This document shows, piece by piece, positions 1 to 64,000 of a stretch of 64,000 nucleotides of DNA. The stretch's first letter is position 1, and every line of letters begins with the position of its first letter. Below the pieces are notes generated by a model, which was given only the letters and a program-made list of their open reading frames with translations, had not been told where the DNA came from and searched no databases. The position numbers and the translations under genes are program-made. Source of the stretch: an uncultured delta proteobacterium (GTDB taxonomy: Bacteria > Desulfobacterota > Desulfomonilia > UBA1062); the NCBI GenBank assembly GCA_963785235.1, contig CAWAUM010000003.1, positions 32,001 through 96,000 on the forward strand, given 5' to 3'.

Positions 1-244
1 CCAGACCTACCAGGATTATTTCCAGGTACCTGTGGTAAACCTATTCTTCGATGGCACAGGCGATGTTTCAAAACAGGTGGGGATCTATCTGAAATCCATA
101 ACCCAGGCCTATACAGAAAAGCGAATTATGCCCTCAGCAAGCTTCCAAATACCAGGGAAAAAGACTGCAGCCACTCCGTGGGCAAAGGGTATGAATGACT
201 CACTACAGAAAAAAAAGTTTGATGATGAATACCAGAGCAAGTAG
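1..244 (+). CDS. 3' end of a CDS entering the window; C-terminus resembles 2-hydroxyacyl-CoA dehydratase activase-type proteins
   Basis: Frame open from base 2 (QTYQDYFQVPVVNLFFDGTG...) to TAG at 244; the PVVNLFFDG motif resembles C-termini of CoA-activase fusions. Confidence 0.45.
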   Translation, partial: QTYQDYFQVPVVNLFFDGTGDVSKQVGIYLKSITQAYTEKRIMPSASFQIPGKKTAATPWAKGMNDSLQKKKFDDEYQSK

Positions 245-310
245 AGATTATTTTGACCACTACTACTATGATCCGAATCGATTCTTCACAATGATCTTGA
301 GATTTTCAAC

Positions 311-769
311 TCAATCATCAAAAACAACAACATCAAGAGAATCAACCCCTTGATTTCCCTTCTTATCCGTTACCGTGAATTCTACAGTGTAAATAAATCC
401 ATAATTAGAACCAGTCACGTTTATAAATTCAATATTCCCGGGGTCTTTAACGTCAACATCCGGTCTAACATCATCAAAATTCCAATTATAGGTATAAGGT
501 GGGTAACCCCCTGATACATCTCCTTTAAAATTTATAAACTCTCCCCTATTTATTATTATCGATGCCAAGGGTTCCCCATTGGTTCCTGTTGAATAAATAA
601 TATCTTCAGTGATTATTTTGACCTCTAAAGATTCTGCGGGTATCTCTTCACTGCCTTCTGGACTTACTTTATGCTTACCGGTTTTATGTCCGCCACAGGC
701 GACTAGGAGCATGACGATTAATAAAACAAGTGCTAATCTAAAGGCCCTTAAGAATTGGGCTGTCCTCAT
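311..769 (-). CDS. Lipoprotein with a single PKD/Ig-like domain
   Basis: Lipobox LVAC after a hydrophobic stretch; PKD-like YTYNWNF...YTVEFTVTD; AT-rich. Confidence 0.75.
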   Translation of the reverse strand: MRTAQFLRAFRLALVLLIVMLLVACGGHKTGKHKVSPEGSEEIPAESLEVKIITEDIIYSTGTNGEPLASIIINRGEFINFKGDVSGGYPPYTYNWNFDDVRPDVDVKDPGNIEFINVTGSNYGFIYTVEFTVTDKKGNQGVDSLDVVVFDD

Positions 770-883
770 AGATAATCCCCCCTAATTATATAAATCTTCA
801 GCGATGCATCTTTCTATGTTGTTATAGGATCCTCATCAACCCAGATGTATATGAAGCAAGAAAGAGTAACCCTTACAATGTTA

Positions 884-899
884 TGCAACGTCAGTGCCA
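884..899 (-). promoter_or_regulatory. Sigma54 (-24/-12) promoter for the PKD lipoprotein
   Basis: Minus strand TGGCACTGACGTTGCA, exact GG-N10-GC spacing. Confidence 0.7.
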
Positions 900-916
900 C
901 GGATCATCTAATGAGT

Positions 917-929
917 TATCAACCAATTA
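917..929 (+). promoter_or_regulatory. Putative IHF site
   Basis: TATCAACCAATTA matches WATCAA-N4-TTR exactly and lies just upstream of the sigma54 promoter. Confidence 0.55.
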
Positions 930-1126
930 GCAAGATCGACCTATATAACACTCCGTAATTATGTGTAAATCTATGCCACTTAAATGAAATTAATTTCTAT
1001 TTATCTAGACTGATAAACGATTATGAGGGCGTAATAAGCAGTACCGATACAACGCCAGCCATACTATTCACTTCGATCAAGCAAAGACAGGCACAGGGCC
1101 TGTCCCTATTTTATTTTTTTATCTAA

Positions 1127-1203
1127 TGGTCGGGAAGCGGGGATTTGAACCCCGGACCCCAGCGTCCCGAACGCTGTGCTCTACCAGGCTGAGCCACTTC
1201 CCG
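1127..1203 (-). tRNA. tRNA-Pro (anticodon CGG)
   Basis: Reverse complement CGGGAAGTGGCTCAGCCTGGTAGAGCACAGCGTTCGGGACGCTG...GGTTCAAATCC...CCCGACCA folds as a cloverleaf with encoded CCA. Confidence 0.97.
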
Positions 1204-1259
1204 AAACCAAGGTCTATCTATAGAAAAGAATCACTTTCGAAGTCAAGCACGTTTGCTCT

Positions 1260-2030
1260 TTATCGTCTCTTGTTTTCATAGGTGATGAAGTCCTCGCGCA
1301 TCACCCGATGATCCATCCGGCTCTTTACATTCAGTGGATATTCTCCATAATTGAAGGCTAATAGATCCTTGCCAAGTCTCTGCAACGGTATGGCAAACTC
1401 CAGCTTGAAAAAGAGCTCACTCTTGTCGCGGCCTGCCTGCAGTGCATCGTTCCTGCCGCCGATACTTATAAATAAAGGCTTTATAGGTTGTACCTGGAGC
1501 ATCATGGACATGCCGACCATATCCTCCCTGTCCCTGCCTGCAAAATAATAAAAACCAGGCCATACAGAGACAAAGGGGGCATTCGGTACAGGGATGCCGA
1601 AGGTAAGATCAATACCCGGCAGCGCCTCTTCGCCTTTATGTTCTTCCGAAACAGGCAGGTAGAGGTTCATGTGTCCGGAAAAGTTTGAATGGTACACCTC
1701 AAGACCGGTACCGAATCTCTTATGGTAATTGCTTGTGGTATAATCATAGAAAAGGTTGCAACCCCCAACCACTAGTCCATTCAGCATTAGCTGCCTGCCT
1801 CCAACCCCGATATCAAAGCCGGGTTCTCCCCCCCTTAAGGTGAGCATGGGCTGTGAGAACAAGGACATGGAATCGAGCTGTGCAAGCCACACAAATCCAT
1901 CAGCGTAATAACAGGGATTCGACTGGTTGGATACCTTCAAGCCACCCCCAGTCCAAATAAGATCAGGCTCGATGGCATAGAGCATGGACCCGGTCAGGCA
2001 AAATATAATAGCAAAAATCAGTTTCTTCAT
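1260..2030 (-). CDS. Inverse-autotransporter (intimin/invasin-type) beta-barrel protein with no passenger domain
   Basis: Signal peptide; GVGGR...GCNLFYDY...HKRFGTGLE...NLYLP motif series typical of this barrel; ends at the RVMRE linker-like motif. Confidence 0.75.
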   Translation of the reverse strand: MKKLIFAIIFCLTGSMLYAIEPDLIWTGGGLKVSNQSNPCYYADGFVWLAQLDSMSLFSQPMLTLRGGEPGFDIGVGGRQLMLNGLVVGGCNLFYDYTTSNYHKRFGTGLEVYHSNFSGHMNLYLPVSEEHKGEEALPGIDLTFGIPVPNAPFVSVWPGFYYFAGRDREDMVGMSMMLQVQPIKPLFISIGGRNDALQAGRDKSELFFKLEFAIPLQRLGKDLLAFNYGEYPLNVKSRMDHRVMREDFITYENKRR

Positions 2031-2091
2031 CTTAACACCTCCTCATTCAATTCTTGGTTGCTCAAAACGCTTCAAACACATTACGCATCAA

Positions 2092-3105
2092 CTACCCCCA
2101 CATTGGTATAATACCGGCACAAATATCCTCCGGTTTCAAAATGGTCAAGGTCTCACTATGGAGCATGCCCATATAATTAATCTGGCTCGTATCGAATGGC
2201 GGTATACTTACCCTCGGGCATATCCTGATATGAGGTGTGAACAGGTTATTGTCCTTAAGAAAGTATATTGACATGTTCAGGCTGCCTATGTTGAGAGAAT
2301 CAATATACCTCATCACATTCAAGATACCACTCACCAGCTCTTGAAGGAGCTCTCCGTGAATTTCTTCCGGTGATTTTACGCCAGCTAGAACCCCGATAAT
2401 ATCAAAAATCCCCATGGGAGCAAAGGCCACAGTCCATGAGATGTCCTTTGTATAGGCAATCATCCGCTCCCCCCTCTTCTTTTCCTCCTCGACGAAATCG
2501 GGCCAATAATTGCGCCCATGCATTTCCTTATACTGAGAAAGGCCGTAAACCGCAGAGGTATAATAGTTGGTGGGGGAACTCGTTGCAGCAATCTGGAGGT
2601 GGGGATGGATAATGGAGCCTCCAGCCAGAGGCATATAATTCCAATTCACCGACTGGTATATCATATCGGGCTGCTTCGAGCTCACATCTAAGAGATATTG
2701 AAAGCAGCACTCGAATGCATCTGTCATGATCTTGGATGTAAATCCCTCCAGCCCAATGTAATGTTCCCGGGTCATTATGGTGACTGCCCCGTTCTCGTCA
2801 TAAGGGAAGGCATTGGGAACGCACAATGCATTCCCACGTGAATACCTCTCCTGGCTTGCCAGATCCGGGTGAAATTTTGGTGTTACCTGCTCCATAATCT
2901 CCGGACAAAACGGGCAGAACTGCCTGGAGTTCTCTATAAGGGCTGAGAGATCTGCCTTTTTGATTTCCCTTATGGGAAAATCCAGGATACGACTTGAATG
3001 GCCGGTAAGCGGATCGTATCTTACCTCGAAATATCGTTTGACCTCCGCATATCCCTGAGAGGGGTCTAGAAATCGTGATGTTTTTAATACTTTAACAAAT
3101 TCCAT
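2092..3105 (-). CDS. Galactose-1-phosphate uridylyltransferase (GalT)-like protein
   Basis: RYDPLTG, CPFC and AGGSIIHPHLQ (HxH) motifs. Confidence 0.8.
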   Translation of the reverse strand: MEFVKVLKTSRFLDPSQGYAEVKRYFEVRYDPLTGHSSRILDFPIREIKKADLSALIENSRQFCPFCPEIMEQVTPKFHPDLASQERYSRGNALCVPNAFPYDENGAVTIMTREHYIGLEGFTSKIMTDAFECCFQYLLDVSSKQPDMIYQSVNWNYMPLAGGSIIHPHLQIAATSSPTNYYTSAVYGLSQYKEMHGRNYWPDFVEEEKKRGERMIAYTKDISWTVAFAPMGIFDIIGVLAGVKSPEEIHGELLQELVSGILNVMRYIDSLNIGSLNMSIYFLKDNNLFTPHIRICPRVSIPPFDTSQINYMGMLHSETLTILKPEDICAGIIPMWG

Positions 3106-3275
3106 TAGATATACTTCTACACTATGGCAGGCTGAGGGTCAAGGGCATTACCCCAGTATGCTTTAGGAGGGTTTATTATCTAAAAGGTGATGTTTCCTTG
3201 ATCAATAAATTTTGTCCCGGTATAATTCCTTGTTATTGGCGCAATAAAATCAAAGGAAGTGGTGGTAATGCTTTC

Positions 3276-3932
3276 ATGAAAGACACCCTGATTGCAAGAA
3301 AGAACATGGTTAACGAACAGCTTGTAAGTCGCGGCATCAATGATCAGCGCTTGCTGAATGCCTTCCTGGAGGTACCGAGGCATAAATTCGTGGAGGAATA
3401 TCTCAAATACAAGGCATATGATGACTATCCCCTGTCAATAGGCTACGGTCAGACTATATCCCAGCCCTACATGGTTGCACTCATGACCGAGGCCATCAAT
3501 CCTCAACCGAATGAAAGGATTCTTGAGATAGGCACTGGCTCGGGGTACCAGGCTGCAATTCTCTCTCGCCTCTGCTCAGCGGTTTATACCATCGAGCGCA
3601 TAAGCGCACTGGCGTCCCGTGCCAGAAAGGCCTTGGATGATCTGGGTTACTTCAATGTCCATATCCGTCTTGGCGACGGCACCTTGGGTCTGCCTCAGGA
3701 TGCACCCTATGACGGGATAATTGTCACCGCAGGTGCACCGCATGTTCCTGAGTCCCTCATTGGACAGCTCAGAGAGGATGGCAGGCTCATCATCCCGGTT
3801 GGCGATGAGGGCATCCAGGACTTGAGACGCATCATCAGGACGAAGGATGGCGTCAAGGAGGAATCGCTTGGGGGCTGCAGGTTTGTAAAGCTGATCGGGA
3901 AGAACGGATGGCAAGTCTTAAGTGACAAGTAA
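3276..3932 (+). CDS. pcm: Protein-L-isoaspartate O-methyltransferase
   Basis: VPRHKFV, GQTISQPYMVA and LEIGTGSGYQAA motifs. Confidence 0.96.
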   Translation: MKDTLIARKNMVNEQLVSRGINDQRLLNAFLEVPRHKFVEEYLKYKAYDDYPLSIGYGQTISQPYMVALMTEAINPQPNERILEIGTGSGYQAAILSRLCSAVYTIERISALASRARKALDDLGYFNVHIRLGDGTLGLPQDAPYDGIIVTAGAPHVPESLIGQLREDGRLIIPVGDEGIQDLRRIIRTKDGVKEESLGGCRFVKLIGKNGWQVLSDK

Positions 3933-3983
3933 ACTGTGGCGGCAAGCAGACCTTACACTACAGTTACATTGATCACTGACACC

Positions 3984-4595
3984 TTACGCATTTCCATCCC
4001 ATATACTGAAGTTCTTGAGGATCTCCAGCCCTGGGTGTCCGCTCTTTTCCGGGTGAAACTGCGTGGCAAAGACATTCCTGCGTGAAACAGCAGAAGAAAA
4101 GGTGATCCCATAGGAGGTCTGAGCAACCACATCGGCCATGTTTGCAGGGTCTGGATAATAGGAGTGCACAAAGTAAAACCAAGCATCGTCATCTATTCCA
4201 TAAAGGAGGGGATGTTCTCTGGTCTTGACAATGGTATTCCATCCCATGTGCGGTATCTTCTCACCCATATCAGGAAATTTTCTGACTGTGCCGGATATAA
4301 TGCCAAGACATGATGCAGAGTCCTCATCACTGGAATCAAAGATAATCTGGGTTCCGAGGCAAATGCCCAGGAAAGGAGTGCCGCGTTCGATCACCTCGTT
4401 TATGACCTTGTCGATTTTGAGTTCGCGAATTGTCTCCATGGCCTTACCGGCAGCTCCAACGCCGGGGAAAATTACCCGCTCGGCATTCAGGATCTCACTG
4501 GGATCGGCAGTGATGGCACAGGAAATATCCAGGTGTTTGAGTGCCCTTTCAACGGATCTTAGGTTGCCGGCTTTATAGTCTATAATGGCGATCAT
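3984..4595 (-). CDS. hisH: Imidazole glycerol phosphate synthase glutaminase subunit
   Basis: IIDY..GNL, FPGVG, GICLG, YFVHSY and QFHPEKS motifs. Confidence 0.96.
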   Translation of the reverse strand: MIAIIDYKAGNLRSVERALKHLDISCAITADPSEILNAERVIFPGVGAAGKAMETIRELKIDKVINEVIERGTPFLGICLGTQIIFDSSDEDSASCLGIISGTVRKFPDMGEKIPHMGWNTIVKTREHPLLYGIDDDAWFYFVHSYYPDPANMADVVAQTSYGITFSSAVSRRNVFATQFHPEKSGHPGLEILKNFSIWDGNA

Positions 4596-4607
4596 GGAAG
4601 ATACATA

Positions 4608-5030
4608 CTACAACGCTATCCAGGCTCCGATATAGGCTATTACCAGCCCTACAAGCAGTGCAACAGATCCGACTTTTGTCCTGGTTTCCGCATTCGTGAG
4701 CAGACTCAGGTAGCCTGTGAACTTATCCTGCTTTTCCTGGGAGGAATTCAGCATGGGCGCAATCATGCGGATAGTGTCGAGGATCTTGGCAAATGTGGTC
4801 TCCTTCACCAGCAACACTAAGCAGCTTGCAATTATGACTATGTACCCGTTGAGCATCATAAAAGTTCCAAGGATAAAGCCGGACACGCCTATCCTATGCT
4901 GGAGATTATCCGTGGGCATCTCAAGATGAATGGGGGCAACTACCTCTTCGTGATGACCCTCACCACATCCAAATATCATCATGGAACCGACTAACAAGAC
5001 CATGAGAAGACCGGCTTTAATCATCTTCAC
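4608..5030 (-). CDS. Hypothetical membrane protein (possible lipoprotein)
   Basis: Hydrophobic N-terminus ending IFGC plus two further hydrophobic segments; start uncertain. Confidence 0.6.
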   Translation of the reverse strand: MKMIKAGLLMVLLVGSMMIFGCGEGHHEEVVAPIHLEMPTDNLQHRIGVSGFILGTFMMLNGYIVIIASCLVLLVKETTFAKILDTIRMIAPMLNSSQEKQDKFTGYLSLLTNAETRTKVGSVALLVGLVIAYIGAWIAL

Positions 5031-5161
5031 AAAAAGGCCTCCGAATTCAATTTGATACGCACTATACCTGTAGCTTTTATTTTGTGTCAACTCTCTTTAA
5101 AGTCAAACAGCCCTTTATGCCGAACAAGTAATCAGACCATACCTACAGGAGGGTGACCCGC

Positions 5162-6535
5162 GTGGGTGAATTCGACGATCTTATAGATGAATTTGTAACC
5201 GAATCTAAAGAACATATCGCTGATATTGAGGACGATCTCATAAAGATCGAGGCCGAAATGGAACATGTGGACCCCGAGGTCATTAACCGGGTGTTCAGGG
5301 CGGCCCATTCCATCAAGGGCAGCTCCAAGTTTCTGGACCTCAACAATATCGGAGACCTCGCACACAAGATGGAGGACGTGCTCAACCTTATCCGCTCAGG
5401 GAAACTGGTGCCAACCAGCGATGTAGCCGGGCCCCTGCTTATGGCGGCAGACATGTTGAAGAATATGCTGGAAGACGTGACCACCAGCAATGATATGGAT
5501 ATCTCAGAGCACCTTATTTCGCTCCAGAATATCCTCATCACAGATACTGCCGTTCAGAAGAAACCTCAGAAGACTGAAAAATCCGGCCATTCGGGCGATC
5601 CTCTTTCAGTCTTCGACATAAAGATGGATATCATCAAAACTAAACTCGCCTCGTTTCAAGTCTTTATCCTGACCATAGATACAGCACAGGGAGATATGGA
5701 CCATATCACATCCGAACTCAAGAATTTGGGTGAGGTCATTGCCCAGAAGACTACGGCGGACAATAAACTTCTAATACTTTTTGCCACTATAATGGAGTCC
5801 GACATGGTCCAGCTTGCCTTGGGTCTCGACAAGGATTCGTTCACCCAGGTGACTGAAGGAATGCTCAAACCAAAGACCAGGCAGACACCGCAACCTAAAG
5901 CTGAGGCCCAGGTGAAACCACCACCAAAACCCGCCCCTAAGGCCGCCAAACCATCAACTATAAAACCGATTGTCGTGGAAGAAGCCGAAGATGATGAGCG
6001 TGAATACAGCACGGTATCTTATGATGAGCCTGTGGCCAAACAAATGATCGACTCTCTTAAAAAGGATGTGCAGGCTGCCAAAGAAGAAGAAAACACCTCA
6101 TTTATCACCTTCACCCTCGACAGCGAACTCTATGCCGTGCCCATCCAGACTATCGAGGAAATAATCGGCCTGCAGGAGATAAGCCTGCTGCCCAATGTCC
6201 CGAATTTTATCAAGGGGGTCATTAACCTGCGTGGTGAAATTGTCCCCATCATGGACCTCAGACTCAAGTTCGGACTTGAAGCCAAGGAATATACCCCTTT
6301 CACCGTGTTCCTCATTGTGAGGGTAGACGAACGGCTCATGGGTATGGTGGTTGACAATGTGGCCGATGTACTCGTTATCGAACCGGCCAAGGTCCAGAAG
6401 AAGCCTGCATTCTCAGCCAAGATCTCTACTGATTTTATTAACGGTGTCTATAAGGACACCCAGGAAGACCTGGTGATACTGGTTGATGTTCCTTCCCTTA
6501 TCAAGCCTGAGGAGTGGGATCTGGCCTATATCTGA
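5162..6535 (+). CDS. Hpt (CheA-P1)-P2-like-CheW fusion lacking a kinase domain
   Basis: N-terminal INRVFRAAHSIKG (Hpt), Pro/Lys-rich linker, C-terminal CheW (FIKGVINLRGEIVPIMDLR); no H-kinase dimer or HATPase boxes; GTG at 5162 fits the RBS AGGAGG. Confidence 0.85.
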   Translation: MGEFDDLIDEFVTESKEHIADIEDDLIKIEAEMEHVDPEVINRVFRAAHSIKGSSKFLDLNNIGDLAHKMEDVLNLIRSGKLVPTSDVAGPLLMAADMLKNMLEDVTTSNDMDISEHLISLQNILITDTAVQKKPQKTEKSGHSGDPLSVFDIKMDIIKTKLASFQVFILTIDTAQGDMDHITSELKNLGEVIAQKTTADNKLLILFATIMESDMVQLALGLDKDSFTQVTEGMLKPKTRQTPQPKAEAQVKPPPKPAPKAAKPSTIKPIVVEEAEDDEREYSTVSYDEPVAKQMIDSLKKDVQAAKEEENTSFITFTLDSELYAVPIQTIEEIIGLQEISLLPNVPNFIKGVINLRGEIVPIMDLRLKFGLEAKEYTPFTVFLIVRVDERLMGMVVDNVADVLVIEPAKVQKKPAFSAKISTDFINGVYKDTQEDLVILVDVPSLIKPEEWDLAYI

Positions 6536-6547
6536 TCATCAATGAGA

Positions 6548-7036
6548 TCAATCGTTTTTAGGTAAAATGAATGAGTAGATAAGTAGGCCTACCATACCGC
6601 ATGAGATCCAGGCGTCTGCCATGTTGAAGGTTGGCCACTGAAACCGCCCAATATGAAAGAGTAGGAAATCCACTACCTCTCCCCACAGGAGCCTGTCTGT
6701 AAGGTTTCCCAGGGCGCCTGCTATGATCAAGCTGAAGACAGCCCTGAGTAACCATGAATCCTCACTCATCCTCCAGAAAAGAATAAACATTGCACTGCAT
6801 GCGATTATGGTGATGACTGTAAAAAACAGGGTACGGTACGACTCAGGAAGTCCCTGCAGCATGCCGAAGGCTGCCCCGGTATTCCTTGCGTGGATAATGT
6901 CGAAGAACCCGGGGATCACAGTGAACCCCGAGCCGATCTCCATATGGGTATAGATTAACCATTTGGTCCACTGGTCCAACAGATAACAGGGAAGAGCCAG
7001 GAACCCTATCCATATGGCCATAGTCTTTGTCTTCAT
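6548..7036 (-). CDS. lspA: Lipoprotein signal peptidase II
   Basis: DQWTK, NTGAAFG, GALGNLTDR, VVDF and FNMAD motifs. Confidence 0.96.
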   Translation of the reverse strand: MKTKTMAIWIGFLALPCYLLDQWTKWLIYTHMEIGSGFTVIPGFFDIIHARNTGAAFGMLQGLPESYRTLFFTVITIIACSAMFILFWRMSEDSWLLRAVFSLIIAGALGNLTDRLLWGEVVDFLLFHIGRFQWPTFNMADAWISCGMVGLLIYSFILPKND

Positions 7037-7285
7037 TTCACTTCCTATGCCTGTACGTTTTATTAAGTTTACGATTGTAAGATAGATTATTTAAGTTAGA
7101 CCTCACAAAGCACAAACAACCGTGGCATGCAAGATCAAAGAACTTAATCAAAGGTCTTAAGCCTTATTATTGTGATTCGAATTTGTATCCTGCCTTGAGT
7201 TACGTCTGTTTCATCCGACAAGGTTTTAAGAGTTCTTAAAAACATAGTCATCTGAAGGTATCATTCCATAAAGGAGGTAAGATTC

Positions 7286-8134
7286 ATGAAGGTAGTCAAG
7301 GCAAAGTTAATCTGCATTTTTTCTGTTATCCTGATGTGTTTATTTATGAGCAGCATAGCTCTTGCAGAAAGAACACTGGTAGTTGCGGTCAACGCTAACT
7401 GGCCTCCCATGCAGATGAAAGACAGTAAAGGGAACGTCAGCGGTTACGAAATTGACCTTTTGAAGGCCCTTGCTGCCGAGGCCGGGTTTAAGGTCAAACT
7501 AGTGAATGTTTCATGGAGAAACATCTTTAATGAACTGAGTGCAGGTAAATATGATGCCGTTATGGCCTCTGTAAGCATTACAGATGGGAGAAAGGAGAAG
7601 TTTGACTTTTCCGACCCCTATTTTACAGCCGAACAGATCCTCCTTGTACCCAAGGCAAAGGCAAATGCACAACTTCAAGGCAAGACAATGGCTGTCTTTA
7701 AATTAACAACGGGCGCAGAAGCGGTCAGGAGCACCCAGGGCTGCAATATAACATACTATACGGTAGATGAAAACGAACAAGCTTTCAAGGACTTGTCAAA
7801 GGGCTTTGTTGACGGTGTTCTCTGTGATTCGCCGGTAGCCTATAGTTATGCCGCCAAATACAATGGCAAGTTCGCCCTTAAAGGTGATGCATGTGCACTG
7901 GCAAAAAAATCAGCGAACGAGGATTATGGGATAATGGTCAAGAAAGGCGATACCAAAACCCTTGACCTCATTAACAAAGGCCTCAAAGTGGTGAAAGAAA
8001 AGGGCATTGAGGCAAAAATCAAAGACAAGTGGTTCAAAGAGATCCTCCTTGCCTCCGGAGTGAAAACGCAAGACTCAATGCTGGCTTCCGAAATAATGAC
8101 AGGCGCCCAGAATTCACCGGCGTCTGTTAAATAG
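7286..8134 (+). CDS. Amino-acid ABC transporter substrate-binding protein (family 3)
   Basis: Signal peptide; WPPM, GYEIDL and SITDGRKEKFDFSDPY motifs; RBS AGGAGG. Confidence 0.9.
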   Translation: MKVVKAKLICIFSVILMCLFMSSIALAERTLVVAVNANWPPMQMKDSKGNVSGYEIDLLKALAAEAGFKVKLVNVSWRNIFNELSAGKYDAVMASVSITDGRKEKFDFSDPYFTAEQILLVPKAKANAQLQGKTMAVFKLTTGAEAVRSTQGCNITYYTVDENEQAFKDLSKGFVDGVLCDSPVAYSYAAKYNGKFALKGDACALAKKSANEDYGIMVKKGDTKTLDLINKGLKVVKEKGIEAKIKDKWFKEILLASGVKTQDSMLASEIMTGAQNSPASVK

Positions 8135-8165
8135 TCTCGAAGATTATATCAAGTATTCAGTATCG

Positions 8166-8215
8166 AGGGCTTTCTCCTGCTGCTCCGGCCGGAGAAGGCC
8201 CTTTTCTCTATTTTC
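8166..8215 (+). terminator. Rho-independent terminator
   Basis: AGGGCTTTCTCC...GGAGAAGGCCCT followed by a T-rich run. Confidence 0.7.
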
Positions 8216-8279
8216 TTCTCTAAAAAATACTGCCATCCAAAATTAATAAATTCTGGTAAGAGTATCGATAAGAAGTCTT

Positions 8280-9959
8280 ATGAGAATTATCTATCTGACA
8301 GATATCCACGGCGATTTTGAACGGGTGAAGAACCTACTCTCAGAGACGGTAGCACCCCTATATATCCTATCCGGCGACATCATAGACATTCCCTTTTACA
8401 ATATGGAAACCTCTATAAGGTACTATGAACTCCAGTCATACTTCCACGGCCTGAGAATGGGCATGAAAGAGGAAGACAAATTGCTGGAGGACTTTGTAGA
8501 CCAGCTTCTGGAGAGCCCGGATGTCACTGAAGAGATCGAGGAAAAAGGCACCAAATATCAGCAATATACCATCCGGGCCCGCAGGGTGATGCAGCAGAAA
8601 TATAAGGTCCTGCAGAACATCATTTCCATGAAGAAAAAATCGCGCGTCTTGTGCCTGCCCGGGAATTACGACATGGACCTCAAATACACGGCACTGCATG
8701 ACAATGATCTTCATCTGCACTGGTTCAAGCTGGATGACTTGCGCATATGCGGCTATGGAGGCGCAGAGGTCTGGACCCCGGGCATCCCTGAACGGTATAT
8801 TGTAAGGTATCAGGCAGGCATGAACACCTACGGGAAAAGAAACGGGAAGAAAAACGAGATGTACCCGTTTTTCCGGGTGGTAAAACCAGATATCATAGTA
8901 GCTCATCAGCCGGCCTACGGGGTGAACGACAACACAACAGCCGGCGGTGCCTTCGGTTCGCCGGTATTGCGCAGCTACTGTGACGATAACCCGGTCATGC
9001 TCTGCCTGACGGGTCATGCTCATGATTCCTGGGGCGTAGCCTTTCATGAAAACACCTTATATCTCAACCCGTCGAACTTCGGGGAGGTAACCGGACCTAC
9101 AGGGCAAGTAGCTGAGGGCGGTTTCTTCTACCAGATAGAAACCGAGCATCATAAGGTGAAGGGAATCATCTTTAAGAAATTCTACGATGGCAGGATATTC
9201 GACATTGCCGATTACTATCCAGAAGGAAACAAATGGGTAGAGAAGATTATTGACCGCGACCGTTACGATGCACTTAAGAACAGAGAAAACTATGATATGA
9301 AGGATGTCAAGTACTCTCATATCCCCGAGATACAGCTCTTCAAGGAGATCAAACAGTTCTTCAGGATGTTCCAGACCCCCGAGACTGAAGAGCGCGTCGA
9401 CAAGCTTGAGGAGGTGGTACAGCTGCTGGAAGAAAAGATCCCTGGCGACATTGCCATGGATGTCATGGGATCGGTAAACATGGGAACCTCACAGGCCGGA
9501 TCCGATATCGACCTGGTCTTATATCTGAGGTGCGGCCCTTTCTGCACCAAAGGCCACGATGAATGCGAGTTCGCCCAGAATGCGCAATCCATGATCGAGA
9601 AATACCTGGGCCTTGAATATGAGCCGCATTTTCTGGATTGTATCGACCTGGACCAGGTGGAAAAGAGCATCACGGATAAGAACTATGAAAGTGAAACCCT
9701 CCAGCGCTTCGTCGCTTACCGCTCCATCTGCCGCCCCATCAATTATCGAGTCATAGCGCCCATCGAGGACATGCTCAATCAGGACATGATATTTAAAAAA
9801 GAGATTGAAGGGAGCATCCAGTCTTATATACAGATCTTCGCCAATACATCCGAGCACGTAAGGTCGCTCAAAAAGTATGAATCCCGGCTGAACGAATTGG
9901 GGATAAGGGTGCCCGAATCAATCAAACGAACCATTAAGCAATATTTGAACGAAGGCTGA
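8280..9959 (+). CDS. Calcineurin-like metallophosphoesterase fused to a C-terminal Pol-beta-type nucleotidyltransferase domain
   Basis: DIH, GD, GNYD, H and GHAH motifs; C-terminal MGSVNMGTSQAGSDIDLVLY (GS...DxD). Confidence 0.8.
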   Translation: MRIIYLTDIHGDFERVKNLLSETVAPLYILSGDIIDIPFYNMETSIRYYELQSYFHGLRMGMKEEDKLLEDFVDQLLESPDVTEEIEEKGTKYQQYTIRARRVMQQKYKVLQNIISMKKKSRVLCLPGNYDMDLKYTALHDNDLHLHWFKLDDLRICGYGGAEVWTPGIPERYIVRYQAGMNTYGKRNGKKNEMYPFFRVVKPDIIVAHQPAYGVNDNTTAGGAFGSPVLRSYCDDNPVMLCLTGHAHDSWGVAFHENTLYLNPSNFGEVTGPTGQVAEGGFFYQIETEHHKVKGIIFKKFYDGRIFDIADYYPEGNKWVEKIIDRDRYDALKNRENYDMKDVKYSHIPEIQLFKEIKQFFRMFQTPETEERVDKLEEVVQLLEEKIPGDIAMDVMGSVNMGTSQAGSDIDLVLYLRCGPFCTKGHDECEFAQNAQSMIEKYLGLEYEPHFLDCIDLDQVEKSITDKNYESETLQRFVAYRSICRPINYRVIAPIEDMLNQDMIFKKEIEGSIQSYIQIFANTSEHVRSLKKYESRLNELGIRVPESIKRTIKQYLNEG

Positions 9960-10057
9960 CCAGAGGATTTACTTTTTCTCCCAATGGAGCTATAGGGATC
10001 TAATGTTCCTATCCATGGCCCCCAAGACCAATGAAAAAGCTCCCTAGGACATTTACA

Positions 10058-10777
10058 ATGAAAAACTATCTTTATAAACTCGTCATATATAATGTTACAG
10101 ACCTCTGCTATAATAACTGTCTGAATTTCTTCCCTTCAGGGTCTCGAATCCTGGACGTAGGTATCGGCAATGGGATGATGCTCCGCAACTACCATGGACT
10201 GATAAAATCCAAGAACTTCTCAATCGTGGGCATCGACATCAACAAAGACTATCTCAGCCATTGCAGCAGTCTTATCAGAGATTGCCGGCTCGAAGACCAC
10301 ATCCGGATTTTTCACGAACCAGTAGAATGCTATGAGCCGCCTGAAGAGGGTTATTTCGATTATATCCTCTTCAGTATGAGCTTCATGCTTTTCAGCGATC
10401 AGGAACTGGTGCTCGACCGTGTAAGGAAATGGCTGAGGCCAGGAGGGAAAATACTCTTTTTCCAGACCATGTTTCACAATCGTTCACTCTTTATGGAGTT
10501 TATCAAACCAAAGCTCAAGTACGTCACCACCGTTGACTTCGGTAGAGTGACCTATGATGAAAGTTTCTTCGACCTGCTCAGAAAAATGAAAATGAACATC
10601 GACGAAGACAGGCTCATCAAAAAAGAATGGTTCAAGGGCGAGTACCGGCTCATCATATCAAGTCCCGGAAACGCAAAGGCAGCCAAGAGCGAACATAAGA
10701 TTACCACCAGGATGAAACCTGCCCTTCTGAACCTTCTCCCGTCCGGAAAGGCAGAAAGGAAATCAAACATCATCTGA
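10058..10777 (+). CDS. Class I SAM-dependent methyltransferase
   Basis: ILDVGIGNG motif I, IVGIDIN, FDYI and LRPGG motifs. Confidence 0.85.
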   Translation: MKNYLYKLVIYNVTDLCYNNCLNFFPSGSRILDVGIGNGMMLRNYHGLIKSKNFSIVGIDINKDYLSHCSSLIRDCRLEDHIRIFHEPVECYEPPEEGYFDYILFSMSFMLFSDQELVLDRVRKWLRPGGKILFFQTMFHNRSLFMEFIKPKLKYVTTVDFGRVTYDESFFDLLRKMKMNIDEDRLIKKEWFKGEYRLIISSPGNAKAAKSEHKITTRMKPALLNLLPSGKAERKSNII

Positions 10778-10784
10778 GATAGAC

Positions 10785-11249
10785 ATGACGCGAGGGATCT
10801 TCAAGAGGTACGTCAGTTCACCCATTATTTCTCTGCTGAAGCAGGGACTCACTCCCCAGATACTGGCGCTGAGCATGACAAGCGGCATCATCATTGGGAT
10901 CATCCCACTTTTGGGTACAACCACGGCCATTTGTACTATGGTGGCAATCGTGTTTCGCATGAACCTCCTTGTGACACAGATTGGCAACTGGCTGGTATAC
11001 CCCATCCAAATCCTGCTTGTAGTGCCCTTTATCATCTTGGGCGAATACCTTTTCGGATCACCATCCACCCTTGACCCATCCCACATAGTAACCTTGCTTC
11101 GCACTGATCTCTTTACAACCCTTCGACTATTCTCAAAAATGATCCTGCACGCGACCATTGCATGGATGGTTTGTGCGCCTTTTGCATTTGCAGCCATTTA
11201 TATTGTGCTCAAAACCCTCTTCCAATTCCTCCATGCCCGTAGGGTATAG
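10785..11249 (+). CDS. DUF2062-family membrane protein
   Basis: GLTPQILALS...GIIPLLGTT...N.LVYP pattern. Confidence 0.75.
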   Translation: MTRGIFKRYVSSPIISLLKQGLTPQILALSMTSGIIIGIIPLLGTTTAICTMVAIVFRMNLLVTQIGNWLVYPIQILLVVPFIILGEYLFGSPSTLDPSHIVTLLRTDLFTTLRLFSKMILHATIAWMVCAPFAFAAIYIVLKTLFQFLHARRV

Positions 11250-11258
11250 GCCCTGCGT

Positions 11259-11795
11259 ATGAAGCAAAAGGATCGTATTCTGCTCCATGTGTGCTGCGCA
11301 CCCTGCTCTACCGCTGTAGTTGAGAGGCTTCAGAAACAAGGCTATGATATAAAACTCTTCTTCAGCAACTCCAACATCCACCCCCCTGAAGAATTCAACA
11401 AAAGGATTGATGAAGCCCGTAAAATAGCCTTAATGCTGAACCTGGACCTTATTGAAGATGGATACGACCATGATGCCTGGCTGGCTCACATAAAAGGCCT
11501 TGAAGACGAACCCGAACGAGGTAAGCGCTGCCTGAAGTGCTTCGCTTACAGCCTGGATAAAACATGCGTAATGGCACAAAAAATAGGTATACCGGGTTTT
11601 ACTACCACTCTCACGGTGAGCCGGCACAAGTCATCCAGAGACATCTTTTCCATTGGCAGCACCCTGCCGGGTTTCCTGGCTATGGATTTTAAAAAGCAAG
11701 ACGGTTATGCGCGAAGTATTGTTCTTACCAAACAGCTTGAGCTGTATCGTCAGGGATATTGCGGGTGTGAGTTCAGTAAAAGAAGGGCAACATGA
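11259..11795 (+). CDS. queH: Epoxyqueuosine reductase QueH
   Basis: LLHVCCAPC, NIHP, RC..C, FTTTL and YRQ.YCGC.FS motifs. Confidence 0.92.
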   Translation: MKQKDRILLHVCCAPCSTAVVERLQKQGYDIKLFFSNSNIHPPEEFNKRIDEARKIALMLNLDLIEDGYDHDAWLAHIKGLEDEPERGKRCLKCFAYSLDKTCVMAQKIGIPGFTTTLTVSRHKSSRDIFSIGSTLPGFLAMDFKKQDGYARSIVLTKQLELYRQGYCGCEFSKRRAT

Positions 11796-11878
11796 CCAAT
11801 GCCCTTGCAAGCACGTGGGAACCATCACATAAATAATGAATCCTGATGTACTCTTTTAGATCCTTCTATATAGGGAAC

Positions 11879-12220
11879 TCAATGCACTGTTCCAGACCTT
11901 TCCAGCAGCAAGAAATACACATCATCGAGAGTCTGATCACTGCATAAGTGCACTTTTTCCCTGATATACCCCGCAGTGTCGCTTACGCTCCGTTCAAACC
12001 AGTCATCACATCCCTCCTGGGTGATATCACTCTCGATTAAACCTGCAGATAAGCTCATGTGCTTCATGAACTCCCGGCTGTGGATTCCTGGATTATAAAG
12101 CAACTCCGAGCACAACTCTTTTATGGCCTTAACTTTCTGCATGTATTCCTCCCTATGATGTCTACGTTGTAGATGAATAGTAATGGACAGGTCGTTCATA
12201 ATGAATTGGCAGACTTCCAT
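11879..12220 (-). CDS. Hypothetical protein
   Basis: ORF only; start uncertain. Confidence 0.45.
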   Translation of the reverse strand: MEVCQFIMNDLSITIHLQRRHHREEYMQKVKAIKELCSELLYNPGIHSREFMKHMSLSAGLIESDITQEGCDDWFERSVSDTAGYIREKVHLCSDQTLDDVYFLLLERSGTVH

Positions 12221-12410
12221 TATAGAATTGTATCGGAATGATAAGGTGTTACTTGAGACCTAAACTACCGCTTCGTCACATGATCTTCAATTTATGAATA
12301 ATAATATCTACATGCCAAGATATCTTGATTTAATTAAGTTGATTATCGTTTAACTAAACGTATACAGTAAAGTGCAGTTTATATTCAGGCAAAATCAATT
12401 GGAGACCCGC

Positions 12411-12650
12411 ATGCTTTCCAAGAAAGATTTATTGAAACAATTAATAGGTAAACGTATTGATATAAATCGTGATAAAAATGGCATAGATATCAGTGTCAAC
12501 CTTTCTTTATGTTTCGAAAACAACCCCCATGGGGGTTACTATAGAATATCTGAGGTTGGTGAAGATACGTTTGAGGCACAGTGGAACTGTGAAGGTAGGA
12601 AAACGAAAATTGAAAAATATAATATAGCTGCCTTAAGAAGTATCATTTAA
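12411..12650 (+). CDS. Small hypothetical protein (AT-rich)
   Basis: GGAG RBS before ATG at 12411; no recognised motif. Confidence 0.5.
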   Translation: MLSKKDLLKQLIGKRIDINRDKNGIDISVNLSLCFENNPHGGYYRISEVGEDTFEAQWNCEGRKTKIEKYNIAALRSII

Positions 12651-12772
12651 ATAATGAGCGAAAAGAATCCGGTAGAATTTGGTTTCATCTATATAAATTG
12701 GGGTTTCAGAAATCTGATTCCTCATAGCCAATGCATGTAACTGGTGCTAAATTATTCAAGGAGGCATATCCA

Positions 12773-12997
12773 ATGGCCGGTAAAATATTCTATAGAGAGC
12801 GGACAAAGGCAAAAGAAGGTGAGAAAAAGCCCAGGTTCTATCTGGTTGCCGTAGCTGGGGTGGATCTGAAGTTTCATGCTAAGCATGTACGGAAATCCGA
12901 ACTTGACCGGATTGCAAAAGAACTCGGAGCAGAGCTGATCCTCCTCGAACGTGATGAAGAAGGGAAGTACAGCACTGAAGATGTGGAGATAAAATAG
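12773..12997 (+). CDS. Small basic protein (74 aa) upstream of the Mo-storage-like gene
   Basis: AGGAGG RBS; MAGKIFYRERTK...HVRKSEL; same orientation as and close to the next gene. Confidence 0.8.
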   Translation: MAGKIFYRERTKAKEGEKKPRFYLVAVAGVDLKFHAKHVRKSELDRIAKELGAELILLERDEEGKYSTEDVEIK

Positions 12998-13039
12998 CCT
13001 GTCTGCCTCCGCAAACCATCACTTAAGAAAGGTGAATGC

Positions 13040-13871
13040 ATGTCCCTGGTAAGAGATAGAGATGGGAAACGCCTGCACATAAAGAGCAGGCTTATGGGCG
13101 AAAGCCTGGTCAGAAAATCGCTGTATGATGATATGGACATACCTCCGCAGCTCCGGTTATTTCCCGATGTGAACGTTGTGAAGATCGGCGGCCAGTCCAT
13201 ATGTGACCGCGGAATTAAGGCCTTGCCTGCCATTATCAAGGAAATCGTCTCTGTGAAGAAAAAACACAAAATCCTGCTTACTACAGGCGGCGGAACCAGG
13301 AGCAGGCACATCTACACCATCGGCATGGAACTGGGCATGCCCACAGGCATCATCGCCAAGTTCGCCAGCACCATCTCCGAACAGAACGCCCTCCTCATTG
13401 CCACCCTGCTGGCACAGTGGGACGGCATCCGCATAGACCAGGACGATATCCTGAAACTGCCTACTTACTTTTCCCAGGGATGCATCCCCGTCACCCACGG
13501 CATGCCGCCGTACGACTATTTCGCGCTCCCCCCGGAACAAGGGAGGCTGCCGGTGCACCGGACCGATGCAGGCACCCTGCTCATGGCCAACCTCATCGGT
13601 GCCAAGAGCTGCATCATGGTCAAAGACGAGGACGGTCTCTACACGGATAACCCAAAGACCAACCCCAAGGCCACCTTCATACCTGAGATCGGTGCCAAAG
13701 GAACTCATGAAGATGGATCTCGAAGACCTGATTATCGAGCGCTCATGCCTGGAGATTCTGCAGAACAGCGAGGCCATAGACAAGATCCAGATCATCAATG
13801 GGCTCAAGAAGGGAAACATCACCAAGGCGCTTGCAGGCAAGCGCGTGGGGACTATCATCTATAAAGAATAA
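13040..13871 (+). CDS. Molybdenum storage protein (MosA/MosB)-like, amino-acid/uridylate kinase fold; one +1 indel near 13698
   Basis: HIKS.LMGESL, VVKIGGQS, GGGTRSRH, HGMPPY, HRTD and KDEDGLYTDNP motifs; C-terminus (ELMKMDLEDLIIER...GTIIYKE) lies in another frame. Confidence 0.85.
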
Positions 13872-13909
13872 AATTCTCTCATGGCTGACTCCCGGCCTTT
13901 TCTTCCGGC

Positions 13910-13946
13910 GGGGAATATATCCCCTCATGCCGGGGTAGAATACCCC
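13910..13946. promoter_or_regulatory. Tandem palindromes; putative enhancer (UAS) for a sigma54 activator
   Basis: GGGGAATATATCCCC (13910-13924) and GGGGTAGAATACCCC (13932-13946), 22 bp apart, about 70-110 bp upstream of the -24 box; IHF-like TATCATACAGTTA on the minus strand at 13978-13990. Confidence 0.6.
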
Positions 13947-14017
13947 ACACTTTTGATAATCTCGCGACTGTCTTTTATAACTGTATGATATTTATTACCT
14001 TTTATTTATGTATAAAA

Positions 14018-14033
14018 TGGCATAATTAATGCT
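14018..14033 (+). promoter_or_regulatory. Sigma54 promoter of the nuoE/nuoF-RR-fdh-HK operon
   Basis: TGGCATAATTAATGCT, GG-N10-GC. Confidence 0.7.
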
Positions 14034-14165
14034 TTCCCCTTCATTCAGTTGGAAACCTGTGAAGACGAATGTCGGGAAACAGCCACCAGGCTATGTTTGC
14101 GACGGGATGCGGCATAATCCATTGTACTTTCGTGTCAGCAGGTTACTGTTGGAAGGAGGTTATTC

Positions 14166-14642
14166 ATGAGTCCCAGGGAAGATTTCAAAAAACCGGATGG
14201 CTGCGCTATCATTGATCCTGCCAAGCAGTCCATGATGCTCGCGGCCTTGTATATTGCTCAGGAACCCAAGGGTTACCTGACAAAAGACACTGTCCAGCAG
14301 GTAGCCAGGCGCCTGGGCATCTCGGCTGGGGAGGTGTACAGCACCGCGAGTTTTTACTCCCTTTTCCGTATGGAGCCTGTGGGCCGTCACGTCATCCAGG
14401 TCTGCGATGGACTCTCGTGCTATCTGAACAACGGGGCGGAACGGGTGGTCGATTACCTCAGCGAGAAACTGGGCATCCACCCAGGAGAGACCACCCGTGA
14501 CGGGCGGTTTACCCTTGAGACCGTCCAGTGTCTCGCCTCCTGCGGGACATCCCCTGCCATGCGTGTGAATGACCAGCTCTACGAAAATCTATCTCCGGCG
14601 AGTATCGACGACATCCTGGAACGACTCATGGGGGAGGCATAA
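14166..14642 (+). CDS. NuoE/HydC-like [2Fe-2S] subunit of NAD-linked formate dehydrogenase
   Basis: ASFYSLF, CDGLSC and CLASC cysteine motifs. Confidence 0.92.
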   Translation: MSPREDFKKPDGCAIIDPAKQSMMLAALYIAQEPKGYLTKDTVQQVARRLGISAGEVYSTASFYSLFRMEPVGRHVIQVCDGLSCYLNNGAERVVDYLSEKLGIHPGETTRDGRFTLETVQCLASCGTSPAMRVNDQLYENLSPASIDDILERLMGEA

Positions 14643-14643
14643 C

Positions 14644-15894
14644 ATGGCGCAGTGGCAGCCGGTTCTGTTGGCGAATGTCCATCGTCCGAACTCGGAAAAA
14701 ATAGACACCTATCTGCAGCACGGCGGATATGAGGCGCTGAAGAAGGCCTTGAAGATGCCCCCTGATGCGATCATTGCGGAAGTGAAGGCATCGGGGCTGA
14801 GGGGCCGCGGCGGCGCAGGCTTCCCCACGGGTGTCAAGTGGGGTTTCATGCCGAAAGACGCCCCTGTCAAATACCTTGCCATCAACACCGACGAGGGCGA
14901 GCCGGGAACCTTCAAGGATCGCCTCATTGTGGAGAGAGACCCGCATTCGATCCTGGAGGGGGTGATCATCACGGCGTACGCCGTTGGTGCAAACAAGGCG
15001 TTCGTCTATATCCGGGGAGAGTTCTTCCTGGGGGTAAAGAGGTGGATAAAGGCCATCTCGGATGCCTATCAACATGGCTTTCTCGGCCAAGACATCCTCG
15101 GCAGCGGCTTTGGTCTGGATGTATCCGTTCATCGGGGCGCAGGGGCATATATCTGCGGCGAAGAGACGGCCATGATCGAATCGCTGGAAGGCAAGCGCGG
15201 CGTGCCGAGGTCCAAGCCACCTTTCCCTGCCCAGAAAGGCATGTGGAACAAACCGACCATCGTGCAGAATGTGGAGACCCTGGCAAACATACCTCACATC
15301 ATCCTTCGAGGGGCTCCGTGGTACGCAGGGATCGGGACTGAATTGAGCAAAGGGATAAAGATCTTCTGCGTGAGCGGGCATGTCAACCGTCCCGGCAACT
15401 TCGAGCTGCCGCTGGGAACCCCTCTAAAGGAGATCATCTATCAGCACGCCGGAGGTGTCCGGGGTGGACGTGATATCAAGGCCATTATCCCGGGCGGTGC
15501 ATCCACCCCCATCATCACCGGCAACTGGATATCAACGCCCATGGCATTTGAGACGCTGCAAGCTGCCGGTACAGCGCTGGGAACCGGGGCGATCATCGTG
15601 ATGGACGAGACCACTGATATGGTCGAGGTGGTGAGAAGAATCACCCGGTTTTTTGTGCATGAATCCTGCGGCAATTGCCTCCCGTGCCGCCTCGGCGGCC
15701 ACCGGATGCTGACCCTGCTGGAAAACCTCTCTGCAGGCAAGGGCACCAGGAAGGATATAGGAGAGCTCGAGTACCTTGCTAAAGGCCTCTACGGACGGAC
15801 CTTCTGCCCTATGGGCACGGGCATGGTCGAACCGGTCCTGTCGGCCTTGCGGCTCTTCCGCAGCGAATTCGAGAAAAAGACTTCGAACAACTGA
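14644..15894 (+). CDS. NuoF/HydB-like FMN/NADH-binding subunit (short form)
   Basis: SGLRGRGGAGFPTG, NTDEGEPGTFKD, AYICGEET, ESCGNCLPCR...C motifs; no extra ferredoxin domains. Confidence 0.93.
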   Translation: MAQWQPVLLANVHRPNSEKIDTYLQHGGYEALKKALKMPPDAIIAEVKASGLRGRGGAGFPTGVKWGFMPKDAPVKYLAINTDEGEPGTFKDRLIVERDPHSILEGVIITAYAVGANKAFVYIRGEFFLGVKRWIKAISDAYQHGFLGQDILGSGFGLDVSVHRGAGAYICGEETAMIESLEGKRGVPRSKPPFPAQKGMWNKPTIVQNVETLANIPHIILRGAPWYAGIGTELSKGIKIFCVSGHVNRPGNFELPLGTPLKEIIYQHAGGVRGGRDIKAIIPGGASTPIITGNWISTPMAFETLQAAGTALGTGAIIVMDETTDMVEVVRRITRFFVHESCGNCLPCRLGGHRMLTLLENLSAGKGTRKDIGELEYLAKGLYGRTFCPMGTGMVEPVLSALRLFRSEFEKKTSNN

Positions 15895-15931
15895 TATGTC
15901 CTATTCATATATATACTGAAGGAGAAGGCCC

Positions 15932-16330
15932 ATGCAGAATGCAAAGATTCTCATAGTCGATGATGATACGGATTTTGTCTTTTCCACCAGGACCGTTCTC
16001 GAGCAGAAGGGGTATGAAGTGGTATCCGCAGGCAACGGCAGCCACGGCAAGACCACCCTTGCCCGGGAGAAGCCCCACCTGGTTATCCTGGATGTCATCA
16101 TGTCGACCGTACTGGACGGTCTTGCCATGAGCCGTTTCATGCGCGAAGAACCTGCGTATAAAGATATCCCCATCATCATGGTGACCTCCATTGCGAATAC
16201 CGACTACCAGGCATTGTTTCCATCGGATGAGAACATCGACATCGATGCCTTTCTGACCAAACCGATCAAGCCCGCGGACCTGACGGGAAAAGTTGAAGAA
16301 CTGCTGTCCAAGAGAGGGGGCAATGGATGA
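15932..16330 (+). CDS. Single-domain response regulator (receiver)
   Basis: ILIVDDD, LVILDVIM, MVTS and FLTKP motifs; stop overlaps the fdh start (ATGA). Confidence 0.92.
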   Translation: MQNAKILIVDDDTDFVFSTRTVLEQKGYEVVSAGNGSHGKTTLAREKPHLVILDVIMSTVLDGLAMSRFMREEPAYKDIPIIMVTSIANTDYQALFPSDENIDIDAFLTKPIKPADLTGKVEELLSKRGGNG

Positions 16331-19009
16331 AGGTTACCATCAACGGCAAACGCTATGACGTTCAGGCCGGGCAGACCATCCTGGAGGTTGCCCGAGCCAA
16401 GAAGATCTATATCCCCACCTTGTGCTACCATGAAAAGGTCGGCGCCGCTGCGAGATGCCGGGCGTGCGTCGTGGAGGTAAAGGGCAGTCCGAATCTGGTG
16501 ACCTCCTGCAGCACCCCTGTTACCGAGGGAATGGAGATCATCACCGATTCCCCTCGGGTTATGGAGGCGCAGCGCTTCGTGATCATGCTCGCCCTTTCGT
16601 CGGGCAACCATAACTGCCTCCTGTGCGAAAAGTCCGGCAGCTGCGAACTGCAGGATGCCGCATATCACCTGAAGATCGAGCCCGAGGAGATCAAAAGGAG
16701 GAACCACCGCCAACTCGACGACAGCTCGGCATTCATCCGCGTGGACCATGGAAGGTGCATCCTGTGCGGGAGGTGTGTGGCGGCATGCAATGATGTAGTG
16801 GTCAACCGCGTCATGAAAATCATGAAGAGGGGTTATGAGGCCCAGATAGGCTTCGACTGCAACGATCCCATGGGCGAGTCTTCGTGTGTCCAGTGCGGCG
16901 AATGCACCCAGATCTGCCCGGTAGGCGCGCTCACTAACAAGAAGTCCATCGGCAAGGCGCGTGTCTGGGAACTGGAGAGGGTCAGAACCACGTGCCCCTA
17001 TTGCGGTGTGGGCTGCCAGCTGGACCTCCATGTCAAGGACGGGCGGATCTTGAAGGTCACCGGCGTGGAGGACGGGTCTCCCAACAAAGGCAGGCTCTGC
17101 GTCAAGGGCCGTTTCGGGTATGACTTCATCTACTCCGAGGATCGCCTCAAGACGCCGCTCATCAAAGAGAACGGGACGTTCAGGGAGGCGTCCTGGGACG
17201 AGGCGCTGAATCTGGTGGCAAACAAATTCAAGGAGATAAAGGCAAAGCACGGACCTGATGCCATTGCAGGTGTCAGCTGTGCCAGGAGCATCAACGAGGA
17301 CTCCTACCAGATGCAGAAACTCTTCCGCGCAGCGATCGGAACCAACAACATCGATCACTGCGCGCGAACGTGACACGCGCCAACGGTCGCCGGTCTGGCG
17401 ATCGCATTCGGTTCAGGCGCAATGACCAACTCCTTCGGCGAGTTCGAAAACGCCAAGATGTTTTCTGGTCATCGGGTCCAACATGACCGAGGCGCATCCC
17501 GTAGCAGCGACCTTCCTCAAGAACGCGGTTATGAAGGGTGCGGAGCTCATCTTAGTTGATCCAAGGAAGCACGCACTGGCAGACTTCGCCACCATGCATG
17601 TGCCCATCAAAGTGGGCAGCGATATCGCCTTCCTCAACGGCCTCATGCACGTGCTCATCACCGAGAATCTCTATGACAAGGAATTTGTAGAGGCACGCTG
17701 CAAGGGGTTCGAAGAGCTCAAGGCCATGGTCATGGAACTACCCGCCCGAGCGCGCCGCCGAGATAGCGGGCGTAAGCGCCGAGGTGATCCGGGGCACGCC
17801 CGGAAGCTTGCATCGGTCAAGCCGGTCATGTGCTGCTACACCCTGGGCATCACCGAGCATACCTGCGGAAGAAACAATGTCCTCTCTGTTGCCAACCTCC
17901 AGATGCTGCTGGGCAACCTGGGCATGGAGGGCGGCGGGGTTAATCCGCTGCGCGGCCAGAACAACGTGCAGGGCGCATGCGACATGGGTGCACTTCCCAA
18001 TGTGTTTCCTGGCTACCAGCAGGTGGCCAATGCGGAGGCCCGTGCCAAGTTCGAAAAGGCCTGGGGCGTCACCGGCCTGCCCGACAAGCCCGGCCTCATG
18101 ATCCCCCAGATGATGGACGGCCTGGTGAGCGGCAAGATCAAGGCCTTATGGATCTTCGGCGAGAATCTGGCCAATACCGAACCGGACATCGCCAAGGTCG
18201 AGCATGAGCTCGCATCCGCCGAGTTCCTTGTGTGCAGCGACATCTTCCCCACCGAGACTACCCGTTTCGCCCACGTCGTGTTCCCGGCTGCTGCATGGAG
18301 CGAGGATGACGGCACCTTCACCAGCTCCGAGCGCCGCATCAACAGGGTGCGCAAGGTGAGTGAGGCCCCGGGAGAGGCGAAACCCAACTGGTGGATCTTC
18401 AAGGAGGTTGCAAAGAGGATGGGCCACGAATGGCAATCAAACAGCGGCCCCGAACTGTGGGACAACGAGGTATCCGTCCTGGCGCCTGCCTTCGGCGGGG
18501 TGAAGTACCGCCGCATCGAGAATGACGGCCTCCAGTGGCCGTGCCCCAACGAGGAGCACCCCGGCACAGCGGTTCTTCACCGGGGAGGCGTGTTCACGAG
18601 CGGCCAGGGCCAGCTCTCCCCTGTTGAGTGGACTCCGCCTGCCGAGGTGCCGGACAGCGAGTACCCCTTTGTGTTGTCCACAGGCCGCAGGCTCTACCAC
18701 TACCATACACGCACCCAGACCGGCCGCTGCGGTATGGATGCAATACTTCCCGAAGAAACCGCCGATATCTCGCCCAAGGATGCCAAGCACCGGGGCATAA
18801 CTGATGGCGACTATATCCGGGTGTGGTCGCGCCGGGGTGAGGTCAGGGTAAAGGCCCGCCTCACCGAGGAAGTGCCGCCCGGCATGGTGTGGATGGCCTT
18901 CCATTTCCGCGAAGGGAACGCCAACTGGCTCACCAACCCCGCCTTCGACCCTGTCACCCAGACCGCTGAATACAAGGCCTGTGCCGTGAATATGGAGAAG
19001 AAGGCGTAA
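16327..19009 (+). CDS. fdhF: Formate dehydrogenase alpha subunit 1 (NuoG-like Fe-S N-terminus plus Mo/W-bisPGD domain), selenocysteine at TGA 17371-17373; indels near 17461, 17735 and 17790
   Basis: [29 protein letters not shown] and EYKACAV motifs; indels located by comparison with copy 2. Confidence 0.9.
17065..18727 (+). repeat. About 1.66 kb near-identical duplicate of 23015-24676 (FDH catalytic core)
   Basis: Direct read-through comparison shows only scattered substitutions and indels; offset about 5950. Confidence 0.95.
17371..17404 (+). promoter_or_regulatory. UGA-Sec codon and bacterial SECIS hairpin
   Basis: TGA followed by hairpin CGGTCGCC-GGTCT-GGCGATCG at 17384-17404; position and loop resemble the E. 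coli fdhF SECIS. Confidence 0.85.
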
Positions 19010-19019
19010 TGTATTCAGC

Positions 19020-19060
19020 CCAGGGGTAAGGGGCAACCTTGCCCTTGGTTTTTGTTTTTT
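19020..19060 (+). terminator. Rho-independent terminator or stem-loop after fdh1
   Basis: CCAGGGGTAAGG-GGCAA-CCTTGCCCTTGG followed by TTTTTGTTTTTT. Confidence 0.7.
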
Positions 19061-19131
19061 AATATTAAATAAAGGATAATTCACAAATGGATGCTGAGCC
19101 GTGGAATAAAAGACAATCAGAAGGAAAAGGG

Positions 19132-19821
19132 ATGTCTTTCGATATCTTCACTGTTCTGGGCCACGACCTCAAATCTCCCCTCAACGCCGTGGAGGCATAT
19201 CTGGAGATAATCCGGGGCAAGATTTTGGGCGAGGGCCTCGACCCCTACATGCCGATCCTGGAAAAATCCATTGCGCGGCTGCACCAGATGCGTGAGCTCA
19301 TCACCGATGTGGTGGACTGGTCCAGGATACAGCAACCCTCCCCGTCCCGCTCACTCATCACACTGGACGTATCGAAGATTACATATAGCATTCTGGATGA
19401 GTATGAGAAAGAGACTCAAGGAAAGAACATAACCGTATCCACAGATATTGAAGACAATCTCACGATGAGGGCTGCAGGCAGAGAAATCGAACTCATCGTA
19501 CGGCACCTCGTGGACAATGCCATCAAGTACAACAGAGACAACGGCTCAGTGAGCGTAACCATGAAGAGGGCAGGCCCTCATATCAGCTTGAACGTGGCGG
19601 ATACGGGGATAGGCATGAACGCTGAAGAACAGGCACGGCTCTTTGGGGAATTCGTACGCATCAAAAACAGCAAGACCCAGGATATCAAGGGGACCGGTCT
19701 GGGTCTGGCGATCATAAAAAAACTCTCTGAGCTCTACCAGGGAACGGTTTCCGTCGAAAGCGAACCCGACAGGGGTACGACCTTCTCGCTCCTTATAACG
19801 GATGAAGCCCCTCCGGCTTAA
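19132..19821 (+). CDS. Cytoplasmic histidine kinase (HisKA plus HATPase only, no sensor domain)
   Basis: GHDLKSPL H-box within the first residues; DNAIKY, DTGIG and GTGLGL boxes. Confidence 0.9.
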   Translation: MSFDIFTVLGHDLKSPLNAVEAYLEIIRGKILGEGLDPYMPILEKSIARLHQMRELITDVVDWSRIQQPSPSRSLITLDVSKITYSILDEYEKETQGKNITVSTDIEDNLTMRAAGREIELIVRHLVDNAIKYNRDNGSVSVTMKRAGPHISLNVADTGIGMNAEEQARLFGEFVRIKNSKTQDIKGTGLGLAIIKKLSELYQGTVSVESEPDRGTTFSLLITDEAPPA

Positions 19822-19871
19822 ACCCCGGGGAGCTTCACCTTGGTTTTCTTCTGTGAAAATACTATCCGTCT

Positions 19872-21479
19872 TTACTCAAGGGGCTTCGGCAGCAGCATAT
19901 TTTTCAGGAATGCAAGCTTCTTCCCTAAACCGGAGGAGGTGAAGAGCAGGCCGTAGAGCGAACGGAAGCGGGAGATCTTCTCCGGACTGTAGGGGTGCCA
20001 GACCCAGAACATGTCCCAGAATATTTTGGGTATGGGAATGGTGTCGTAATTCACATGGCAGGCAAGGCATAGGTCTTTCAGGCCTTCATCCGAATGAACC
20101 CTGCCCATACCACTTGACTTGAAACCCTGCCAGGGCGTCTCGGGAAAGGCATGGGTCAGCAGGGTCTCATTGACCATGACCGTGCCTGCCTCAAGCTGCT
20201 CGGCAATCCGTCTGCCTTTTTTCGTGTTCCTCGTAAACACATAGGCACTCAGTCCGTATATGCTGTCGTTAGAACGTCGTACGGCTTCCTTCTCGTCATC
20301 CACTTTTATGATAGGGAGCAGGGGTCCGAATGTCTCTTCGCGCAACGCCTCCATGTCTTCGGTTATGTTTGTCAGAACCGTGGGCTCGAAGTACATCTTG
20401 CCCATACCAGAACGTTTGCCCCCTGTCAGGACATGAGCGCCCTTTTTGATGGCGTCTTCGAGTTGCTCCTCAACGATATTGAGCTGTTCTTCGCTCGTCA
20501 TGGCCCCGATGTCTGCGCTGCTGTTCTTAAGTGGATCAGCCTGTCTGAGGCCCTTGGTCAGCTTTACCATTTCCCTGACAAAGGCGTCGAAGATGTCCTT
20601 GTGAGCATACACCCGTTCAACCGAGGCGCATATCTGACCGGAATTTCCGAACGCACCGAGCACTATTGATCTGGCTGCCAGTGCGATATCCGCATCCTCA
20701 CAGACGATTGCCGGGTCTTTGCCGCCGAGCTCCATGGAACAAGGGATGAGGTGTCTCCCGCAGACTGAGGCCACTACCTTCCCTATGGAAGTGGAACCGG
20801 TGAAATTGACAAAACCGATTTGAGGGGCACCTTTTTCTATGAGCCCTTCTGCCATCTTCCCGGGCCCTGAGACGACCTGAAACAGTTTGGGATCAAGGCC
20901 TGCCGCATCGAAGATCTCGCGCATCTTGTATGCGATGAGCGGTGTCAATGATGCGGGCTTCAGCAGTACGCCGTTACCGGCGATGAGGTTCATGATAGCT
21001 GCCCCTGCCGGGATAGTGAAGGGAAAGTTCCACGGGGATATGATGAAGGTCACTCCACGGGGCTTGTAGTGAATATAGCTCTTGCGGTTTTTAAAGATCC
21101 AGATGGGAATGGGCTTGGGCCCAAGTATCTTCTCAGCCCTTTTCGCAAAGTAGGCGACCATATGTACGATGGGGAGTACTTCGTGGACATAAGACTCATA
21201 CAGAGGCTTCCCGTTTTCTGAACTCAGCAACCTCGCGACTTCTCCTGAGCGTTCGTGCAGGATCTGTGCGAACCTTTTAATCGTTCTCAGGCGCTCGCTG
21301 ATGGGCGTGAGCGCCCACTTTTTCTGTGCTGCATGGACTTCATGGAGGGCTTCCAAAGCCTCATCCACGCTGTATGAGGGGACTTCCCCGATCTTCTTCC
21401 CATCCGTCGGACTGAATACCTCAAGCATTCTTCGATTTTTTATCGGCTCAACATTTTTAACAGCATGATCCGGCATCAT
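19872..21479 (-). CDS. Aldehyde dehydrogenase family protein
   Basis: SPWNFP, FTGST, ELGGKD, GQICAS and EETFGP motifs. Confidence 0.95.
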   Translation of the reverse strand: MMPDHAVKNVEPIKNRRMLEVFSPTDGKKIGEVPSYSVDEALEALHEVHAAQKKWALTPISERLRTIKRFAQILHERSGEVARLLSSENGKPLYESYVHEVLPIVHMVAYFAKRAEKILGPKPIPIWIFKNRKSYIHYKPRGVTFIISPWNFPFTIPAGAAIMNLIAGNGVLLKPASLTPLIAYKMREIFDAAGLDPKLFQVVSGPGKMAEGLIEKGAPQIGFVNFTGSTSIGKVVASVCGRHLIPCSMELGGKDPAIVCEDADIALAARSIVLGAFGNSGQICASVERVYAHKDIFDAFVREMVKLTKGLRQADPLKNSSADIGAMTSEEQLNIVEEQLEDAIKKGAHVLTGGKRSGMGKMYFEPTVLTNITEDMEALREETFGPLLPIIKVDDEKEAVRRSNDSIYGLSAYVFTRNTKKGRRIAEQLEAGTVMVNETLLTHAFPETPWQGFKSSGMGRVHSDEGLKDLCLACHVNYDTIPIPKIFWDMFWVWHPYSPEKISRFRSLYGLLFTSSGLGKKLAFLKNMLLPKPLE

Positions 21480-21491
21480 TCACCTCTCCTC

Positions 21492-21651
21492 CTAATCATT
21501 GAACAGATAGTCGTACCAGAACTTCTTTGAGCGATCGATGTTCAGGTCCACGTGGATGTGCTTGATCTGGGTGAACTCCAACAGGCCGTGGGGACTCGCC
21601 GGTCTCGGCATCTACGAACTTGCCGTCAATGAACATCTGATATTTCTCCAT
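21492..21651 (-). pseudogene. Aldehyde dehydrogenase remnant with a large internal deletion
   Basis: RBS GAGGAGG plus MEKYQMFIDGKFVDAETGE (ALDH N-terminus) joined out of frame to HGLLEFTQIKHIHVDL...WYDYLFND* (ALDH C-terminus). Confidence 0.8.
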
Positions 21652-21881
21652 AGAATCCTCCTCATCAAATTAGTCAGTTGGCAGCAGGAAATTGAAATGT
21701 TATTTATGTGATGACAAGCATAATAATACAATAACGAATGCCTTTCCATCGGGTGTTATTTGAAAATGATGTCGTGCCGGTTTGTATGGAATTGTAGCAA
21801 TTTCTATTACAGCATACTCGAATTTAAAGGGTGTCTGCTGTGAATAAGGTGAACCATTTTTAAGATCATTTCGGGGGAATT

Positions 21882-22103
21882 ATGTCTGAGAGATGGGCTG
21901 TTGCCTATGAACCTATTGGCTCCAATCAGGGCAGATTCATCTGGGTTCGTGATCAGCTTGGAAATATACTAATTTTCAGATCCCGATGGGAGGCAAAAAA
22001 GTGGGTTCTGACCTCGGCATCGCTTGATTGCAGTGACGATGATGTGGTGTTCATAAAGATCCCTTGCGTAGACCCGGCATCAGGATCTCAAGAACGCATT
22101 TGA
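21882..22103 (+). CDS. Small hypothetical protein
   Basis: GGGGGA RBS; 73 aa ORF. Confidence 0.55.
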   Translation: MSERWAVAYEPIGSNQGRFIWVRDQLGNILIFRSRWEAKKWVLTSASLDCSDDDVVFIKIPCVDPASGSQERI

Positions 22104-22264
22104 TAACTTTGAATGAGGGCAGCAAGAACAATTTCCATGGAATTCCATTGTGTAAATCTTGACATAATATTCCGATTAGGCATAAGGTTATTGTGTAAAT
22201 AAATGCATACTGCGGCAGGCATACCCTTCCCCAGCATCGCAATCCCTATATCGAGGAGTTATTG

Positions 22265-24955
22265 ATGGATGGCCCCATATTGACGTTAAATGGAAAACAG
22301 GTTGAGTTCAAACCGGCACAGACAATCCTTGAGGTTGCAACAGAAAACGGCATCAAGATTCCAACATTGTGCTATCTGAAGGGCTGCACGCCCACAGGTG
22401 CATGCCGCGTGTGCCTGGTGGAGGTCGCAGGGGCCAGGTCGCTGGTGGCCTCGTGTTCCACCCCGGCAGAGAAGGGCATGGTCATTGAAACGGATTCACA
22501 GCGGGCGAACAATGCCAGGAGGCTCAATATCGAGCTGCTTCTGTCTAGCGGCAAGCACAACTGCATCACCTGTGAGAATTCGGGTGACTGCACCCTCCAG
22601 GAGCTTGCATACCGCTACGGCATCGACACCCTGCGGTTTGAGGTTACGCCTCAGCCTTACGAGACCGAGGACATAAACCCATTCATCATCCGTGACTTCA
22701 AAAAATGCATCCTGTGCGGCCGCTGTGTCCAGGCCTGCCAGGACGTTCAGGTGAACCGGGCCATATCGTTCGGGTATAGAGGCCCCCATGCCAAGATCAT
22801 TGCCGGGAGCGATGTGCGCTACGACCAGAGTGACTGCGTGTTCTGCGGACAGTGTGTTCAAGCCTGTCCGGTGGGAGCGCTCATTGAAAAGAAATCCAAG
22901 TTTCTCGGGCGCATCTGGGATGTTGAGAAGGTACGAACCACCTGCCCTTACTGCGGCGTGGGCTGCCAGCAGCTGCTCCATGTGAAGGATGGGAAGATCG
23001 TCAAGGTAACGGCTGTGGAGGACGGGTCTCCCAACAAGGGAAGGCTCTGCGTCAAGGGCCGTTTCGGGTATGACTTCATCTACTCCGAGGATCGCCTCAA
23101 GACGCCGCTCATCAAAGAGAACGGGACGTTCAGGGAAGCGTCCTGGGACGAGGCGCTGAATCTGGTGGCAAGCAAGTTCAAGGAGATAAAGGAAAAGCAC
23201 GGGCCTGATGCCATTGCAGGTGTCAGCTGTGCCAGGAGCATCAACGAGGACTCCTACCAGATGCAGAAACTCTTCCGCGCAGCGATCGGAACCAACAACA
23301 TCGATCACTGCGCGCGAACGTGACACGCGCCAACGGTCGCCGGTCTGGCGATCGCATTCGGTTCAGGCGCAATGACCAACTCCTTCGGCGAGTTCGAAAA
23401 CGCCAAGATGTTTCTGGTCATCGGGTCCAACATGACCGAGGCGCACCCCGTAGCAGCGACCTTCCTCAAGAACGCGGTTATGAAGGGTGCGGAGCTCATC
23501 TTAGTTGATCCAAGGAAGCACGCACTGGCAGACTTCGCCACCATGCATGTGCCCATCAAAGTGGGCAGCGATATCGCCTTCCTCAACGGCCTCATGCACG
23601 TGCTCATTACCGAGAATCTCTATGACAAGGAATTTGTAGAGGCACGCTGCAAGGGGTTCGAAGAGCTCAAGGCCATGGTCATGAACTACCCGCCCGAGCG
23701 CGCCGCCGAGATAGCGGGCGTAAGCGCCGAGGTGATACGGCTGGCAGCCCGGAAGCTTGCATCGGTCAAGCCGGTCATGTGCTGCTACACCCTGGGCATC
23801 ACCGAGCATACCTGCGGAAGAAACAATGTCCTCTCTGTTGCCAACCTCCAGATGCTGCTGGGCAACCTGGGCATGGAGGGCGGCGGGGTTAATCCGCTGC
23901 GCGGCCAGAACAACGTGCAGGGCGCCTGCGACATGGGTGCACTTCCCAATGTGTTTCCTGGCTACCAGCAGGTGGCCAATGCGGAGGCCCGTGCCAAGTT
24001 CGAAAAGGCCTGGGGCGTCACCGGCCTGCCCGACAAGCCCGGCCTCATGATCCCCCAGATGATGGACGGCCTGGTGAGCGGCAAGATCAAGGCCTTATGG
24101 ATCTTCGGCGAGAATCTGGCCAATACCGAACCGGACATCGCCAAGGTCGAGCATGAGCTCGCATCCGCCGAGTTCCTTGTGTGCAGCGACATCTTCCCCA
24201 CCGAGACTACCCGTTTCGCCCACGTCGTGTTCCCGGCTGCTGCATGGAGCGAGGATGACGGCACCTTCACCAGCTCCGAGCGCCGCATCAACAGGGTGCG
24301 CAAGGTGAGTGAGGCCCCGGGAGAGGCGAAACCCAACTGGTGGATCTTCAAGGAGGTTGCAAAGAGGATGGGCCACGAATGGCAATCAAACAGCGGCCCC
24401 GAACTGTGGGACAACGAGGTATCCGTCCTGGCGCCTGCCTTCGGCGGGGTGAAGTACCGCCGCATCGAGAATGACGGCCTCCAGTGGCCGTGCCCCAACG
24501 AGGAGCACCCCGGCACAGCGGTTCTTCACCGGGGAGGCGTGTTCACGAGCGGCCAGGGCCAGCTCTCCCCTGTTGAGTGGACTCCGCCTGCCGAGGTGCC
24601 GGACAGCGAGTACCCCTTTGTGTTGTCCACAGGCCGCAGGCTCTACCACTACCATACACGCACCCAGACCGGCCGCACAGGCCTGGACTGGCTGCTAGGC
24701 GAGGAGACTGCGGACATATCACTTGAAGATGCCCGGAGCCTGAGCATCACCCATGGCGAGAAGATCCGCGTACGGTCTCGCAGGGGGCAGGTGGAGGTCA
24801 AGGCCAAGGTTACCGCCCAGATGCCCAAAGGCATGGTCTGGATGTCCTTCCACTTCAGGGAAGGGAACGCCAACTGGCTTACCAATCCGGTATTCGACCC
24901 GTTCACCCAGACCGCCGAGTACAAGGCCTGCGCGGTGGCCATCGAGAAGATCTGA
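22265..24955 (+). CDS. fdhF: Formate dehydrogenase alpha subunit 2, selenocysteine at TGA 23321-23323 (intact frame)
   Basis: ORFs 22262-23323 and 23372-24955 are in one frame across the TGA; motif [14 protein letters not shown]. Confidence 0.94.
23321..23354 (+). promoter_or_regulatory. UGA-Sec codon and SECIS hairpin
   Basis: Identical to 17371-17404. Confidence 0.85.
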
Positions 24956-24984
24956 TTCAAGACAGATAAAGTGTTCTTCATAGG

Positions 24985-25018
24985 AGCGGCCCTTCCCTTT
25001 CGGGGAGGGCCGCTTTTT
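24985..25018 (+). terminator. Rho-independent terminator of fdh2
   Basis: AGCGGCCCTTCCC-TTTC-GGGGAGGGCCGCT followed by TTTT. Confidence 0.85.
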
Positions 25019-25060
25019 AATGCCGGTGTTTAGCTGATATAAAAAGTTCTTTTTATATGG

Positions 25061-25114
25061 ACCATTCAATTCTGTCATCTCGCTCTTTTCAGCGAGATGG
25101 CAGAATTGAATGGT
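25061..25114. repeat. 24-bp inverted repeat (divergent member of the palindromic family)
   Basis: ACCATTCAATTCTGTCATCTCGCT-CTTTTC-AGCGAGATGGCAGAATTGAATGGT; one G-T pair. Confidence 0.85.
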
Positions 25115-25168
25115 TAATTTTTTTAAGGGACTTTGCACAAACTACCATATTTTCCCCCCATGGCTGTC

Positions 25169-25215
25169 CTTTTCAAATCGATCATTTCGCCATGCGAAAT
25201 GATCGATTTGAAAAG
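25169..25215. repeat. Perfect 22-bp inverted repeat (divergent member of the palindromic family)
   Basis: CTTTTCAAATCGATCATTTCGC-CAT-GCGAAATGATCGATTTGAAAAG. Confidence 0.85.
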
Positions 25216-25282
25216 ACTGATAAAAGACTTCAGTACATCCGAACGGAGAGATTATTCGATAAGGGGAAATCAGAAGTTCAAT

Positions 25283-25320
25283 AAAAAAGGGGAGCCATCT
25301 GTTCAGGAGGCTCCCCTTTT
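25283..25320 (-). terminator. Rho-independent terminator of fdnGHI (possibly bidirectional)
   Basis: AAAAAAGGGGAGCC...GGCTCCCCTTTT. Confidence 0.8.
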
Positions 25321-25341
25321 GCTTGATATTTATTTAATACT

Positions 25342-25977
25342 CTACTGATGCACGTTCTTTTTATCCCTGTCGGCCAGCCAGCGCGGGCAGTGAGTCTCGC
25401 ACCAGGCCCTGCTCACGAACCCGGTTATCATGGCTGAGACCGTGCCGGGGTTGCCGATGGTGCCGAGGTACATGTGGATCACGATGAAGGCGCCCAGGAG
25501 CACGACGGCCCCGGCATGGGACATATAGGCCAACCGCGCAATGATCGCGGGTACTACAAGAGGGTTCCACTGCCACATGATAAAGCCCGATGCCACAATG
25601 ATAATCCCGCAGAAAACGAGTATCCAGAAGAAGGCCTTCTGGCCTGCATTGTACTTGTACACCGGGGGCAGGTCCTTGACGGGCCAGAGGTATCCGCCGG
25701 CCTTGAGAACCCACTGGAGATCTGCAGGTTCGAAGTAGCAGTCCTTTCTCCATAAGAAGAAGGCATATGCAAAGGTGCCTGCGAAGATGACACCTGAATA
25801 GATGTGCATGAGCTTGGTGGCATAGAGGCCGCCCAAGAGGGTTGGGATAATGTGCCAGGCATGGTACGCAAGCCCCAGGCCGGTGATCAGGCAGAAGAGA
25901 CAGCTTGCGGCCATCAGCCAGTGCACGATCCTCTCCACCACGTCCGTTATCCGTACTACCGATGTATGAGAAGACAT
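25342..25977 (-). CDS. fdnI: Formate dehydrogenase cytochrome b (gamma) subunit
   Basis: ERIVHW, KYNAGQK and IHMY motifs; SAMITG.VS..W...H.P.W tail. Confidence 0.92.
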   Translation of the reverse strand: MSSHTSVVRITDVVERIVHWLMAASCLFCLITGLGLAYHAWHIIPTLLGGLYATKLMHIYSGVIFAGTFAYAFFLWRKDCYFEPADLQWVLKAGGYLWPVKDLPPVYKYNAGQKAFFWILVFCGIIIVASGFIMWQWNPLVVPAIIARLAYMSHAGAVVLLGAFIVIHMYLGTIGNPGTVSAMITGFVSRAWCETHCPRWLADRDKKNVHQ

Positions 25978-25978
25978 A

Positions 25979-26767
25979 TCACTCACCCCCTTCTTTTTTT
26001 TCATGGATCTCATGGGGGCCCTTGATCAGGTAGTGAAGGGCTGCCATGCCGGCCACTGCGCCAATTCCGATGAGGGTAAAGGGCTTGAACATATTCTTCC
26101 ACAGGATCACGGAGAACGGGACCGCCGGATAGGATGGAAGCTCGTCATAGACTTCGGGCTTCTCGGTCAGTACATAGACGACATGGGTGCCGCCCACGAA
26201 CTTGTCTCCGTATACGTTAGCGTCACCGCCCAGCTTTTCCACCCGGGCGTAAGCCTTCTTGATCATGGCATCCTTTTCGCCGATGGTGAGAGCACCGGTT
26301 GGACACGAGAGAACGCACGAGGGTTTCTGGCCTGCCTGGAGCCTGGTGTAGCACAGGTCGCACTTAAAGACCTTTTCATCAGTCTCGTTATACCGCGGTA
26401 TGTCGAAGGGGCAGGCCGCTACGCATGCCTTGCAGCCGATGCAGGTTTCCCTGTTGAGGCCCACGGTGCCGAATTCCGTATAGTACAGCGCACCGGAAGG
26501 GCATGATTTCACGCATGCCGCATTCGTGCAGTGCATGCACCCGTCCTTGCGGAAGAGCCACTTGAAGTCTCCCTTTGCAGTTACGTGCTCCTGGAAGCGG
26601 ATCAGGGTCCAGGTGTTCCACTGGAGGTCCGGCGGGTTCTGGTAGCTGCCGAAGTTCCTGGTCCGCAAGCCGGGCATCTCGTTCCACTGCTTGCACGCCA
26701 CCTGGCAGCCTCTGCAGGCGGTGCACCTTGATACATCGATGAGTTTTACGTATTCCTGGTTTTTCAT
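25979..26767 (-). CDS. fdnH: Formate dehydrogenase iron-sulfur (beta) subunit
   Basis: Four Cys clusters (CTACRGCQVAC, CMHC...C...CP, CIGCKAC...CP, CDLC...C...CP); C-terminal TM helix. Confidence 0.94.
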   Translation of the reverse strand: MKNQEYVKLIDVSRCTACRGCQVACKQWNEMPGLRTRNFGSYQNPPDLQWNTWTLIRFQEHVTAKGDFKWLFRKDGCMHCTNAACVKSCPSGALYYTEFGTVGLNRETCIGCKACVAACPFDIPRYNETDEKVFKCDLCYTRLQAGQKPSCVLSCPTGALTIGEKDAMIKKAYARVEKLGGDANVYGDKFVGGTHVVYVLTEKPEVYDELPSYPAVPFSVILWKNMFKPFTLIGIGAVAGMAALHYLIKGPHEIHEKKEGGE

Positions 26768-26770
26768 CTC

Positions 26771-29700
26771 TTACACCCCCTGTGCCTTGGCCACATTGAC
26801 CATGAACGCCTTGTATTCGGGACAGAAGGTGTTGGCATCGCCCACACTCGGCGTGAGGAAGTTCGTAGAGTCACTCCCGTCTTCCGGATAGAGCCATCCG
26901 TAATTGAACGGCAGGCCTACCTGGTGGATGATACGGCCCTCCACCTTGAAGGGGACGAAGCGCTTGGTCACCATGGCCCGGCACTTCACCTTCCCTCTTG
27001 CCGATGAGACATGCACCCAGTCGGCATTGCCGATGCCAATCTTTTTCGCGAGCTCTTCGCCGATCTCCACATAGAGCTCGGGCTGCATCTCCAGGAGCCA
27101 TGCCTGCCAGCGGGTGAGCGCGCCTGAGCACCAGTGCTCGGTGCAGGAGTAGGTGGTGCACACATAGGGGAACTCTTCGCTCGCATTGGCCACCTTGTCC
27201 AGATCGCTCTTGAAGATCTTGATGGCCGGGTTGATGAGCTGGCTTGAGAACGGGTTCTTTGCAGAGCGGGCCTTCCAGCGGCTCATAGTGCTCAGGGAAT
27301 GGTCCTTCCACCATGCCGGGGCCGAAGAGGGATCCGACACCGTCGGTCTTCATGATGAAGGGATACTTGCCCTTCTCCTTGTCAGCCTGTGGCGGCCACG
27401 GGCCGTCGGGTACATCTCCCACCCACTTTTCGCCTGTCCAGGCAAGCAGTTTGCGCTTTGGATTGTAAGGCTTGCCGTTGATATCGCATGAAGCGCGGTT
27501 GTAAATGATGCGGCGGTTCACCGGCCATGCATATGACCAGTTGGGATACAGACCCAATCCTGTGGGGTCTTCCTTGCCGCGGTTGGCCATCTTGTTCAAG
27601 CCTTTTTCATCGAAGCTGCCGGCCATAACCCAGTTGCCGGACGAGGTGGTGCCGTCGTCCTTGAGCATGCCGAAGCTGGGCACCAGCTCGCCCTTCTTGA
27701 AGTCTTTTTTCGCACCCGTAAGCTTATCCTCATAGGTGCTGTCTGCCAGCCAGTAGCCGTTGATCTGCTTGGACACCTTGAGCGCATCGTAGTTGCCCTT
27801 GGGGTCCTTGTAGTCCCACTTGAGGTTCAGGATGGACTTCGGCATTGGGGCCGCCTTCCTTTGCATAGAGGGCCTTGATGGTATCCATTATCCTGATCTG
27901 GATGTCGCCTATTGCAATGGCGTCCTCGGGCGGGTTTGTCGCCTTGTATTTCCACTGGACCCACCTGCCGCTGTTGCTCTGGCTGCCTTCCTTTTCCATG
28001 GTGGCTGCTGCGGGCAGGAGGAAGACCTCGGTCTTGTTCTGCTTGGGGTCAACGCCCGGCCCGAACCAGAAGGAAGCAGTCTCATTGTCGAAGATGTTGG
28101 CACACACGAGGAAGTCCAGCTTCTCCAGAGCCTTGCGGACCTTGTTGGTGTTCGGCGAGCTCACTGCAGGGTCGGTGCCATAGGCAAAGAGACCCTTTAT
28201 CTTGCCTGCATACATCTCGTCGAAGAGGTGCATGAGGGAATAGTGCTTGCCGTCATCCAGCTTGGGCAGCCAGTTGTAGCCGAAGTCGTTCTCCGGGGTT
28301 GCCGCATCACCGTACATGGCCTTGAGCAAACTCACAAAGAATTTGGGATAGTTCTGATAGTAGTTCGCCGACTGAGGGTCATTGCACTTGGGCGTATATT
28401 TTTCCAGGTAGTGCTTCAGGTTCTCGAGAGGACCCGACGGCATCTTCAGGTAACCGGGCAGGATGTCGTACAGGATGCGTGGTCGGTTGAGCCCTGCACG
28501 TTGGGCTCGCCTCTGAGCGCGTTCACGCCGCCCCGGCAGATGCCCATGTTGCCTAAGAGGAGCTGGATCATGGACATGGTGCGGATGATCTGGCTTCCCG
28601 TGGTGTGGTGGGTCCAGCCGAGTGCGTAGCATTCCGTCCCCGCCTTATCCGGGGCGCCTGTTGCGCTGTATTCCGCGTACACTTTGGTGAGGTTTTCCTT
28701 GGAAACACCGGTGACGCTTGAGACCTTATCCAGGGTATAGCGTGAATAGTGCTGCTTCATGACCTGGAATACGCAACGGGGATCCTGCAGGGTCGGGTCC
28801 TTTTTCGGTATCCCGGCTGCATCCATCTCGAAGACCCAGGTAGTCCTTGTCGTACTTGCGCTTTTCCGGCGTCATATCCGGAGAACAGGCCGTCATTGAA
28901 CTGGTAATCCGGACCCACGATGAAGGACGCATTGGTGTAGTTGATCACATAGTCGTGGAAATACTTGTCGTTATCGATGATATACTTGATCATGCCCCCT
29001 AGGAAGGCGATGTCCGTGCCGGAGCGTAAGGGGACGTGATAATCGCAGCGGGCCGAAGTGCGGGTGTAGCGGGGGTCAACGTGTATGATCTTTGCCCCGT
29101 TCTGTTCCTTTGCCCTCAGGATCCATTTGAACGCGATGGGGTGGTGCTCTGCCGCGTTGCTGCCCATGATAAGGATAACATCACTGTTTTTCAGATCGAT
29201 GTAGTGGTTCGTCATGGAACCCCTACCAAACGACTCTCCCAGAGCCGCTACGGATGGACTGTGTCAGACCCGTGCCTGGTGATCGATATACACCAGGCCC
29301 ATTGCCCTTACAGACATGCTGATCAGCCAGCATTCTTCGTTGTCGATATTGGAGCTGCCGAGGTGGGCGACGGTCTCGGTCCTGTTCACGAGCTCGCCCT
29401 TGTCGTTTGTAGTTACAAAATTCTTGTCGCGGGCGTCTTTGGTGAGGCGTGCGATGCGGTTCAATGCCCAGTCCCAGTCCTTCTCTTCCCACTTGTCGCT
29501 GTATGGCGCCCGGTACTGAACCTTCTTGAGGCGGTGCTTGTTCGCCTCGGTGAGGTCGAAGAAGCCGGCGCCCTTGGCGCAGAGGGAACCCTCGTTGATG
29601 GGGTGTTCGGGATCACCCTCGATGTTGAAGATCTTGCCCGTGACCGTGTCCACGCTGCTGATGAGGCCGCACCCCACAGAGCAGTAGCAGCAGATCGTGG

Positions 29701-29843
29701 TGATACTGCTTGGCCATCTTCACGCGGTTCATCTTGTTGAGCTCTGAGGCATACGCCTTTACCGGCCTGAAGTTAAGGCCCAGGGCGGACGTAGCCCCGA
29801 TGGTGCCGGTGAGCTTGAGAAAGCCCCTTCGAGTGATATCCAT
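26771..29843 (-). CDS. fdnG: Periplasmic (Tat) formate dehydrogenase alpha subunit, selenocysteine at TGA 29266-29264; about six single-base indels
   Basis: TRRGFLK Tat motif, C.YCSVGCG, DHQARV-U-HSPSV, ALRGEPNVQGSTD and PEYKAFMVN motifs; fragments tile across frames with breaks near 29705, 28866, 28845, 28476, 27845 and 27265. Confidence 0.9.
29229..29266 (-). promoter_or_regulatory. UGA-Sec codon and SECIS hairpin of fdnG
   Basis: TGA followed by hairpin AGCGGCTCT-GGG-AGAGTCGTT. Confidence 0.8.
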
Positions 29844-29870
29844 CCAACTCCTCCTTCGGTAACTATGCGA

Positions 29871-29890
29871 ATTGGTATATATATACCGAT
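29871..29890. promoter_or_regulatory. Palindromic putative operator upstream of fdnG
   Basis: ATTGGTATATATATACCGAT, a 20-bp palindrome with one mismatched pair, about 30 bp before the start codon. Confidence 0.5.
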
Positions 29891-30093
29891 GGGCATATTA
29901 AGATTATTTCTTTCGATGCGTCAATGGGAATTTCACCTAAGACAGCGAATTGATTAAAAGTGTGTTAATGTTAACATAATTAAAAAGGGGACTATATTAA
30001 GGGGTCACAGCATGCCCTTGCATTGCCCCCGGCCTATCCAGGTGGGGAACCAAGGAGCACGCTTATGATTTTAAAAAATTCCGATCGACTGTT

Positions 30094-30972
30094 CTAAAAG
30101 GTATTCCATTCGGTTGATGCCATGGGCAGATAACCCTTTTCCTGCATGAGCACATCCAGGTGCACAAGGCTGAGCGCTGTTACCTCCCCATGGAATTCCG
30201 TCAGATCGCTCAATTTATTCAGTGTGATGAGGTAGCGCTTGCACTTGGTACACACAAAGGTCGATTCCTGCTCCTTTCCTTCGATGAAGAAATAGTCCAT
30301 GGCCTTCTGGTCTCTGTTCTCACAGGAAGGGCAGATGACCCGGCTGAAGGTCCACTCGTTGCCGCACTGGGAGCAGTGAAGCCACCGTTTTGCAATGCCG
30401 TCATCAATCCTGGCAACCATGGGGGCTGCGCCGCAGATGGGGCAGAAGCCCTTGTCCCAGGTGAAGTCTTTTACAAGCCCGGCCCAGTCTTTACTCCTCT
30501 TTTCAAGGATTACCCGGGAGGCTATATGGGCGAGGAAGGTGACGGCCTGTTCGGTGATGTCGTGATCTGCAGACAATTTCTTTATAAGACCTTGTGAATC
30601 CTCATGCGTGGCCTCAACGAATTCTCTGAGGTCCAATAACCCTTTCTTGATAAGGCCCTTGAGCCGTTCAAGGTCGGGCCTCAAGGCAGGGAATCCCTTT
30701 ATGATGGCAGGGATGAGGGAAAGCGAGATATCCTTCCAGGGGTCATCCGGGAAAAAGAGGCTGTTCTGGATGCTAAGCGGTACGCCTGCCTTGAACCGGA
30801 TCTCGTCCAGGTTCATGGAGGTGTCTGTCTTCGATTCCATGCCTTCCACAAGCCTGGCCTTTTCCAGCAGGACAGGCCTGAAGGGCTCGATGATGCCGTG
30901 GCTGTGGGGATAGTTTGCGAGAGCCGTATCAAGGATCTTTTCCAGCTTTTTTCTGTTGGTGGCAGTCTTCAT
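30094..30972 (-). CDS. fdhE: Formate dehydrogenase maturation protein FdhE
   Basis: CPICG, CSQC, CPSC and CTKC motifs; LD.LM.E.GY tail. Confidence 0.9.
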   Translation of the reverse strand: MKTATNRKKLEKILDTALANYPHSHGIIEPFRPVLLEKARLVEGMESKTDTSMNLDEIRFKAGVPLSIQNSLFFPDDPWKDISLSLIPAIIKGFPALRPDLERLKGLIKKGLLDLREFVEATHEDSQGLIKKLSADHDITEQAVTFLAHIASRVILEKRSKDWAGLVKDFTWDKGFCPICGAAPMVARIDDGIAKRWLHCSQCGNEWTFSRVICPSCENRDQKAMDYFFIEGKEQESTFVCTKCKRYLITLNKLSDLTEFHGEVTALSLVHLDVLMQEKGYLPMASTEWNTF

Positions 30973-31129
30973 GCAGTCCGTCCTTTGAATCAATTATGTT
31001 CTTTAAAGCAGACAATCTATGCGAAGCACCACAGCGTGTCAAGGAAGGATGTTGAGGGAAAGCAGGGTTGCAGAATACATTATATTATGGTAAGCAAAAC
31101 ATAATTAAACAGTAGAGGAGTTCACAGAG

Positions 31130-31876
31130 ATGCGCACCAGGATGATGCTGCTTATTGCCTTTTTGTTTTTGGGGTCGCTGAACGCTATTGCCTCTGACCA
31201 GAAGATCACAGCCGGTGTTGCCGCGAATTTCATTGTGCCCTTCGGCGAGATCGCTGGGCTCTTCGAGAAAGGGACCGGCATCCATGTGGAGCCTGTGTTT
31301 GCTTCCAGCGGCAAGCTTTATGCCCAGATCATAAGCGGCGCTCCCTACGATGTGTTCCTGTCCGCCGATGAAGACCGTCCGGCCAAGCTGTTCAAGGATG
31401 GCCTGGTTCAGAAACCTTTTGTCTATGCAAAAGGACAGGTGGTGCTCTGGTCTGCGGACAAGAAATTCTGCAGCAGCGCCAAGGACTGGGGCACTGTGTT
31501 ACGCTCAAGTAATATAAAAAAGATTGCCATTGCAAACCCCGAGACAGCACCATATGGAGCCGTGGCAATGACGGCACTCAAGGCCGCAGGTCTCCATGAG
31601 ACACTCAAGGAGAAGCTCGTGTTCCCCCAGGACATCGGACAGGCCTTCCAGTATGCCTCTACCGGTTCCGTGGACGCCGGGTTCTGTGCCTTGTCTTCCG
31701 CCATGACTGAAGAGGGGAAGAAGGGATGTTACTTTATCGTGGAACAGGCCCCGCAGGTGGTACAGGCAGCGTGCGTACTGGTGAAGGGAACCAACCATAC
31801 AGCGGCCGAGCGGTTTGCAGCGTTTCTTGTGACACCTGAAGCCATCCGCGTGAAAGAAAAATATGGATACCGGTAG
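31130..31876 (+). CDS. modA: Molybdate ABC transporter substrate-binding protein
   Basis: AAN, SSGKLYAQI..GAP.DVFLSA and IANP.TAPYG motifs. Confidence 0.93.
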   Translation: MRTRMMLLIAFLFLGSLNAIASDQKITAGVAANFIVPFGEIAGLFEKGTGIHVEPVFASSGKLYAQIISGAPYDVFLSADEDRPAKLFKDGLVQKPFVYAKGQVVLWSADKKFCSSAKDWGTVLRSSNIKKIAIANPETAPYGAVAMTALKAAGLHETLKEKLVFPQDIGQAFQYASTGSVDAGFCALSSAMTEEGKKGCYFIVEQAPQVVQAACVLVKGTNHTAAERFAAFLVTPEAIRVKEKYGYR

Positions 31877-32546
31877 TATCCTGCTCCCCCTGTGGCTTTC
31901 CTTTAAGCTCTCGGTGGTGACCACGGCCGTGTTGCTCGTCATGGGGGCACTCCTTGCCTACATGCTCGTGTACCGGAGGGTCCCGCTGAAGACCATAGTG
32001 GAATCTCTCATCACACTGCCCATGGTGCTGCCGCCAACAGTGCTCGGTTTCTACCTCCTTGTGGTCATGGGGCCAAAGGGGGCGGCAGGCAATGCCTGGC
32101 AGGCCATGACCGGCTCATCTCTCCTCTTCACCTTCACGGGCATCGTGATCGCCTCTGTCTTCTACAGCCTGCCCTTTGCAGTACAACCGCTCAAGGCGGC
32201 CTTTGCCCGCATCGACCGGCGGATTCTCGAAAATGCCGCTGTGCTGGGTCTTTCACCGCTGGCCATCTTCTTCCGGGTCGTCATCCCGAATTCCCTGGCC
32301 GGTTTTGCCGCAGCCGCGATCCTGGTTTTTCTGCACACCATGGGGGAATTCGGTGTTATCCTCATGGTTGGAGGCAGCATACCCGGTGAGACCAGGGTGG
32401 CCTCCATCGCCGTCTACGAGGCTGTGGAGTCTCTCAGGTACCAGGATGCATGGATCATGTCCGTGGTTCTGGCGCTGATCAGTTTTTCTTTTCTCATCGT
32501 TGTGAACCGCCTGACCGGAGAGGGTGCCAATGGCTTTACAGGCTGA
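31863..32546 (+). CDS. modB: Molybdate ABC transporter permease
   Basis: LPMVLPPTVLGFYLL and GEFG...MVGGSIPGET motifs. Confidence 0.94.
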   Translation: MDTGSILLPLWLSFKLSVVTTAVLLVMGALLAYMLVYRRVPLKTIVESLITLPMVLPPTVLGFYLLVVMGPKGAAGNAWQAMTGSSLLFTFTGIVIASVFYSLPFAVQPLKAAFARIDRRILENAAVLGLSPLAIFFRVVIPNSLAGFAAAAILVFLHTMGEFGVILMVGGSIPGETRVASIAVYEAVESLRYQDAWIMSVVLALISFSFLIVVNRLTGEGANGFTG

Positions 32547-33281
32547 CATCACCCGGAGGCTGAAGCACTACACCCTGAAGGTCTCGCTTTCATGCGAAGC
32601 AGGTAAAATACTGTCCATCGTCGGACCTTCGGGCGCGGGCAAGACCACGATCCTGCGCATCATTGCAGGTCTGGATACGCCGGATGAAGGCAGCATCACC
32701 TGCGGGACAGAGACATGGACGGACATGGGAAAAGGGATCATGATACCCACCCGCAGGCGGGCTATCGGCATGGTCTTCCAGGAGTTCCCCCTGTTTCCGC
32801 ACCTGAGCGTCTGGAAGAATGTCTGTTTCTCCGCCCAGGACAAGGATCTCGCCCGGGCGTATATGGAACGGTTCGGCATCTGGCACCTGAAGGACAGCAG
32901 GCCGGATGCCATCTCGGGTGGTGAAAAGCAGCGGTGCGCAATCTGCCAGGCCCTTGCCCGGAAACCGCAGGCGCTGCTCATGGACGAACCGTTCTCAGCC
33001 TTGACCCGCTCACCAGAAGGAATCTCCGCGATGCACTGCGCTTCATGAAGGCAGAGCTAAACATCCCCATCATCCATGTCACCCATGACATCCGGGAGGC
33101 ATTGTTCCTGGCCGACGAGATCCTGCCCGTGGTGAACGGCCGCGTATTCCACAAGTGGCTGCTCCAGTTCATGATCACGGCAAAAGAGGGATTCCAGTGC
33201 AGGGAACATAACCGTGAATCAGCCGAAGAGATGTTTGACGAGATCGAACTGCCAATAAGAATTAAGGAGTATATGAGATGA
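32530..33281 (+). CDS. modC: Molybdate ABC transporter ATPase; -1 indel near 33000
   Basis: GPSGAGKT, ISGGEKQR and DEPFSA motifs, then LDP...HVTHD in another frame. Confidence 0.88.
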
Positions 33282-33892
33282 ATATCGGAACATACACCAT
33301 CGACGACTATATGCACCTGGTCAAGTCATTCCACGGAAATGTCGCTCCGGGCCTCATCATCGGAGGGTTCATGGTGGACCTTGCCATGAAGAACCTGCCG
33401 GAGGGCATCCTGTACGATGCCATCTGCGAGACCCAGACATGTCTCCCGGATGCGGTGCAGCTGCTGACACCCTGCACCGTAGGCAATGGGTGGCTCAGGG
33501 TGCTCGGGTTCGGCCGTTTTGCCCTGTGCCTGTATGACAAGTACGAGGGCGACGGGGTGCGGGTGTTCATGGACCCGAAAAAGCTTAAGGACTGGCCCGA
33601 GATCAATGCATGGTTCTTCAAGCTCAAGGCCAAGAAAGATCAGGATGCAGCGGCCCTGAGAGACCAGATCATAGAAGCGGGTACTGAGATCCTCACCATA
33701 GAGCGTGTGCACGTGGACAGTACCAAGATCGGAAAGAAGGGCAAGGGGGCCATCGCCACATGCCCCTCGTGCGGCGAGGCATACCCGGCAAAAGATGGAG
33801 CAACTTGCCTTGCCTGCCAGGGAGGCAACCCGTATAAACAGAGATTACCGGAAGATAAACATGGAACCAAGCCAACCTTGAAAATTATATAA
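33278..33892 (+). CDS. FmdE-family protein with C-terminal zinc finger
   Basis: FHG..APG, CLPDAVQ.LTPCT.GNG and CPSCGE...C.AC motifs. Confidence 0.88.
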   Translation: MNIGTYTIDDYMHLVKSFHGNVAPGLIIGGFMVDLAMKNLPEGILYDAICETQTCLPDAVQLLTPCTVGNGWLRVLGFGRFALCLYDKYEGDGVRVFMDPKKLKDWPEINAWFFKLKAKKDQDAAALRDQIIEAGTEILTIERVHVDSTKIGKKGKGAIATCPSCGEAYPAKDGATCLACQGGNPYKQRLPEDKHGTKPTLKII

Positions 33893-33929
33893 TCCGGATT
33901 TTACATTGAAGAGGAGTAAAAAAACTTAA

Positions 33930-34015
33930 TCCGTTAAAAATCTCAATCTTGCAGCCTTTGGTGAATGCTGATTTTCTCGGTCCTTCAAGGCTGCAAGATT
34001 GAGGTTTTTAACGGA
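33930..34015 (-). repeat. Palindromic interspersed element copy A (29-bp arms, 28-nt loop), inverted relative to B and C
   Basis: TCCGTTAAAAATCTCAATCTTGCAGCCTT / AAGGCTGCAAGATTGAGGTTTTTAACGGA. Confidence 0.92.
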
Positions 34016-34084
34016 CCTATTTAAAAACAATTCCAATGTTATTATGAGTTCTTTACTAAAGGGTAAGCGAGACAAAAATTCAAC

Positions 34085-35203
34085 TCAAGATCGTTTATAT
34101 GAGGACAACTGTTCGGGCTGCAGAATAACATGTACGGCAGTGGCCTTGAATACGGCAACGATGCGCATCCCGGTTTCTATGTGCAGGTCATCCATTGCCT
34201 GCTGTGTCACATGAGCACTGAGCGGGAAACCGCAATCGATCTGTATCCTGAAAAGGAGCCCGATGGTCTGTATCTTCGTCACAGTACCTGGAAAAACATT
34301 CCGGGCGCTCGAGTCGGCAGCATAGTCTGCGGGAAAGACCATGACGCTCTCCGGGCGTATGAAGCACATGACCCGCTCTCCTAAAGAAAAGGCGCCTGTG
34401 CCATAGATGCTCTGATGGTTGATGCCCACTTCGAGCACGCCCCCGGAAGATCCTCTCACCTCTCCTGCAAGCATGGTTTCGACCCCGACGAATAGGGCAA
34501 CGGTCTCATTGACCGGTTGGTGAATCACCGAAGACGGGGTGCCTATCTGTACGATCCTGCCGCCATCCATCACCGCGATCCGACTGGAGAGCCGCAGGGC
34601 ATCCATACGATCATGGGTGGCCATGATGGCAGTGGTATGCTTAATCCTCATGACGTGGCCCAGGTCTTCGATGATGGATTCCTTGGTGGGCGGGTCCAGC
34701 GATGCAAAGGGTTCGTCTAATAAAATCAATTCCGGGTCAGTGGCAAAGGCCCTGGCCAGGCTTGTCCTCTGCGCCTCACCGCCGGAGATCTTCCGGGCCG
34801 AGCGGGATGACAGGTGAGAGATACCGAAGAGCGCAAGGTTTTCTTCCACCACCGGCCGAATCCGGGACCGGCCCATGCCTCGAATCTTGAGCCCGGATGC
34901 CACGTTGTCGTAGACCGTTGCATCGAAAAGGAGAGGCTCCTGGAATACCATGGCCACGCGGCGCCGGAAAGCAAGCACCTCTGTCCCGTTATCTACGCGC
35001 CTTCCCTGGAAACTGAGTTCGCCTGCCTCACGTTTCACAAGACCTGCCAGGCTCACCAGCAGCGTGGACTTACCCGTGCCGTTGGGACCGATGATGGAGA
35101 GGAATTCCCCTTTCGCCACAGAGAACTCGGGGATATCGAGTACGGGTGTTCCCCCGCGGCTGACCCTCAGGCCGCTCACCTGCAGGATGGTATCGCTGCT
35201 CAT
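34085..35203 (-). CDS. tupC: Tungstate ABC transporter ATPase with TOBE domains
   Basis: GPNGTGKS, ISGGEAQR and DEP motifs; C-terminal SARN...FKATAV. Confidence 0.88.
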   Translation of the reverse strand: MSSDTILQVSGLRVSRGGTPVLDIPEFSVAKGEFLSIIGPNGTGKSTLLVSLAGLVKREAGELSFQGRRVDNGTEVLAFRRRVAMVFQEPLLFDATVYDNVASGLKIRGMGRSRIRPVVEENLALFGISHLSSRSARKISGGEAQRTSLARAFATDPELILLDEPFASLDPPTKESIIEDLGHVMRIKHTTAIMATHDRMDALRLSSRIAVMDGGRIVQIGTPSSVIHQPVNETVALFVGVETMLAGEVRGSSGGVLEVGINHQSIYGTGAFSLGERVMCFIRPESVMVFPADYAADSSARNVFPGTVTKIQTIGLLFRIQIDCGFPLSAHVTQQAMDDLHIETGMRIVAVFKATAVHVILQPEQLSSYKRS

Positions 35204-35900
35204 CGAGGCCGCTCCCGCTGCTGGATGCTCGGTGAGGATGGCATTGATACAGAAGCTGAAGAGCAAGAGGATCACTCCGAGTGCAATGGCAACATCGAAA
35301 TTGCCCCGGCCGGTCTCCATGACCGTTGCCGTGGTCAGCACCCGCGTATAACCCTTGATGTTGCCGCCCACCATGATGGAGGCCCCGACCTCGGAGATGA
35401 CCCCGCCGAACCCTGCCATCACCGCTGCGAGCAGGGGCAGCCTGGCCTCCTTGATGAGCATCCAGATCATCTGGAGCCGGGTGGCACCCAAGCGCCAGGA
35501 TCTGGAGTCGCAGGGCCTCAGGGAGCTTCTGGATGGAGGCCAGCGATATCCCTGCTACGATGGGCGTGGCAATGACGGCCTGGGCGATGATGATGGCCAT
35601 GGGTGTGTAGAGGAGTTCCAGCATGCCGAAGGGGCCGTTGCGCCACAGGAAGATCGTCACGAACAGGCCTACAACAACAGGAGGCACGCCCATGCCGGTA
35701 TTGATGAGGCTTACCACAAGCCTGCGGCCGGGGAAGCGCGTCAGTGCCACAACCGTTCCCAGCGATATGCCTATGAAGAGGCTGATGAAGGTGGCCAGCC
35801 CGGAAACCTTGAGCGAGAGCCACGTGATCCCGAGCACCTCGGGGTCAAACGTTATCAAGAGCCAGAGTGCCTTTTTAATACCTTCTAGGATCAGCTCCAT
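35200..35900 (-). CDS. tupB: Tungstate ABC transporter permease; indels near 35490 and 35230
   Basis: NTGMG.PPVVVGL and SEVGA..MVGGNI.G.TRVLTT motifs; corrected frame ends IQQRERPR* overlapping the tupC ATG. Confidence 0.88.
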
Positions 35901-35937
35901 GGCACTTCCTTATGGCTCATCTTTAATATGAGAAGAA

Positions 35938-35961
35938 CCGGGCAGGAAAGTCCCTGCCCGG
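35938..35961 (-). other. Intergenic stem-loop between tupA and tupB (likely mRNA stabiliser)
   Basis: CCGGGCAGG-AAAGTC-CCTGCCCGG with no clear U-tract. Confidence 0.55.
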
Positions 35962-35978
35962 CATATTACATGTGGACC

Positions 35979-36827
35979 TTAATCGAACTCAGGTTTGCCT
36001 GCGTCCGGGAAAAACAGCGGGCTGCCGTACTTGTCCACACCGAACTTGGCAATGATGTCCTGTACCTCCTTGCTGACCATGAAGTCGGCAAAGGCTTTGG
36101 CTGCAGGGGCATTCACCTTGGGGAACTTGGTCGGATTCACATCGATGACGTGGTAGATGTTCAGCAATACCTTGTCTCCTTCCACCAGGATATCCAGGCC
36201 GAGGTTTTTCTTCAGCGACAGGTAGGTGCCACGGTCGGCAAGGGTATAGGTCTTCTTCTCGGCTGCCACAGCGAGCGTCTGGCCCATGCCGAGGCCTGTC
36301 TGCTGATACCATTTCTGTCCTTCAGGATTGATCCCGGCTGCCTTCCAGACATCTTTCTCCTTGGCGTGCGTTCCGGAGTTGTCGCCACGCGACATGAAGA
36401 CAGCACCCTTGGCAGCGATCTGCTTGAAGGCCTCGGCTGCGGATTTCATGCCCTTGATGCCGGCGGGATCGGACGGCGGTCCCACGATGATAAAGTCATT
36501 ATGCATGACGAGCTTGCGGTTGACACCGTTTCCTTCGCTCATGAACTTCTTCTCAGCAGCGGGCGAGTGCACGAGCAGGACATCGGCCTCGCCCTTGGCG
36601 CCCATGGCCATGGCCTGGCCTGACCCTACCGCAATGGTCTTTACGAAGAAACCGGTCTTCTTCTCAAAGATCGGGTTGAGCACATCCAGCAGTCCCGTGT
36701 CCTGGGTGCTGGTGGTGGTGGCCAGGATCAGGTTCTTCTGCTCGGCGGCCGAGGCCGGTGAGCTCACAAACAGGGCTGCCATGCACAGGGCCAGTATCCA
36801 TACCAACGACAGGTTACGTATCTTCAT
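35979..36827 (-). CDS. tupA: Tungstate-binding periplasmic protein
   Basis: ATTTS, N.F.IVGP..DPA and SRGDNSGTH motifs. Confidence 0.93.
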   Translation of the reverse strand: MKIRNLSLVWILALCMAALFVSSPASAAEQKNLILATTTSTQDTGLLDVLNPIFEKKTGFFVKTIAVGSGQAMAMGAKGEADVLLVHSPAAEKKFMSEGNGVNRKLVMHNDFIIVGPPSDPAGIKGMKSAAEAFKQIAAKGAVFMSRGDNSGTHAKEKDVWKAAGINPEGQKWYQQTGLGMGQTLAVAAEKKTYTLADRGTYLSLKKNLGLDILVEGDKVLLNIYHVIDVNPTKFPKVNAPAAKAFADFMVSKEVQDIIAKFGVDKYGSPLFFPDAGKPEFD

Positions 36828-36855
36828 GATTTTCTCCTTTTCTCTATTCTTACGT

Positions 36856-37710
36856 TTACTGTTTCTTGTTCTTTGCCTTGAATGCGTCAGACTCCGGGAA
36901 GAACAGGGGCTGGCCGTATGTGTCCTTGCCGAAGGACTCGATGATCTTCTGGCCCTTGTCCGGGTCAGTGAGCCAGTTCACAAAGGACATGGCCTCCTTG
37001 TTATAGACCCGGGGGCACTTTGCCGGGTTCACCGGGATGAGTGAGATATGGTTGAGGAGCGCTTCGTCCCCTTCCACCAGTACCACGAGCTTGATCTTGT
37101 CCTTTATTGTCAGGTAAGTAGCCCGGTCGATCACGGTATAGGATGCCTTCTGGTCGGTGAAAAGCAGGGTCGGCACATTCCCTTCGGAACCCTTCTCATA
37201 CACGGTATACCATGCCCCGGATGGGTTGATGCCGGCCTTGGCCCAGAGATCCATTTCAGCAATATGGGTGCCTGATTTGTCTCCCCGGCTGATGAAAGGG
37301 CGCGCCTTTGTAGAAATTGCCTTAAGTGCCTCTGTGGCAGACTTCATGCCCTTGATCCCAGCCGGGTCCGAGGCCGGACCCACGATGACGAAGTCGTTGT
37401 ACATGAGCGGGATGCGGCCGGTGCCGAAGCCAGCTGCCACAAACTTCTCTTCCAGGGCCTTGGCATGCACCAGGACGAGGTCCACGCTACACTGCTCCCC
37501 TATCTTGATCGCTGCACCCGTACCCGCCCCCACATGCCGCACCCGTATGCCTGTCTCCTTCTCGAACTGATTTTCGAGCGCATCGACAATTCCCGAGTCG
37601 ATGGGACCGATTGTACTGGCCATAAGGATAAACCCTTCGGCCTCAGCTCGTCCGGGTGCCGGCAGACATATGAACAAAGCGCACACAACTATGAAAAGCC
37701 ACTTTCCCAT
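36856..37710 (-). CDS. Second TupA-family oxyanion-binding protein with a variant motif
   Basis: SRGDKSGTH and NDFVIVGP retained; ASTIGP replaces ATTTS. Confidence 0.85.
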   Translation of the reverse strand: MGKWLFIVVCALFICLPAPGRAEAEGFILMASTIGPIDSGIVDALENQFEKETGIRVRHVGAGTGAAIKIGEQCSVDLVLVHAKALEEKFVAAGFGTGRIPLMYNDFVIVGPASDPAGIKGMKSATEALKAISTKARPFISRGDKSGTHIAEMDLWAKAGINPSGAWYTVYEKGSEGNVPTLLFTDQKASYTVIDRATYLTIKDKIKLVVLVEGDEALLNHISLIPVNPAKCPRVYNKEAMSFVNWLTDPDKGQKIIESFGKDTYGQPLFFPESDAFKAKNKKQ

Positions 37711-37802
37711 AATTTTTCCTCCCTTAATTTCGTTGACTACATGGTCTCTGTATTTTTATAAATTCTGTGTTGCCAAGCTTATTCATTCCCTCATCTGAAA
37801 GA

Positions 37803-38720
37803 CTATTTCGGATACACGACCATTCCAGTCTCCCGGTCGCTGTATCCCTTCATCATCTCGAGAAGGCCCCTGAAATGAGGTGACCTTATGAACTCTACAA
37901 ATGCCTGGACATGGCGATCAAAGAAGGCCTCCTTTTTCACAACCATGTCGAACCGCTCTTCAAAGATTGGGAAGAACACCAGTCGGGAACTCACAGCAAC
38001 CGACTCGGCAGCTATTCCCACGTCCGTCAGGCCTGTGGCAACAGACCGCACCACGTCATAGTGGGTGAAAACCTGGTCATTATACCCTGTGAGCTCAGAC
38101 GGCTTAATTCCTTCATCCTCAATGAGACGATCAACAAGGGCACGAACACCCGATCCCTCCTGCCGGTTGATGAAACGCAGCTTGTTGTCCACGCATTCCT
38201 TCATGGACTGCACTGCCACATCTCTCGATACAAATCCAATAGTCCGATGAAAGAGGTTTATCACAACCAGTTCATCCGCGTTTTGAAAGTACTCCCGGAT
38301 ACAGAAAAAATTGAAGTCATCCAGTTTGTTATCATAGAGGTGACTCACTGCAATTGTGCAGAAACTTTCCTTTAAAAGCCTGATCCCTTCCCTGCTCCCC
38401 ACGCTGGACGAAAATAAGAGGTAATCCGGGAACATCTTGTGAAAATGTCCCTGGGCAATGGAGATGACCGGGTCATCGGACCCGCACATAAGCAATACCT
38501 TTTTGTTGACCAGCGATTCCCAGAATGGTTTTTTAACTGTTTCCAGTGCCTTGCCCTTCACAAACAGTTCGAGTTGGGCCTTTGGAAAAAGCCATTTGCC
38601 TGTTACCTTTGTCCCGGGCAGCCTTCCTTCCTTAACCAGGGCATAGAGTTTTTTTTCATTGATATTGAGGAACTTTGATGCCTCTTTAACTGTCAATAAG
38701 TCGCTATTTTCTTCTTTCAT
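37803..38720 (-). CDS. Excisionase-type HTH plus PBP-like molybdate/tungstate-sensing regulator (TaoR-like)
   Basis: LLTVKEASKFL...K.Y.L.KEG.LP.TK..GKWLF; GSDD, GS..G and FINRQ.GSG.R motifs. Confidence 0.85.
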   Translation of the reverse strand: MKEENSDLLTVKEASKFLNINEKKLYALVKEGRLPGTKVTGKWLFPKAQLELFVKGKALETVKKPFWESLVNKKVLLMCGSDDPVISIAQGHFHKMFPDYLLFSSSVGSREGIRLLKESFCTIAVSHLYDNKLDDFNFFCIREYFQNADELVVINLFHRTIGFVSRDVAVQSMKECVDNKLRFINRQEGSGVRALVDRLIEDEGIKPSELTGYNDQVFTHYDVVRSVATGLTDVGIAAESVAVSSRLVFFPIFEERFDMVVKKEAFFDRHVQAFVEFIRSPHFRGLLEMMKGYSDRETGMVVYPK

Positions 38721-39018
38721 TTTTTTCCTCGAAAATAATTGCTTATCATTACCATAAATCATATATATTCACCAAGCCTCTGTTCATCTTTATTCTTTAT
38801 AATACTTGTAGGACTTAAGGATATTCTATGCCCGCTTACTATTCATGCATGCGCGGGAGATAAACCTGTATTCTGACAACAACCAGGCAAGACTTCCCTG
38901 ATGGATTATGGATTAAATATTGAATGGCAGGATTTTTATGTCGGCGAAGTCCTGTACGGTTAGGGAGTACCTTTCCGCCACAGGACCTGGCCGGGAATGG
39001 AAAAATGCCTCAGTAAGA

Positions 39019-39570
39019 TTATTTCTCTGCGCCGTCGGGTTGAGGTTCTGCTTTGACTGCTTCAGGCTCGACCTTGGGTTCCTTTGCCTTGGTTTTCTTT
39101 TCAGGCTTGGGCTCCTTCTCAGGCTTTGCCTCCTTCTCGGCCTTAGGTTCCTTATCAGGCTTAGGCTCTTTTTCGGCCTTGGGTTCCTTCACAGGCTTAG
39201 GCTCTTTTTCGACCTTGGGTTCCTTTTCGGCCTTAGGTTCCTTCGGGGCCTTATCAGACTTGGCCTTCTTTTCCTTCTTAGGGGCCGGGGCCTCTACAAC
39301 GGCCTTCTTAACCTTTTCCTTCACTACCGGTGCGGCCTTCTTCTCTTCCTTGACCCTGGCCATTTCCTTGATCTTCTCATCCTTGGCCAGAATAGCCCGT
39401 AACCTGAATGCAGTATCCTTGATCTTTGCCTTGATCTTGCGGACCACGGTATCTTTGGTTATCTCTTTTGCACTTACCCCTTCGCTCTTCAGGACCTCCA
39501 GGCGCTGGTTCAGCTTAAGTTCCCACTGCGCCTTCTGAGTTTCCCTGACATTTTTCAATTTGGACGCCAT
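39019..39570 (-). CDS. Basic coiled-coil protein with a KEPK(A/P/V)E repeat tail
   Basis: AGGAG RBS; about nine hexapeptide units encoded by 18-bp tandem repeats. Confidence 0.8.
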   Translation of the reverse strand: MASKLKNVRETQKAQWELKLNQRLEVLKSEGVSAKEITKDTVVRKIKAKIKDTAFRLRAILAKDEKIKEMARVKEEKKAAPVVKEKVKKAVVEAPAPKKEKKAKSDKAPKEPKAEKEPKVEKEPKPVKEPKAEKEPKPDKEPKAEKEAKPEKEPKPEKKTKAKEPKVEPEAVKAEPQPDGAEK

Positions 39571-39679
39571 TACTACTCCTTTCTCCTGATATCGTCTGCC
39601 ACCTTGGCTTACAAAGCATACACAATCCAATTTTGGCAAGGGTTTCCTGTGTAGCATAGATTAACAGCATTTTCCAGAA

Positions 39680-40369
39680 CTATGAAGTTATGTCATTTGC
39701 CTTGTTCCATTTTCTATAAATCACCGGGACTAAAGCAAAAATACCGAGCAAGGCAAGAGAGGTGAGCACCCTGGGGCTGGATACCTGGCTGATGTTCTCG
39801 ATACTAGCCAGGCTTGCCCCTGCATTGGCAAAAACAAAACTGCCCGGGAGGATGCCTATTACTGTCCCGGCCAGATAGGTCCTGATTGAAAGACCGGTTA
39901 CCCCGCAGGCCAGGTTCACCAGGAAGAAGGGAAAAAGCGGAACGAGTCTGAGGAACAACAGGTAGGAAAGACCGTTTTTCGATAAACCCCTGTCAAATGC
40001 CTTCATCTTCTCCCCGAACCGCTTCATGACCCAGTCCCTGAGCAGGGTACGCGCCAGGAGAAAGGCCAGCAGAGCACCTGTGGAAGCCCCGATATTGACC
40101 CAGAGAGTCCCCATGGCAGCCCCGAATATGGCGCCCCCTGCAAGGGTCAATATGGCAGCCCCGGGTAGTGAGAGCGCTGTCTGTACGATATAGATCAGGA
40201 TGAATCCCAAAGTGAAAGCCGCCGTGTGGGACTGATAGGCAAGCAAAAGTGATTGTCTGTTCTCCTTCAAGCTCGACAGGGTCAAAAATTGCTGCAGATC
40301 AAGAATGTAGAAAAGAGCAATAGCCCCTGTCATCAAAAGGAGAATCATAAACCTTTTCTTCATATCCAT
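39680..40369 (-). CDS. TVP38/TMEM64 (DedA-like) membrane protein
   Basis: SLPGA.ILTL.GG..FG and LRLVP.FPF..VN motifs. Confidence 0.9.
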   Translation of the reverse strand: MDMKKRFMILLLMTGAIALFYILDLQQFLTLSSLKENRQSLLLAYQSHTAAFTLGFILIYIVQTALSLPGAAILTLAGGAIFGAAMGTLWVNIGASTGALLAFLLARTLLRDWVMKRFGEKMKAFDRGLSKNGLSYLLFLRLVPLFPFFLVNLACGVTGLSIRTYLAGTVIGILPGSFVFANAGASLASIENISQVSSPRVLTSLALLGIFALVPVIYRKWNKANDITS

Positions 40370-40545
40370 TACAATAGACTCACCCTGGCTTCTGCACAAG
40401 CGTAAGCATGTAATCAACACTATATGCATTGCATTTAAGGCAAACCTCCTTGAATTTTATATTTCTGAACGTACTATAATAGAAGGACATGGCTCCCATT
40501 CAATATAACGCCGGTCAATAAATTTATGGTAAAGGAGGAAAGCTC

Positions 40546-41157
40546 ATGAAGGTTCTGGTTGTATTCTATTCCATGTACGGACATATCTACCAGATGGCCC
40601 AGGCTGTGGTAAAAGGGGCCCATGAGGTAGATGGGGCGGTAGTGGAACTGAAGCAGGTCCCGGAGACGCTGCCTGATGATGTCCTTGCAAAGATGGGTGC
40701 CACTGAGGCACGCAAGGCATTTGCCCACATCCCTGTCTGTACTGCCGGTGAACTCGCCTCCTACGATGCCATCATCTTCGGTGCCCCCACAAGGTTCGGC
40801 AACATGTGCGGCCAGATGAGGCAGTTCCTGGACGGAACTGGCCAGCTCTGGGCTCAGAACACCCTGGTGGGCAAGGTGGGCAGTGTATTCACGAGTTCCG
40901 CCACCCAGCACGGCGGCCAGGAATCAACCATCCTGAGCTTCCACACCACCCTGCTCCACCTGGGCATGATCATCGTAGGCCTGCCGTATTCCTTTGACCT
41001 GCAGAAGGACATCCATGAGATTACGGGATGTTCCCCCTACGGGGCCTCCACCATTGCAGGAGGTGACGGGAGCAGACTGCCGAGTACCCATGAGCTCACC
41101 GGGGCACGCTTTCAGGGCAGGCATGCGGCGACCATTGCCGCCAAGCTCTTCGCATGA
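40546..41157 (+). CDS. wrbA: NAD(P)H:quinone oxidoreductase WrbA
   Basis: YSMYGH, PTRFGNM, QHGGQE and SPYGA motifs. Confidence 0.96.
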
Positions 41158-41170
41158 ACTCTTTACATAA

Positions 41171-42172
41171 TTAACCGCGGAGTCTCTTCTTGAGCTCCTT
41201 GATGAGCGCCATGCATACCTGGTTTGCATCCGCCACGATGGCTACATCCGCCATCTTCATCATGGCAGCGTTGGGGTTCTTGTTTATTGCGATAATGAAA
41301 CCGGCATCAATGATGCCGGCCGTATGCTGGATAGCGCCGCTTATGCCGAAGGATAGGAGGACCTTGGGCCTGATGTGCTTATCCGCCTGGCCCACAAGGG
41401 CTTCTTCGTCGGCCCATTTGGAATACACTACCGGCCTCGTGGCCCCCACCTCTCCCCCCAGGATCCTGGCAAGCTCGTAAAGGTTCTTGAATTTGCTCCG
41501 GCTGCCCATGCCCCTGCCACCGCACACAACAACCGCAGCCTCCTCGAGCTTCTGGGTTACGGGGGGTTTGCGCTCGGAGCTGATAAGGCGGATACGATCC
41601 TTAGGCAGATCATTGGGAAGAGGTATCCTTACAATTTCCCCTGTAGCCTGGTAGTTATGGGGGATTTCCTGGAAGATTCCAGGTCGCACCGTGGCCATCT
41701 GAGGCCTCTTCTCAGGGGTGATGATCTTGGTGAGCAGGTTGCCGCCAAAGGCGGGTGCTGTCTGTACAAGCAGCCCATCCTCGTTGATGTCAAGGCCCAC
41801 ACAGTCGGCAGTCAGACCTGCGCTGAGCCGTTTGGCTACCCGGGGCGCATACTCTCTGCCGAAGGTTGTGGCCCCCACCAGGATAATCTCGGGACGTTGG
41901 TCTTTGGCAAGGCGTTCCATAAGGGTGACATAGAGGTCGGTAGAATAGTCTTTGATGGACTCATCCTCAATCACATAGACCTTCTGTGCCCCATGGGCGA
42001 TATATTCACCCACCCATTCATCCACCTGGTGGCCGAACACGGTGGCACACACACATGCACCCAGCTTGGATGCAAGATCGGTAGCCCGCGAGAGGAGTTG
42101 CAGGGTTACCCGGTTCTGGAAATAATTGCGATAGTCCCCGAATACCCAGATCTCAGGTGCATGCAGTGTCAT
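41171..42172 (-). CDS. etfA: Electron transfer flavoprotein alpha subunit
   Basis: GLTADC, PQMATVRPG, GGRGMG, GATRP and GISGAIQH motifs. Confidence 0.93.
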   Translation of the reverse strand: MTLHAPEIWVFGDYRNYFQNRVTLQLLSRATDLASKLGACVCATVFGHQVDEWVGEYIAHGAQKVYVIEDESIKDYSTDLYVTLMERLAKDQRPEIILVGATTFGREYAPRVAKRLSAGLTADCVGLDINEDGLLVQTAPAFGGNLLTKIITPEKRPQMATVRPGIFQEIPHNYQATGEIVRIPLPNDLPKDRIRLISSERKPPVTQKLEEAAVVVCGGRGMGSRSKFKNLYELARILGGEVGATRPVVYSKWADEEALVGQADKHIRPKVLLSFGISGAIQHTAGIIDAGFIIAINKNPNAAMMKMADVAIVADANQVCMALIKELKKRLRG

Positions 42173-42180
42173 GGACTCCC

Positions 42181-43002
42181 CTACCCCTCCCACTTGAGAT
42201 CTTTTCTGATGACTCCGCCTATCCTGGTCTCAAAGCGCTCAAAGAGCTCCTCTACAATCTTTTTAGGGGCTCCCTTGAGCACGATGTTCTCCTTTTGCGC
42301 CCTAGGCGTATACACGTCGATTATCTTGGTAGGAGAACCCTTTGTTCCGAGAACAGCCGGATCGAGACCCAGGTCTGATGCGCTCACCGCCAGGATGTTG
42401 AGGTCTTCGAAGGCGTCCTGCAATCCGGACAGTGGGATATAACGCGGCAGGAAGTGCTGGGTGTTTATGCTCACCAGGCAGGGCATGTCCATGTCAAGCG
42501 TTTCGAGGAAGTTGTCGGAAAGCCGTTTGACCCTCATGGTCCTGGATTTCAAATCCAGGTGATCCACATAGGATATTTCTGGTATGTTCAGCTCCTCGGC
42601 AAGCTGCGGTCCTACCTGGGCGGTCTCGCTGTCCGTTGTGTGGCATCCGCATAAGATAAGATCAAAGTCGGAACAGAAGATCTCAATGGCCCGCGCCAAG
42701 GTATAGGATGTAACATGGGTATCCGCACCCGCCATGGCCGCATCGGTGAGCATAAGGCATCGATCCGCACCCATAGCGATAGCCTCTCTGAGGATCTCCT
42801 CTGCGATGGGTGGGCCCATGGTAATGGCGGTGATATGCCCGCCATGCTCCTGTTTGAGCGTAAGTGCAGCCTCAAGGGCATGTTTGCAGGCAGGGTTCAT
42901 CATGCCGTCCGCAAGGTCCCTCCGCAGCGTCCCTCTCTTGGCATCCCAGGGCAGCTCGGTTGCCATGGGGACCTGCTTGATGCATACAATCATCTTTACC
43001 AT
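42181..43002 (-). CDS. etfB: Electron transfer flavoprotein beta subunit
   Basis: CIKQVP, TMGPP, GADT..T, TAQVGP and GSPT motifs. Confidence 0.93.
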   Translation of the reverse strand: MVKMIVCIKQVPMATELPWDAKRGTLRRDLADGMMNPACKHALEAALTLKQEHGGHITAITMGPPIAEEILREAIAMGADRCLMLTDAAMAGADTHVTSYTLARAIEIFCSDFDLILCGCHTTDSETAQVGPQLAEELNIPEISYVDHLDLKSRTMRVKRLSDNFLETLDMDMPCLVSINTQHFLPRYIPLSGLQDAFEDLNILAVSASDLGLDPAVLGTKGSPTKIIDVYTPRAQKENIVLKGAPKKIVEELFERFETRIGGVIRKDLKWEG

Positions 43003-43021
43003 ATACGTGTTTCCCTTGCCC

Positions 43022-44170
43022 TTATGTCAGCTCATTCATCACGGCGCGCGAGATAACCAGTCGCTGGATCTCGCTGGTGCCTTCATAGATCTCAGTGACC
43101 TTGGCATCCCTGAAATACCGTTCCACGTCATATTCCTTGCTGTAGCCATAGCCGCCATGAATCTGTACAGCCTTATTGGTTACCGTCGAACTTACCGTAG
43201 AGCTGAAGAGTTTGGCCATAGCCGCCTCTTTGCCATAGGGCTTGCCGGCGTCCTTCAAGGCACAAACCCGGTAAACCAGGAGCCGTGCCGCATCAATATC
43301 AGTTGCCATGTCTGCAAGCATGTTCTGAATGGATTGAAATGCAGCGATAGGCTTCCTGAATTGCTGGCGCTCCTTGGAATATTTGACCGAGGCCTCAAAA
43401 GCAGCCTGGGCTATTCCCAAAGCCTGTGCAGCAATACCGATCCGGCCGGCATCAAGGGTTGCCAGGGCGATCTTGATCCCGTCACCGATCTTGCCCAGGA
43501 GGTTCTCCTTTGGCACACGGCAGTCCTCGAAAAACAGAGAAGACACCGGGTTTGCCCTCATGCCGCAGAGATCTTCAATCTCGCCGACAGAATAGCCGGG
43601 CATGTCTTTTTCCAGGATGAAAACACTTGCGCTGCGTGCGGGTTGCGCTGCATCGGTCACGGCAAAGATGAGCGGCAGCGAGCACACTCCGCCATTGGTG
43701 ACGAAGATCTTGGTGCCATTGATTAGGTATCCGCTTCCGGATGCCACTGCATGGGTTTCAACACCCGAGGCATCCGAGCCTGCATTTGCCTCGGTCAGAC
43801 AGAAGGCGCCAATGCACTCTCCGCTTGCAAGCCTGGGGATAAAGCGCTCTTTCTGCTCATCTGTGCCGAAATGCACGATGGGATATATACCCACGCTGTT
43901 ATGGACAGTTACACATAGCCCCATGGCGCCGCTGACACGGGATATCTCTTCAACAGCAATGGCGTAGCTGATACTGTCGAGGTCTGCACCACCGTATTCT
44001 TTGGGGACTTGCAGTCCGAAGAAGTTCAATGGCCGCATTTTCTCCACAACTTCCCAGGGGAAGCGGGCATCCCTGTCCATCTCATGGGCAATGGGTCCGA
44101 GCTCTGCCTCGGAAAATTCACGGACCGCCTTACGGACCAGTTTGTGCTTCATGCAGGGATCTAATCTCAC
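43022..44170 (-). CDS. Acyl-CoA dehydrogenase (butyryl-CoA dehydrogenase-like)
   Basis: FCLTE.NAGSD, GRIGIAAQ, QIHGGYGY and IYEGTSEIQR motifs. Confidence 0.93.
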   Translation of the reverse strand: MRLDPCMKHKLVRKAVREFSEAELGPIAHEMDRDARFPWEVVEKMRPLNFFGLQVPKEYGGADLDSISYAIAVEEISRVSGAMGLCVTVHNSVGIYPIVHFGTDEQKERFIPRLASGECIGAFCLTEANAGSDASGVETHAVASGSGYLINGTKIFVTNGGVCSLPLIFAVTDAAQPARSASVFILEKDMPGYSVGEIEDLCGMRANPVSSLFFEDCRVPKENLLGKIGDGIKIALATLDAGRIGIAAQALGIAQAAFEASVKYSKERQQFRKPIAAFQSIQNMLADMATDIDAARLLVYRVCALKDAGKPYGKEAAMAKLFSSTVSSTVTNKAVQIHGGYGYSKEYDVERYFRDAKVTEIYEGTSEIQRLVISRAVMNELT

Positions 44171-44372
44171 GTTATATTCGCCTATTTGTTCGATTTCTTA
44201 AGCGTTAAGCCAACGACTTGGCGCGAACCATAGCCTAAAAAAGGTCATAATTCAAGGGCTCAGCGAAGTGTTTTAAACTTAGATTTCACGTTTGAATGTA
44301 AGCATTCTTTATATGCCCCAGGAGGCCTTAAGCAAAAACACATAGTGCCACGGAATTTTTTTTAAAAATAGG

Positions 44373-44458
44373 TCCGTTCAAAACATCAATCTTGCAGCCT
44401 TGAAGGTCCGATAAAACTAACTTTCCATGAAGGCTGCAAGATTGATGTTTTGAACGGA
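44373..44458 (+). repeat. Palindromic interspersed element copy B (perfect 29-bp arms, 28-nt loop)
   Basis: TCCGTTCAAAACATCAATCTTGCAGCCTT / AAGGCTGCAAGATTGATGTTTTGAACGGA. Confidence 0.92.
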
Positions 44459-44560
44459 TCAGGTTTTTGACTTATCTTATATCCAATATCTGGGACAAAA
44501 AAGAACTATTGGATAATTATTCTGAGCTGAATTGATCAACTAACTGAATATTATTTAGTT

Positions 44561-45919
44561 TTAACGGGCTTTTCTTATCTTCGGGGATTCAGGGCTTGGA
44601 GATTCTTTACCGCAGGACACAAAACAGTTTCTCTTCTCTTTTGCCTTGTACATAGCGCAATCAGCATTATTCAGGAGGACATCCGCATCCTGTCCATCTT
44701 CAGGATAGGTGCTGGCACCAATACTCGGTGTCACAAAATCAATCTTAATACCCTGGATTGTATAAGGTTTGGATAAAGTCTTCAGAATCCGTGCACCAAC
44801 TTTATCAATATTTGTCTTTACAGGACCTCCAAGAATTATGGTGAATTCATCACCTCCCAGCCTGCTTACGTAGTCTGTATCACGAAGTATCTCAGTCAGA
44901 CGTGTCGCTACCTGCATAAGCAGCTTGTCACCAACCTCATGGCCATAGACATCATTGACCTTCTTGAAGTGGTCCAGGTCTATGAACAGGAGGGACCTGA
45001 AGTTCTCATAACGTTTGGCATCACGGAGTACCTCGTCTAGCCTTTCAAGAAAGGCCTTGCGGTTATGCAGTCCGGTCAGCGCATCATGGTAAGCCAGGTA
45101 TGCAAGCTCCTGTTCGGTCTTCTTGCGATCCGTGATATCCCTGACTATGCCGCAGAAACCAACAGGGTCTCCATCCCTGTTACGCTGGAGAGAAACCGAT
45201 GCCTCGACATACATTGTCGATCCATCTTTCTTGATCAGTTCCCAGTCAAAGGATTTAGTTGGAGTGCCGGAGACAAAGACATTGTGAAATGTCTCGAATA
45301 CACGCTTCGCATTGGCATCATCGACATATTTTTTATAGCTGAGCCCAACGCACTCATCATATTCATACCCGAGTTGCTGTGGGATATTGTCGTTAAAGAA
45401 GGTAAAGCTTCCCTCCAGATCCACTTCAAAATATCCATCCTCAATGGAATCAAGGATTGACCGGAACCTGATCTCGCTCTCAATGAGGGCCTGTTCAGTC
45501 TCAAGCATATCCGTTACATCCCGCGCAATACCCTGTATAGTCATGGTACCATCGGGATACGTAAATACGTAGTCCTTGTGCTCGACAATACGCTTCCGGC
45601 CTGTCTTTGTAACCAGCCCGATGAGCCCTTCATCGCGTCCATGTTCAACCACCCTGCTTAAATAACCATGAAACTGCCTCTGATACTCCTGTGATAAAAG
45701 ATCCTTTACGTTATGGCCGATCAGTTCTTCTCTGCTGTAACCAAGGAAACCCACAAACCGTGGGCAAATGCCAATAAAGATACCATTAAGATCATGTTCG
45801 AAGATGAACTCATTTACGCTGTTGTAGACTTCAGTACATATATCCGTACTATCACAGGAAGCCCTCTTGATCCGGGCTATTTTCTGAGCGATATCCTCAT
45901 GGGTAAGTTTGTCGAACAA
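44561..45919 (-). CDS. PAS-PAS diguanylate cyclase
   Basis: Two PAS/PAC units (RDVT, RDIT); D.LTGL.NR, DLDHFK.VND and RLGGDEF motifs. Confidence 0.93.
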   Translation of the reverse strand: MFDKLTHEDIAQKIARIKRASCDSTDICTEVYNSVNEFIFEHDLNGIFIGICPRFVGFLGYSREELIGHNVKDLLSQEYQRQFHGYLSRVVEHGRDEGLIGLVTKTGRKRIVEHKDYVFTYPDGTMTIQGIARDVTDMLETEQALIESEIRFRSILDSIEDGYFEVDLEGSFTFFNDNIPQQLGYEYDECVGLSYKKYVDDANAKRVFETFHNVFVSGTPTKSFDWELIKKDGSTMYVEASVSLQRNRDGDPVGFCGIVRDITDRKKTEQELAYLAYHDALTGLHNRKAFLERLDEVLRDAKRYENFRSLLFIDLDHFKKVNDVYGHEVGDKLLMQVATRLTEILRDTDYVSRLGGDEFTIILGGPVKTNIDKVGARILKTLSKPYTIQGIKIDFVTPSIGASTYPEDGQDADVLLNNADCAMYKAKEKRNCFVSCGKESPSPESPKIRKAR

Positions 45920-46341
45920 ATTACATCACCCTTGGTTGAGGCATTGATTTCAGATAATAAAAAGCATACTGCCCCTGGCATCCGTAAAAAAAGGACAATG
46001 TCTTCAATTTCATCAATTTCTCCCGCAATTATATACAGAGCAATTGTGATTAATATCGGGAAAACAATTGTAAAACATTATTATTTTTAAGATGTATCAG
46101 AGATCATTCAAACAAAGGCCTGTGATTTCAATCTGTAAGGATCATTTTATGTAACTATTCAATTTAACTTATTTTATTATATATTTACTAAGATACTTTG
46201 CCCCTCTTGACTTGGCACATGTGGGGCTTATCATATATGGCAAGCCTTGGGATTTCATTTCAAAGGGAATATCCCCATAGACCCTCGCTTGAAATGTGCC
46301 CGAGGCTTTCATTAAGGATGACGTCATCTGTTATTTATCTG

Positions 46342-46659
46342 TTATTTATCGCGGTGGGACTTGTGACTCTTTTCATAATGCGCATCAAGTATCTTTTTGA
46401 CTGTAGAGCCCTTCTTTTTAAGGACTTTGGAGCCTCGGGTGATCTTGCAAAGGCTGATTCGATATCGTAATGCAATGCTCCTTTGTGTCTTGCCTTCATA
46501 AAGCTCTTTAAGGAGCTGCCATCTCAGGGTAAGGTCGCGAAGTTCTTTCTCGGTAAAGATCTCCTCGAAGAGCGTAATCATCTCCTGATAATCCATAATC
46601 TCGGCAAAGACCTTCTCAAGCTCATGTTCCGGGTCCTTAATTATCTTGCCTGTTGACAT
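46342..46659 (-). CDS. TrpR-like (YerC/YecD) repressor
   Basis: T.KEL.....RW and TQRSIA....ISLCKITRGS motifs. Confidence 0.85.
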   Translation of the reverse strand: MSTGKIIKDPEHELEKVFAEIMDYQEMITLFEEIFTEKELRDLTLRWQLLKELYEGKTQRSIALRYRISLCKITRGSKVLKKKGSTVKKILDAHYEKSHKSHRDK

Positions 46660-46712
46660 AATAAAAGACGTATCTGAAAGGCCATGGTGCTGTCAAAGAT
46701 TTTTTACCTTCA

Positions 46713-46740
46713 TTGACACGTAGGATGTATTATATATAAT
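46713..46740 (+). promoter_or_regulatory. Sigma70-type promoter of xth
   Basis: TTGACA-N16-TATAAT. Confidence 0.7.
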
Positions 46741-46785
46741 CCTGCTACACTAAAATGGTACAATCCTATACCTAAGGATATTTGC

Positions 46786-47541
46786 ATGAAACTGATCTCA
46801 TGGAATGTAAACGGCCTCAGGGCAGCTCTGAAGAATACCTTCATCGAAAGTGTTAAAGAAATGAAACCTGATATCCTGTGCCTTCAGGAGACCCGGGTCT
46901 CTCAGCATGAGATTAACGTTGGCCTCGATGGCTATCAGCAGTATTTCAACAGCGCAAAAAAAAGGGGGTATTCCGGAACTGCTGTCTTCACCACGACTCC
47001 ACCCGAAGCCGTATCCTATGGATTAGGCATGGCCGAGCATGACAGCGAAGGCCGTGTCATTACACTGGAATTCAAAGATTTTCAGCTGGTGAATGTCTAC
47101 ACCCCCAATGCCCAGCATGAGCTCTTACGTCTCGATTACCGCCAGAAATGGGATGTGGATTTCCATTCGTTCTTAAAGGAACTGGAGTCCAAAAAACCCG
47201 TGATCTTCTGCGGTGACCTGAACGTGGCACACAAAGAGATCGACCTTAAAAACCCCAAGGCCAACCAGCACAACCCCGGATTCACCATGGAAGAGAGGCG
47301 TGGTCTTGACAGGTACATTGAAAGCGGCTTCATCGATACCTTCCGCGAGTTCAACCAGGAATCCGACAACTATACCTGGTGGTCTTACCGGTTCAATGCC
47401 AGGGCTAAAAACATTGGGTGGCGCATAGACTATTTCTGCATCTCAAAGGCCCTCAGACCGAGGCTCAAGGACGCCTTTATCCTCAAGGCTGTCATGGGTT
47501 CCGATCATTGCCCGGTTGGGATTATACTGGAAGATTCATAA
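46786..47541 (+). CDS. xth: Exodeoxyribonuclease III / AP endonuclease
   Basis: SWNVNG, LQET, GDLNVAH, YTWWSY, GWRIDY and SDHCP motifs. Confidence 0.96.
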   Translation: MKLISWNVNGLRAALKNTFIESVKEMKPDILCLQETRVSQHEINVGLDGYQQYFNSAKKRGYSGTAVFTTTPPEAVSYGLGMAEHDSEGRVITLEFKDFQLVNVYTPNAQHELLRLDYRQKWDVDFHSFLKELESKKPVIFCGDLNVAHKEIDLKNPKANQHNPGFTMEERRGLDRYIESGFIDTFREFNQESDNYTWWSYRFNARAKNIGWRIDYFCISKALRPRLKDAFILKAVMGSDHCPVGIILEDS

Positions 47542-47543
47542 CA

Positions 47544-48276
47544 TCAATCCCCATCAAACTCTCCCCTGAGGTACATGAGCCTTTTGTCCTCAGGGAACCG
47601 TTCAATGGCATAACGGAGCATGGTCCGCGGCATGGTTTTGCTGTGCAGTCTTAAAAATGTCTCCTCTACCGGAAGATCCCGCTTGCCAATCTCCCGGAGC
47701 ATCCAGCCGCATGCCTTGTGTATGAGGTCTTCCTTGTCGCCCAGAAGCGACTCTACAAGAGACAGCGTTAAAGAGAACTGGCCCTTCCTGATGAAATGGA
47801 AGGTCGCCATAACTGCTATACGTCTTTCCCAGAGGATCTTGGAATGTGCGAGCTGTACCAGCTGTTTCCTGTCCCGGTTAAACAGATGGGCACCCATAAT
47901 GTGCTCTGCGCTTAAATCCACAAGGTCCCAGTTGTTAATGAATACGGATATTGTCCAGATAGAATCGGTAGATCTTCTCTTTCATCATCTCATCACTTTT
48001 ATTATAAGATCTCACAAGGATGAGTAATGCCAGCAACCGCTCCTCATGGATAGAAGACCTCATGAGTTCAAGGACCTCTTCAAATCTCAACTGTTCATAA
48101 GTGCGGACCAGAGATCTTAATTGAGGCATACGAAGGCCCATGAATATGTCCCCTTCGCCATATTCACCCGGACCGGTCTTAAAAAAACGCTGGAGTATCC
48201 TGGCATGAGAATCATCCTTGATCTCACAGAGTTTCCGGCGGATTTCACGGATCATGGAATTATCTTCAGTGACCAT
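47544..48276 (-). CDS. AlkD-like DNA alkylation repair protein; +1 indel near 47942
   Basis: FFKTGPGEYGEGD, INNWDLVD, LIHKA.GWMLRE and PRTMLRYAIE motifs across two frames. Confidence 0.88.
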
Positions 48277-48289
48277 TATGATTATTTTT

Positions 48290-49045
48290 CTACCAGCTGA
48301 ACTTCTCTCGCTCCACAGAGTCAGGCGCCACGCCAAGCTTCTGAAGATCATTCATCGCAGATTCCATCATGGGGGGAGGGCCGCATAGGTAAAAGGCTGC
48401 ATCACTGACAACACCGTGCTTTTTCAAAATATCTTCGCTTAAGCGCCCCTTTTCGTAAAAAACATTTGCATACTGTGTATCAACATACCTGCCCACATCG
48501 TCATCACGGCTCAGGCAATGAACAACATTAAGGCTGAGTTCCCCAGACATCTGTTTTATCTCTTCTGTTGATAAAATATCTTCAATGCCCTTATTGGCCC
48601 ACAAGAGTGTTACCTTGTTAGGCCCTTTGATATTCCTGAAGTGACGGAGCACACTCAAGAAGGGTGTTATGCCGACTCCTCCGGCGATCATGACAATGGA
48701 AGGCTCCGCATCGATATCTTTGCAAAATACCCCTAAAGGCCCCATGCACTTCACCGGGGCGCCCGGCTTAAGCTCACCAATAGCAGAGGTGAATTTTCCA
48801 ACCTTTTTGATGGTAAAGCGCAGCAGGGCATCTTCAGGCGCAGCTGAGATCGTGAACGGATGGGGCTCGCTCCAACCGTCAGGCCTCATGATTCGAATGG
48901 AGGCATACTGTCCGGCCTTTCTAAGTATAAATCCTTCACCGGATCCTTCCAGGTAAAGGGAGTTAGTGTCATGGTTTTCGGGGACAACCTTGACCACCTT
49001 CCAGATGTTCTTCTGTTCCTGGCCTGCTGTGGGTGTATCCATCAC
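48290..49045 (-). CDS. FNR-like FAD/NAD(P)-binding oxidoreductase
   Basis: HPFTIS, GKFT, AGGVGITP, YLCGPPPM and EKF motifs. Confidence 0.9.
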   Translation of the reverse strand: MMDTPTAGQEQKNIWKVVKVVPENHDTNSLYLEGSGEGFILRKAGQYASIRIMRPDGWSEPHPFTISAAPEDALLRFTIKKVGKFTSAIGELKPGAPVKCMGPLGVFCKDIDAEPSIVMIAGGVGITPFLSVLRHFRNIKGPNKVTLLWANKGIEDILSTEEIKQMSGELSLNVVHCLSRDDDVGRYVDTQYANVFYEKGRLSEDILKKHGVVSDAAFYLCGPPPMMESAMNDLQKLGVAPDSVEREKFSW

Positions 49046-49343
49046 ATATCCTCCTCACATAATGCCTATGAATATGTCCTTATATTCAGAATGCAGATAA
49101 GAGACCATAAGCACCTTCCATTAATCATATCACGGTTGTGGCTAAATGACGAGCTCTGCACTCACTTGATTATCATGCAATGTGTTGGTACGCAGCTATA
49201 CTGGCAGATAAATTATCCGGTGAAAAAGATGTATCATGCATAATTACCGTGATCATGCCTTACTGCCTCACGGCAGATCAACACCATTGAGCATGGCAAG
49301 TTAATGTAAGTCAGAATCCTTGTGATTTGGTAGTTACTTGGCG

Positions 49344-49868
49344 TTATGCCCCATCAAGCCCGTGATGCTCCATCTCTCTGAACCAGGCCTGCGGGTCTTT
49401 CAAATATTCCTCGATATTCTTGAGGTGGATAAAATTTTCCTGCTCTGAAAGCGCCATGGCCTTAAGCATCTCCTTGCCGGCCGGGTCTTTGAGGGCCTCA
49501 TACGAATTGGATAAAAACCGTGTGGTCTTTCTGACGAACCTTGCCGCAATATCTATGGCCGTAAGGTCATCGAAATCTGCCAGGGCCTTGTCCATACTCT
49601 CGGTAAGCTTCTCCTCATCGTCATCATAGTTGATGCTGCCGATGCTTGCCATCTGGGCCTGACCGACAGTTTTCCCTTTACTTGAAAGCTGTTCATGAAG
49701 ATCTTTCAAGCTCTGGTAATTTTTTTTGCCCTTGTCGGCATAATCATTAAAAACTGCCTTTCCAAGCGGGCTTTTGATACGTTTTGACAGACGTTTGAAG
49801 AATGCAACCTCTCGTCGTTCGCTCTCAAGGGCTTCTTCTATAATGGATAGGGTGTGTGAGCTGTACAT
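49344..49868 (-). CDS. Ferritin/rubrerythrin-like protein with degenerate metal ligands
   Basis: ALESER....F pattern; C-terminal EYLKDPQAWFREMEHHGLDG; the expected E..H ligands appear altered. Confidence 0.7.
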   Translation of the reverse strand: MYSSHTLSIIEEALESERREVAFFKRLSKRIKSPLGKAVFNDYADKGKKNYQSLKDLHEQLSSKGKTVGQAQMASIGSINYDDDEEKLTESMDKALADFDDLTAIDIAARFVRKTTRFLSNSYEALKDPAGKEMLKAMALSEQENFIHLKNIEEYLKDPQAWFREMEHHGLDGA

Positions 49869-50148
49869 AAAAACCTTCCTTTCGATATGAACTGTTCATT
49901 CCATCCAATTACATATCTTACCAAAATAACGAGATAAAATAAAGGATTTTTTCACAATTGAATTATTTCTCTGCAGAAAAGGCGTAACTATACGGCAATA
50001 GATCAATTATTGTTACATATATTACTCGACCTTCGCACCCCTAAATCATGAGATGTGTCTAGAGAATTTATTCCATTGAGTCCCTTAAAAAGGATATGAA
50101 ACGTAAGTCATAGGTATTGACATCCAGGAGATGATATATTAATTCATA

Positions 50149-50175
50149 TTAGCACTCATTAATGATGAGTGCTAA
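50149..50175 (+). promoter_or_regulatory. CIRCE element (HrcA operator)
   Basis: Perfect TTAGCACTC-N9-GAGTGCTAA upstream of groES; TTGACA at 50117. Confidence 0.96.
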
Positions 50176-50215
50176 TAGTTACAGAAAAATCTTTTCTTCT
50201 CAAAGGAGGACTATA

Positions 50216-50506
50216 ATGAAGATTAGACCATTGCATGACAGGGTTATTGTCAAGAGGATCGAAGAAGACCAGAAGACTAAAGGCGGCATAATAATTCCCG
50301 ACACCGCCAAAGAAAAGCCCCAGATGGGTGAAGTGATTGCAGCAGGTTCGGGAAGAAAATCCGAAGATGGAAAACTCGTGGCGCTCGATGTAAAAAAAGG
50401 CGACAAAGTACTCTTCTCAAAGTATTCAGGCAATGAGATCAAGATTGATGGAGAAGAGCTGTTGATCATGAAAGAAGATGACATTCTTGGTATCTTTACG
50501 AAATAA
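50216..50506 (+). CDS. groES: Co-chaperonin GroES
   Basis: [10 protein letters not shown] and [13 protein letters not shown] motifs; AGGAGG RBS. Confidence 0.98.
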
Positions 50507-52153
<1,647 letters not shown>

Positions 52154-52164
52154 TATTTCAAACG

Positions 52165-52200
52165 AAAAGCGGGGGCGGTGCTAATGCCGTTCCCGCTTTA
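52165..52200 (+). terminator. Terminator of groESL
   Basis: AAAGCGGGGGCGG...CCGTTCCCGCTTT. Confidence 0.7.
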
Positions 52201-52351
52201 TTCCAAATTTTGCAATTAAATGTACCCGTGAATACTCTTCTCATTCCGGTTGGTCTTAATCATAAAACTCATTGTGACGATTACATGAACGAATCAAAGT
52301 ATTGCCTTGTACTGAAATAAGGGACATATAGATATAGTTAAGGATATAACA

Positions 52352-52507
52352 ATGTCATACAGATTTGAGACAATCAAAACAGGCATTACCTTCGGGACCG
52401 CCCTTGCCATGGTTATCTCCTGGTACGTCAACAAATCGGTCTTATGGGCAATCTTCCATGGCCTCCTCTCATGGATTTATGTCATCTACTATGTGATCTT
52501 TTACTAA
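52352..52507 (+). CDS. Small (51 aa) membrane protein missed by the ORF track
   Basis: AAGGA RBS; MSYRFETIKTGITFGTALAMVISWYVNKSVLWAIFHGLLSWIYVIYYVIFY*. Confidence 0.8.
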   Translation: MSYRFETIKTGITFGTALAMVISWYVNKSVLWAIFHGLLSWIYVIYYVIFY

Positions 52508-52582
52508 ACAGCTCTGGTGAATTTTCTAAAAGGGCACAGTTTAAAACTATTTTAGAAAAACATTTTACAAGGATTATTATCC

Positions 52583-53998
52583 ATGGGTAAAATCAAACTC
52601 ATAAGGATGCTTAGGCTTTTTGGGGTATTCTTTTCTGTTGCGTTCATAGCCGGGTGCAATTTTTGGGGAGTGGATGACCTCACTGTGAAGATAACCTCAC
52701 CATCTGGCGATGTAACTGTTGCCGCAGGACAATCGGTTGATTTTCAATGTGATGTGACCTTTGAAGACGGAACGGTCACCTACCAGTGGGACTTCGGGGG
52801 TGGTGCGACAAACAGTACGGTTCAAAATCCAGGTTCAACAACATTCAGCACCATAGGCACCTATACTGTCAACCTTACCGTGACTGACAGCAGCGGGGCC
52901 ACAGCAGATACTTCGGTTGTCGTGACTGTTCAATCTTCAACAGCAACCACCTGGACCAAAGTATCCGCAGGTCAAAACCATGCCTTAGCACTCAAGTCCG
53001 ACGGGACAATGTGGGCATGGGGTCTGAATGGCAATGGCCAGCTTGGGGACGGCACAACCGACAATAAGAACACTCCGACACGGGTAGGTTCTGATAGCAA
53101 TTGGAAAACCGTTGCTGCCGGATCGAACCACAGTCTGGCATTAAAAAATGATGGAACCATGTGGGTATGGGGCTCCAATAACAGTGGCCAGCTCGGGGAT
53201 GAAACAAATACAGACAGGCTTACACCGGTTAAGATAGGATCTGATACTGATTGGACAGCTATTGCTGCAGGTTCAGGTCATAGTCTTGCCCTTAAATCCG
53301 ACGGAACCCTTTGGGCTTGGGGGGGCAACTCGTATGGCCAGCTTGGGGACGGTACAACGGAAAATAAGATCATTCCGATAAAGGTAGGATCCAATACCGA
53401 TTGGACAGCTATTGCTGCGGGTTCAGGTCACAGTCTTGCCCTTAAATCCGATGGCATCTGGTCATGGGGGGACAACTCGTATGGCCAGCTTGGGGACGGC
53501 ACAACCGACAATAAGATCATCCCGACAAAGGTAGGCCTTGATACCTCTTGGAATGTTGTAGCTTCAGGCTCATACCATAGTCTCGCATTAAAAACCGGCA
53601 CCTTGTGGGCATGGGGTGATAACACCTATGGGCAGATCGCCAATGGAACAATGGCTGATCAGACAACTCCCTTACAAGCCAGTGGAGAAAGCACTTGGTC
53701 TTCTGCAGCGGGTGGTGCAGCTGGTGGAGGTTATCATACCCTTGCCATTAAATCCAACGGGACACTCTGGGCCTGGGGAAGAAATACTTCAGGCCAACTG
53801 GGAAACAGTGCGACCGCAGATAAGCAAACTCCGATACAGGTAGGCAGCCAAACCAATTGGACAGCTGTATCTGCGGGCGAGGCATATAGTCTTGCCTTGA
53901 AATCGGATGGAACGCTCTGGGCCTGGGGGGACAACTCGGATGGCCAGCTGGGTGATGGAACACTTATCAGCAAGTATGCACCTGTTCAGATAAAGTAA
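52583..53998 (+). CDS. Lipoprotein with a PKD domain and an RCC1/BLIP-II beta-propeller
   Basis: Lipobox IAGC; PKD motif YQWDFG; seven [20 protein letters not shown] repeats. Confidence 0.9.
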
Positions 53999-54029
53999 TA
54001 ACGTACCTGTTAAAGGTGGCTTTAGGCGT

Positions 54030-54449
54030 TTATTTTCTCTGACTTAAGAAAAGCTCACGAAGATCTATCCGAGGGCAATGGCTTGAATTCAATTCTTCGA
54101 AGGAACCAAAGTTCCACACCTTGGCCTTGTCACCCCATGCAATATACATCATTACATCCTTACCTCCGGCGACATCCATCACTGACCAGAACCGGTAAAA
54201 ATCAACATTGCCTTCTTTAATCGGGTTGTTCTGATCCTTATGCCATCCCATTCGAAGGTCCTGTGTGGTGAACTGCCTGCTTCTCAATGCGCTCAGGCTT
54301 GCGCCCCCCAGGACTGTCGCCCTGGTAAGTTGCTCTCCATAGCCCTTGGCATGGATGCACACCAGCTGCATCCTGGCAAAGGCTACGATACAGATCATGA
54401 GGATGCACAACGCAATCATCACCTCGATCAGGGTAAAGCCTTTTCTCAT
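54030..54449 (-). CDS. Type IV minor pilin (PilV-like)
   Basis: Prepilin motif KGFTLIEVMIAL. Confidence 0.85.
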   Translation of the reverse strand: MRKGFTLIEVMIALCILMICIVAFARMQLVCIHAKGYGEQLTRATVLGGASLSALRSRQFTTQDLRMGWHKDQNNPIKEGNVDFYRFWSVMDVAGGKDVMMYIAWGDKAKVWNFGSFEELNSSHCPRIDLRELFLSQRK

Positions 54450-54975
54450 CTGAGCAGCCTCCAGGAGCTTATATATTCATACATCAAAACTGTTCCTGAT
54501 GCCGGGAGAACACGTAGCCCCATTGACTTATCGCTGGTGCATAGATAAACAGTTCCGGAATTGCAGGCACCCATGGGTGAAAAGTTTATCCGGTTGTCTG
54601 AAAAGGTGATTCCGTCAGGAGGGACAACGGAATTATTCGGTCCGCCAGCTGCATGACATCCGAATGTTATGCCCTGTGGAAGAATGCATGTCCCTATCTG
54701 CTGCTCCCCTGAATCGTATCGTGCATTCCCGTTGACATCACCGAAGGCGAACCATTGGCGTTCCCCAGGTATAAAAATAATCCGCCAGTAAATACCTTCA
54801 CGGATAGCCCGCTCACGTGCCTGGTGGAAGTATGCGCCCAGCTGATCTGCCTGATGTTCAATTGTCTTCCTTGAGGAAAATGCCCCCAGGCCCGGTAGTG
54901 CTATAGCAGCCAAAATGCAGATGATGGCGAGTACCACCATCAGTTCCGCAAGGGTAACCCCTGCACGAGGGTTTA
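54446..54975 (-). CDS. FimT/GspH-family pseudopilin (start uncertain)
   Basis: AGVTLAELMVVLAI, AR.RAI and I.FSP.G...SGTVYLC motifs. Confidence 0.8.
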
Positions 54976-56184
54976 CACGTGCTTGACTGTGATGAGATCC
55001 GACCTTCCTAATTTTTTCAGAACAGCATTTGCAATACATATACCCCAGAAAAAATCGCCTTCATTGCCGAGACAAGCATATTTGTCCCGGTCACAGGCAT
55101 ATATCCTCTCAATGGGAGTAATATAACGCCGCCAACCGAAAAGTGAAGGGGGTCTGACATTTTCTGAGAAATGAAACCAGGGGCGTATAGACTCATGCGA
55201 TAGAGGATTTACCACTTCAAGGGCCTGAAGGGGTACGGACAGGAAAGGCATGATCTGCGACAGCCTCTTTGTTATCATCCCTGAGGCCCATGAAATGATC
55301 TCAGTCAATGAGCTCAGACCCGGCTCAAGGGTTATCTTTGTCTGAACAGTAAGAGTGGGATTGTGTGGATTTCTGTTCACTTTTAATATAATAGGGTATT
55401 TCAGGTCTTCAGGCGGCGAGATGACCATAAGATCCCCTACACCTTTGGGAATCATCCCAAGACGTGCCCTGCACTGCCCATAAAAATAAAACCCATGATA
55501 TGGATCTTGTCCGGCAACGTCTTCAGTGAGATAGCAACCACCTTTACAGATACCCTCGTTTAGCTTAAGTCCGAGCACCTCTTTTCCACTCATCACGAGT
55601 ACAGCACCGGAATCTTCTGTATATTCACCCATACTTCTTTGCAAATATGCTATGAATGCTGTCTTTATCTTTCCAAGCTCTATAGAGCTCATGCCAAGGG
55701 TAGATACATAAGCCTTCATCTGAGCCAAACGACCCGCCTCGGGAGTACTCAGTACTGATCCTATAACTTCTTCCCATTTCCCGGATGTGACTGCACTGCT
55801 TTGAAGCTCCCTGAGGTAAAGGCGCGGCTTAGAGAGAGATTTCTTCAACAAGTGGAGATATTTGCCCTTGAATTTTTGTACCCTTGAATGGTCACATTGT
55901 GTCTGAGAGGCATCGGTCAAACCCATAAATTGCATGATAAGACCCCGCTCGGTTTCAAGGGAATTCTTCATGCGCTGATCGATCCTGCTCAAGACAGGTT
56001 CAAGAAGCTCTCTGAAAAACGTCTCTGTCAAAATATAGGGTGTATCTGCCCAGAGCTTTGACCCGGGCTTTTGCTGTGCAGTGTCCACCCACAAGCACTT
56101 CATACCTTTACTTGCAAGGAGCACGCAGACAAAAAGCCCTGATATACCTTCACCATACCCTATGACATCATAAGTCTTCTTCAC
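54973..56184 (-). CDS. Hypothetical protein with an N-terminal FAD-binding-like motif
   Basis: YDVIGYGEGISGL resembles a Rossmann GxGxxG; remainder unrecognised. Confidence 0.6.
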   Translation of the reverse strand: MKKTYDVIGYGEGISGLFVCVLLASKGMKCLWVDTAQQKPGSKLWADTPYILTETFFRELLEPVLSRIDQRMKNSLETERGLIMQFMGLTDASQTQCDHSRVQKFKGKYLHLLKKSLSKPRLYLRELQSSAVTSGKWEEVIGSVLSTPEAGRLAQMKAYVSTLGMSSIELGKIKTAFIAYLQRSMGEYTEDSGAVLVMSGKEVLGLKLNEGICKGGCYLTEDVAGQDPYHGFYFYGQCRARLGMIPKGVGDLMVISPPEDLKYPIILKVNRNPHNPTLTVQTKITLEPGLSSLTEIISWASGMITKRLSQIMPFLSVPLQALEVVNPLSHESIRPWFHFSENVRPPSLFGWRRYITPIERIYACDRDKYACLGNEGDFFWGICIANAVLKKLGRSDLITVKHV

Positions 56185-56246
56185 AACATAAGCCCATGTT
56201 TATTATTGAATGCCCAAAAGGCAGGCACTCTCAAGAACTGCTCCTT

Positions 56247-56900
56247 TTAGCCGAGCAAAAAAGGATTTACGAGGTATGCATCTTCATCTTTTTCAAAGTC
56301 TTTGATGAATACCTTTCTCCCTTTGATGGAAAGCCTGCCTTGTGCAAAGAGCCCTATGGCCTCAGGATAAATCTTATGCTCAAGCCGCAGGATACGCTCT
56401 TTCAAAAGATCTTCGGTATCCTCCGGATATACCGGGACAACGGCCTGGATAATAATGGGCCCGGTATCAACACCCTCATCAACAAAATGGACCGTGCATC
56501 CGGAGAACCTCACTCCATATTCTATAGCCTTCCGGCGAACTCCCAGGCCCGGAAAAGATGGCAGCAGGGCCGGGTGTATATTCATTACCATGCCGGGAAA
56601 CGCTCTGAGAAATGCTGGGGTAAGAACTCGCATGAATCCTGCCAGGACAACCAGGTCTACCTTGTAGTCTTTAAGGATTTTTACCAGCTCCTCATCAAAG
56701 TTTTCCCTTTGAGGGTGCTCGGCATGAGATACTACCTTGGTAGGTATGCCTTTTCCCTGCGCACGCTCAAGGGCATAAACACCAGGGAGGTTGCTGATGA
56801 CGATGCTGACCTGACCGTTAATGTCATTGCGTTCACAAGCATCCATTATGGACTGGAGATTGCTTCCGCTGCCCGAAACAAGGACGCCAATGTGAACCAC
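56247..56900 (-). CDS. purN: Phosphoribosylglycinamide formyltransferase
   Basis: SGSGSNLQ, LAGFMR, NIHPALLP.F.G and DTGPII motifs. Confidence 0.96.
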   Translation of the reverse strand: MVHIGVLVSGSGSNLQSIMDACERNDINGQVSIVISNLPGVYALERAQGKGIPTKVVSHAEHPQRENFDEELVKILKDYKVDLVVLAGFMRVLTPAFLRAFPGMVMNIHPALLPSFPGLGVRRKAIEYGVRFSGCTVHFVDEGVDTGPIIIQAVVPVYPEDTEDLLKERILRLEHKIYPEAIGLFAQGRLSIKGRKVFIKDFEKDEDAYLVNPFLLG

Positions 56901-56910
56901 GTATGTACCT

Positions 56911-57948
56911 CTATGAGAGGATAACAGCCTCTCCACCCTTGGGCCGCGTCTCGATATAGCCAATGATATCAGCAGATTCCTTGAGACCCTTCAACCTGAG
57001 CATTACATCATCTGCATCTTTTGGAGAAACGACCAACACCATGCCGACACCCATATTGAAGGTCCTGTACATCTCTGTATCTTCGATCTTCCCGACATCC
57101 TGAATAAATCGAAATATGGGCGGTATGCCCCACGAACCTTTCTCGATAACAGCTGTTGATCGTGCAGGGAGTACCCTGGGGATATTGTCGATAAAACCGC
57201 CTCCGGTAATGTGGACAACGCCTTTTATCTCAAAACCCCTAATGATATTGAGCATACTTTTAACATAGATCCTTGTGGGTGTAAGAAGTTCTGCAGCTAA
57301 TGACTTACCCAGATCCTCGAGATAATCATCAATGCGCATCTTAGCACGATCGAAGAGGGCCTTCCTCACCAGAGAAAAACCGTTACTATGCAGCCCTGAT
57401 GAATGTATGCCGATAAGGACATCCTTTGCAGAGATACGGGATCCATCGATGATCTTATCACTATCAACTACACCGACGCCGAATCCTGCCAAGTCATACT
57501 CGTCCTCTCGATAGAAACCAGGCATCTCGGCGGTTTCACCGCCGATAAGCGCGCAACCAGCCTCTTTGCACCCGCTTGTAATGCTTGATATAATGACCTT
57601 GGCGCGATCCAGGTTGAGTTTGCCGGTGGCAAAATAATCGAGGAAAAACAGGGGCTGTGCCCCAACGACGATGAGATCATTTACTACCATAGCCACAAGA
57701 TCAATTCCGATACCCTCATGGTTGTCTGCCATGGATGCGATTTTCAGCTTGGTACCAACGCCATCGGTAGATGAGACAAGGATGGGTTCGGTATAATTCC
57801 TGATGTCCAGTTTAAAAAGGCCTGCAAATCCACCTATACCACCGATGACCTCAGGCCCATGGGTAGACTTCACACTTGATTTGATAGCCTTGACAAGTAG
57901 GTTCTGTTTGTCAATATCAACCCCTGCATCACGATAGGTCAAAGACAT
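56911..57948 (-). CDS. purM: AIR synthetase
   Basis: Y..AGVDI, DGVGTK, GGETAEMPG, HITGGG and FNMG.G motifs. Confidence 0.97.
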   Translation of the reverse strand: MSLTYRDAGVDIDKQNLLVKAIKSSVKSTHGPEVIGGIGGFAGLFKLDIRNYTEPILVSSTDGVGTKLKIASMADNHEGIGIDLVAMVVNDLIVVGAQPLFFLDYFATGKLNLDRAKVIISSITSGCKEAGCALIGGETAEMPGFYREDEYDLAGFGVGVVDSDKIIDGSRISAKDVLIGIHSSGLHSNGFSLVRKALFDRAKMRIDDYLEDLGKSLAAELLTPTRIYVKSMLNIIRGFEIKGVVHITGGGFIDNIPRVLPARSTAVIEKGSWGIPPIFRFIQDVGKIEDTEMYRTFNMGVGMVLVVSPKDADDVMLRLKGLKESADIIGYIETRPKGGEAVILS

Positions 57949-58010
57949 CTATACCCCCAACTCTCTACCTACTATATGAGAATATTGAGCTAGTCAATCC
58001 GGCATTAAAG

Positions 58011-58047
58011 AAAAAAAAGATGGCGGTTTGGGCTTTTCCCCGCCATC
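58011..58047 (-). terminator. Intrinsic terminator of the candidate sRNA
   Basis: Minus strand GATGGCGG-N13-CCGCCATC followed by T8. Confidence 0.85.
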
Positions 58048-58114
58048 CTTAGAGGAGGTAGATAGGAGTTATATGTCTTTGAAGAAGTTTTTCCGTTTAC
58101 TTTCTCTTTTAATA
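58011..58114 (-). ncRNA. Candidate sigma54-dependent small RNA (about 104 nt) with two anti-SD motifs
   Basis: Bounded by a -24/-12 promoter and an intrinsic terminator; contains ACUCCU and ACCUCCU just 5' of the terminator. Confidence 0.6.
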
Positions 58115-58124
58115 CCCTTCAATG

Positions 58125-58140
58125 AGCAATGGTCATGCCA
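58125..58140 (-). promoter_or_regulatory. Sigma54 promoter
   Basis: Minus strand TGGCATGACCATTGCT, GG-N10-GC. Confidence 0.8.
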
Positions 58141-58237
58141 ACAATAATGACAATCATCTATCAGGTTGCATTTAAAGATAGTTTATGATGATCAGCAGGA
58201 TTCTCCCCTGAATTATCGCTATTAATGACATCCTCAG

Positions 58238-58288
58238 GTGTATATTAAATATACATCATGACTATACAGGTGTATAAAAGATATACAC
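58238..58288. promoter_or_regulatory. Tandem palindromic enhancer sites (GTGTATA-N5-TATACAY x2)
   Basis: 58238-58256 and 58270-58288, 32 bp apart, both preceded by CAG. Confidence 0.75.
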
Positions 58289-58345
58289 TTATTCTTCGAA
58301 AAATAACCTCCTCTGCGTGGAGAATGCTTATCAGAGGACTGTGGC

Positions 58346-60136
58346 ATGAGAGTTGTAAGGCATATACCGGATTATTTTATGGATAATAACAACTCAATAC
58401 ATTCCAAAAAGGCCTGGATCAAAATATCACCCTGGGTGATCATGGGCTCCCTCATCGTGATGGTGCCCATCTTCATTTTCACCACCATGGAGAGCATACG
58501 GACCCAGAGGAAGAACATGTACCACATGCTCAGCGAGAAGGGAGATACCCTTATCCGATCTTTTGAAGCCGGTACCAGAACGGGCATGATGGGCCAGGGC
58601 TGGAGCGGGGCCCAGGTTCAGCGCCTCATCATGGAAACAGCGGAAGAGCCGGATATCCTCTATATCCTTATAACAGACAAGGATGGAAAGATCGTTGCCC
58701 ATAACCAGCCCATGAACATCGGCAAGACATACGGGCTCGACATCGACCGGGCAAGGCTGAGTCATATCCTCAAATGGAGGGTTATCAAGGACGAGAAAGG
58801 AAGGCAATCCTTCGAAGTGTATCGAAGGTTTCATCCCTCCCGGAGCGGGATGATAATTCTCAAACGTAAACGACCTCTACGCGACTGGTTTTACCCACAC
58901 ACCCTGCCGCAGATGGAAAGACCTCCGGTACAGAGTATCTACATTGGGCTGAATATGCAGCCGGTTGAGCAGATTATCTCAGAGAGTATAAAACAGAGAA
59001 TCTTCCTGGCGGTAATCCTGTCCATGTATGGACTGCTTGGGATTGTAGCCATTGTCATTGCACAGAATTACCGGTCCACAAAGGCCTCGTTATCCAGGAT
59101 CAAGGCCTTTTCTGATACGCTGGTGGACAATATGCCCATAGGCCTCATTTTTATCGATCAAGAAGGGAACATCGTTACACTCAACGACGTATCTGAAAGT
59201 CTTCTTATGGTCACCACGGCTGATACCGCTGGCAAAAAGGCCGAAGAGGTGCTCCCCGAACAAATATCAAAACTCATTGAAGATATTCAGAACCCCCATG
59301 ACATAGCCGTGCGTGACCTGCGTATTCCTCTCCTGGACAAAGTCATGGTGTATGAAGCCAGCGCAAGCTTCCTTACCGATGAAGACCGCACGTTCCTAGG
59401 CTATATCGTGCTGCTGCGCGATATTACAGAGATCGAACAGCTGAAAAGGGAAGTGGAACGCAAAGAGAGGCTTGCTGCCATCGGCAGCCTTGCAGCCGGC
59501 GTCGCCCATGAGATCAGGAACCCGTTGAGCTCCATCAAGGGTTTCGCCACCTACTTCAAGGAGCGCTACCGTGATATCCCGGAAGACCAGAGAATTGCCG
59601 GGATCATGGTTGGCGAGGTTGAACGCCTCAACCGTGCCATCAGCCAGCTTCTGGATCTCTCCCGCCCAATGGATCTGAGGATGAAGGAGACCTCCCTGGT
59701 GGAGTTGGTAAATCGTTCTCTCGCAATGATTGAGAAGCAGGCTTTGGAAAAAAACATCGCGATTGACCGTTCGGGGCTTCCGAGTGACCCCTGCTACGCA
59801 GATATAGACCCTGACAAGACAGGACAGGTACTGCTCAACCTCTTTCTCAACGCCATGGAGGCCATGACAGGAGGGGGAACCCTTACGGTGGCCATCAGGC
59901 ATGATGAAACATCCTCCAGGTTTTCCATCCACGTGTCAGACACCGGAGGCGGGATCTCCCAAGAAGACCTCCCCCACATATTTGACCCATATTTCACCAC
60001 AAAACAGTCCGGAACAGGCCTCGGGCTTGCCATTGTCCATAGAATAATAGAGGCCCATGGCGGTGAGATCAAGATTGAAAGCACGCCCGGTCAAGGCACA
60101 ACGGCCATACTGGGCATACCTGAAGCAGGAGCGTGA
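58346..60136 (+). CDS. Membrane sensor histidine kinase with PAS domain (ZraS-like)
   Basis: Two TM helices; SFEAGTRTGM periplasmic motif; AHEIRNPL, N, D/G1 and FTTK..GTGLGL boxes. Confidence 0.92.
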   Translation: MRVVRHIPDYFMDNNNSIHSKKAWIKISPWVIMGSLIVMVPIFIFTTMESIRTQRKNMYHMLSEKGDTLIRSFEAGTRTGMMGQGWSGAQVQRLIMETAEEPDILYILITDKDGKIVAHNQPMNIGKTYGLDIDRARLSHILKWRVIKDEKGRQSFEVYRRFHPSRSGMIILKRKRPLRDWFYPHTLPQMERPPVQSIYIGLNMQPVEQIISESIKQRIFLAVILSMYGLLGIVAIVIAQNYRSTKASLSRIKAFSDTLVDNMPIGLIFIDQEGNIVTLNDVSESLLMVTTADTAGKKAEEVLPEQISKLIEDIQNPHDIAVRDLRIPLLDKVMVYEASASFLTDEDRTFLGYIVLLRDITEIEQLKREVERKERLAAIGSLAAGVAHEIRNPLSSIKGFATYFKERYRDIPEDQRIAGIMVGEVERLNRAISQLLDLSRPMDLRMKETSLVELVNRSLAMIEKQALEKNIAIDRSGLPSDPCYADIDPDKTGQVLLNLFLNAMEAMTGGGTLTVAIRHDETSSRFSIHVSDTGGGISQEDLPHIFDPYFTTKQSGTGLGLAIVHRIIEAHGGEIKIESTPGQGTTAILGIPEAGA

Positions 60137-61503
60137 TGATGGCAGTCAGCATGAGGAGAGACATCCTGGTAGTGGATGATGACTTCAGTCATCGAACCAT
60201 GCTCAAAACCCTGCTTTCAGGATGGGGATATGAGGTCAGCGAGGCTGACGACGGTCAGGTGGCAATCGATATGGTCCAGGAACGGCCCTTTGATCTGATC
60301 CTCATGGACATCCGCATGATCAAGGTATCAGGACTGACAGCCCTGGCAGCCATCAAGGAGATCAACCCTTCCATCCCTGTCCTCATCATGACCGCTTATT
60401 CCTCCATCGACACGGCAATCGATGCCATAAAAAAGGGCGCCTATGAATATCTGACAAAACCGCTCGACTTTGATGAGCTGCATTTGAAGATGGAACAGGC
60501 AATGGATCACAACATGCTCAAGGAGGAGAATCGTCTTTTAAGAGAGCTCGTGGGAGAGCGCTTCGAAACCGGGAATATCATAGGCAGGAGCCCTGCCATG
60601 ATCCGTCTTCTTGAAACTACGGCCAGGGCCTCATCATCGGAAGCAACGGTTCTTATCACCGGAGAATCCGGGACCGGCAAGGAAATGATCGCCGGCGCCA
60701 TCCACTTCAATTCCCCCCGGAAAGACCACCCCTTCATCAAAATGAACTGTGCCGCCATTTCGGAAGGATTACTCGAATCCGAACTATTCGGACACGAAAA
60801 GGGCTCATTCACCGGGGCGTTACGCCGCAGGGAGGGCCGCTTCAAACAGGCACATGGAGGCAGCCTCTTCCTTGATGAAGTCTCTGAAATGCCCCTGTCC
60901 ATGCAAGTCAAGCTCCTGAGGGTGCTCCAGGAAAAAGAGATCACCCGGGTCGGCGGCGAAGAGGTGATCCCGGTGGATGCCAGGATCATTGCTGCGACCA
61001 ATAAAGACCTCCCTACCCTTGTCAAGAAAGGTCTTTTCAGAGAAGACCTTTACTATCGGCTCAATGTAATCAACCTTTCCGTCCCGCCGTTAAGAGATCG
61101 CAGCGAGGATATACCTGTTCTGGCTGAACACTTTCTCAAAATGTTTGCCCTCAGGAACAACAAACCATTGAAAGGCTTCTCACCCCAGGCCATGGACCGG
61201 CTCATCAAGTATCCATGGCCCGGTAACGTGCGCGAGATGATGAATACGGTTGAGAGTGCTGTAGTCCTGTCCAGCTCGGACTACCTGAGGGATGAGGATA
61301 TCCCTGTTTTCCGGCAGGAAGAATTATATAAGGCTCCCCTGGAAGGGGGCGGTTCCGCTGAGTTCAGCCTGGACGAGATCGAACGCCTCAGCATATTGAA
61401 GACCCTGGGATCAGCCCAGGGAAACAAGAGCGAGGCTGCGAGAAAACTCGGCATCACGAGAGCGACACTGCACAAGAAGCTGAAGAAATATGGAGTGCCC
61501 TGA
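60133..61503 (+). CDS. Sigma54-dependent response regulator (ZraR/NtrC family)
   Basis: Receiver domain; GESGTGKE, ESELFGHEKGSFTGA and WPGNVRE motifs; Fis HTH. Confidence 0.95.
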   Translation: MMMAVSMRRDILVVDDDFSHRTMLKTLLSGWGYEVSEADDGQVAIDMVQERPFDLILMDIRMIKVSGLTALAAIKEINPSIPVLIMTAYSSIDTAIDAIKKGAYEYLTKPLDFDELHLKMEQAMDHNMLKEENRLLRELVGERFETGNIIGRSPAMIRLLETTARASSSEATVLITGESGTGKEMIAGAIHFNSPRKDHPFIKMNCAAISEGLLESELFGHEKGSFTGALRRREGRFKQAHGGSLFLDEVSEMPLSMQVKLLRVLQEKEITRVGGEEVIPVDARIIAATNKDLPTLVKKGLFREDLYYRLNVINLSVPPLRDRSEDIPVLAEHFLKMFALRNNKPLKGFSPQAMDRLIKYPWPGNVREMMNTVESAVVLSSSDYLRDEDIPVFRQEELYKAPLEGGGSAEFSLDEIERLSILKTLGSAQGNKSEAARKLGITRATLHKKLKKYGVP

Positions 61504-61590
61504 CCATTGGCTTGATGACAAAATATGGGGAGAAAAATAACCGGGTTTTAGCATAAAGCTCATGGCGACCATGATTTTTTTAAAAACAGA

Positions 61591-61677
61591 TCCGTTCAAA
61601 ACCATCATCTTGCAGCCTTGAAGGACCGAGATAATTCGCAATCAGCAAAAGGCTGCAAGATGATGGTTTTGAACGGA
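61591..61677 (+). repeat. Palindromic interspersed element copy C (perfect 29-bp arms, 29-nt loop)
   Basis: TCCGTTCAAAACCATCATCTTGCAGCCTT / AAGGCTGCAAGATGATGGTTTTGAACGGA. Confidence 0.92.
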
Positions 61678-61749
61678 CCAAGTTTTTTTACTCTTCTTGA
61701 ACCCAAAACCTGGTATAAAAACAAACCTTATCATTAGTTAATATTCGTC

Positions 61750-62817
61750 TCACGCCACTGCATAACCTGCAACCTTATCCCCGACCTGTGTCGTAGAAAG
61801 GCCCATCTTCCCTGCTGCCTGAGACTTGATGTCTTTCTTGAGGACTTCAATGATGCCGCGTTCAATACGCTCTGCTGCAGCATCTTCGCCCAGGGTTTCC
61901 AGCATCATCTGTGCCGAAGCAATGGCAGCCAGCGGGTTGATGATGTTCATACCCGTATATTTCGGGGCAGACCCTCCTATGGGCTCGAACATGGATACAC
62001 CGCCCGGGTTGATATTGCCGCCTGCAGCTATGCCCATACCGCCTTGCGTTATTGCCCCCAGGTCGGTGATTATGTCGCCGAACATGTTCTCGGTGACCAG
62101 CACATCAAACCACTCCGGGTTCTTGACCATCCACATGCAGGTTGCATCCACGTTATAGTACTCACGCTTGATGTCGGGGTAATCCTTGTCCCCGATCTCA
62201 TGGAAGGCACGCTCCCACAGGTCGAACACATAGGTAAGAACGTTTGTCTTGCCTACCAGGGCTAATGTCTTCCTCCTGTTCCTCGTCCTCGTGTACTCAA
62301 AGGCATAACGCAGACAACGCTCCACCTGGAAACGGGTATATATCATCTCCTGCACAGCCACCTCATGAGGCGTACCCTTCATGGTGATGCCGCCTGCACC
62401 TGTGTACACTCCACCCGAGTTCTCCCTTACTACCACATAGTCGATATGTTCAGGCCCCTTGTCTTTGAGAGGGGTCTCCACATTGGGGTAGAGCTTTACC
62501 GGCCTGAGATTGATATACTGGTCCAGTTCGAACCTGAGCCGCAATAGGATCCCCTTTTCCAGGATTCCGGGTTTTACATCCGGATGTCCTATGGCGCCCA
62601 GGTACATGGCATGGTGCTTTTTCATTTCTTCGACTGCCGTTTCGGGAAGGATCTCTCCGGTACGCAGGTACCTGTCCCCACCGAAGTCGTATGGAGTAAA
62701 ATCGAGCTTTATCCCTTCAAGGGCTGCAACTGCATTAAGGACCTTGATACCCTCGGCAACCACCTCTGGACCTGTCCCGTCACCGGGAATCACTGCGATG
62801 CTGTATGAACGTGCCAT
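61750..62817 (-). CDS. leuB: 3-isopropylmalate dehydrogenase
   Basis: GDGTGPEV, NLRP, VREN, NMFGDIITD and FEP.GGSAP motifs. Confidence 0.9.
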   Translation of the reverse strand: MARSYSIAVIPGDGTGPEVVAEGIKVLNAVAALEGIKLDFTPYDFGGDRYLRTGEILPETAVEEMKKHHAMYLGAIGHPDVKPGILEKGILLRLRFELDQYINLRPVKLYPNVETPLKDKGPEHIDYVVVRENSGGVYTGAGGITMKGTPHEVAVQEMIYTRFQVERCLRYAFEYTRTRNRRKTLALVGKTNVLTYVFDLWERAFHEIGDKDYPDIKREYYNVDATCMWMVKNPEWFDVLVTENMFGDIITDLGAITQGGMGIAAGGNINPGGVSMFEPIGGSAPKYTGMNIINPLAAIASAQMMLETLGEDAAAERIERGIIEVLKKDIKSQAAGKMGLSTTQVGDKVAGYAVA

Positions 62818-63053
62818 TCTTCTACCCCTTCACTGGTATATGATGAAAACAGCGTCTGAAAACAAGCGCAATTCCTGGCTCGATATAATAAAACAGCCGA
62901 TGAAGTCAAGGACATTGGGGTATCATCATGGAGATTATCCGTTGACACTACTATGCAACTTATTTAGAGTCGGACCCGTCAGGGTGACATGTCGGAAAAG
63001 GCCGCTCCATGCCCGCCTAGGATTATTCAAGACTATGTAAGGAGAATTAAACG

Positions 63054-63812
63054 ATGTCATATGAGACTATTACCTATGAAACACATGAGAAAGGGATCGG
63101 GGTCCTGAGTTTAAACCGCCCGAATGCCTACAATGCAGTTAATCAGAAGATGGTCTTGGAGCTGGAAGCCTTCTGGCTTGAGCGTCTCTATGACCTGGAT
63201 ACGACAGTCATAATCCTGAAAGGGAACGGCGAAAAGGGTTTCTGTGCCGGTTTGGATATGAAGGAGACGGCAGAGGTTGCCCCAACCATGGATATCCCCC
63301 ACTTCTACCGTTTTCAAATGCGGCTGGCCCGATTGAATCTGGCCATGAGACGGGCCCCCCAGCCGATCATCTGTGCCGTCCATGGCGCTGCCTCCGGTCA
63401 GGGCTTCAGCTTTGCCCTGGCCTCAGATATCCGCGTTATCGCTCCGGATGCCCGGTTCAATGCAGCTTACATCAACATCGGCCTGGGCGGCGCCGACATG
63501 TCGTGCAGTTATTTTCTGCCCCGGATGATCGGAACGGGTCGTGCCTATGAGTTCATGTACACCGGGGATTTCATGTCGGCGCAGGAAGCCCTTTCCCTGG
63601 GCCTGGTCAGCAAGATAGTTGAACGTGCCGACCTGTTTGATGCCGCCATGGCATATGCAAAAAAGCTCATGACAAAGAATCCCATGGGTCTCAGACTGAC
63701 AAAAGAGGCCATTAACCTGAATATCGATACCGGTGGCCTGGAAAATGCCCTGCAGGTGGAGGACCGAAACCAGACACTTCTTTCGGTGGGACTGATCTTC
63801 AGCAAGAAGTAG
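63054..63812 (+). CDS. Enoyl-CoA hydratase/isomerase family protein
   Basis: LNRP...NA, FCAGLD and ASDIR motifs. Confidence 0.92.
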   Translation: MSYETITYETHEKGIGVLSLNRPNAYNAVNQKMVLELEAFWLERLYDLDTTVIILKGNGEKGFCAGLDMKETAEVAPTMDIPHFYRFQMRLARLNLAMRRAPQPIICAVHGAASGQGFSFALASDIRVIAPDARFNAAYINIGLGGADMSCSYFLPRMIGTGRAYEFMYTGDFMSAQEALSLGLVSKIVERADLFDAAMAYAKKLMTKNPMGLRLTKEAINLNIDTGGLENALQVEDRNQTLLSVGLIFSKK

Positions 63813-63925
63813 CGCTGAATCAGGTCGATGCGAAGGGAATGGGCCAGTTATGTGAAAGGGCTGTTGCCCTGCCTTCCACATGGCAGCGTGACATATCGCA
63901 GGTTTTGCACAGGTCCAGGGTTTCC

Positions 63926-64000
63926 CTAAAACTGTGTCTTGGCCGCCTTGTTGGCTGCAATTATGGCCTGATTGGCCATATCGATGGAACGGCCCAGGGT
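63926..64000 (-). CDS. Possible 3' end of a gene entering from the right edge
   Basis: Open frame TLGRSIDMANQAIIAANKAAKTQF*. Confidence 0.35.
   Translation of the reverse strand, partial: TLGRSIDMANQAIIAANKAAKTQF

Follow-up and report, generated by a model that had tools for sequence, protein, structure and literature searches.

The 64-kb stretch of DNA analyzed here (hereafter, the window), from an uncultured member of the Desulfomonilia, contains purM and a divergently oriented gene pair for a sensor histidine kinase and a sigma-54-dependent response regulator. Domain search and coordinates identify these neighbors as they had been described in the initial annotation, and every element that it had listed between them was found on the minus strand at the position given (Table 1). 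The best NCBIfam matches of the kinase and the regulator are ZraS and ZraR, with scores of 392.9 and 527.9 (equivalog cut-offs, 479 and 760, respectively). The genome also contains rpoN (208.8 bits) and hfq (73.9 bits). The spacer encodes no ORF of 40 aa or more on the minus strand within positions 58011–58345. The start of purM lies 63 nt past the U-tract of the candidate small RNA (sRNA), on the same strand.

Table 1. Genes and sequence features at the purM–kinase locus (window coordinates).
Feature	Position	Strand	Remarks
purM	56911–57948	minus	adjoins the candidate sRNA unit
U8 tail	58018–58011	minus	read from sequence
Terminator hairpin, stem GGAUGGCGG/CCGCCAUC	58048–58019	minus	conserved GCCCA loop motif
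Main seed ACCUCCUCU	58059–58051	minus	first eight bases ACCUCCUC
Second CU-rich motif ACUCCU	58069–58064	minus	kept in most zraP-type copies of the genus
Purine-rich leader	58091–58114	minus	differs between ORF-less lineages
Candidate sRNA, predicted primary transcript of ~104 nt	58011–58114	minus	start from promoter geometry, end from U8
Sigma-54 promoter TGGCATGACCATTGCT	58140–58125	minus	GG at -24, GC at -12; kept in relatives
Proximal enhancer palindrome (A)TGTATA-N5-TATACA(C)	58238–58256	minus	~115 bp upstream of the -24 GG
Distal enhancer palindrome GTGTATA-N5-TATACAC	58270–58288	minus	putative site of the adjacent ZraR-like regulator; genome-unique, kept in relatives
Sensor histidine kinase	58346–60136	plus	sCache_3_2, PAS, HisKA, HATPase_c; best NCBIfam match ZraS, below cut-off
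Sigma-54-dependent response regulator	60133–61503	plus	receiver, Sigma54_activat AAA+, HTH_8; best NCBIfam match ZraR, below cut-off

The two palindromes have centers 32 bp apart, as initially reported, and lie ~115 and ~147 bp upstream of the promoter. Their core, TGTATA-N5-TATACA, occurs at just these two sites in the 3.91-Mb genome (0 sites for the reversed-pattern control), i.e., the genome scan that had been proposed yielded no further core sites; the relaxed pattern GTATA-N5-TATAC has five sites genome-wide. A lone UAS-like half site (C12:185779) was set aside, as it has an unrelated context and no sigma-54 promoter nearby. The promoter, previously called textbook, is indeed a canonical -24/-12 motif; the pattern TGGCAY-N5-TTGCW has two matches in the window against 0.27 expected, and at least two matches were obtained in 6 of 100 shuffles. 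With the C of the promoter placed at -12, its geometry predicts a transcript start near position 58114. Thus, the sequence contains what characterizes a sigma-54 unit: a canonical -24/-12 motif, rpoN, an adjacent enhancer-binding protein, and sites ~80–150 bp upstream. No exact IHF consensus is present between enhancer and promoter. The string ACCTCCTCT in the kinase leader (58306–58314, plus strand) is confined to this genome and was taken as a chance occurrence.

The predicted RNA has the length and the end, a GC stem followed by U8, that had been proposed for it. The terminator hairpin is the sole structure of the centroid fold (-17.8 kcal/mol), and folding of the whole RNA is no better than that of shuffled sequences (z = -0.42). 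The loop of the hairpin is longer than the 8 nt allowed by a simple terminator scan, which therefore did not report it. The seed ACCUCCUCU has seven bases in common with the anti-Shine-Dalgarno (anti-SD) tail at the 3′ end of 16S rRNA. The initial annotation placed two anti-SD motifs in an apparently unpaired stretch; both motifs are present, but in the whole 104-nt transcript predicted for this genome, weak pairing with the purine-rich leader is expected to leave the main seed only 36% unpaired. Across the RNA family, the predicted unpaired value of the seed has a median of 0.89 when computed on the 86-nt aligned segments. The features of a ribosome binding site (RBS)-blocking sRNA, namely a terminator and a conserved SD-complementary seed, predicted to be accessible by the family median, are both present. 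A 5′ hairpin that seemed by eye to be conserved in the zraP-type RNA of some relatives was rejected, as alifold did not support it.

The history of the unit was reconstructed from 16 related loci, belonging to 15 genomes of the genus, this one included, and to one genome of another genus. At nine of these loci, an SD sequence (AAGGAGG or AAGGAGA, ahead of the start codon) and an ORF of 150–176 aa with a signal peptide come after the promoter, and the 80-nt element is situated after the stop codon. Two of the ORFs were scanned and matched PF13801 with 56.5 and 39.6 bits (cut-off 29.2), the best NCBIfam match being ZraP. At the remaining seven loci, from this genome and six relatives, there is no ORF and the element is joined to the promoter; in comparison with a ZraP-bearing relative, homology is retained only in the promoter plus 17–31 nt and in the last 80–90 nt. 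The ORF-less genomes fall inside a single clade (support 98/98) with gene-bearing outgroups, and one or two losses of the zraP-like gene would fit the tree. The zraP gene followed by the element was also found in three other genera. In this genome, a divergent zraP (PF13801) is absent from the locus. Two PF13801 genes of the genome sit at other places.

Judging from this comparison, the conserved 80-nt 3′ module is the former 3′UTR of a ZraP-like mRNA that outlasted deletion of the coding sequence, and the leader is probably a degenerate remnant of the zraP-like 5′UTR and first codons. A position in a 3′UTR with a shared terminator is found in the relatives and not here, where the element has its own, inherited promoter and no preceding coding sequence. 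The description of the spacer as a unit without a gene is accordingly correct for this genome, but it misses the protein history, as the same promoter drives a ZraP-like ORF in relatives.

The enhancer, the sigma-54 motif, and the 3′ element are retained at all 16 loci. Both palindromes are perfect in 11 loci and one of them in five; the palindrome-to-promoter distance is 114–116 bp in 14 loci and 101–102 bp in the other two. This conservation of the palindromes could also stem from autoregulation of the kinase operon. In ten relatives compared with this genome, 12–16 of 16 promoter positions are kept (15–16 in the five ORF-less ones). Identity to this genome over the 70 nt before the U-tract is 0.73–0.87 in nine more distant relatives, against 0.29–0.46 at purM four-fold sites; for the nearest relative included, these values are 0.94 and 0.79. 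The element is under purifying selection, with a constraint much stronger than that on neutral sites. The conservation of promoter, anti-SD motif, and terminator, proposed as a check of the initial annotation, was thus observed. The next gene on the same strand as the 3′ element is purM in 14 of the 16 loci.

The element is not a one-off; its RNA is a member of a multi-copy family. The covariance model (R1) matches this locus with 97.7 bits (G000:C3:90009–90094, i.e., window positions 58009–58094). Within one uncultured Desulfomonilia family, 43 of 52 genomes have 1–4 matches each; the 70 genomes of the sister family have none. Almost all distinct family members (68/69) contain ACCUCCUC. In the family alignment, 92.7% of stem cells are paired, both-side changes occur at 5 of 10 pairs, and none of 500 shuffles equals the score; within the zraP-type copies, the terminator stem is nearly invariant, with both-side changes in only 1 of 10 pairs. 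The paralogues are located in unrelated genomic contexts. At least three further types, each from a single lineage, have sigma-54 promoters of their own: the first is shared by this genome with two of its close relatives, the second occurs in a fourth genome of the genus, and the third at a MAG locus. In agreement with the earlier expectation that no described family would be recognized, the best Rfam match at this locus has 17.6 bits, below the gathering thresholds (44–110; Qrr, LhrC, and the atoC motif included). Rfam matches at E-values of 10 or below are noise only, and scans of the paralogue loci gave one noise match.

Target prediction, also proposed initially, gave nothing above chance, either by k-mer scan or at the most complementary site. 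Genome-wide, stretches of 11–13 nt complementary to the seed region do not outnumber those of the reversed-sequence control (126 vs. 129 for k = 11 and, with the self-match removed, 18 vs. 26 for k = 12 and 3 vs. 3 for k = 13). Duplex energies for 8171 SD-bearing ORF starts are broadly distributed and uninformative, with doubtful ORFs predominating. The sole perfect matches of 13 nt fall on the RBS of a Usp-like gene present in duplicate, which was rejected as evidence for a target, since the 13 relatives with a readable site retain little beyond the SD sequence and have no seed covariation. The anti-SD core is generic and therefore does not account for target specificity. A search of sequencing runs identified no RNA run containing the locus. 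Four runs compared with it gave one 151-nt contig of a relative (90–95% alike), which spans positions 57977–58092; since it runs past the terminator, and the RNA nature of its library is a guess, it is silent on expression.

Several known systems resemble the locus in part. As in E. coli zraPSR, the best NCBIfam matches are ZraS and ZraR here and ZraP in the relatives, and the genes are divergent around a shared enhancer. E. coli ZraR is described as having a single high-affinity target, the zraP/zraSR spacer (gSELEX; PMC8249747); similarly, by pattern scan, the enhancer appears to be the sole genomic site of the regulator studied here. On the other hand, none of the three NCBIfam scores reaches its equivalog cut-off, the kinase input consists of Cache and PAS domains, and an RNA replaces the ZraP gene in this genome. 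We found no report of an sRNA from a zraP 3′UTR in the literature. The closest precedent for the arrangement in relatives is CpxQ, described as an sRNA from the 3′UTR of cpxP mRNA in the Cpx envelope stress response (PMC4817254). In the relatives, the presumably stress-induced mRNA of a periplasmic chaperone of the CpxP/Spy/ZraP kind likewise carries a conserved 3′UTR sharing its terminator, and one two-component system would therefore deliver both a protein and an RNA effector. CpxQ differs in having no sequence relationship to the element (Rfam), and the RNA studied here has a sigma-54-type promoter and is a predicted primary transcript instead of a processing product.

The arrangement in this genome is closer to that of OxyS, which according to PMC8825220 replaced a peroxidase gene beside oxyR and stayed in the OxyR regulon. 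In both cases, the sRNA gene is divergent from the regulator, derives from a fragment of a neighboring mRNA, and is controlled by the same regulator (putatively so here). Regulator class, sigma factor, RNA, and taxon are different, and the 3′ fragment described here had been conserved, and was probably functional, even before the loss of the coding sequence. The LuxO-dependent Qrr RNAs are multi-copy sRNAs with a common seed. GlnZ has been described as an sRNA originating in the 3′UTR of NtrC-controlled glnA that is sigma-54-dependent. Both share with the predicted unit an NtrC-family activator and sigma-54 acting over an Hfq-type sRNA, and GlnZ is also 3′UTR-derived; at the same time, neither is homologous to it (Rfam), its seed is a generic anti-SD, and its signal is different. 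CU-rich motifs of the LhrC RNAs pair with SD regions, and the LhrC promoter is not known to be of the sigma-54 type. As in Listeria, where multi-copy CU-rich LhrC sRNAs are reported to be induced by the envelope-stress system LisRK (PMC4132741), we observe a multi-copy family with CU-rich motifs and a putative link to an envelope-stress two-component system. However, LhrC has a Gram-positive host and, although the best Rfam match on the strand of the RNA, it is insignificant (16.7 bits; gathering score, 110); therefore, the candidate sRNA is not a member of LhrC.

The locus probably encodes a real sRNA. The explanation that we favor for the whole, at somewhat better than even confidence, is a ZraSR-like, sigma-54-driven, 3′UTR-derived, trans-acting RBS-blocking RNA. 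The analysis itself shows the sequence elements with their uniqueness and conservation, the loss of the gene, the RNA family, and purifying selection; we infer that the RNA is transcribed, that the activator uses the sites assigned to it, that the RNA acts in trans on ribosome binding sites, and what stress is sensed. The activated ZraS/ZraR-like system would bind both palindromes, and sigma-54 RNA polymerase would then fire the -24/-12 promoter to produce the ~104-nt RNA ending at the hairpin and U8. The 80-nt module would have begun as the 3′UTR of a ZraP-like periplasmic chaperone mRNA, an arrangement that persists in most relatives, and deletion of the coding sequence in this lineage would have left the RNA as the sole remaining product of the promoter. 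The mostly single-stranded ACCUCCUCU, together with ACUCCU, may pair in trans with SD regions of targets and block translation initiation, probably assisted by Hfq, in an envelope or metal stress response. The circuit as first proposed, from a ZraSR-like system through sigma-54 to an RNA, gains comparative support for its regulator, palindromes, promoter, and terminated anti-SD RNA, but not for a protein-less origin.

Alternatively, the unit could be a relic whose terminator shields purM from sigma-54 transcription, with palindromes that autoregulate the kinase operon and a functionless transcript. The coding sequence is clearly lost, purM is usually the next gene in the same orientation, the enhancer could also serve a sigma-54-like motif located on the kinase side, and the target searches were without result. 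Nevertheless, we consider a relic quite unlikely: constraint in the ORF-less relatives extends beyond the stem to the single-stranded part (identity 0.87 vs. neutral 0.34–0.46), the RNA-side promoter is nearly intact in the five of them compared, and the same module recurs as genes of its own at other places in this genome and throughout the family. A functional RNA that does not block ribosome binding sites in trans is improbable without being negligible. Its 3′ anti-SD might pair in cis with the SD sequence of zraP, or a protein might be bound or titrated by the RNA, for instance via the stem-base GGA or the conserved GCCC loop. In favor, termination by itself would not demand so invariant a hairpin sequence and loop motif, the ex-SD-like leader pairs weakly with the seed in this genome, and ZraP-bearing relatives have the SD sequences given above. 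Pairing in cis fails to account for retention of the element after loss of the coding sequence or for the stand-alone paralogues. Known protein sponges carry many GGA motifs, against the single one here, and, against both variants, the invariant ACCUCCUC is predicted to be mostly unpaired across the family.

The proximity of purM and its synteny would also suit a leader or attenuator with regulated read-through of the terminator. This is very improbable, as a whole protein gene separates promoter and element in nine relatives, purM is outside the examined flank at two loci that keep the element, and the paralogues have unrelated contexts; moreover, no alternative anti-terminator fold or Rfam riboswitch match was found, and it would be unusual for a purine gene to be driven by a sigma-54 enhancer of the stress type. 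Finally, an ATG within the terminator stem opens short frames in several relatives. That these encode a small protein is scarcely credible: the ATG directly follows its sole SD-like bases, differences in loop length shift the frame, the peptides are unrelated past the first two residues, and, as noted above, the minus strand has no ORF of 40 aa or more here.

Returning to the RBS-blocking RNA, its broader implication is a possibility to which we give somewhat less than an even chance: in one lineage, a ZraSR-kind envelope-stress system gave up the protein and retained an RNA effector, a former chaperone 3′UTR, belonging to an undescribed, lineage-wide, multi-copy family of anti-SD mimics, several of them sigma-54-controlled, that could throttle translation initiation on strongly SD-dependent mRNAs under stress in uncultured Desulfomonilia. 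A literature search found no reports of sRNAs for the Desulfomonilia, and a sigma-54-dependent sRNA family with an anti-SD seed would be added to the phylum; its members can be annotated in metagenomes with the covariance model R1. Sensing of envelope or metal stress of the ZraPSR type would be tied to post-transcriptional control. If true, the locus is also a natural experiment on the birth of an sRNA gene, in which the same promoter and enhancer yield, depending on the species, either a protein together with a 3′UTR RNA or just the RNA, and the RNA would therefore be the part that selection would not release.

The minus strand of the spacer between purM and the kinase gene fully bears out the initial annotation, which had described paired palindromes, a sigma-54 promoter, a hairpin followed by U8, and two motifs resembling the ribosomal anti-Shine-Dalgarno (anti-SD) sequence, and had placed them correctly (see the table). 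The palindrome core occurs at only two sites in the whole 3.91-Mb genome, both of them here, and the reversed-pattern control gives zero matches. The sigma-54 promoter pattern has two matches in the window vs. 0.27 expected; the other perfect match, TGGCACTGACGTTGCA, is located at 884–899 on the minus strand. The hairpin is the sole structure in the centroid fold of the RNA, the remainder folding no better than shuffles (z = −0.42). The 16S rRNA of this genome ends in GGAUCACCUCCUUUCU at its 3′ side, and the main motif, hereafter the seed, has seven bases in common with the ribosomal anti-SD. For the seed within the predicted transcript at full length, folding gives only 36% unpaired, as it is weakly paired by a purine-rich leader, which is probably a degenerate former SD region. 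The TTGACT box ascribed to purM in the annotation is also present (57992–57997, minus strand), with TATAGT 15 nt downstream; this distance is below the 16–18 range of the promoter scan, and hence the box is absent from the scan output. Between the U-tract and purM, identity is 68–69% in one group of relatives (G003–G005).

Features of the purM–kinase spacer (window positions) and further copies of the RNA element in the same genome (G000), the latter by contig (C) and excerpted locus (L)
Feature	Position	Strand	Remark
Distal palindrome GTGTATA-N5-TATACAC	58270–58288	−	Sequence reading
Proximal palindrome TGTATA-N5-TATACA	58238–58256	−	32 bp from the distal one
Sigma-54 promoter TGGCATGACCATTGCT	58140–58125	−	
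RNA-coding sequence, ~104 nt	~58114–58011	−	Predicted; ends in hairpin and U8
ACUCCU motif in RNA	58069–58064	−	
Main seed ACCUCCUCU in RNA	58059–58051	−	
Terminator hairpin	58048–58019	−	
U8	58018–58011	−	
Second copy	G000:C5:266157–266244 = L180:4958–5045	−	Stand-alone; 5′ hairpin ATGCATCC...GGATATGCAT
Third copy	G000:C5:72396–72476 = L179:4997–5077	−	Own sigma-54 promoter TGGCACACGTTATGCA

The spacer is flanked by purM and by genes for a Cache/PAS histidine kinase and a receiver/AAA+/HTH_8 regulator, whose top NCBIfam matches are ZraS and ZraR, respectively, both under the equivalog cut-offs. The pair resembles ZraSR of E. coli, where ZraR is described as having a single high-affinity target, the bidirectional zraP/zraSR spacer (PMC8249747). 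Both rpoN and hfq were found in the genome. On the plus strand, TGGCATGAGAGTTGTA (58342–58357) has a sigma-54-like −24 element and an imperfect −12 element (TTGT, without GC), and extends over the annotated start codon of the kinase gene (ATG at 58346; the next in-frame ATG is at 58379). The motif is kept within the genus, and the other genus that has the region carries a similar one. By analogy with E. coli zraP/zraSR, this motif may act as a divergent, autoregulated promoter using the same enhancer.

A DNA search of 41 genomes identified the region in 16, comprising all 15 genomes of the genus (the studied one counted) and one of another genus, and in none of the 16 genomes of the sister family. 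BLAST detects similarity only in two separate islands, one over the palindromes and one over the last ~80 nt. A sigma-54 motif lies downstream of the palindromes in 16/16 oriented loci; perfect GTATA-N5-TATAC palindromes number two in 11 loci and one in five, and the proximal palindrome lies 114–116 bp from the −24 GG in 14 loci and 101–102 bp from it in two. In nine loci, the promoter is followed by an AAGGAG-type SD and an ORF of 150–176 aa with a signal-peptide-like start. Both ORFs scanned match PF13801 (Metal_resist; 56.5 and 39.6 bits, cut-off 29.2) and have ZraP as the top NCBIfam match. The element, CCUCC plus terminator, follows the stop codon of these genes by tens to ~110 bases, i.e., it forms their 3′UTR. 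In one relative (G014:C61:10692–11005, L014/L035), the zraP-like gene is followed by two identical elements in tandem, separated by 227 nt, in an interval that partly reads N.

The other seven of the 16 loci, including the studied one, lack the ZraP-like ORF, and their promoter lies ~90–125 nt upstream of the seed. When aligned with a ZraP-bearing relative, they show believable homology only at the promoter plus 17–31 nt and in the last 80–90 nt. Elsewhere in the studied genome, no ZraP-like ortholog was found (best match 16 bits, 28% identity), and its two other PF13801 genes are at unrelated loci. In the kinase tree, the seven ORF-less genomes and one ZraP-bearing genome form one clade (support 98/98), and every outgroup is ZraP-bearing. 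The combination of ZraP and the element also occurs in three further genera; hence the ORF-bearing state is ancestral and the RNA-only state is derived. The tree as drawn implies two losses of the gene, while one is also possible.

The studied genome was compared with 10 relatives, with four-fold degenerate sites in the neighboring purM gene as a neutral yardstick. In nine pairs, these sites are 29–46% identical, vs. 73–87% for the 70 nt preceding the U-tract; 12–16 of 16 promoter positions and 36–46 of 52 positions in the palindrome region match in the same pairs. For the tenth and closest relative, the values are 94% for the element vs. 79% for four-fold sites, and for ORF-less relatives 87% vs. 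34–46%. The leader between promoter and element is unalignable between ORF-less lineages. An identity so far above that of neutral sites speaks against a relic in decay and suggests that not only the stem but also the single-stranded part is constrained.

A covariance model of the element, run on 52 genomes of the bacterial family and 70 of the sister family in the same class, yielded one to four matches per genome in 43 of the former (9/14 genera) and none in the latter. No Rfam family matches the studied copy or the paralog loci. One genome per species was also scanned for the exact pattern, which gave 100 stretches; the 80 loci listed contain 81 matches. Of these, 54 (in 53 loci) continue into a T-run, and the titles read among them point to Deltaproteobacteria, Desulfomonilia, Syntrophaceae, Thermodesulfobacteriota, or “Bacteriovoracaceae” MAGs; the 27 without a T-run fall in GC-rich DNA of other phyla that looks coding. 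The family alignment comprises 98 matches (69 distinct), fitted to the covariance model, a procedure that favors the structure; 92.7% of its stem cells pair, both-sided changes affect 5/10 pairs, and the observed covariation was reached by 0/500 shuffles. ACCUCCUC is present in 68/69 distinct members, and the seed is predicted to be unpaired with a median of 0.89 (at least 0.7 in 56/68 members).

The studied genome has three copies. The second, situated between a TPR/multiheme cytochrome gene and a 159-aa ORF, has a sigma-70-like −10 hexamer just upstream (by eye); it is kept in 15/15 genomes of the genus and represents the commonest type across the family. The third is convergent with an hsp20–lon pair, is common to two close relatives, and has a different, compensated terminator stem. 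More sigma-54-driven paralog types occur in one other genome of the genus and one MAG locus. In another genus (G064:C126, G058:C3, and G067:C1; L176–L178), paired members on the same strand, 4–5 kb apart, flank several ORFs.

These observations bear on several other explanations of the locus. That the RNA acts in cis or binds a protein is unlikely. The hairpin, its GCCC loop included, varies less than termination would require, so that protein binding or another role is possible. Slightly less likely still is a decaying relic or an insulator, a reading disfavored both by the selection on the element and by the stand-alone paralogs. A leader of purM is highly improbable, given that a whole gene separates promoter and element in nine relatives, paralogs exist in other contexts, and purM is outside the examined flank in two loci that keep the element. 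The encoding of a small protein, whose frame is not conserved, is hardly credible.

Genome-wide, long stretches complementary to the seed region show no enrichment relative to the reversed control. The best candidate target site belongs to a Usp-like gene, duplicated near contig ends (G000:C11:295063 and C12:299535; L184, L199). In the C11 copy, whose frame seems to break off after 88 codons in the present assembly, the ribosome binding site complements the seed perfectly over 13 nt; in the C12 copy the match has one base less, and the first codons of both (AUG AAG AAG) complement CUUCUUCA of the RNA. This candidate was rejected, as such a match is expected by chance and the site does not covary with the seed in relatives.

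We suggest that the regulator, presumably responding to a stress signal, binds both palindromes and thereby switches on the sigma-54 promoter. The product would be a ZraP-like mRNA with the conserved module as its 3′UTR in ancestors and in most relatives, and only the RNA in this lineage. With ACCUCCUC, invariant and mostly accessible, beside a terminator that ends in a U-tail, the RNA is laid out like a base-pairing sRNA of the Hfq type, and the complement of ACCUCCUC is a strong SD sequence; hence, the predicted mode of action with the best support is repression of translation in trans at ribosome binding sites.

The multi-copy, CU-rich character under two-component control resembles that of the Qrr RNAs. 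The same holds for LhrC, as described in PMC4132741. In its predicted mode of working, the module may be likened to CpxQ, described as a 3′UTR sRNA from a periplasmic chaperone mRNA in the envelope stress response (PMC4817254), and to GlnZ, described as the 3′UTR of an NtrC/sigma-54-controlled mRNA. A parallel evolutionary path is that of OxyS, which is reported to have taken the place of a peroxidase gene beside oxyR and remained in the regulon (PMC8825220). An Rfam search places the RNA in none of these five families. Literature searches of main articles found nothing beyond a review for zraP with sRNA or UTR, and no report for Desulfomonilia with “small RNA”. On the comparative evidence, the locus probably harbors a genuine sRNA gene that depends on sigma-54 and belongs to a new family, and its origin, as read from the compared loci, is unusually clear.
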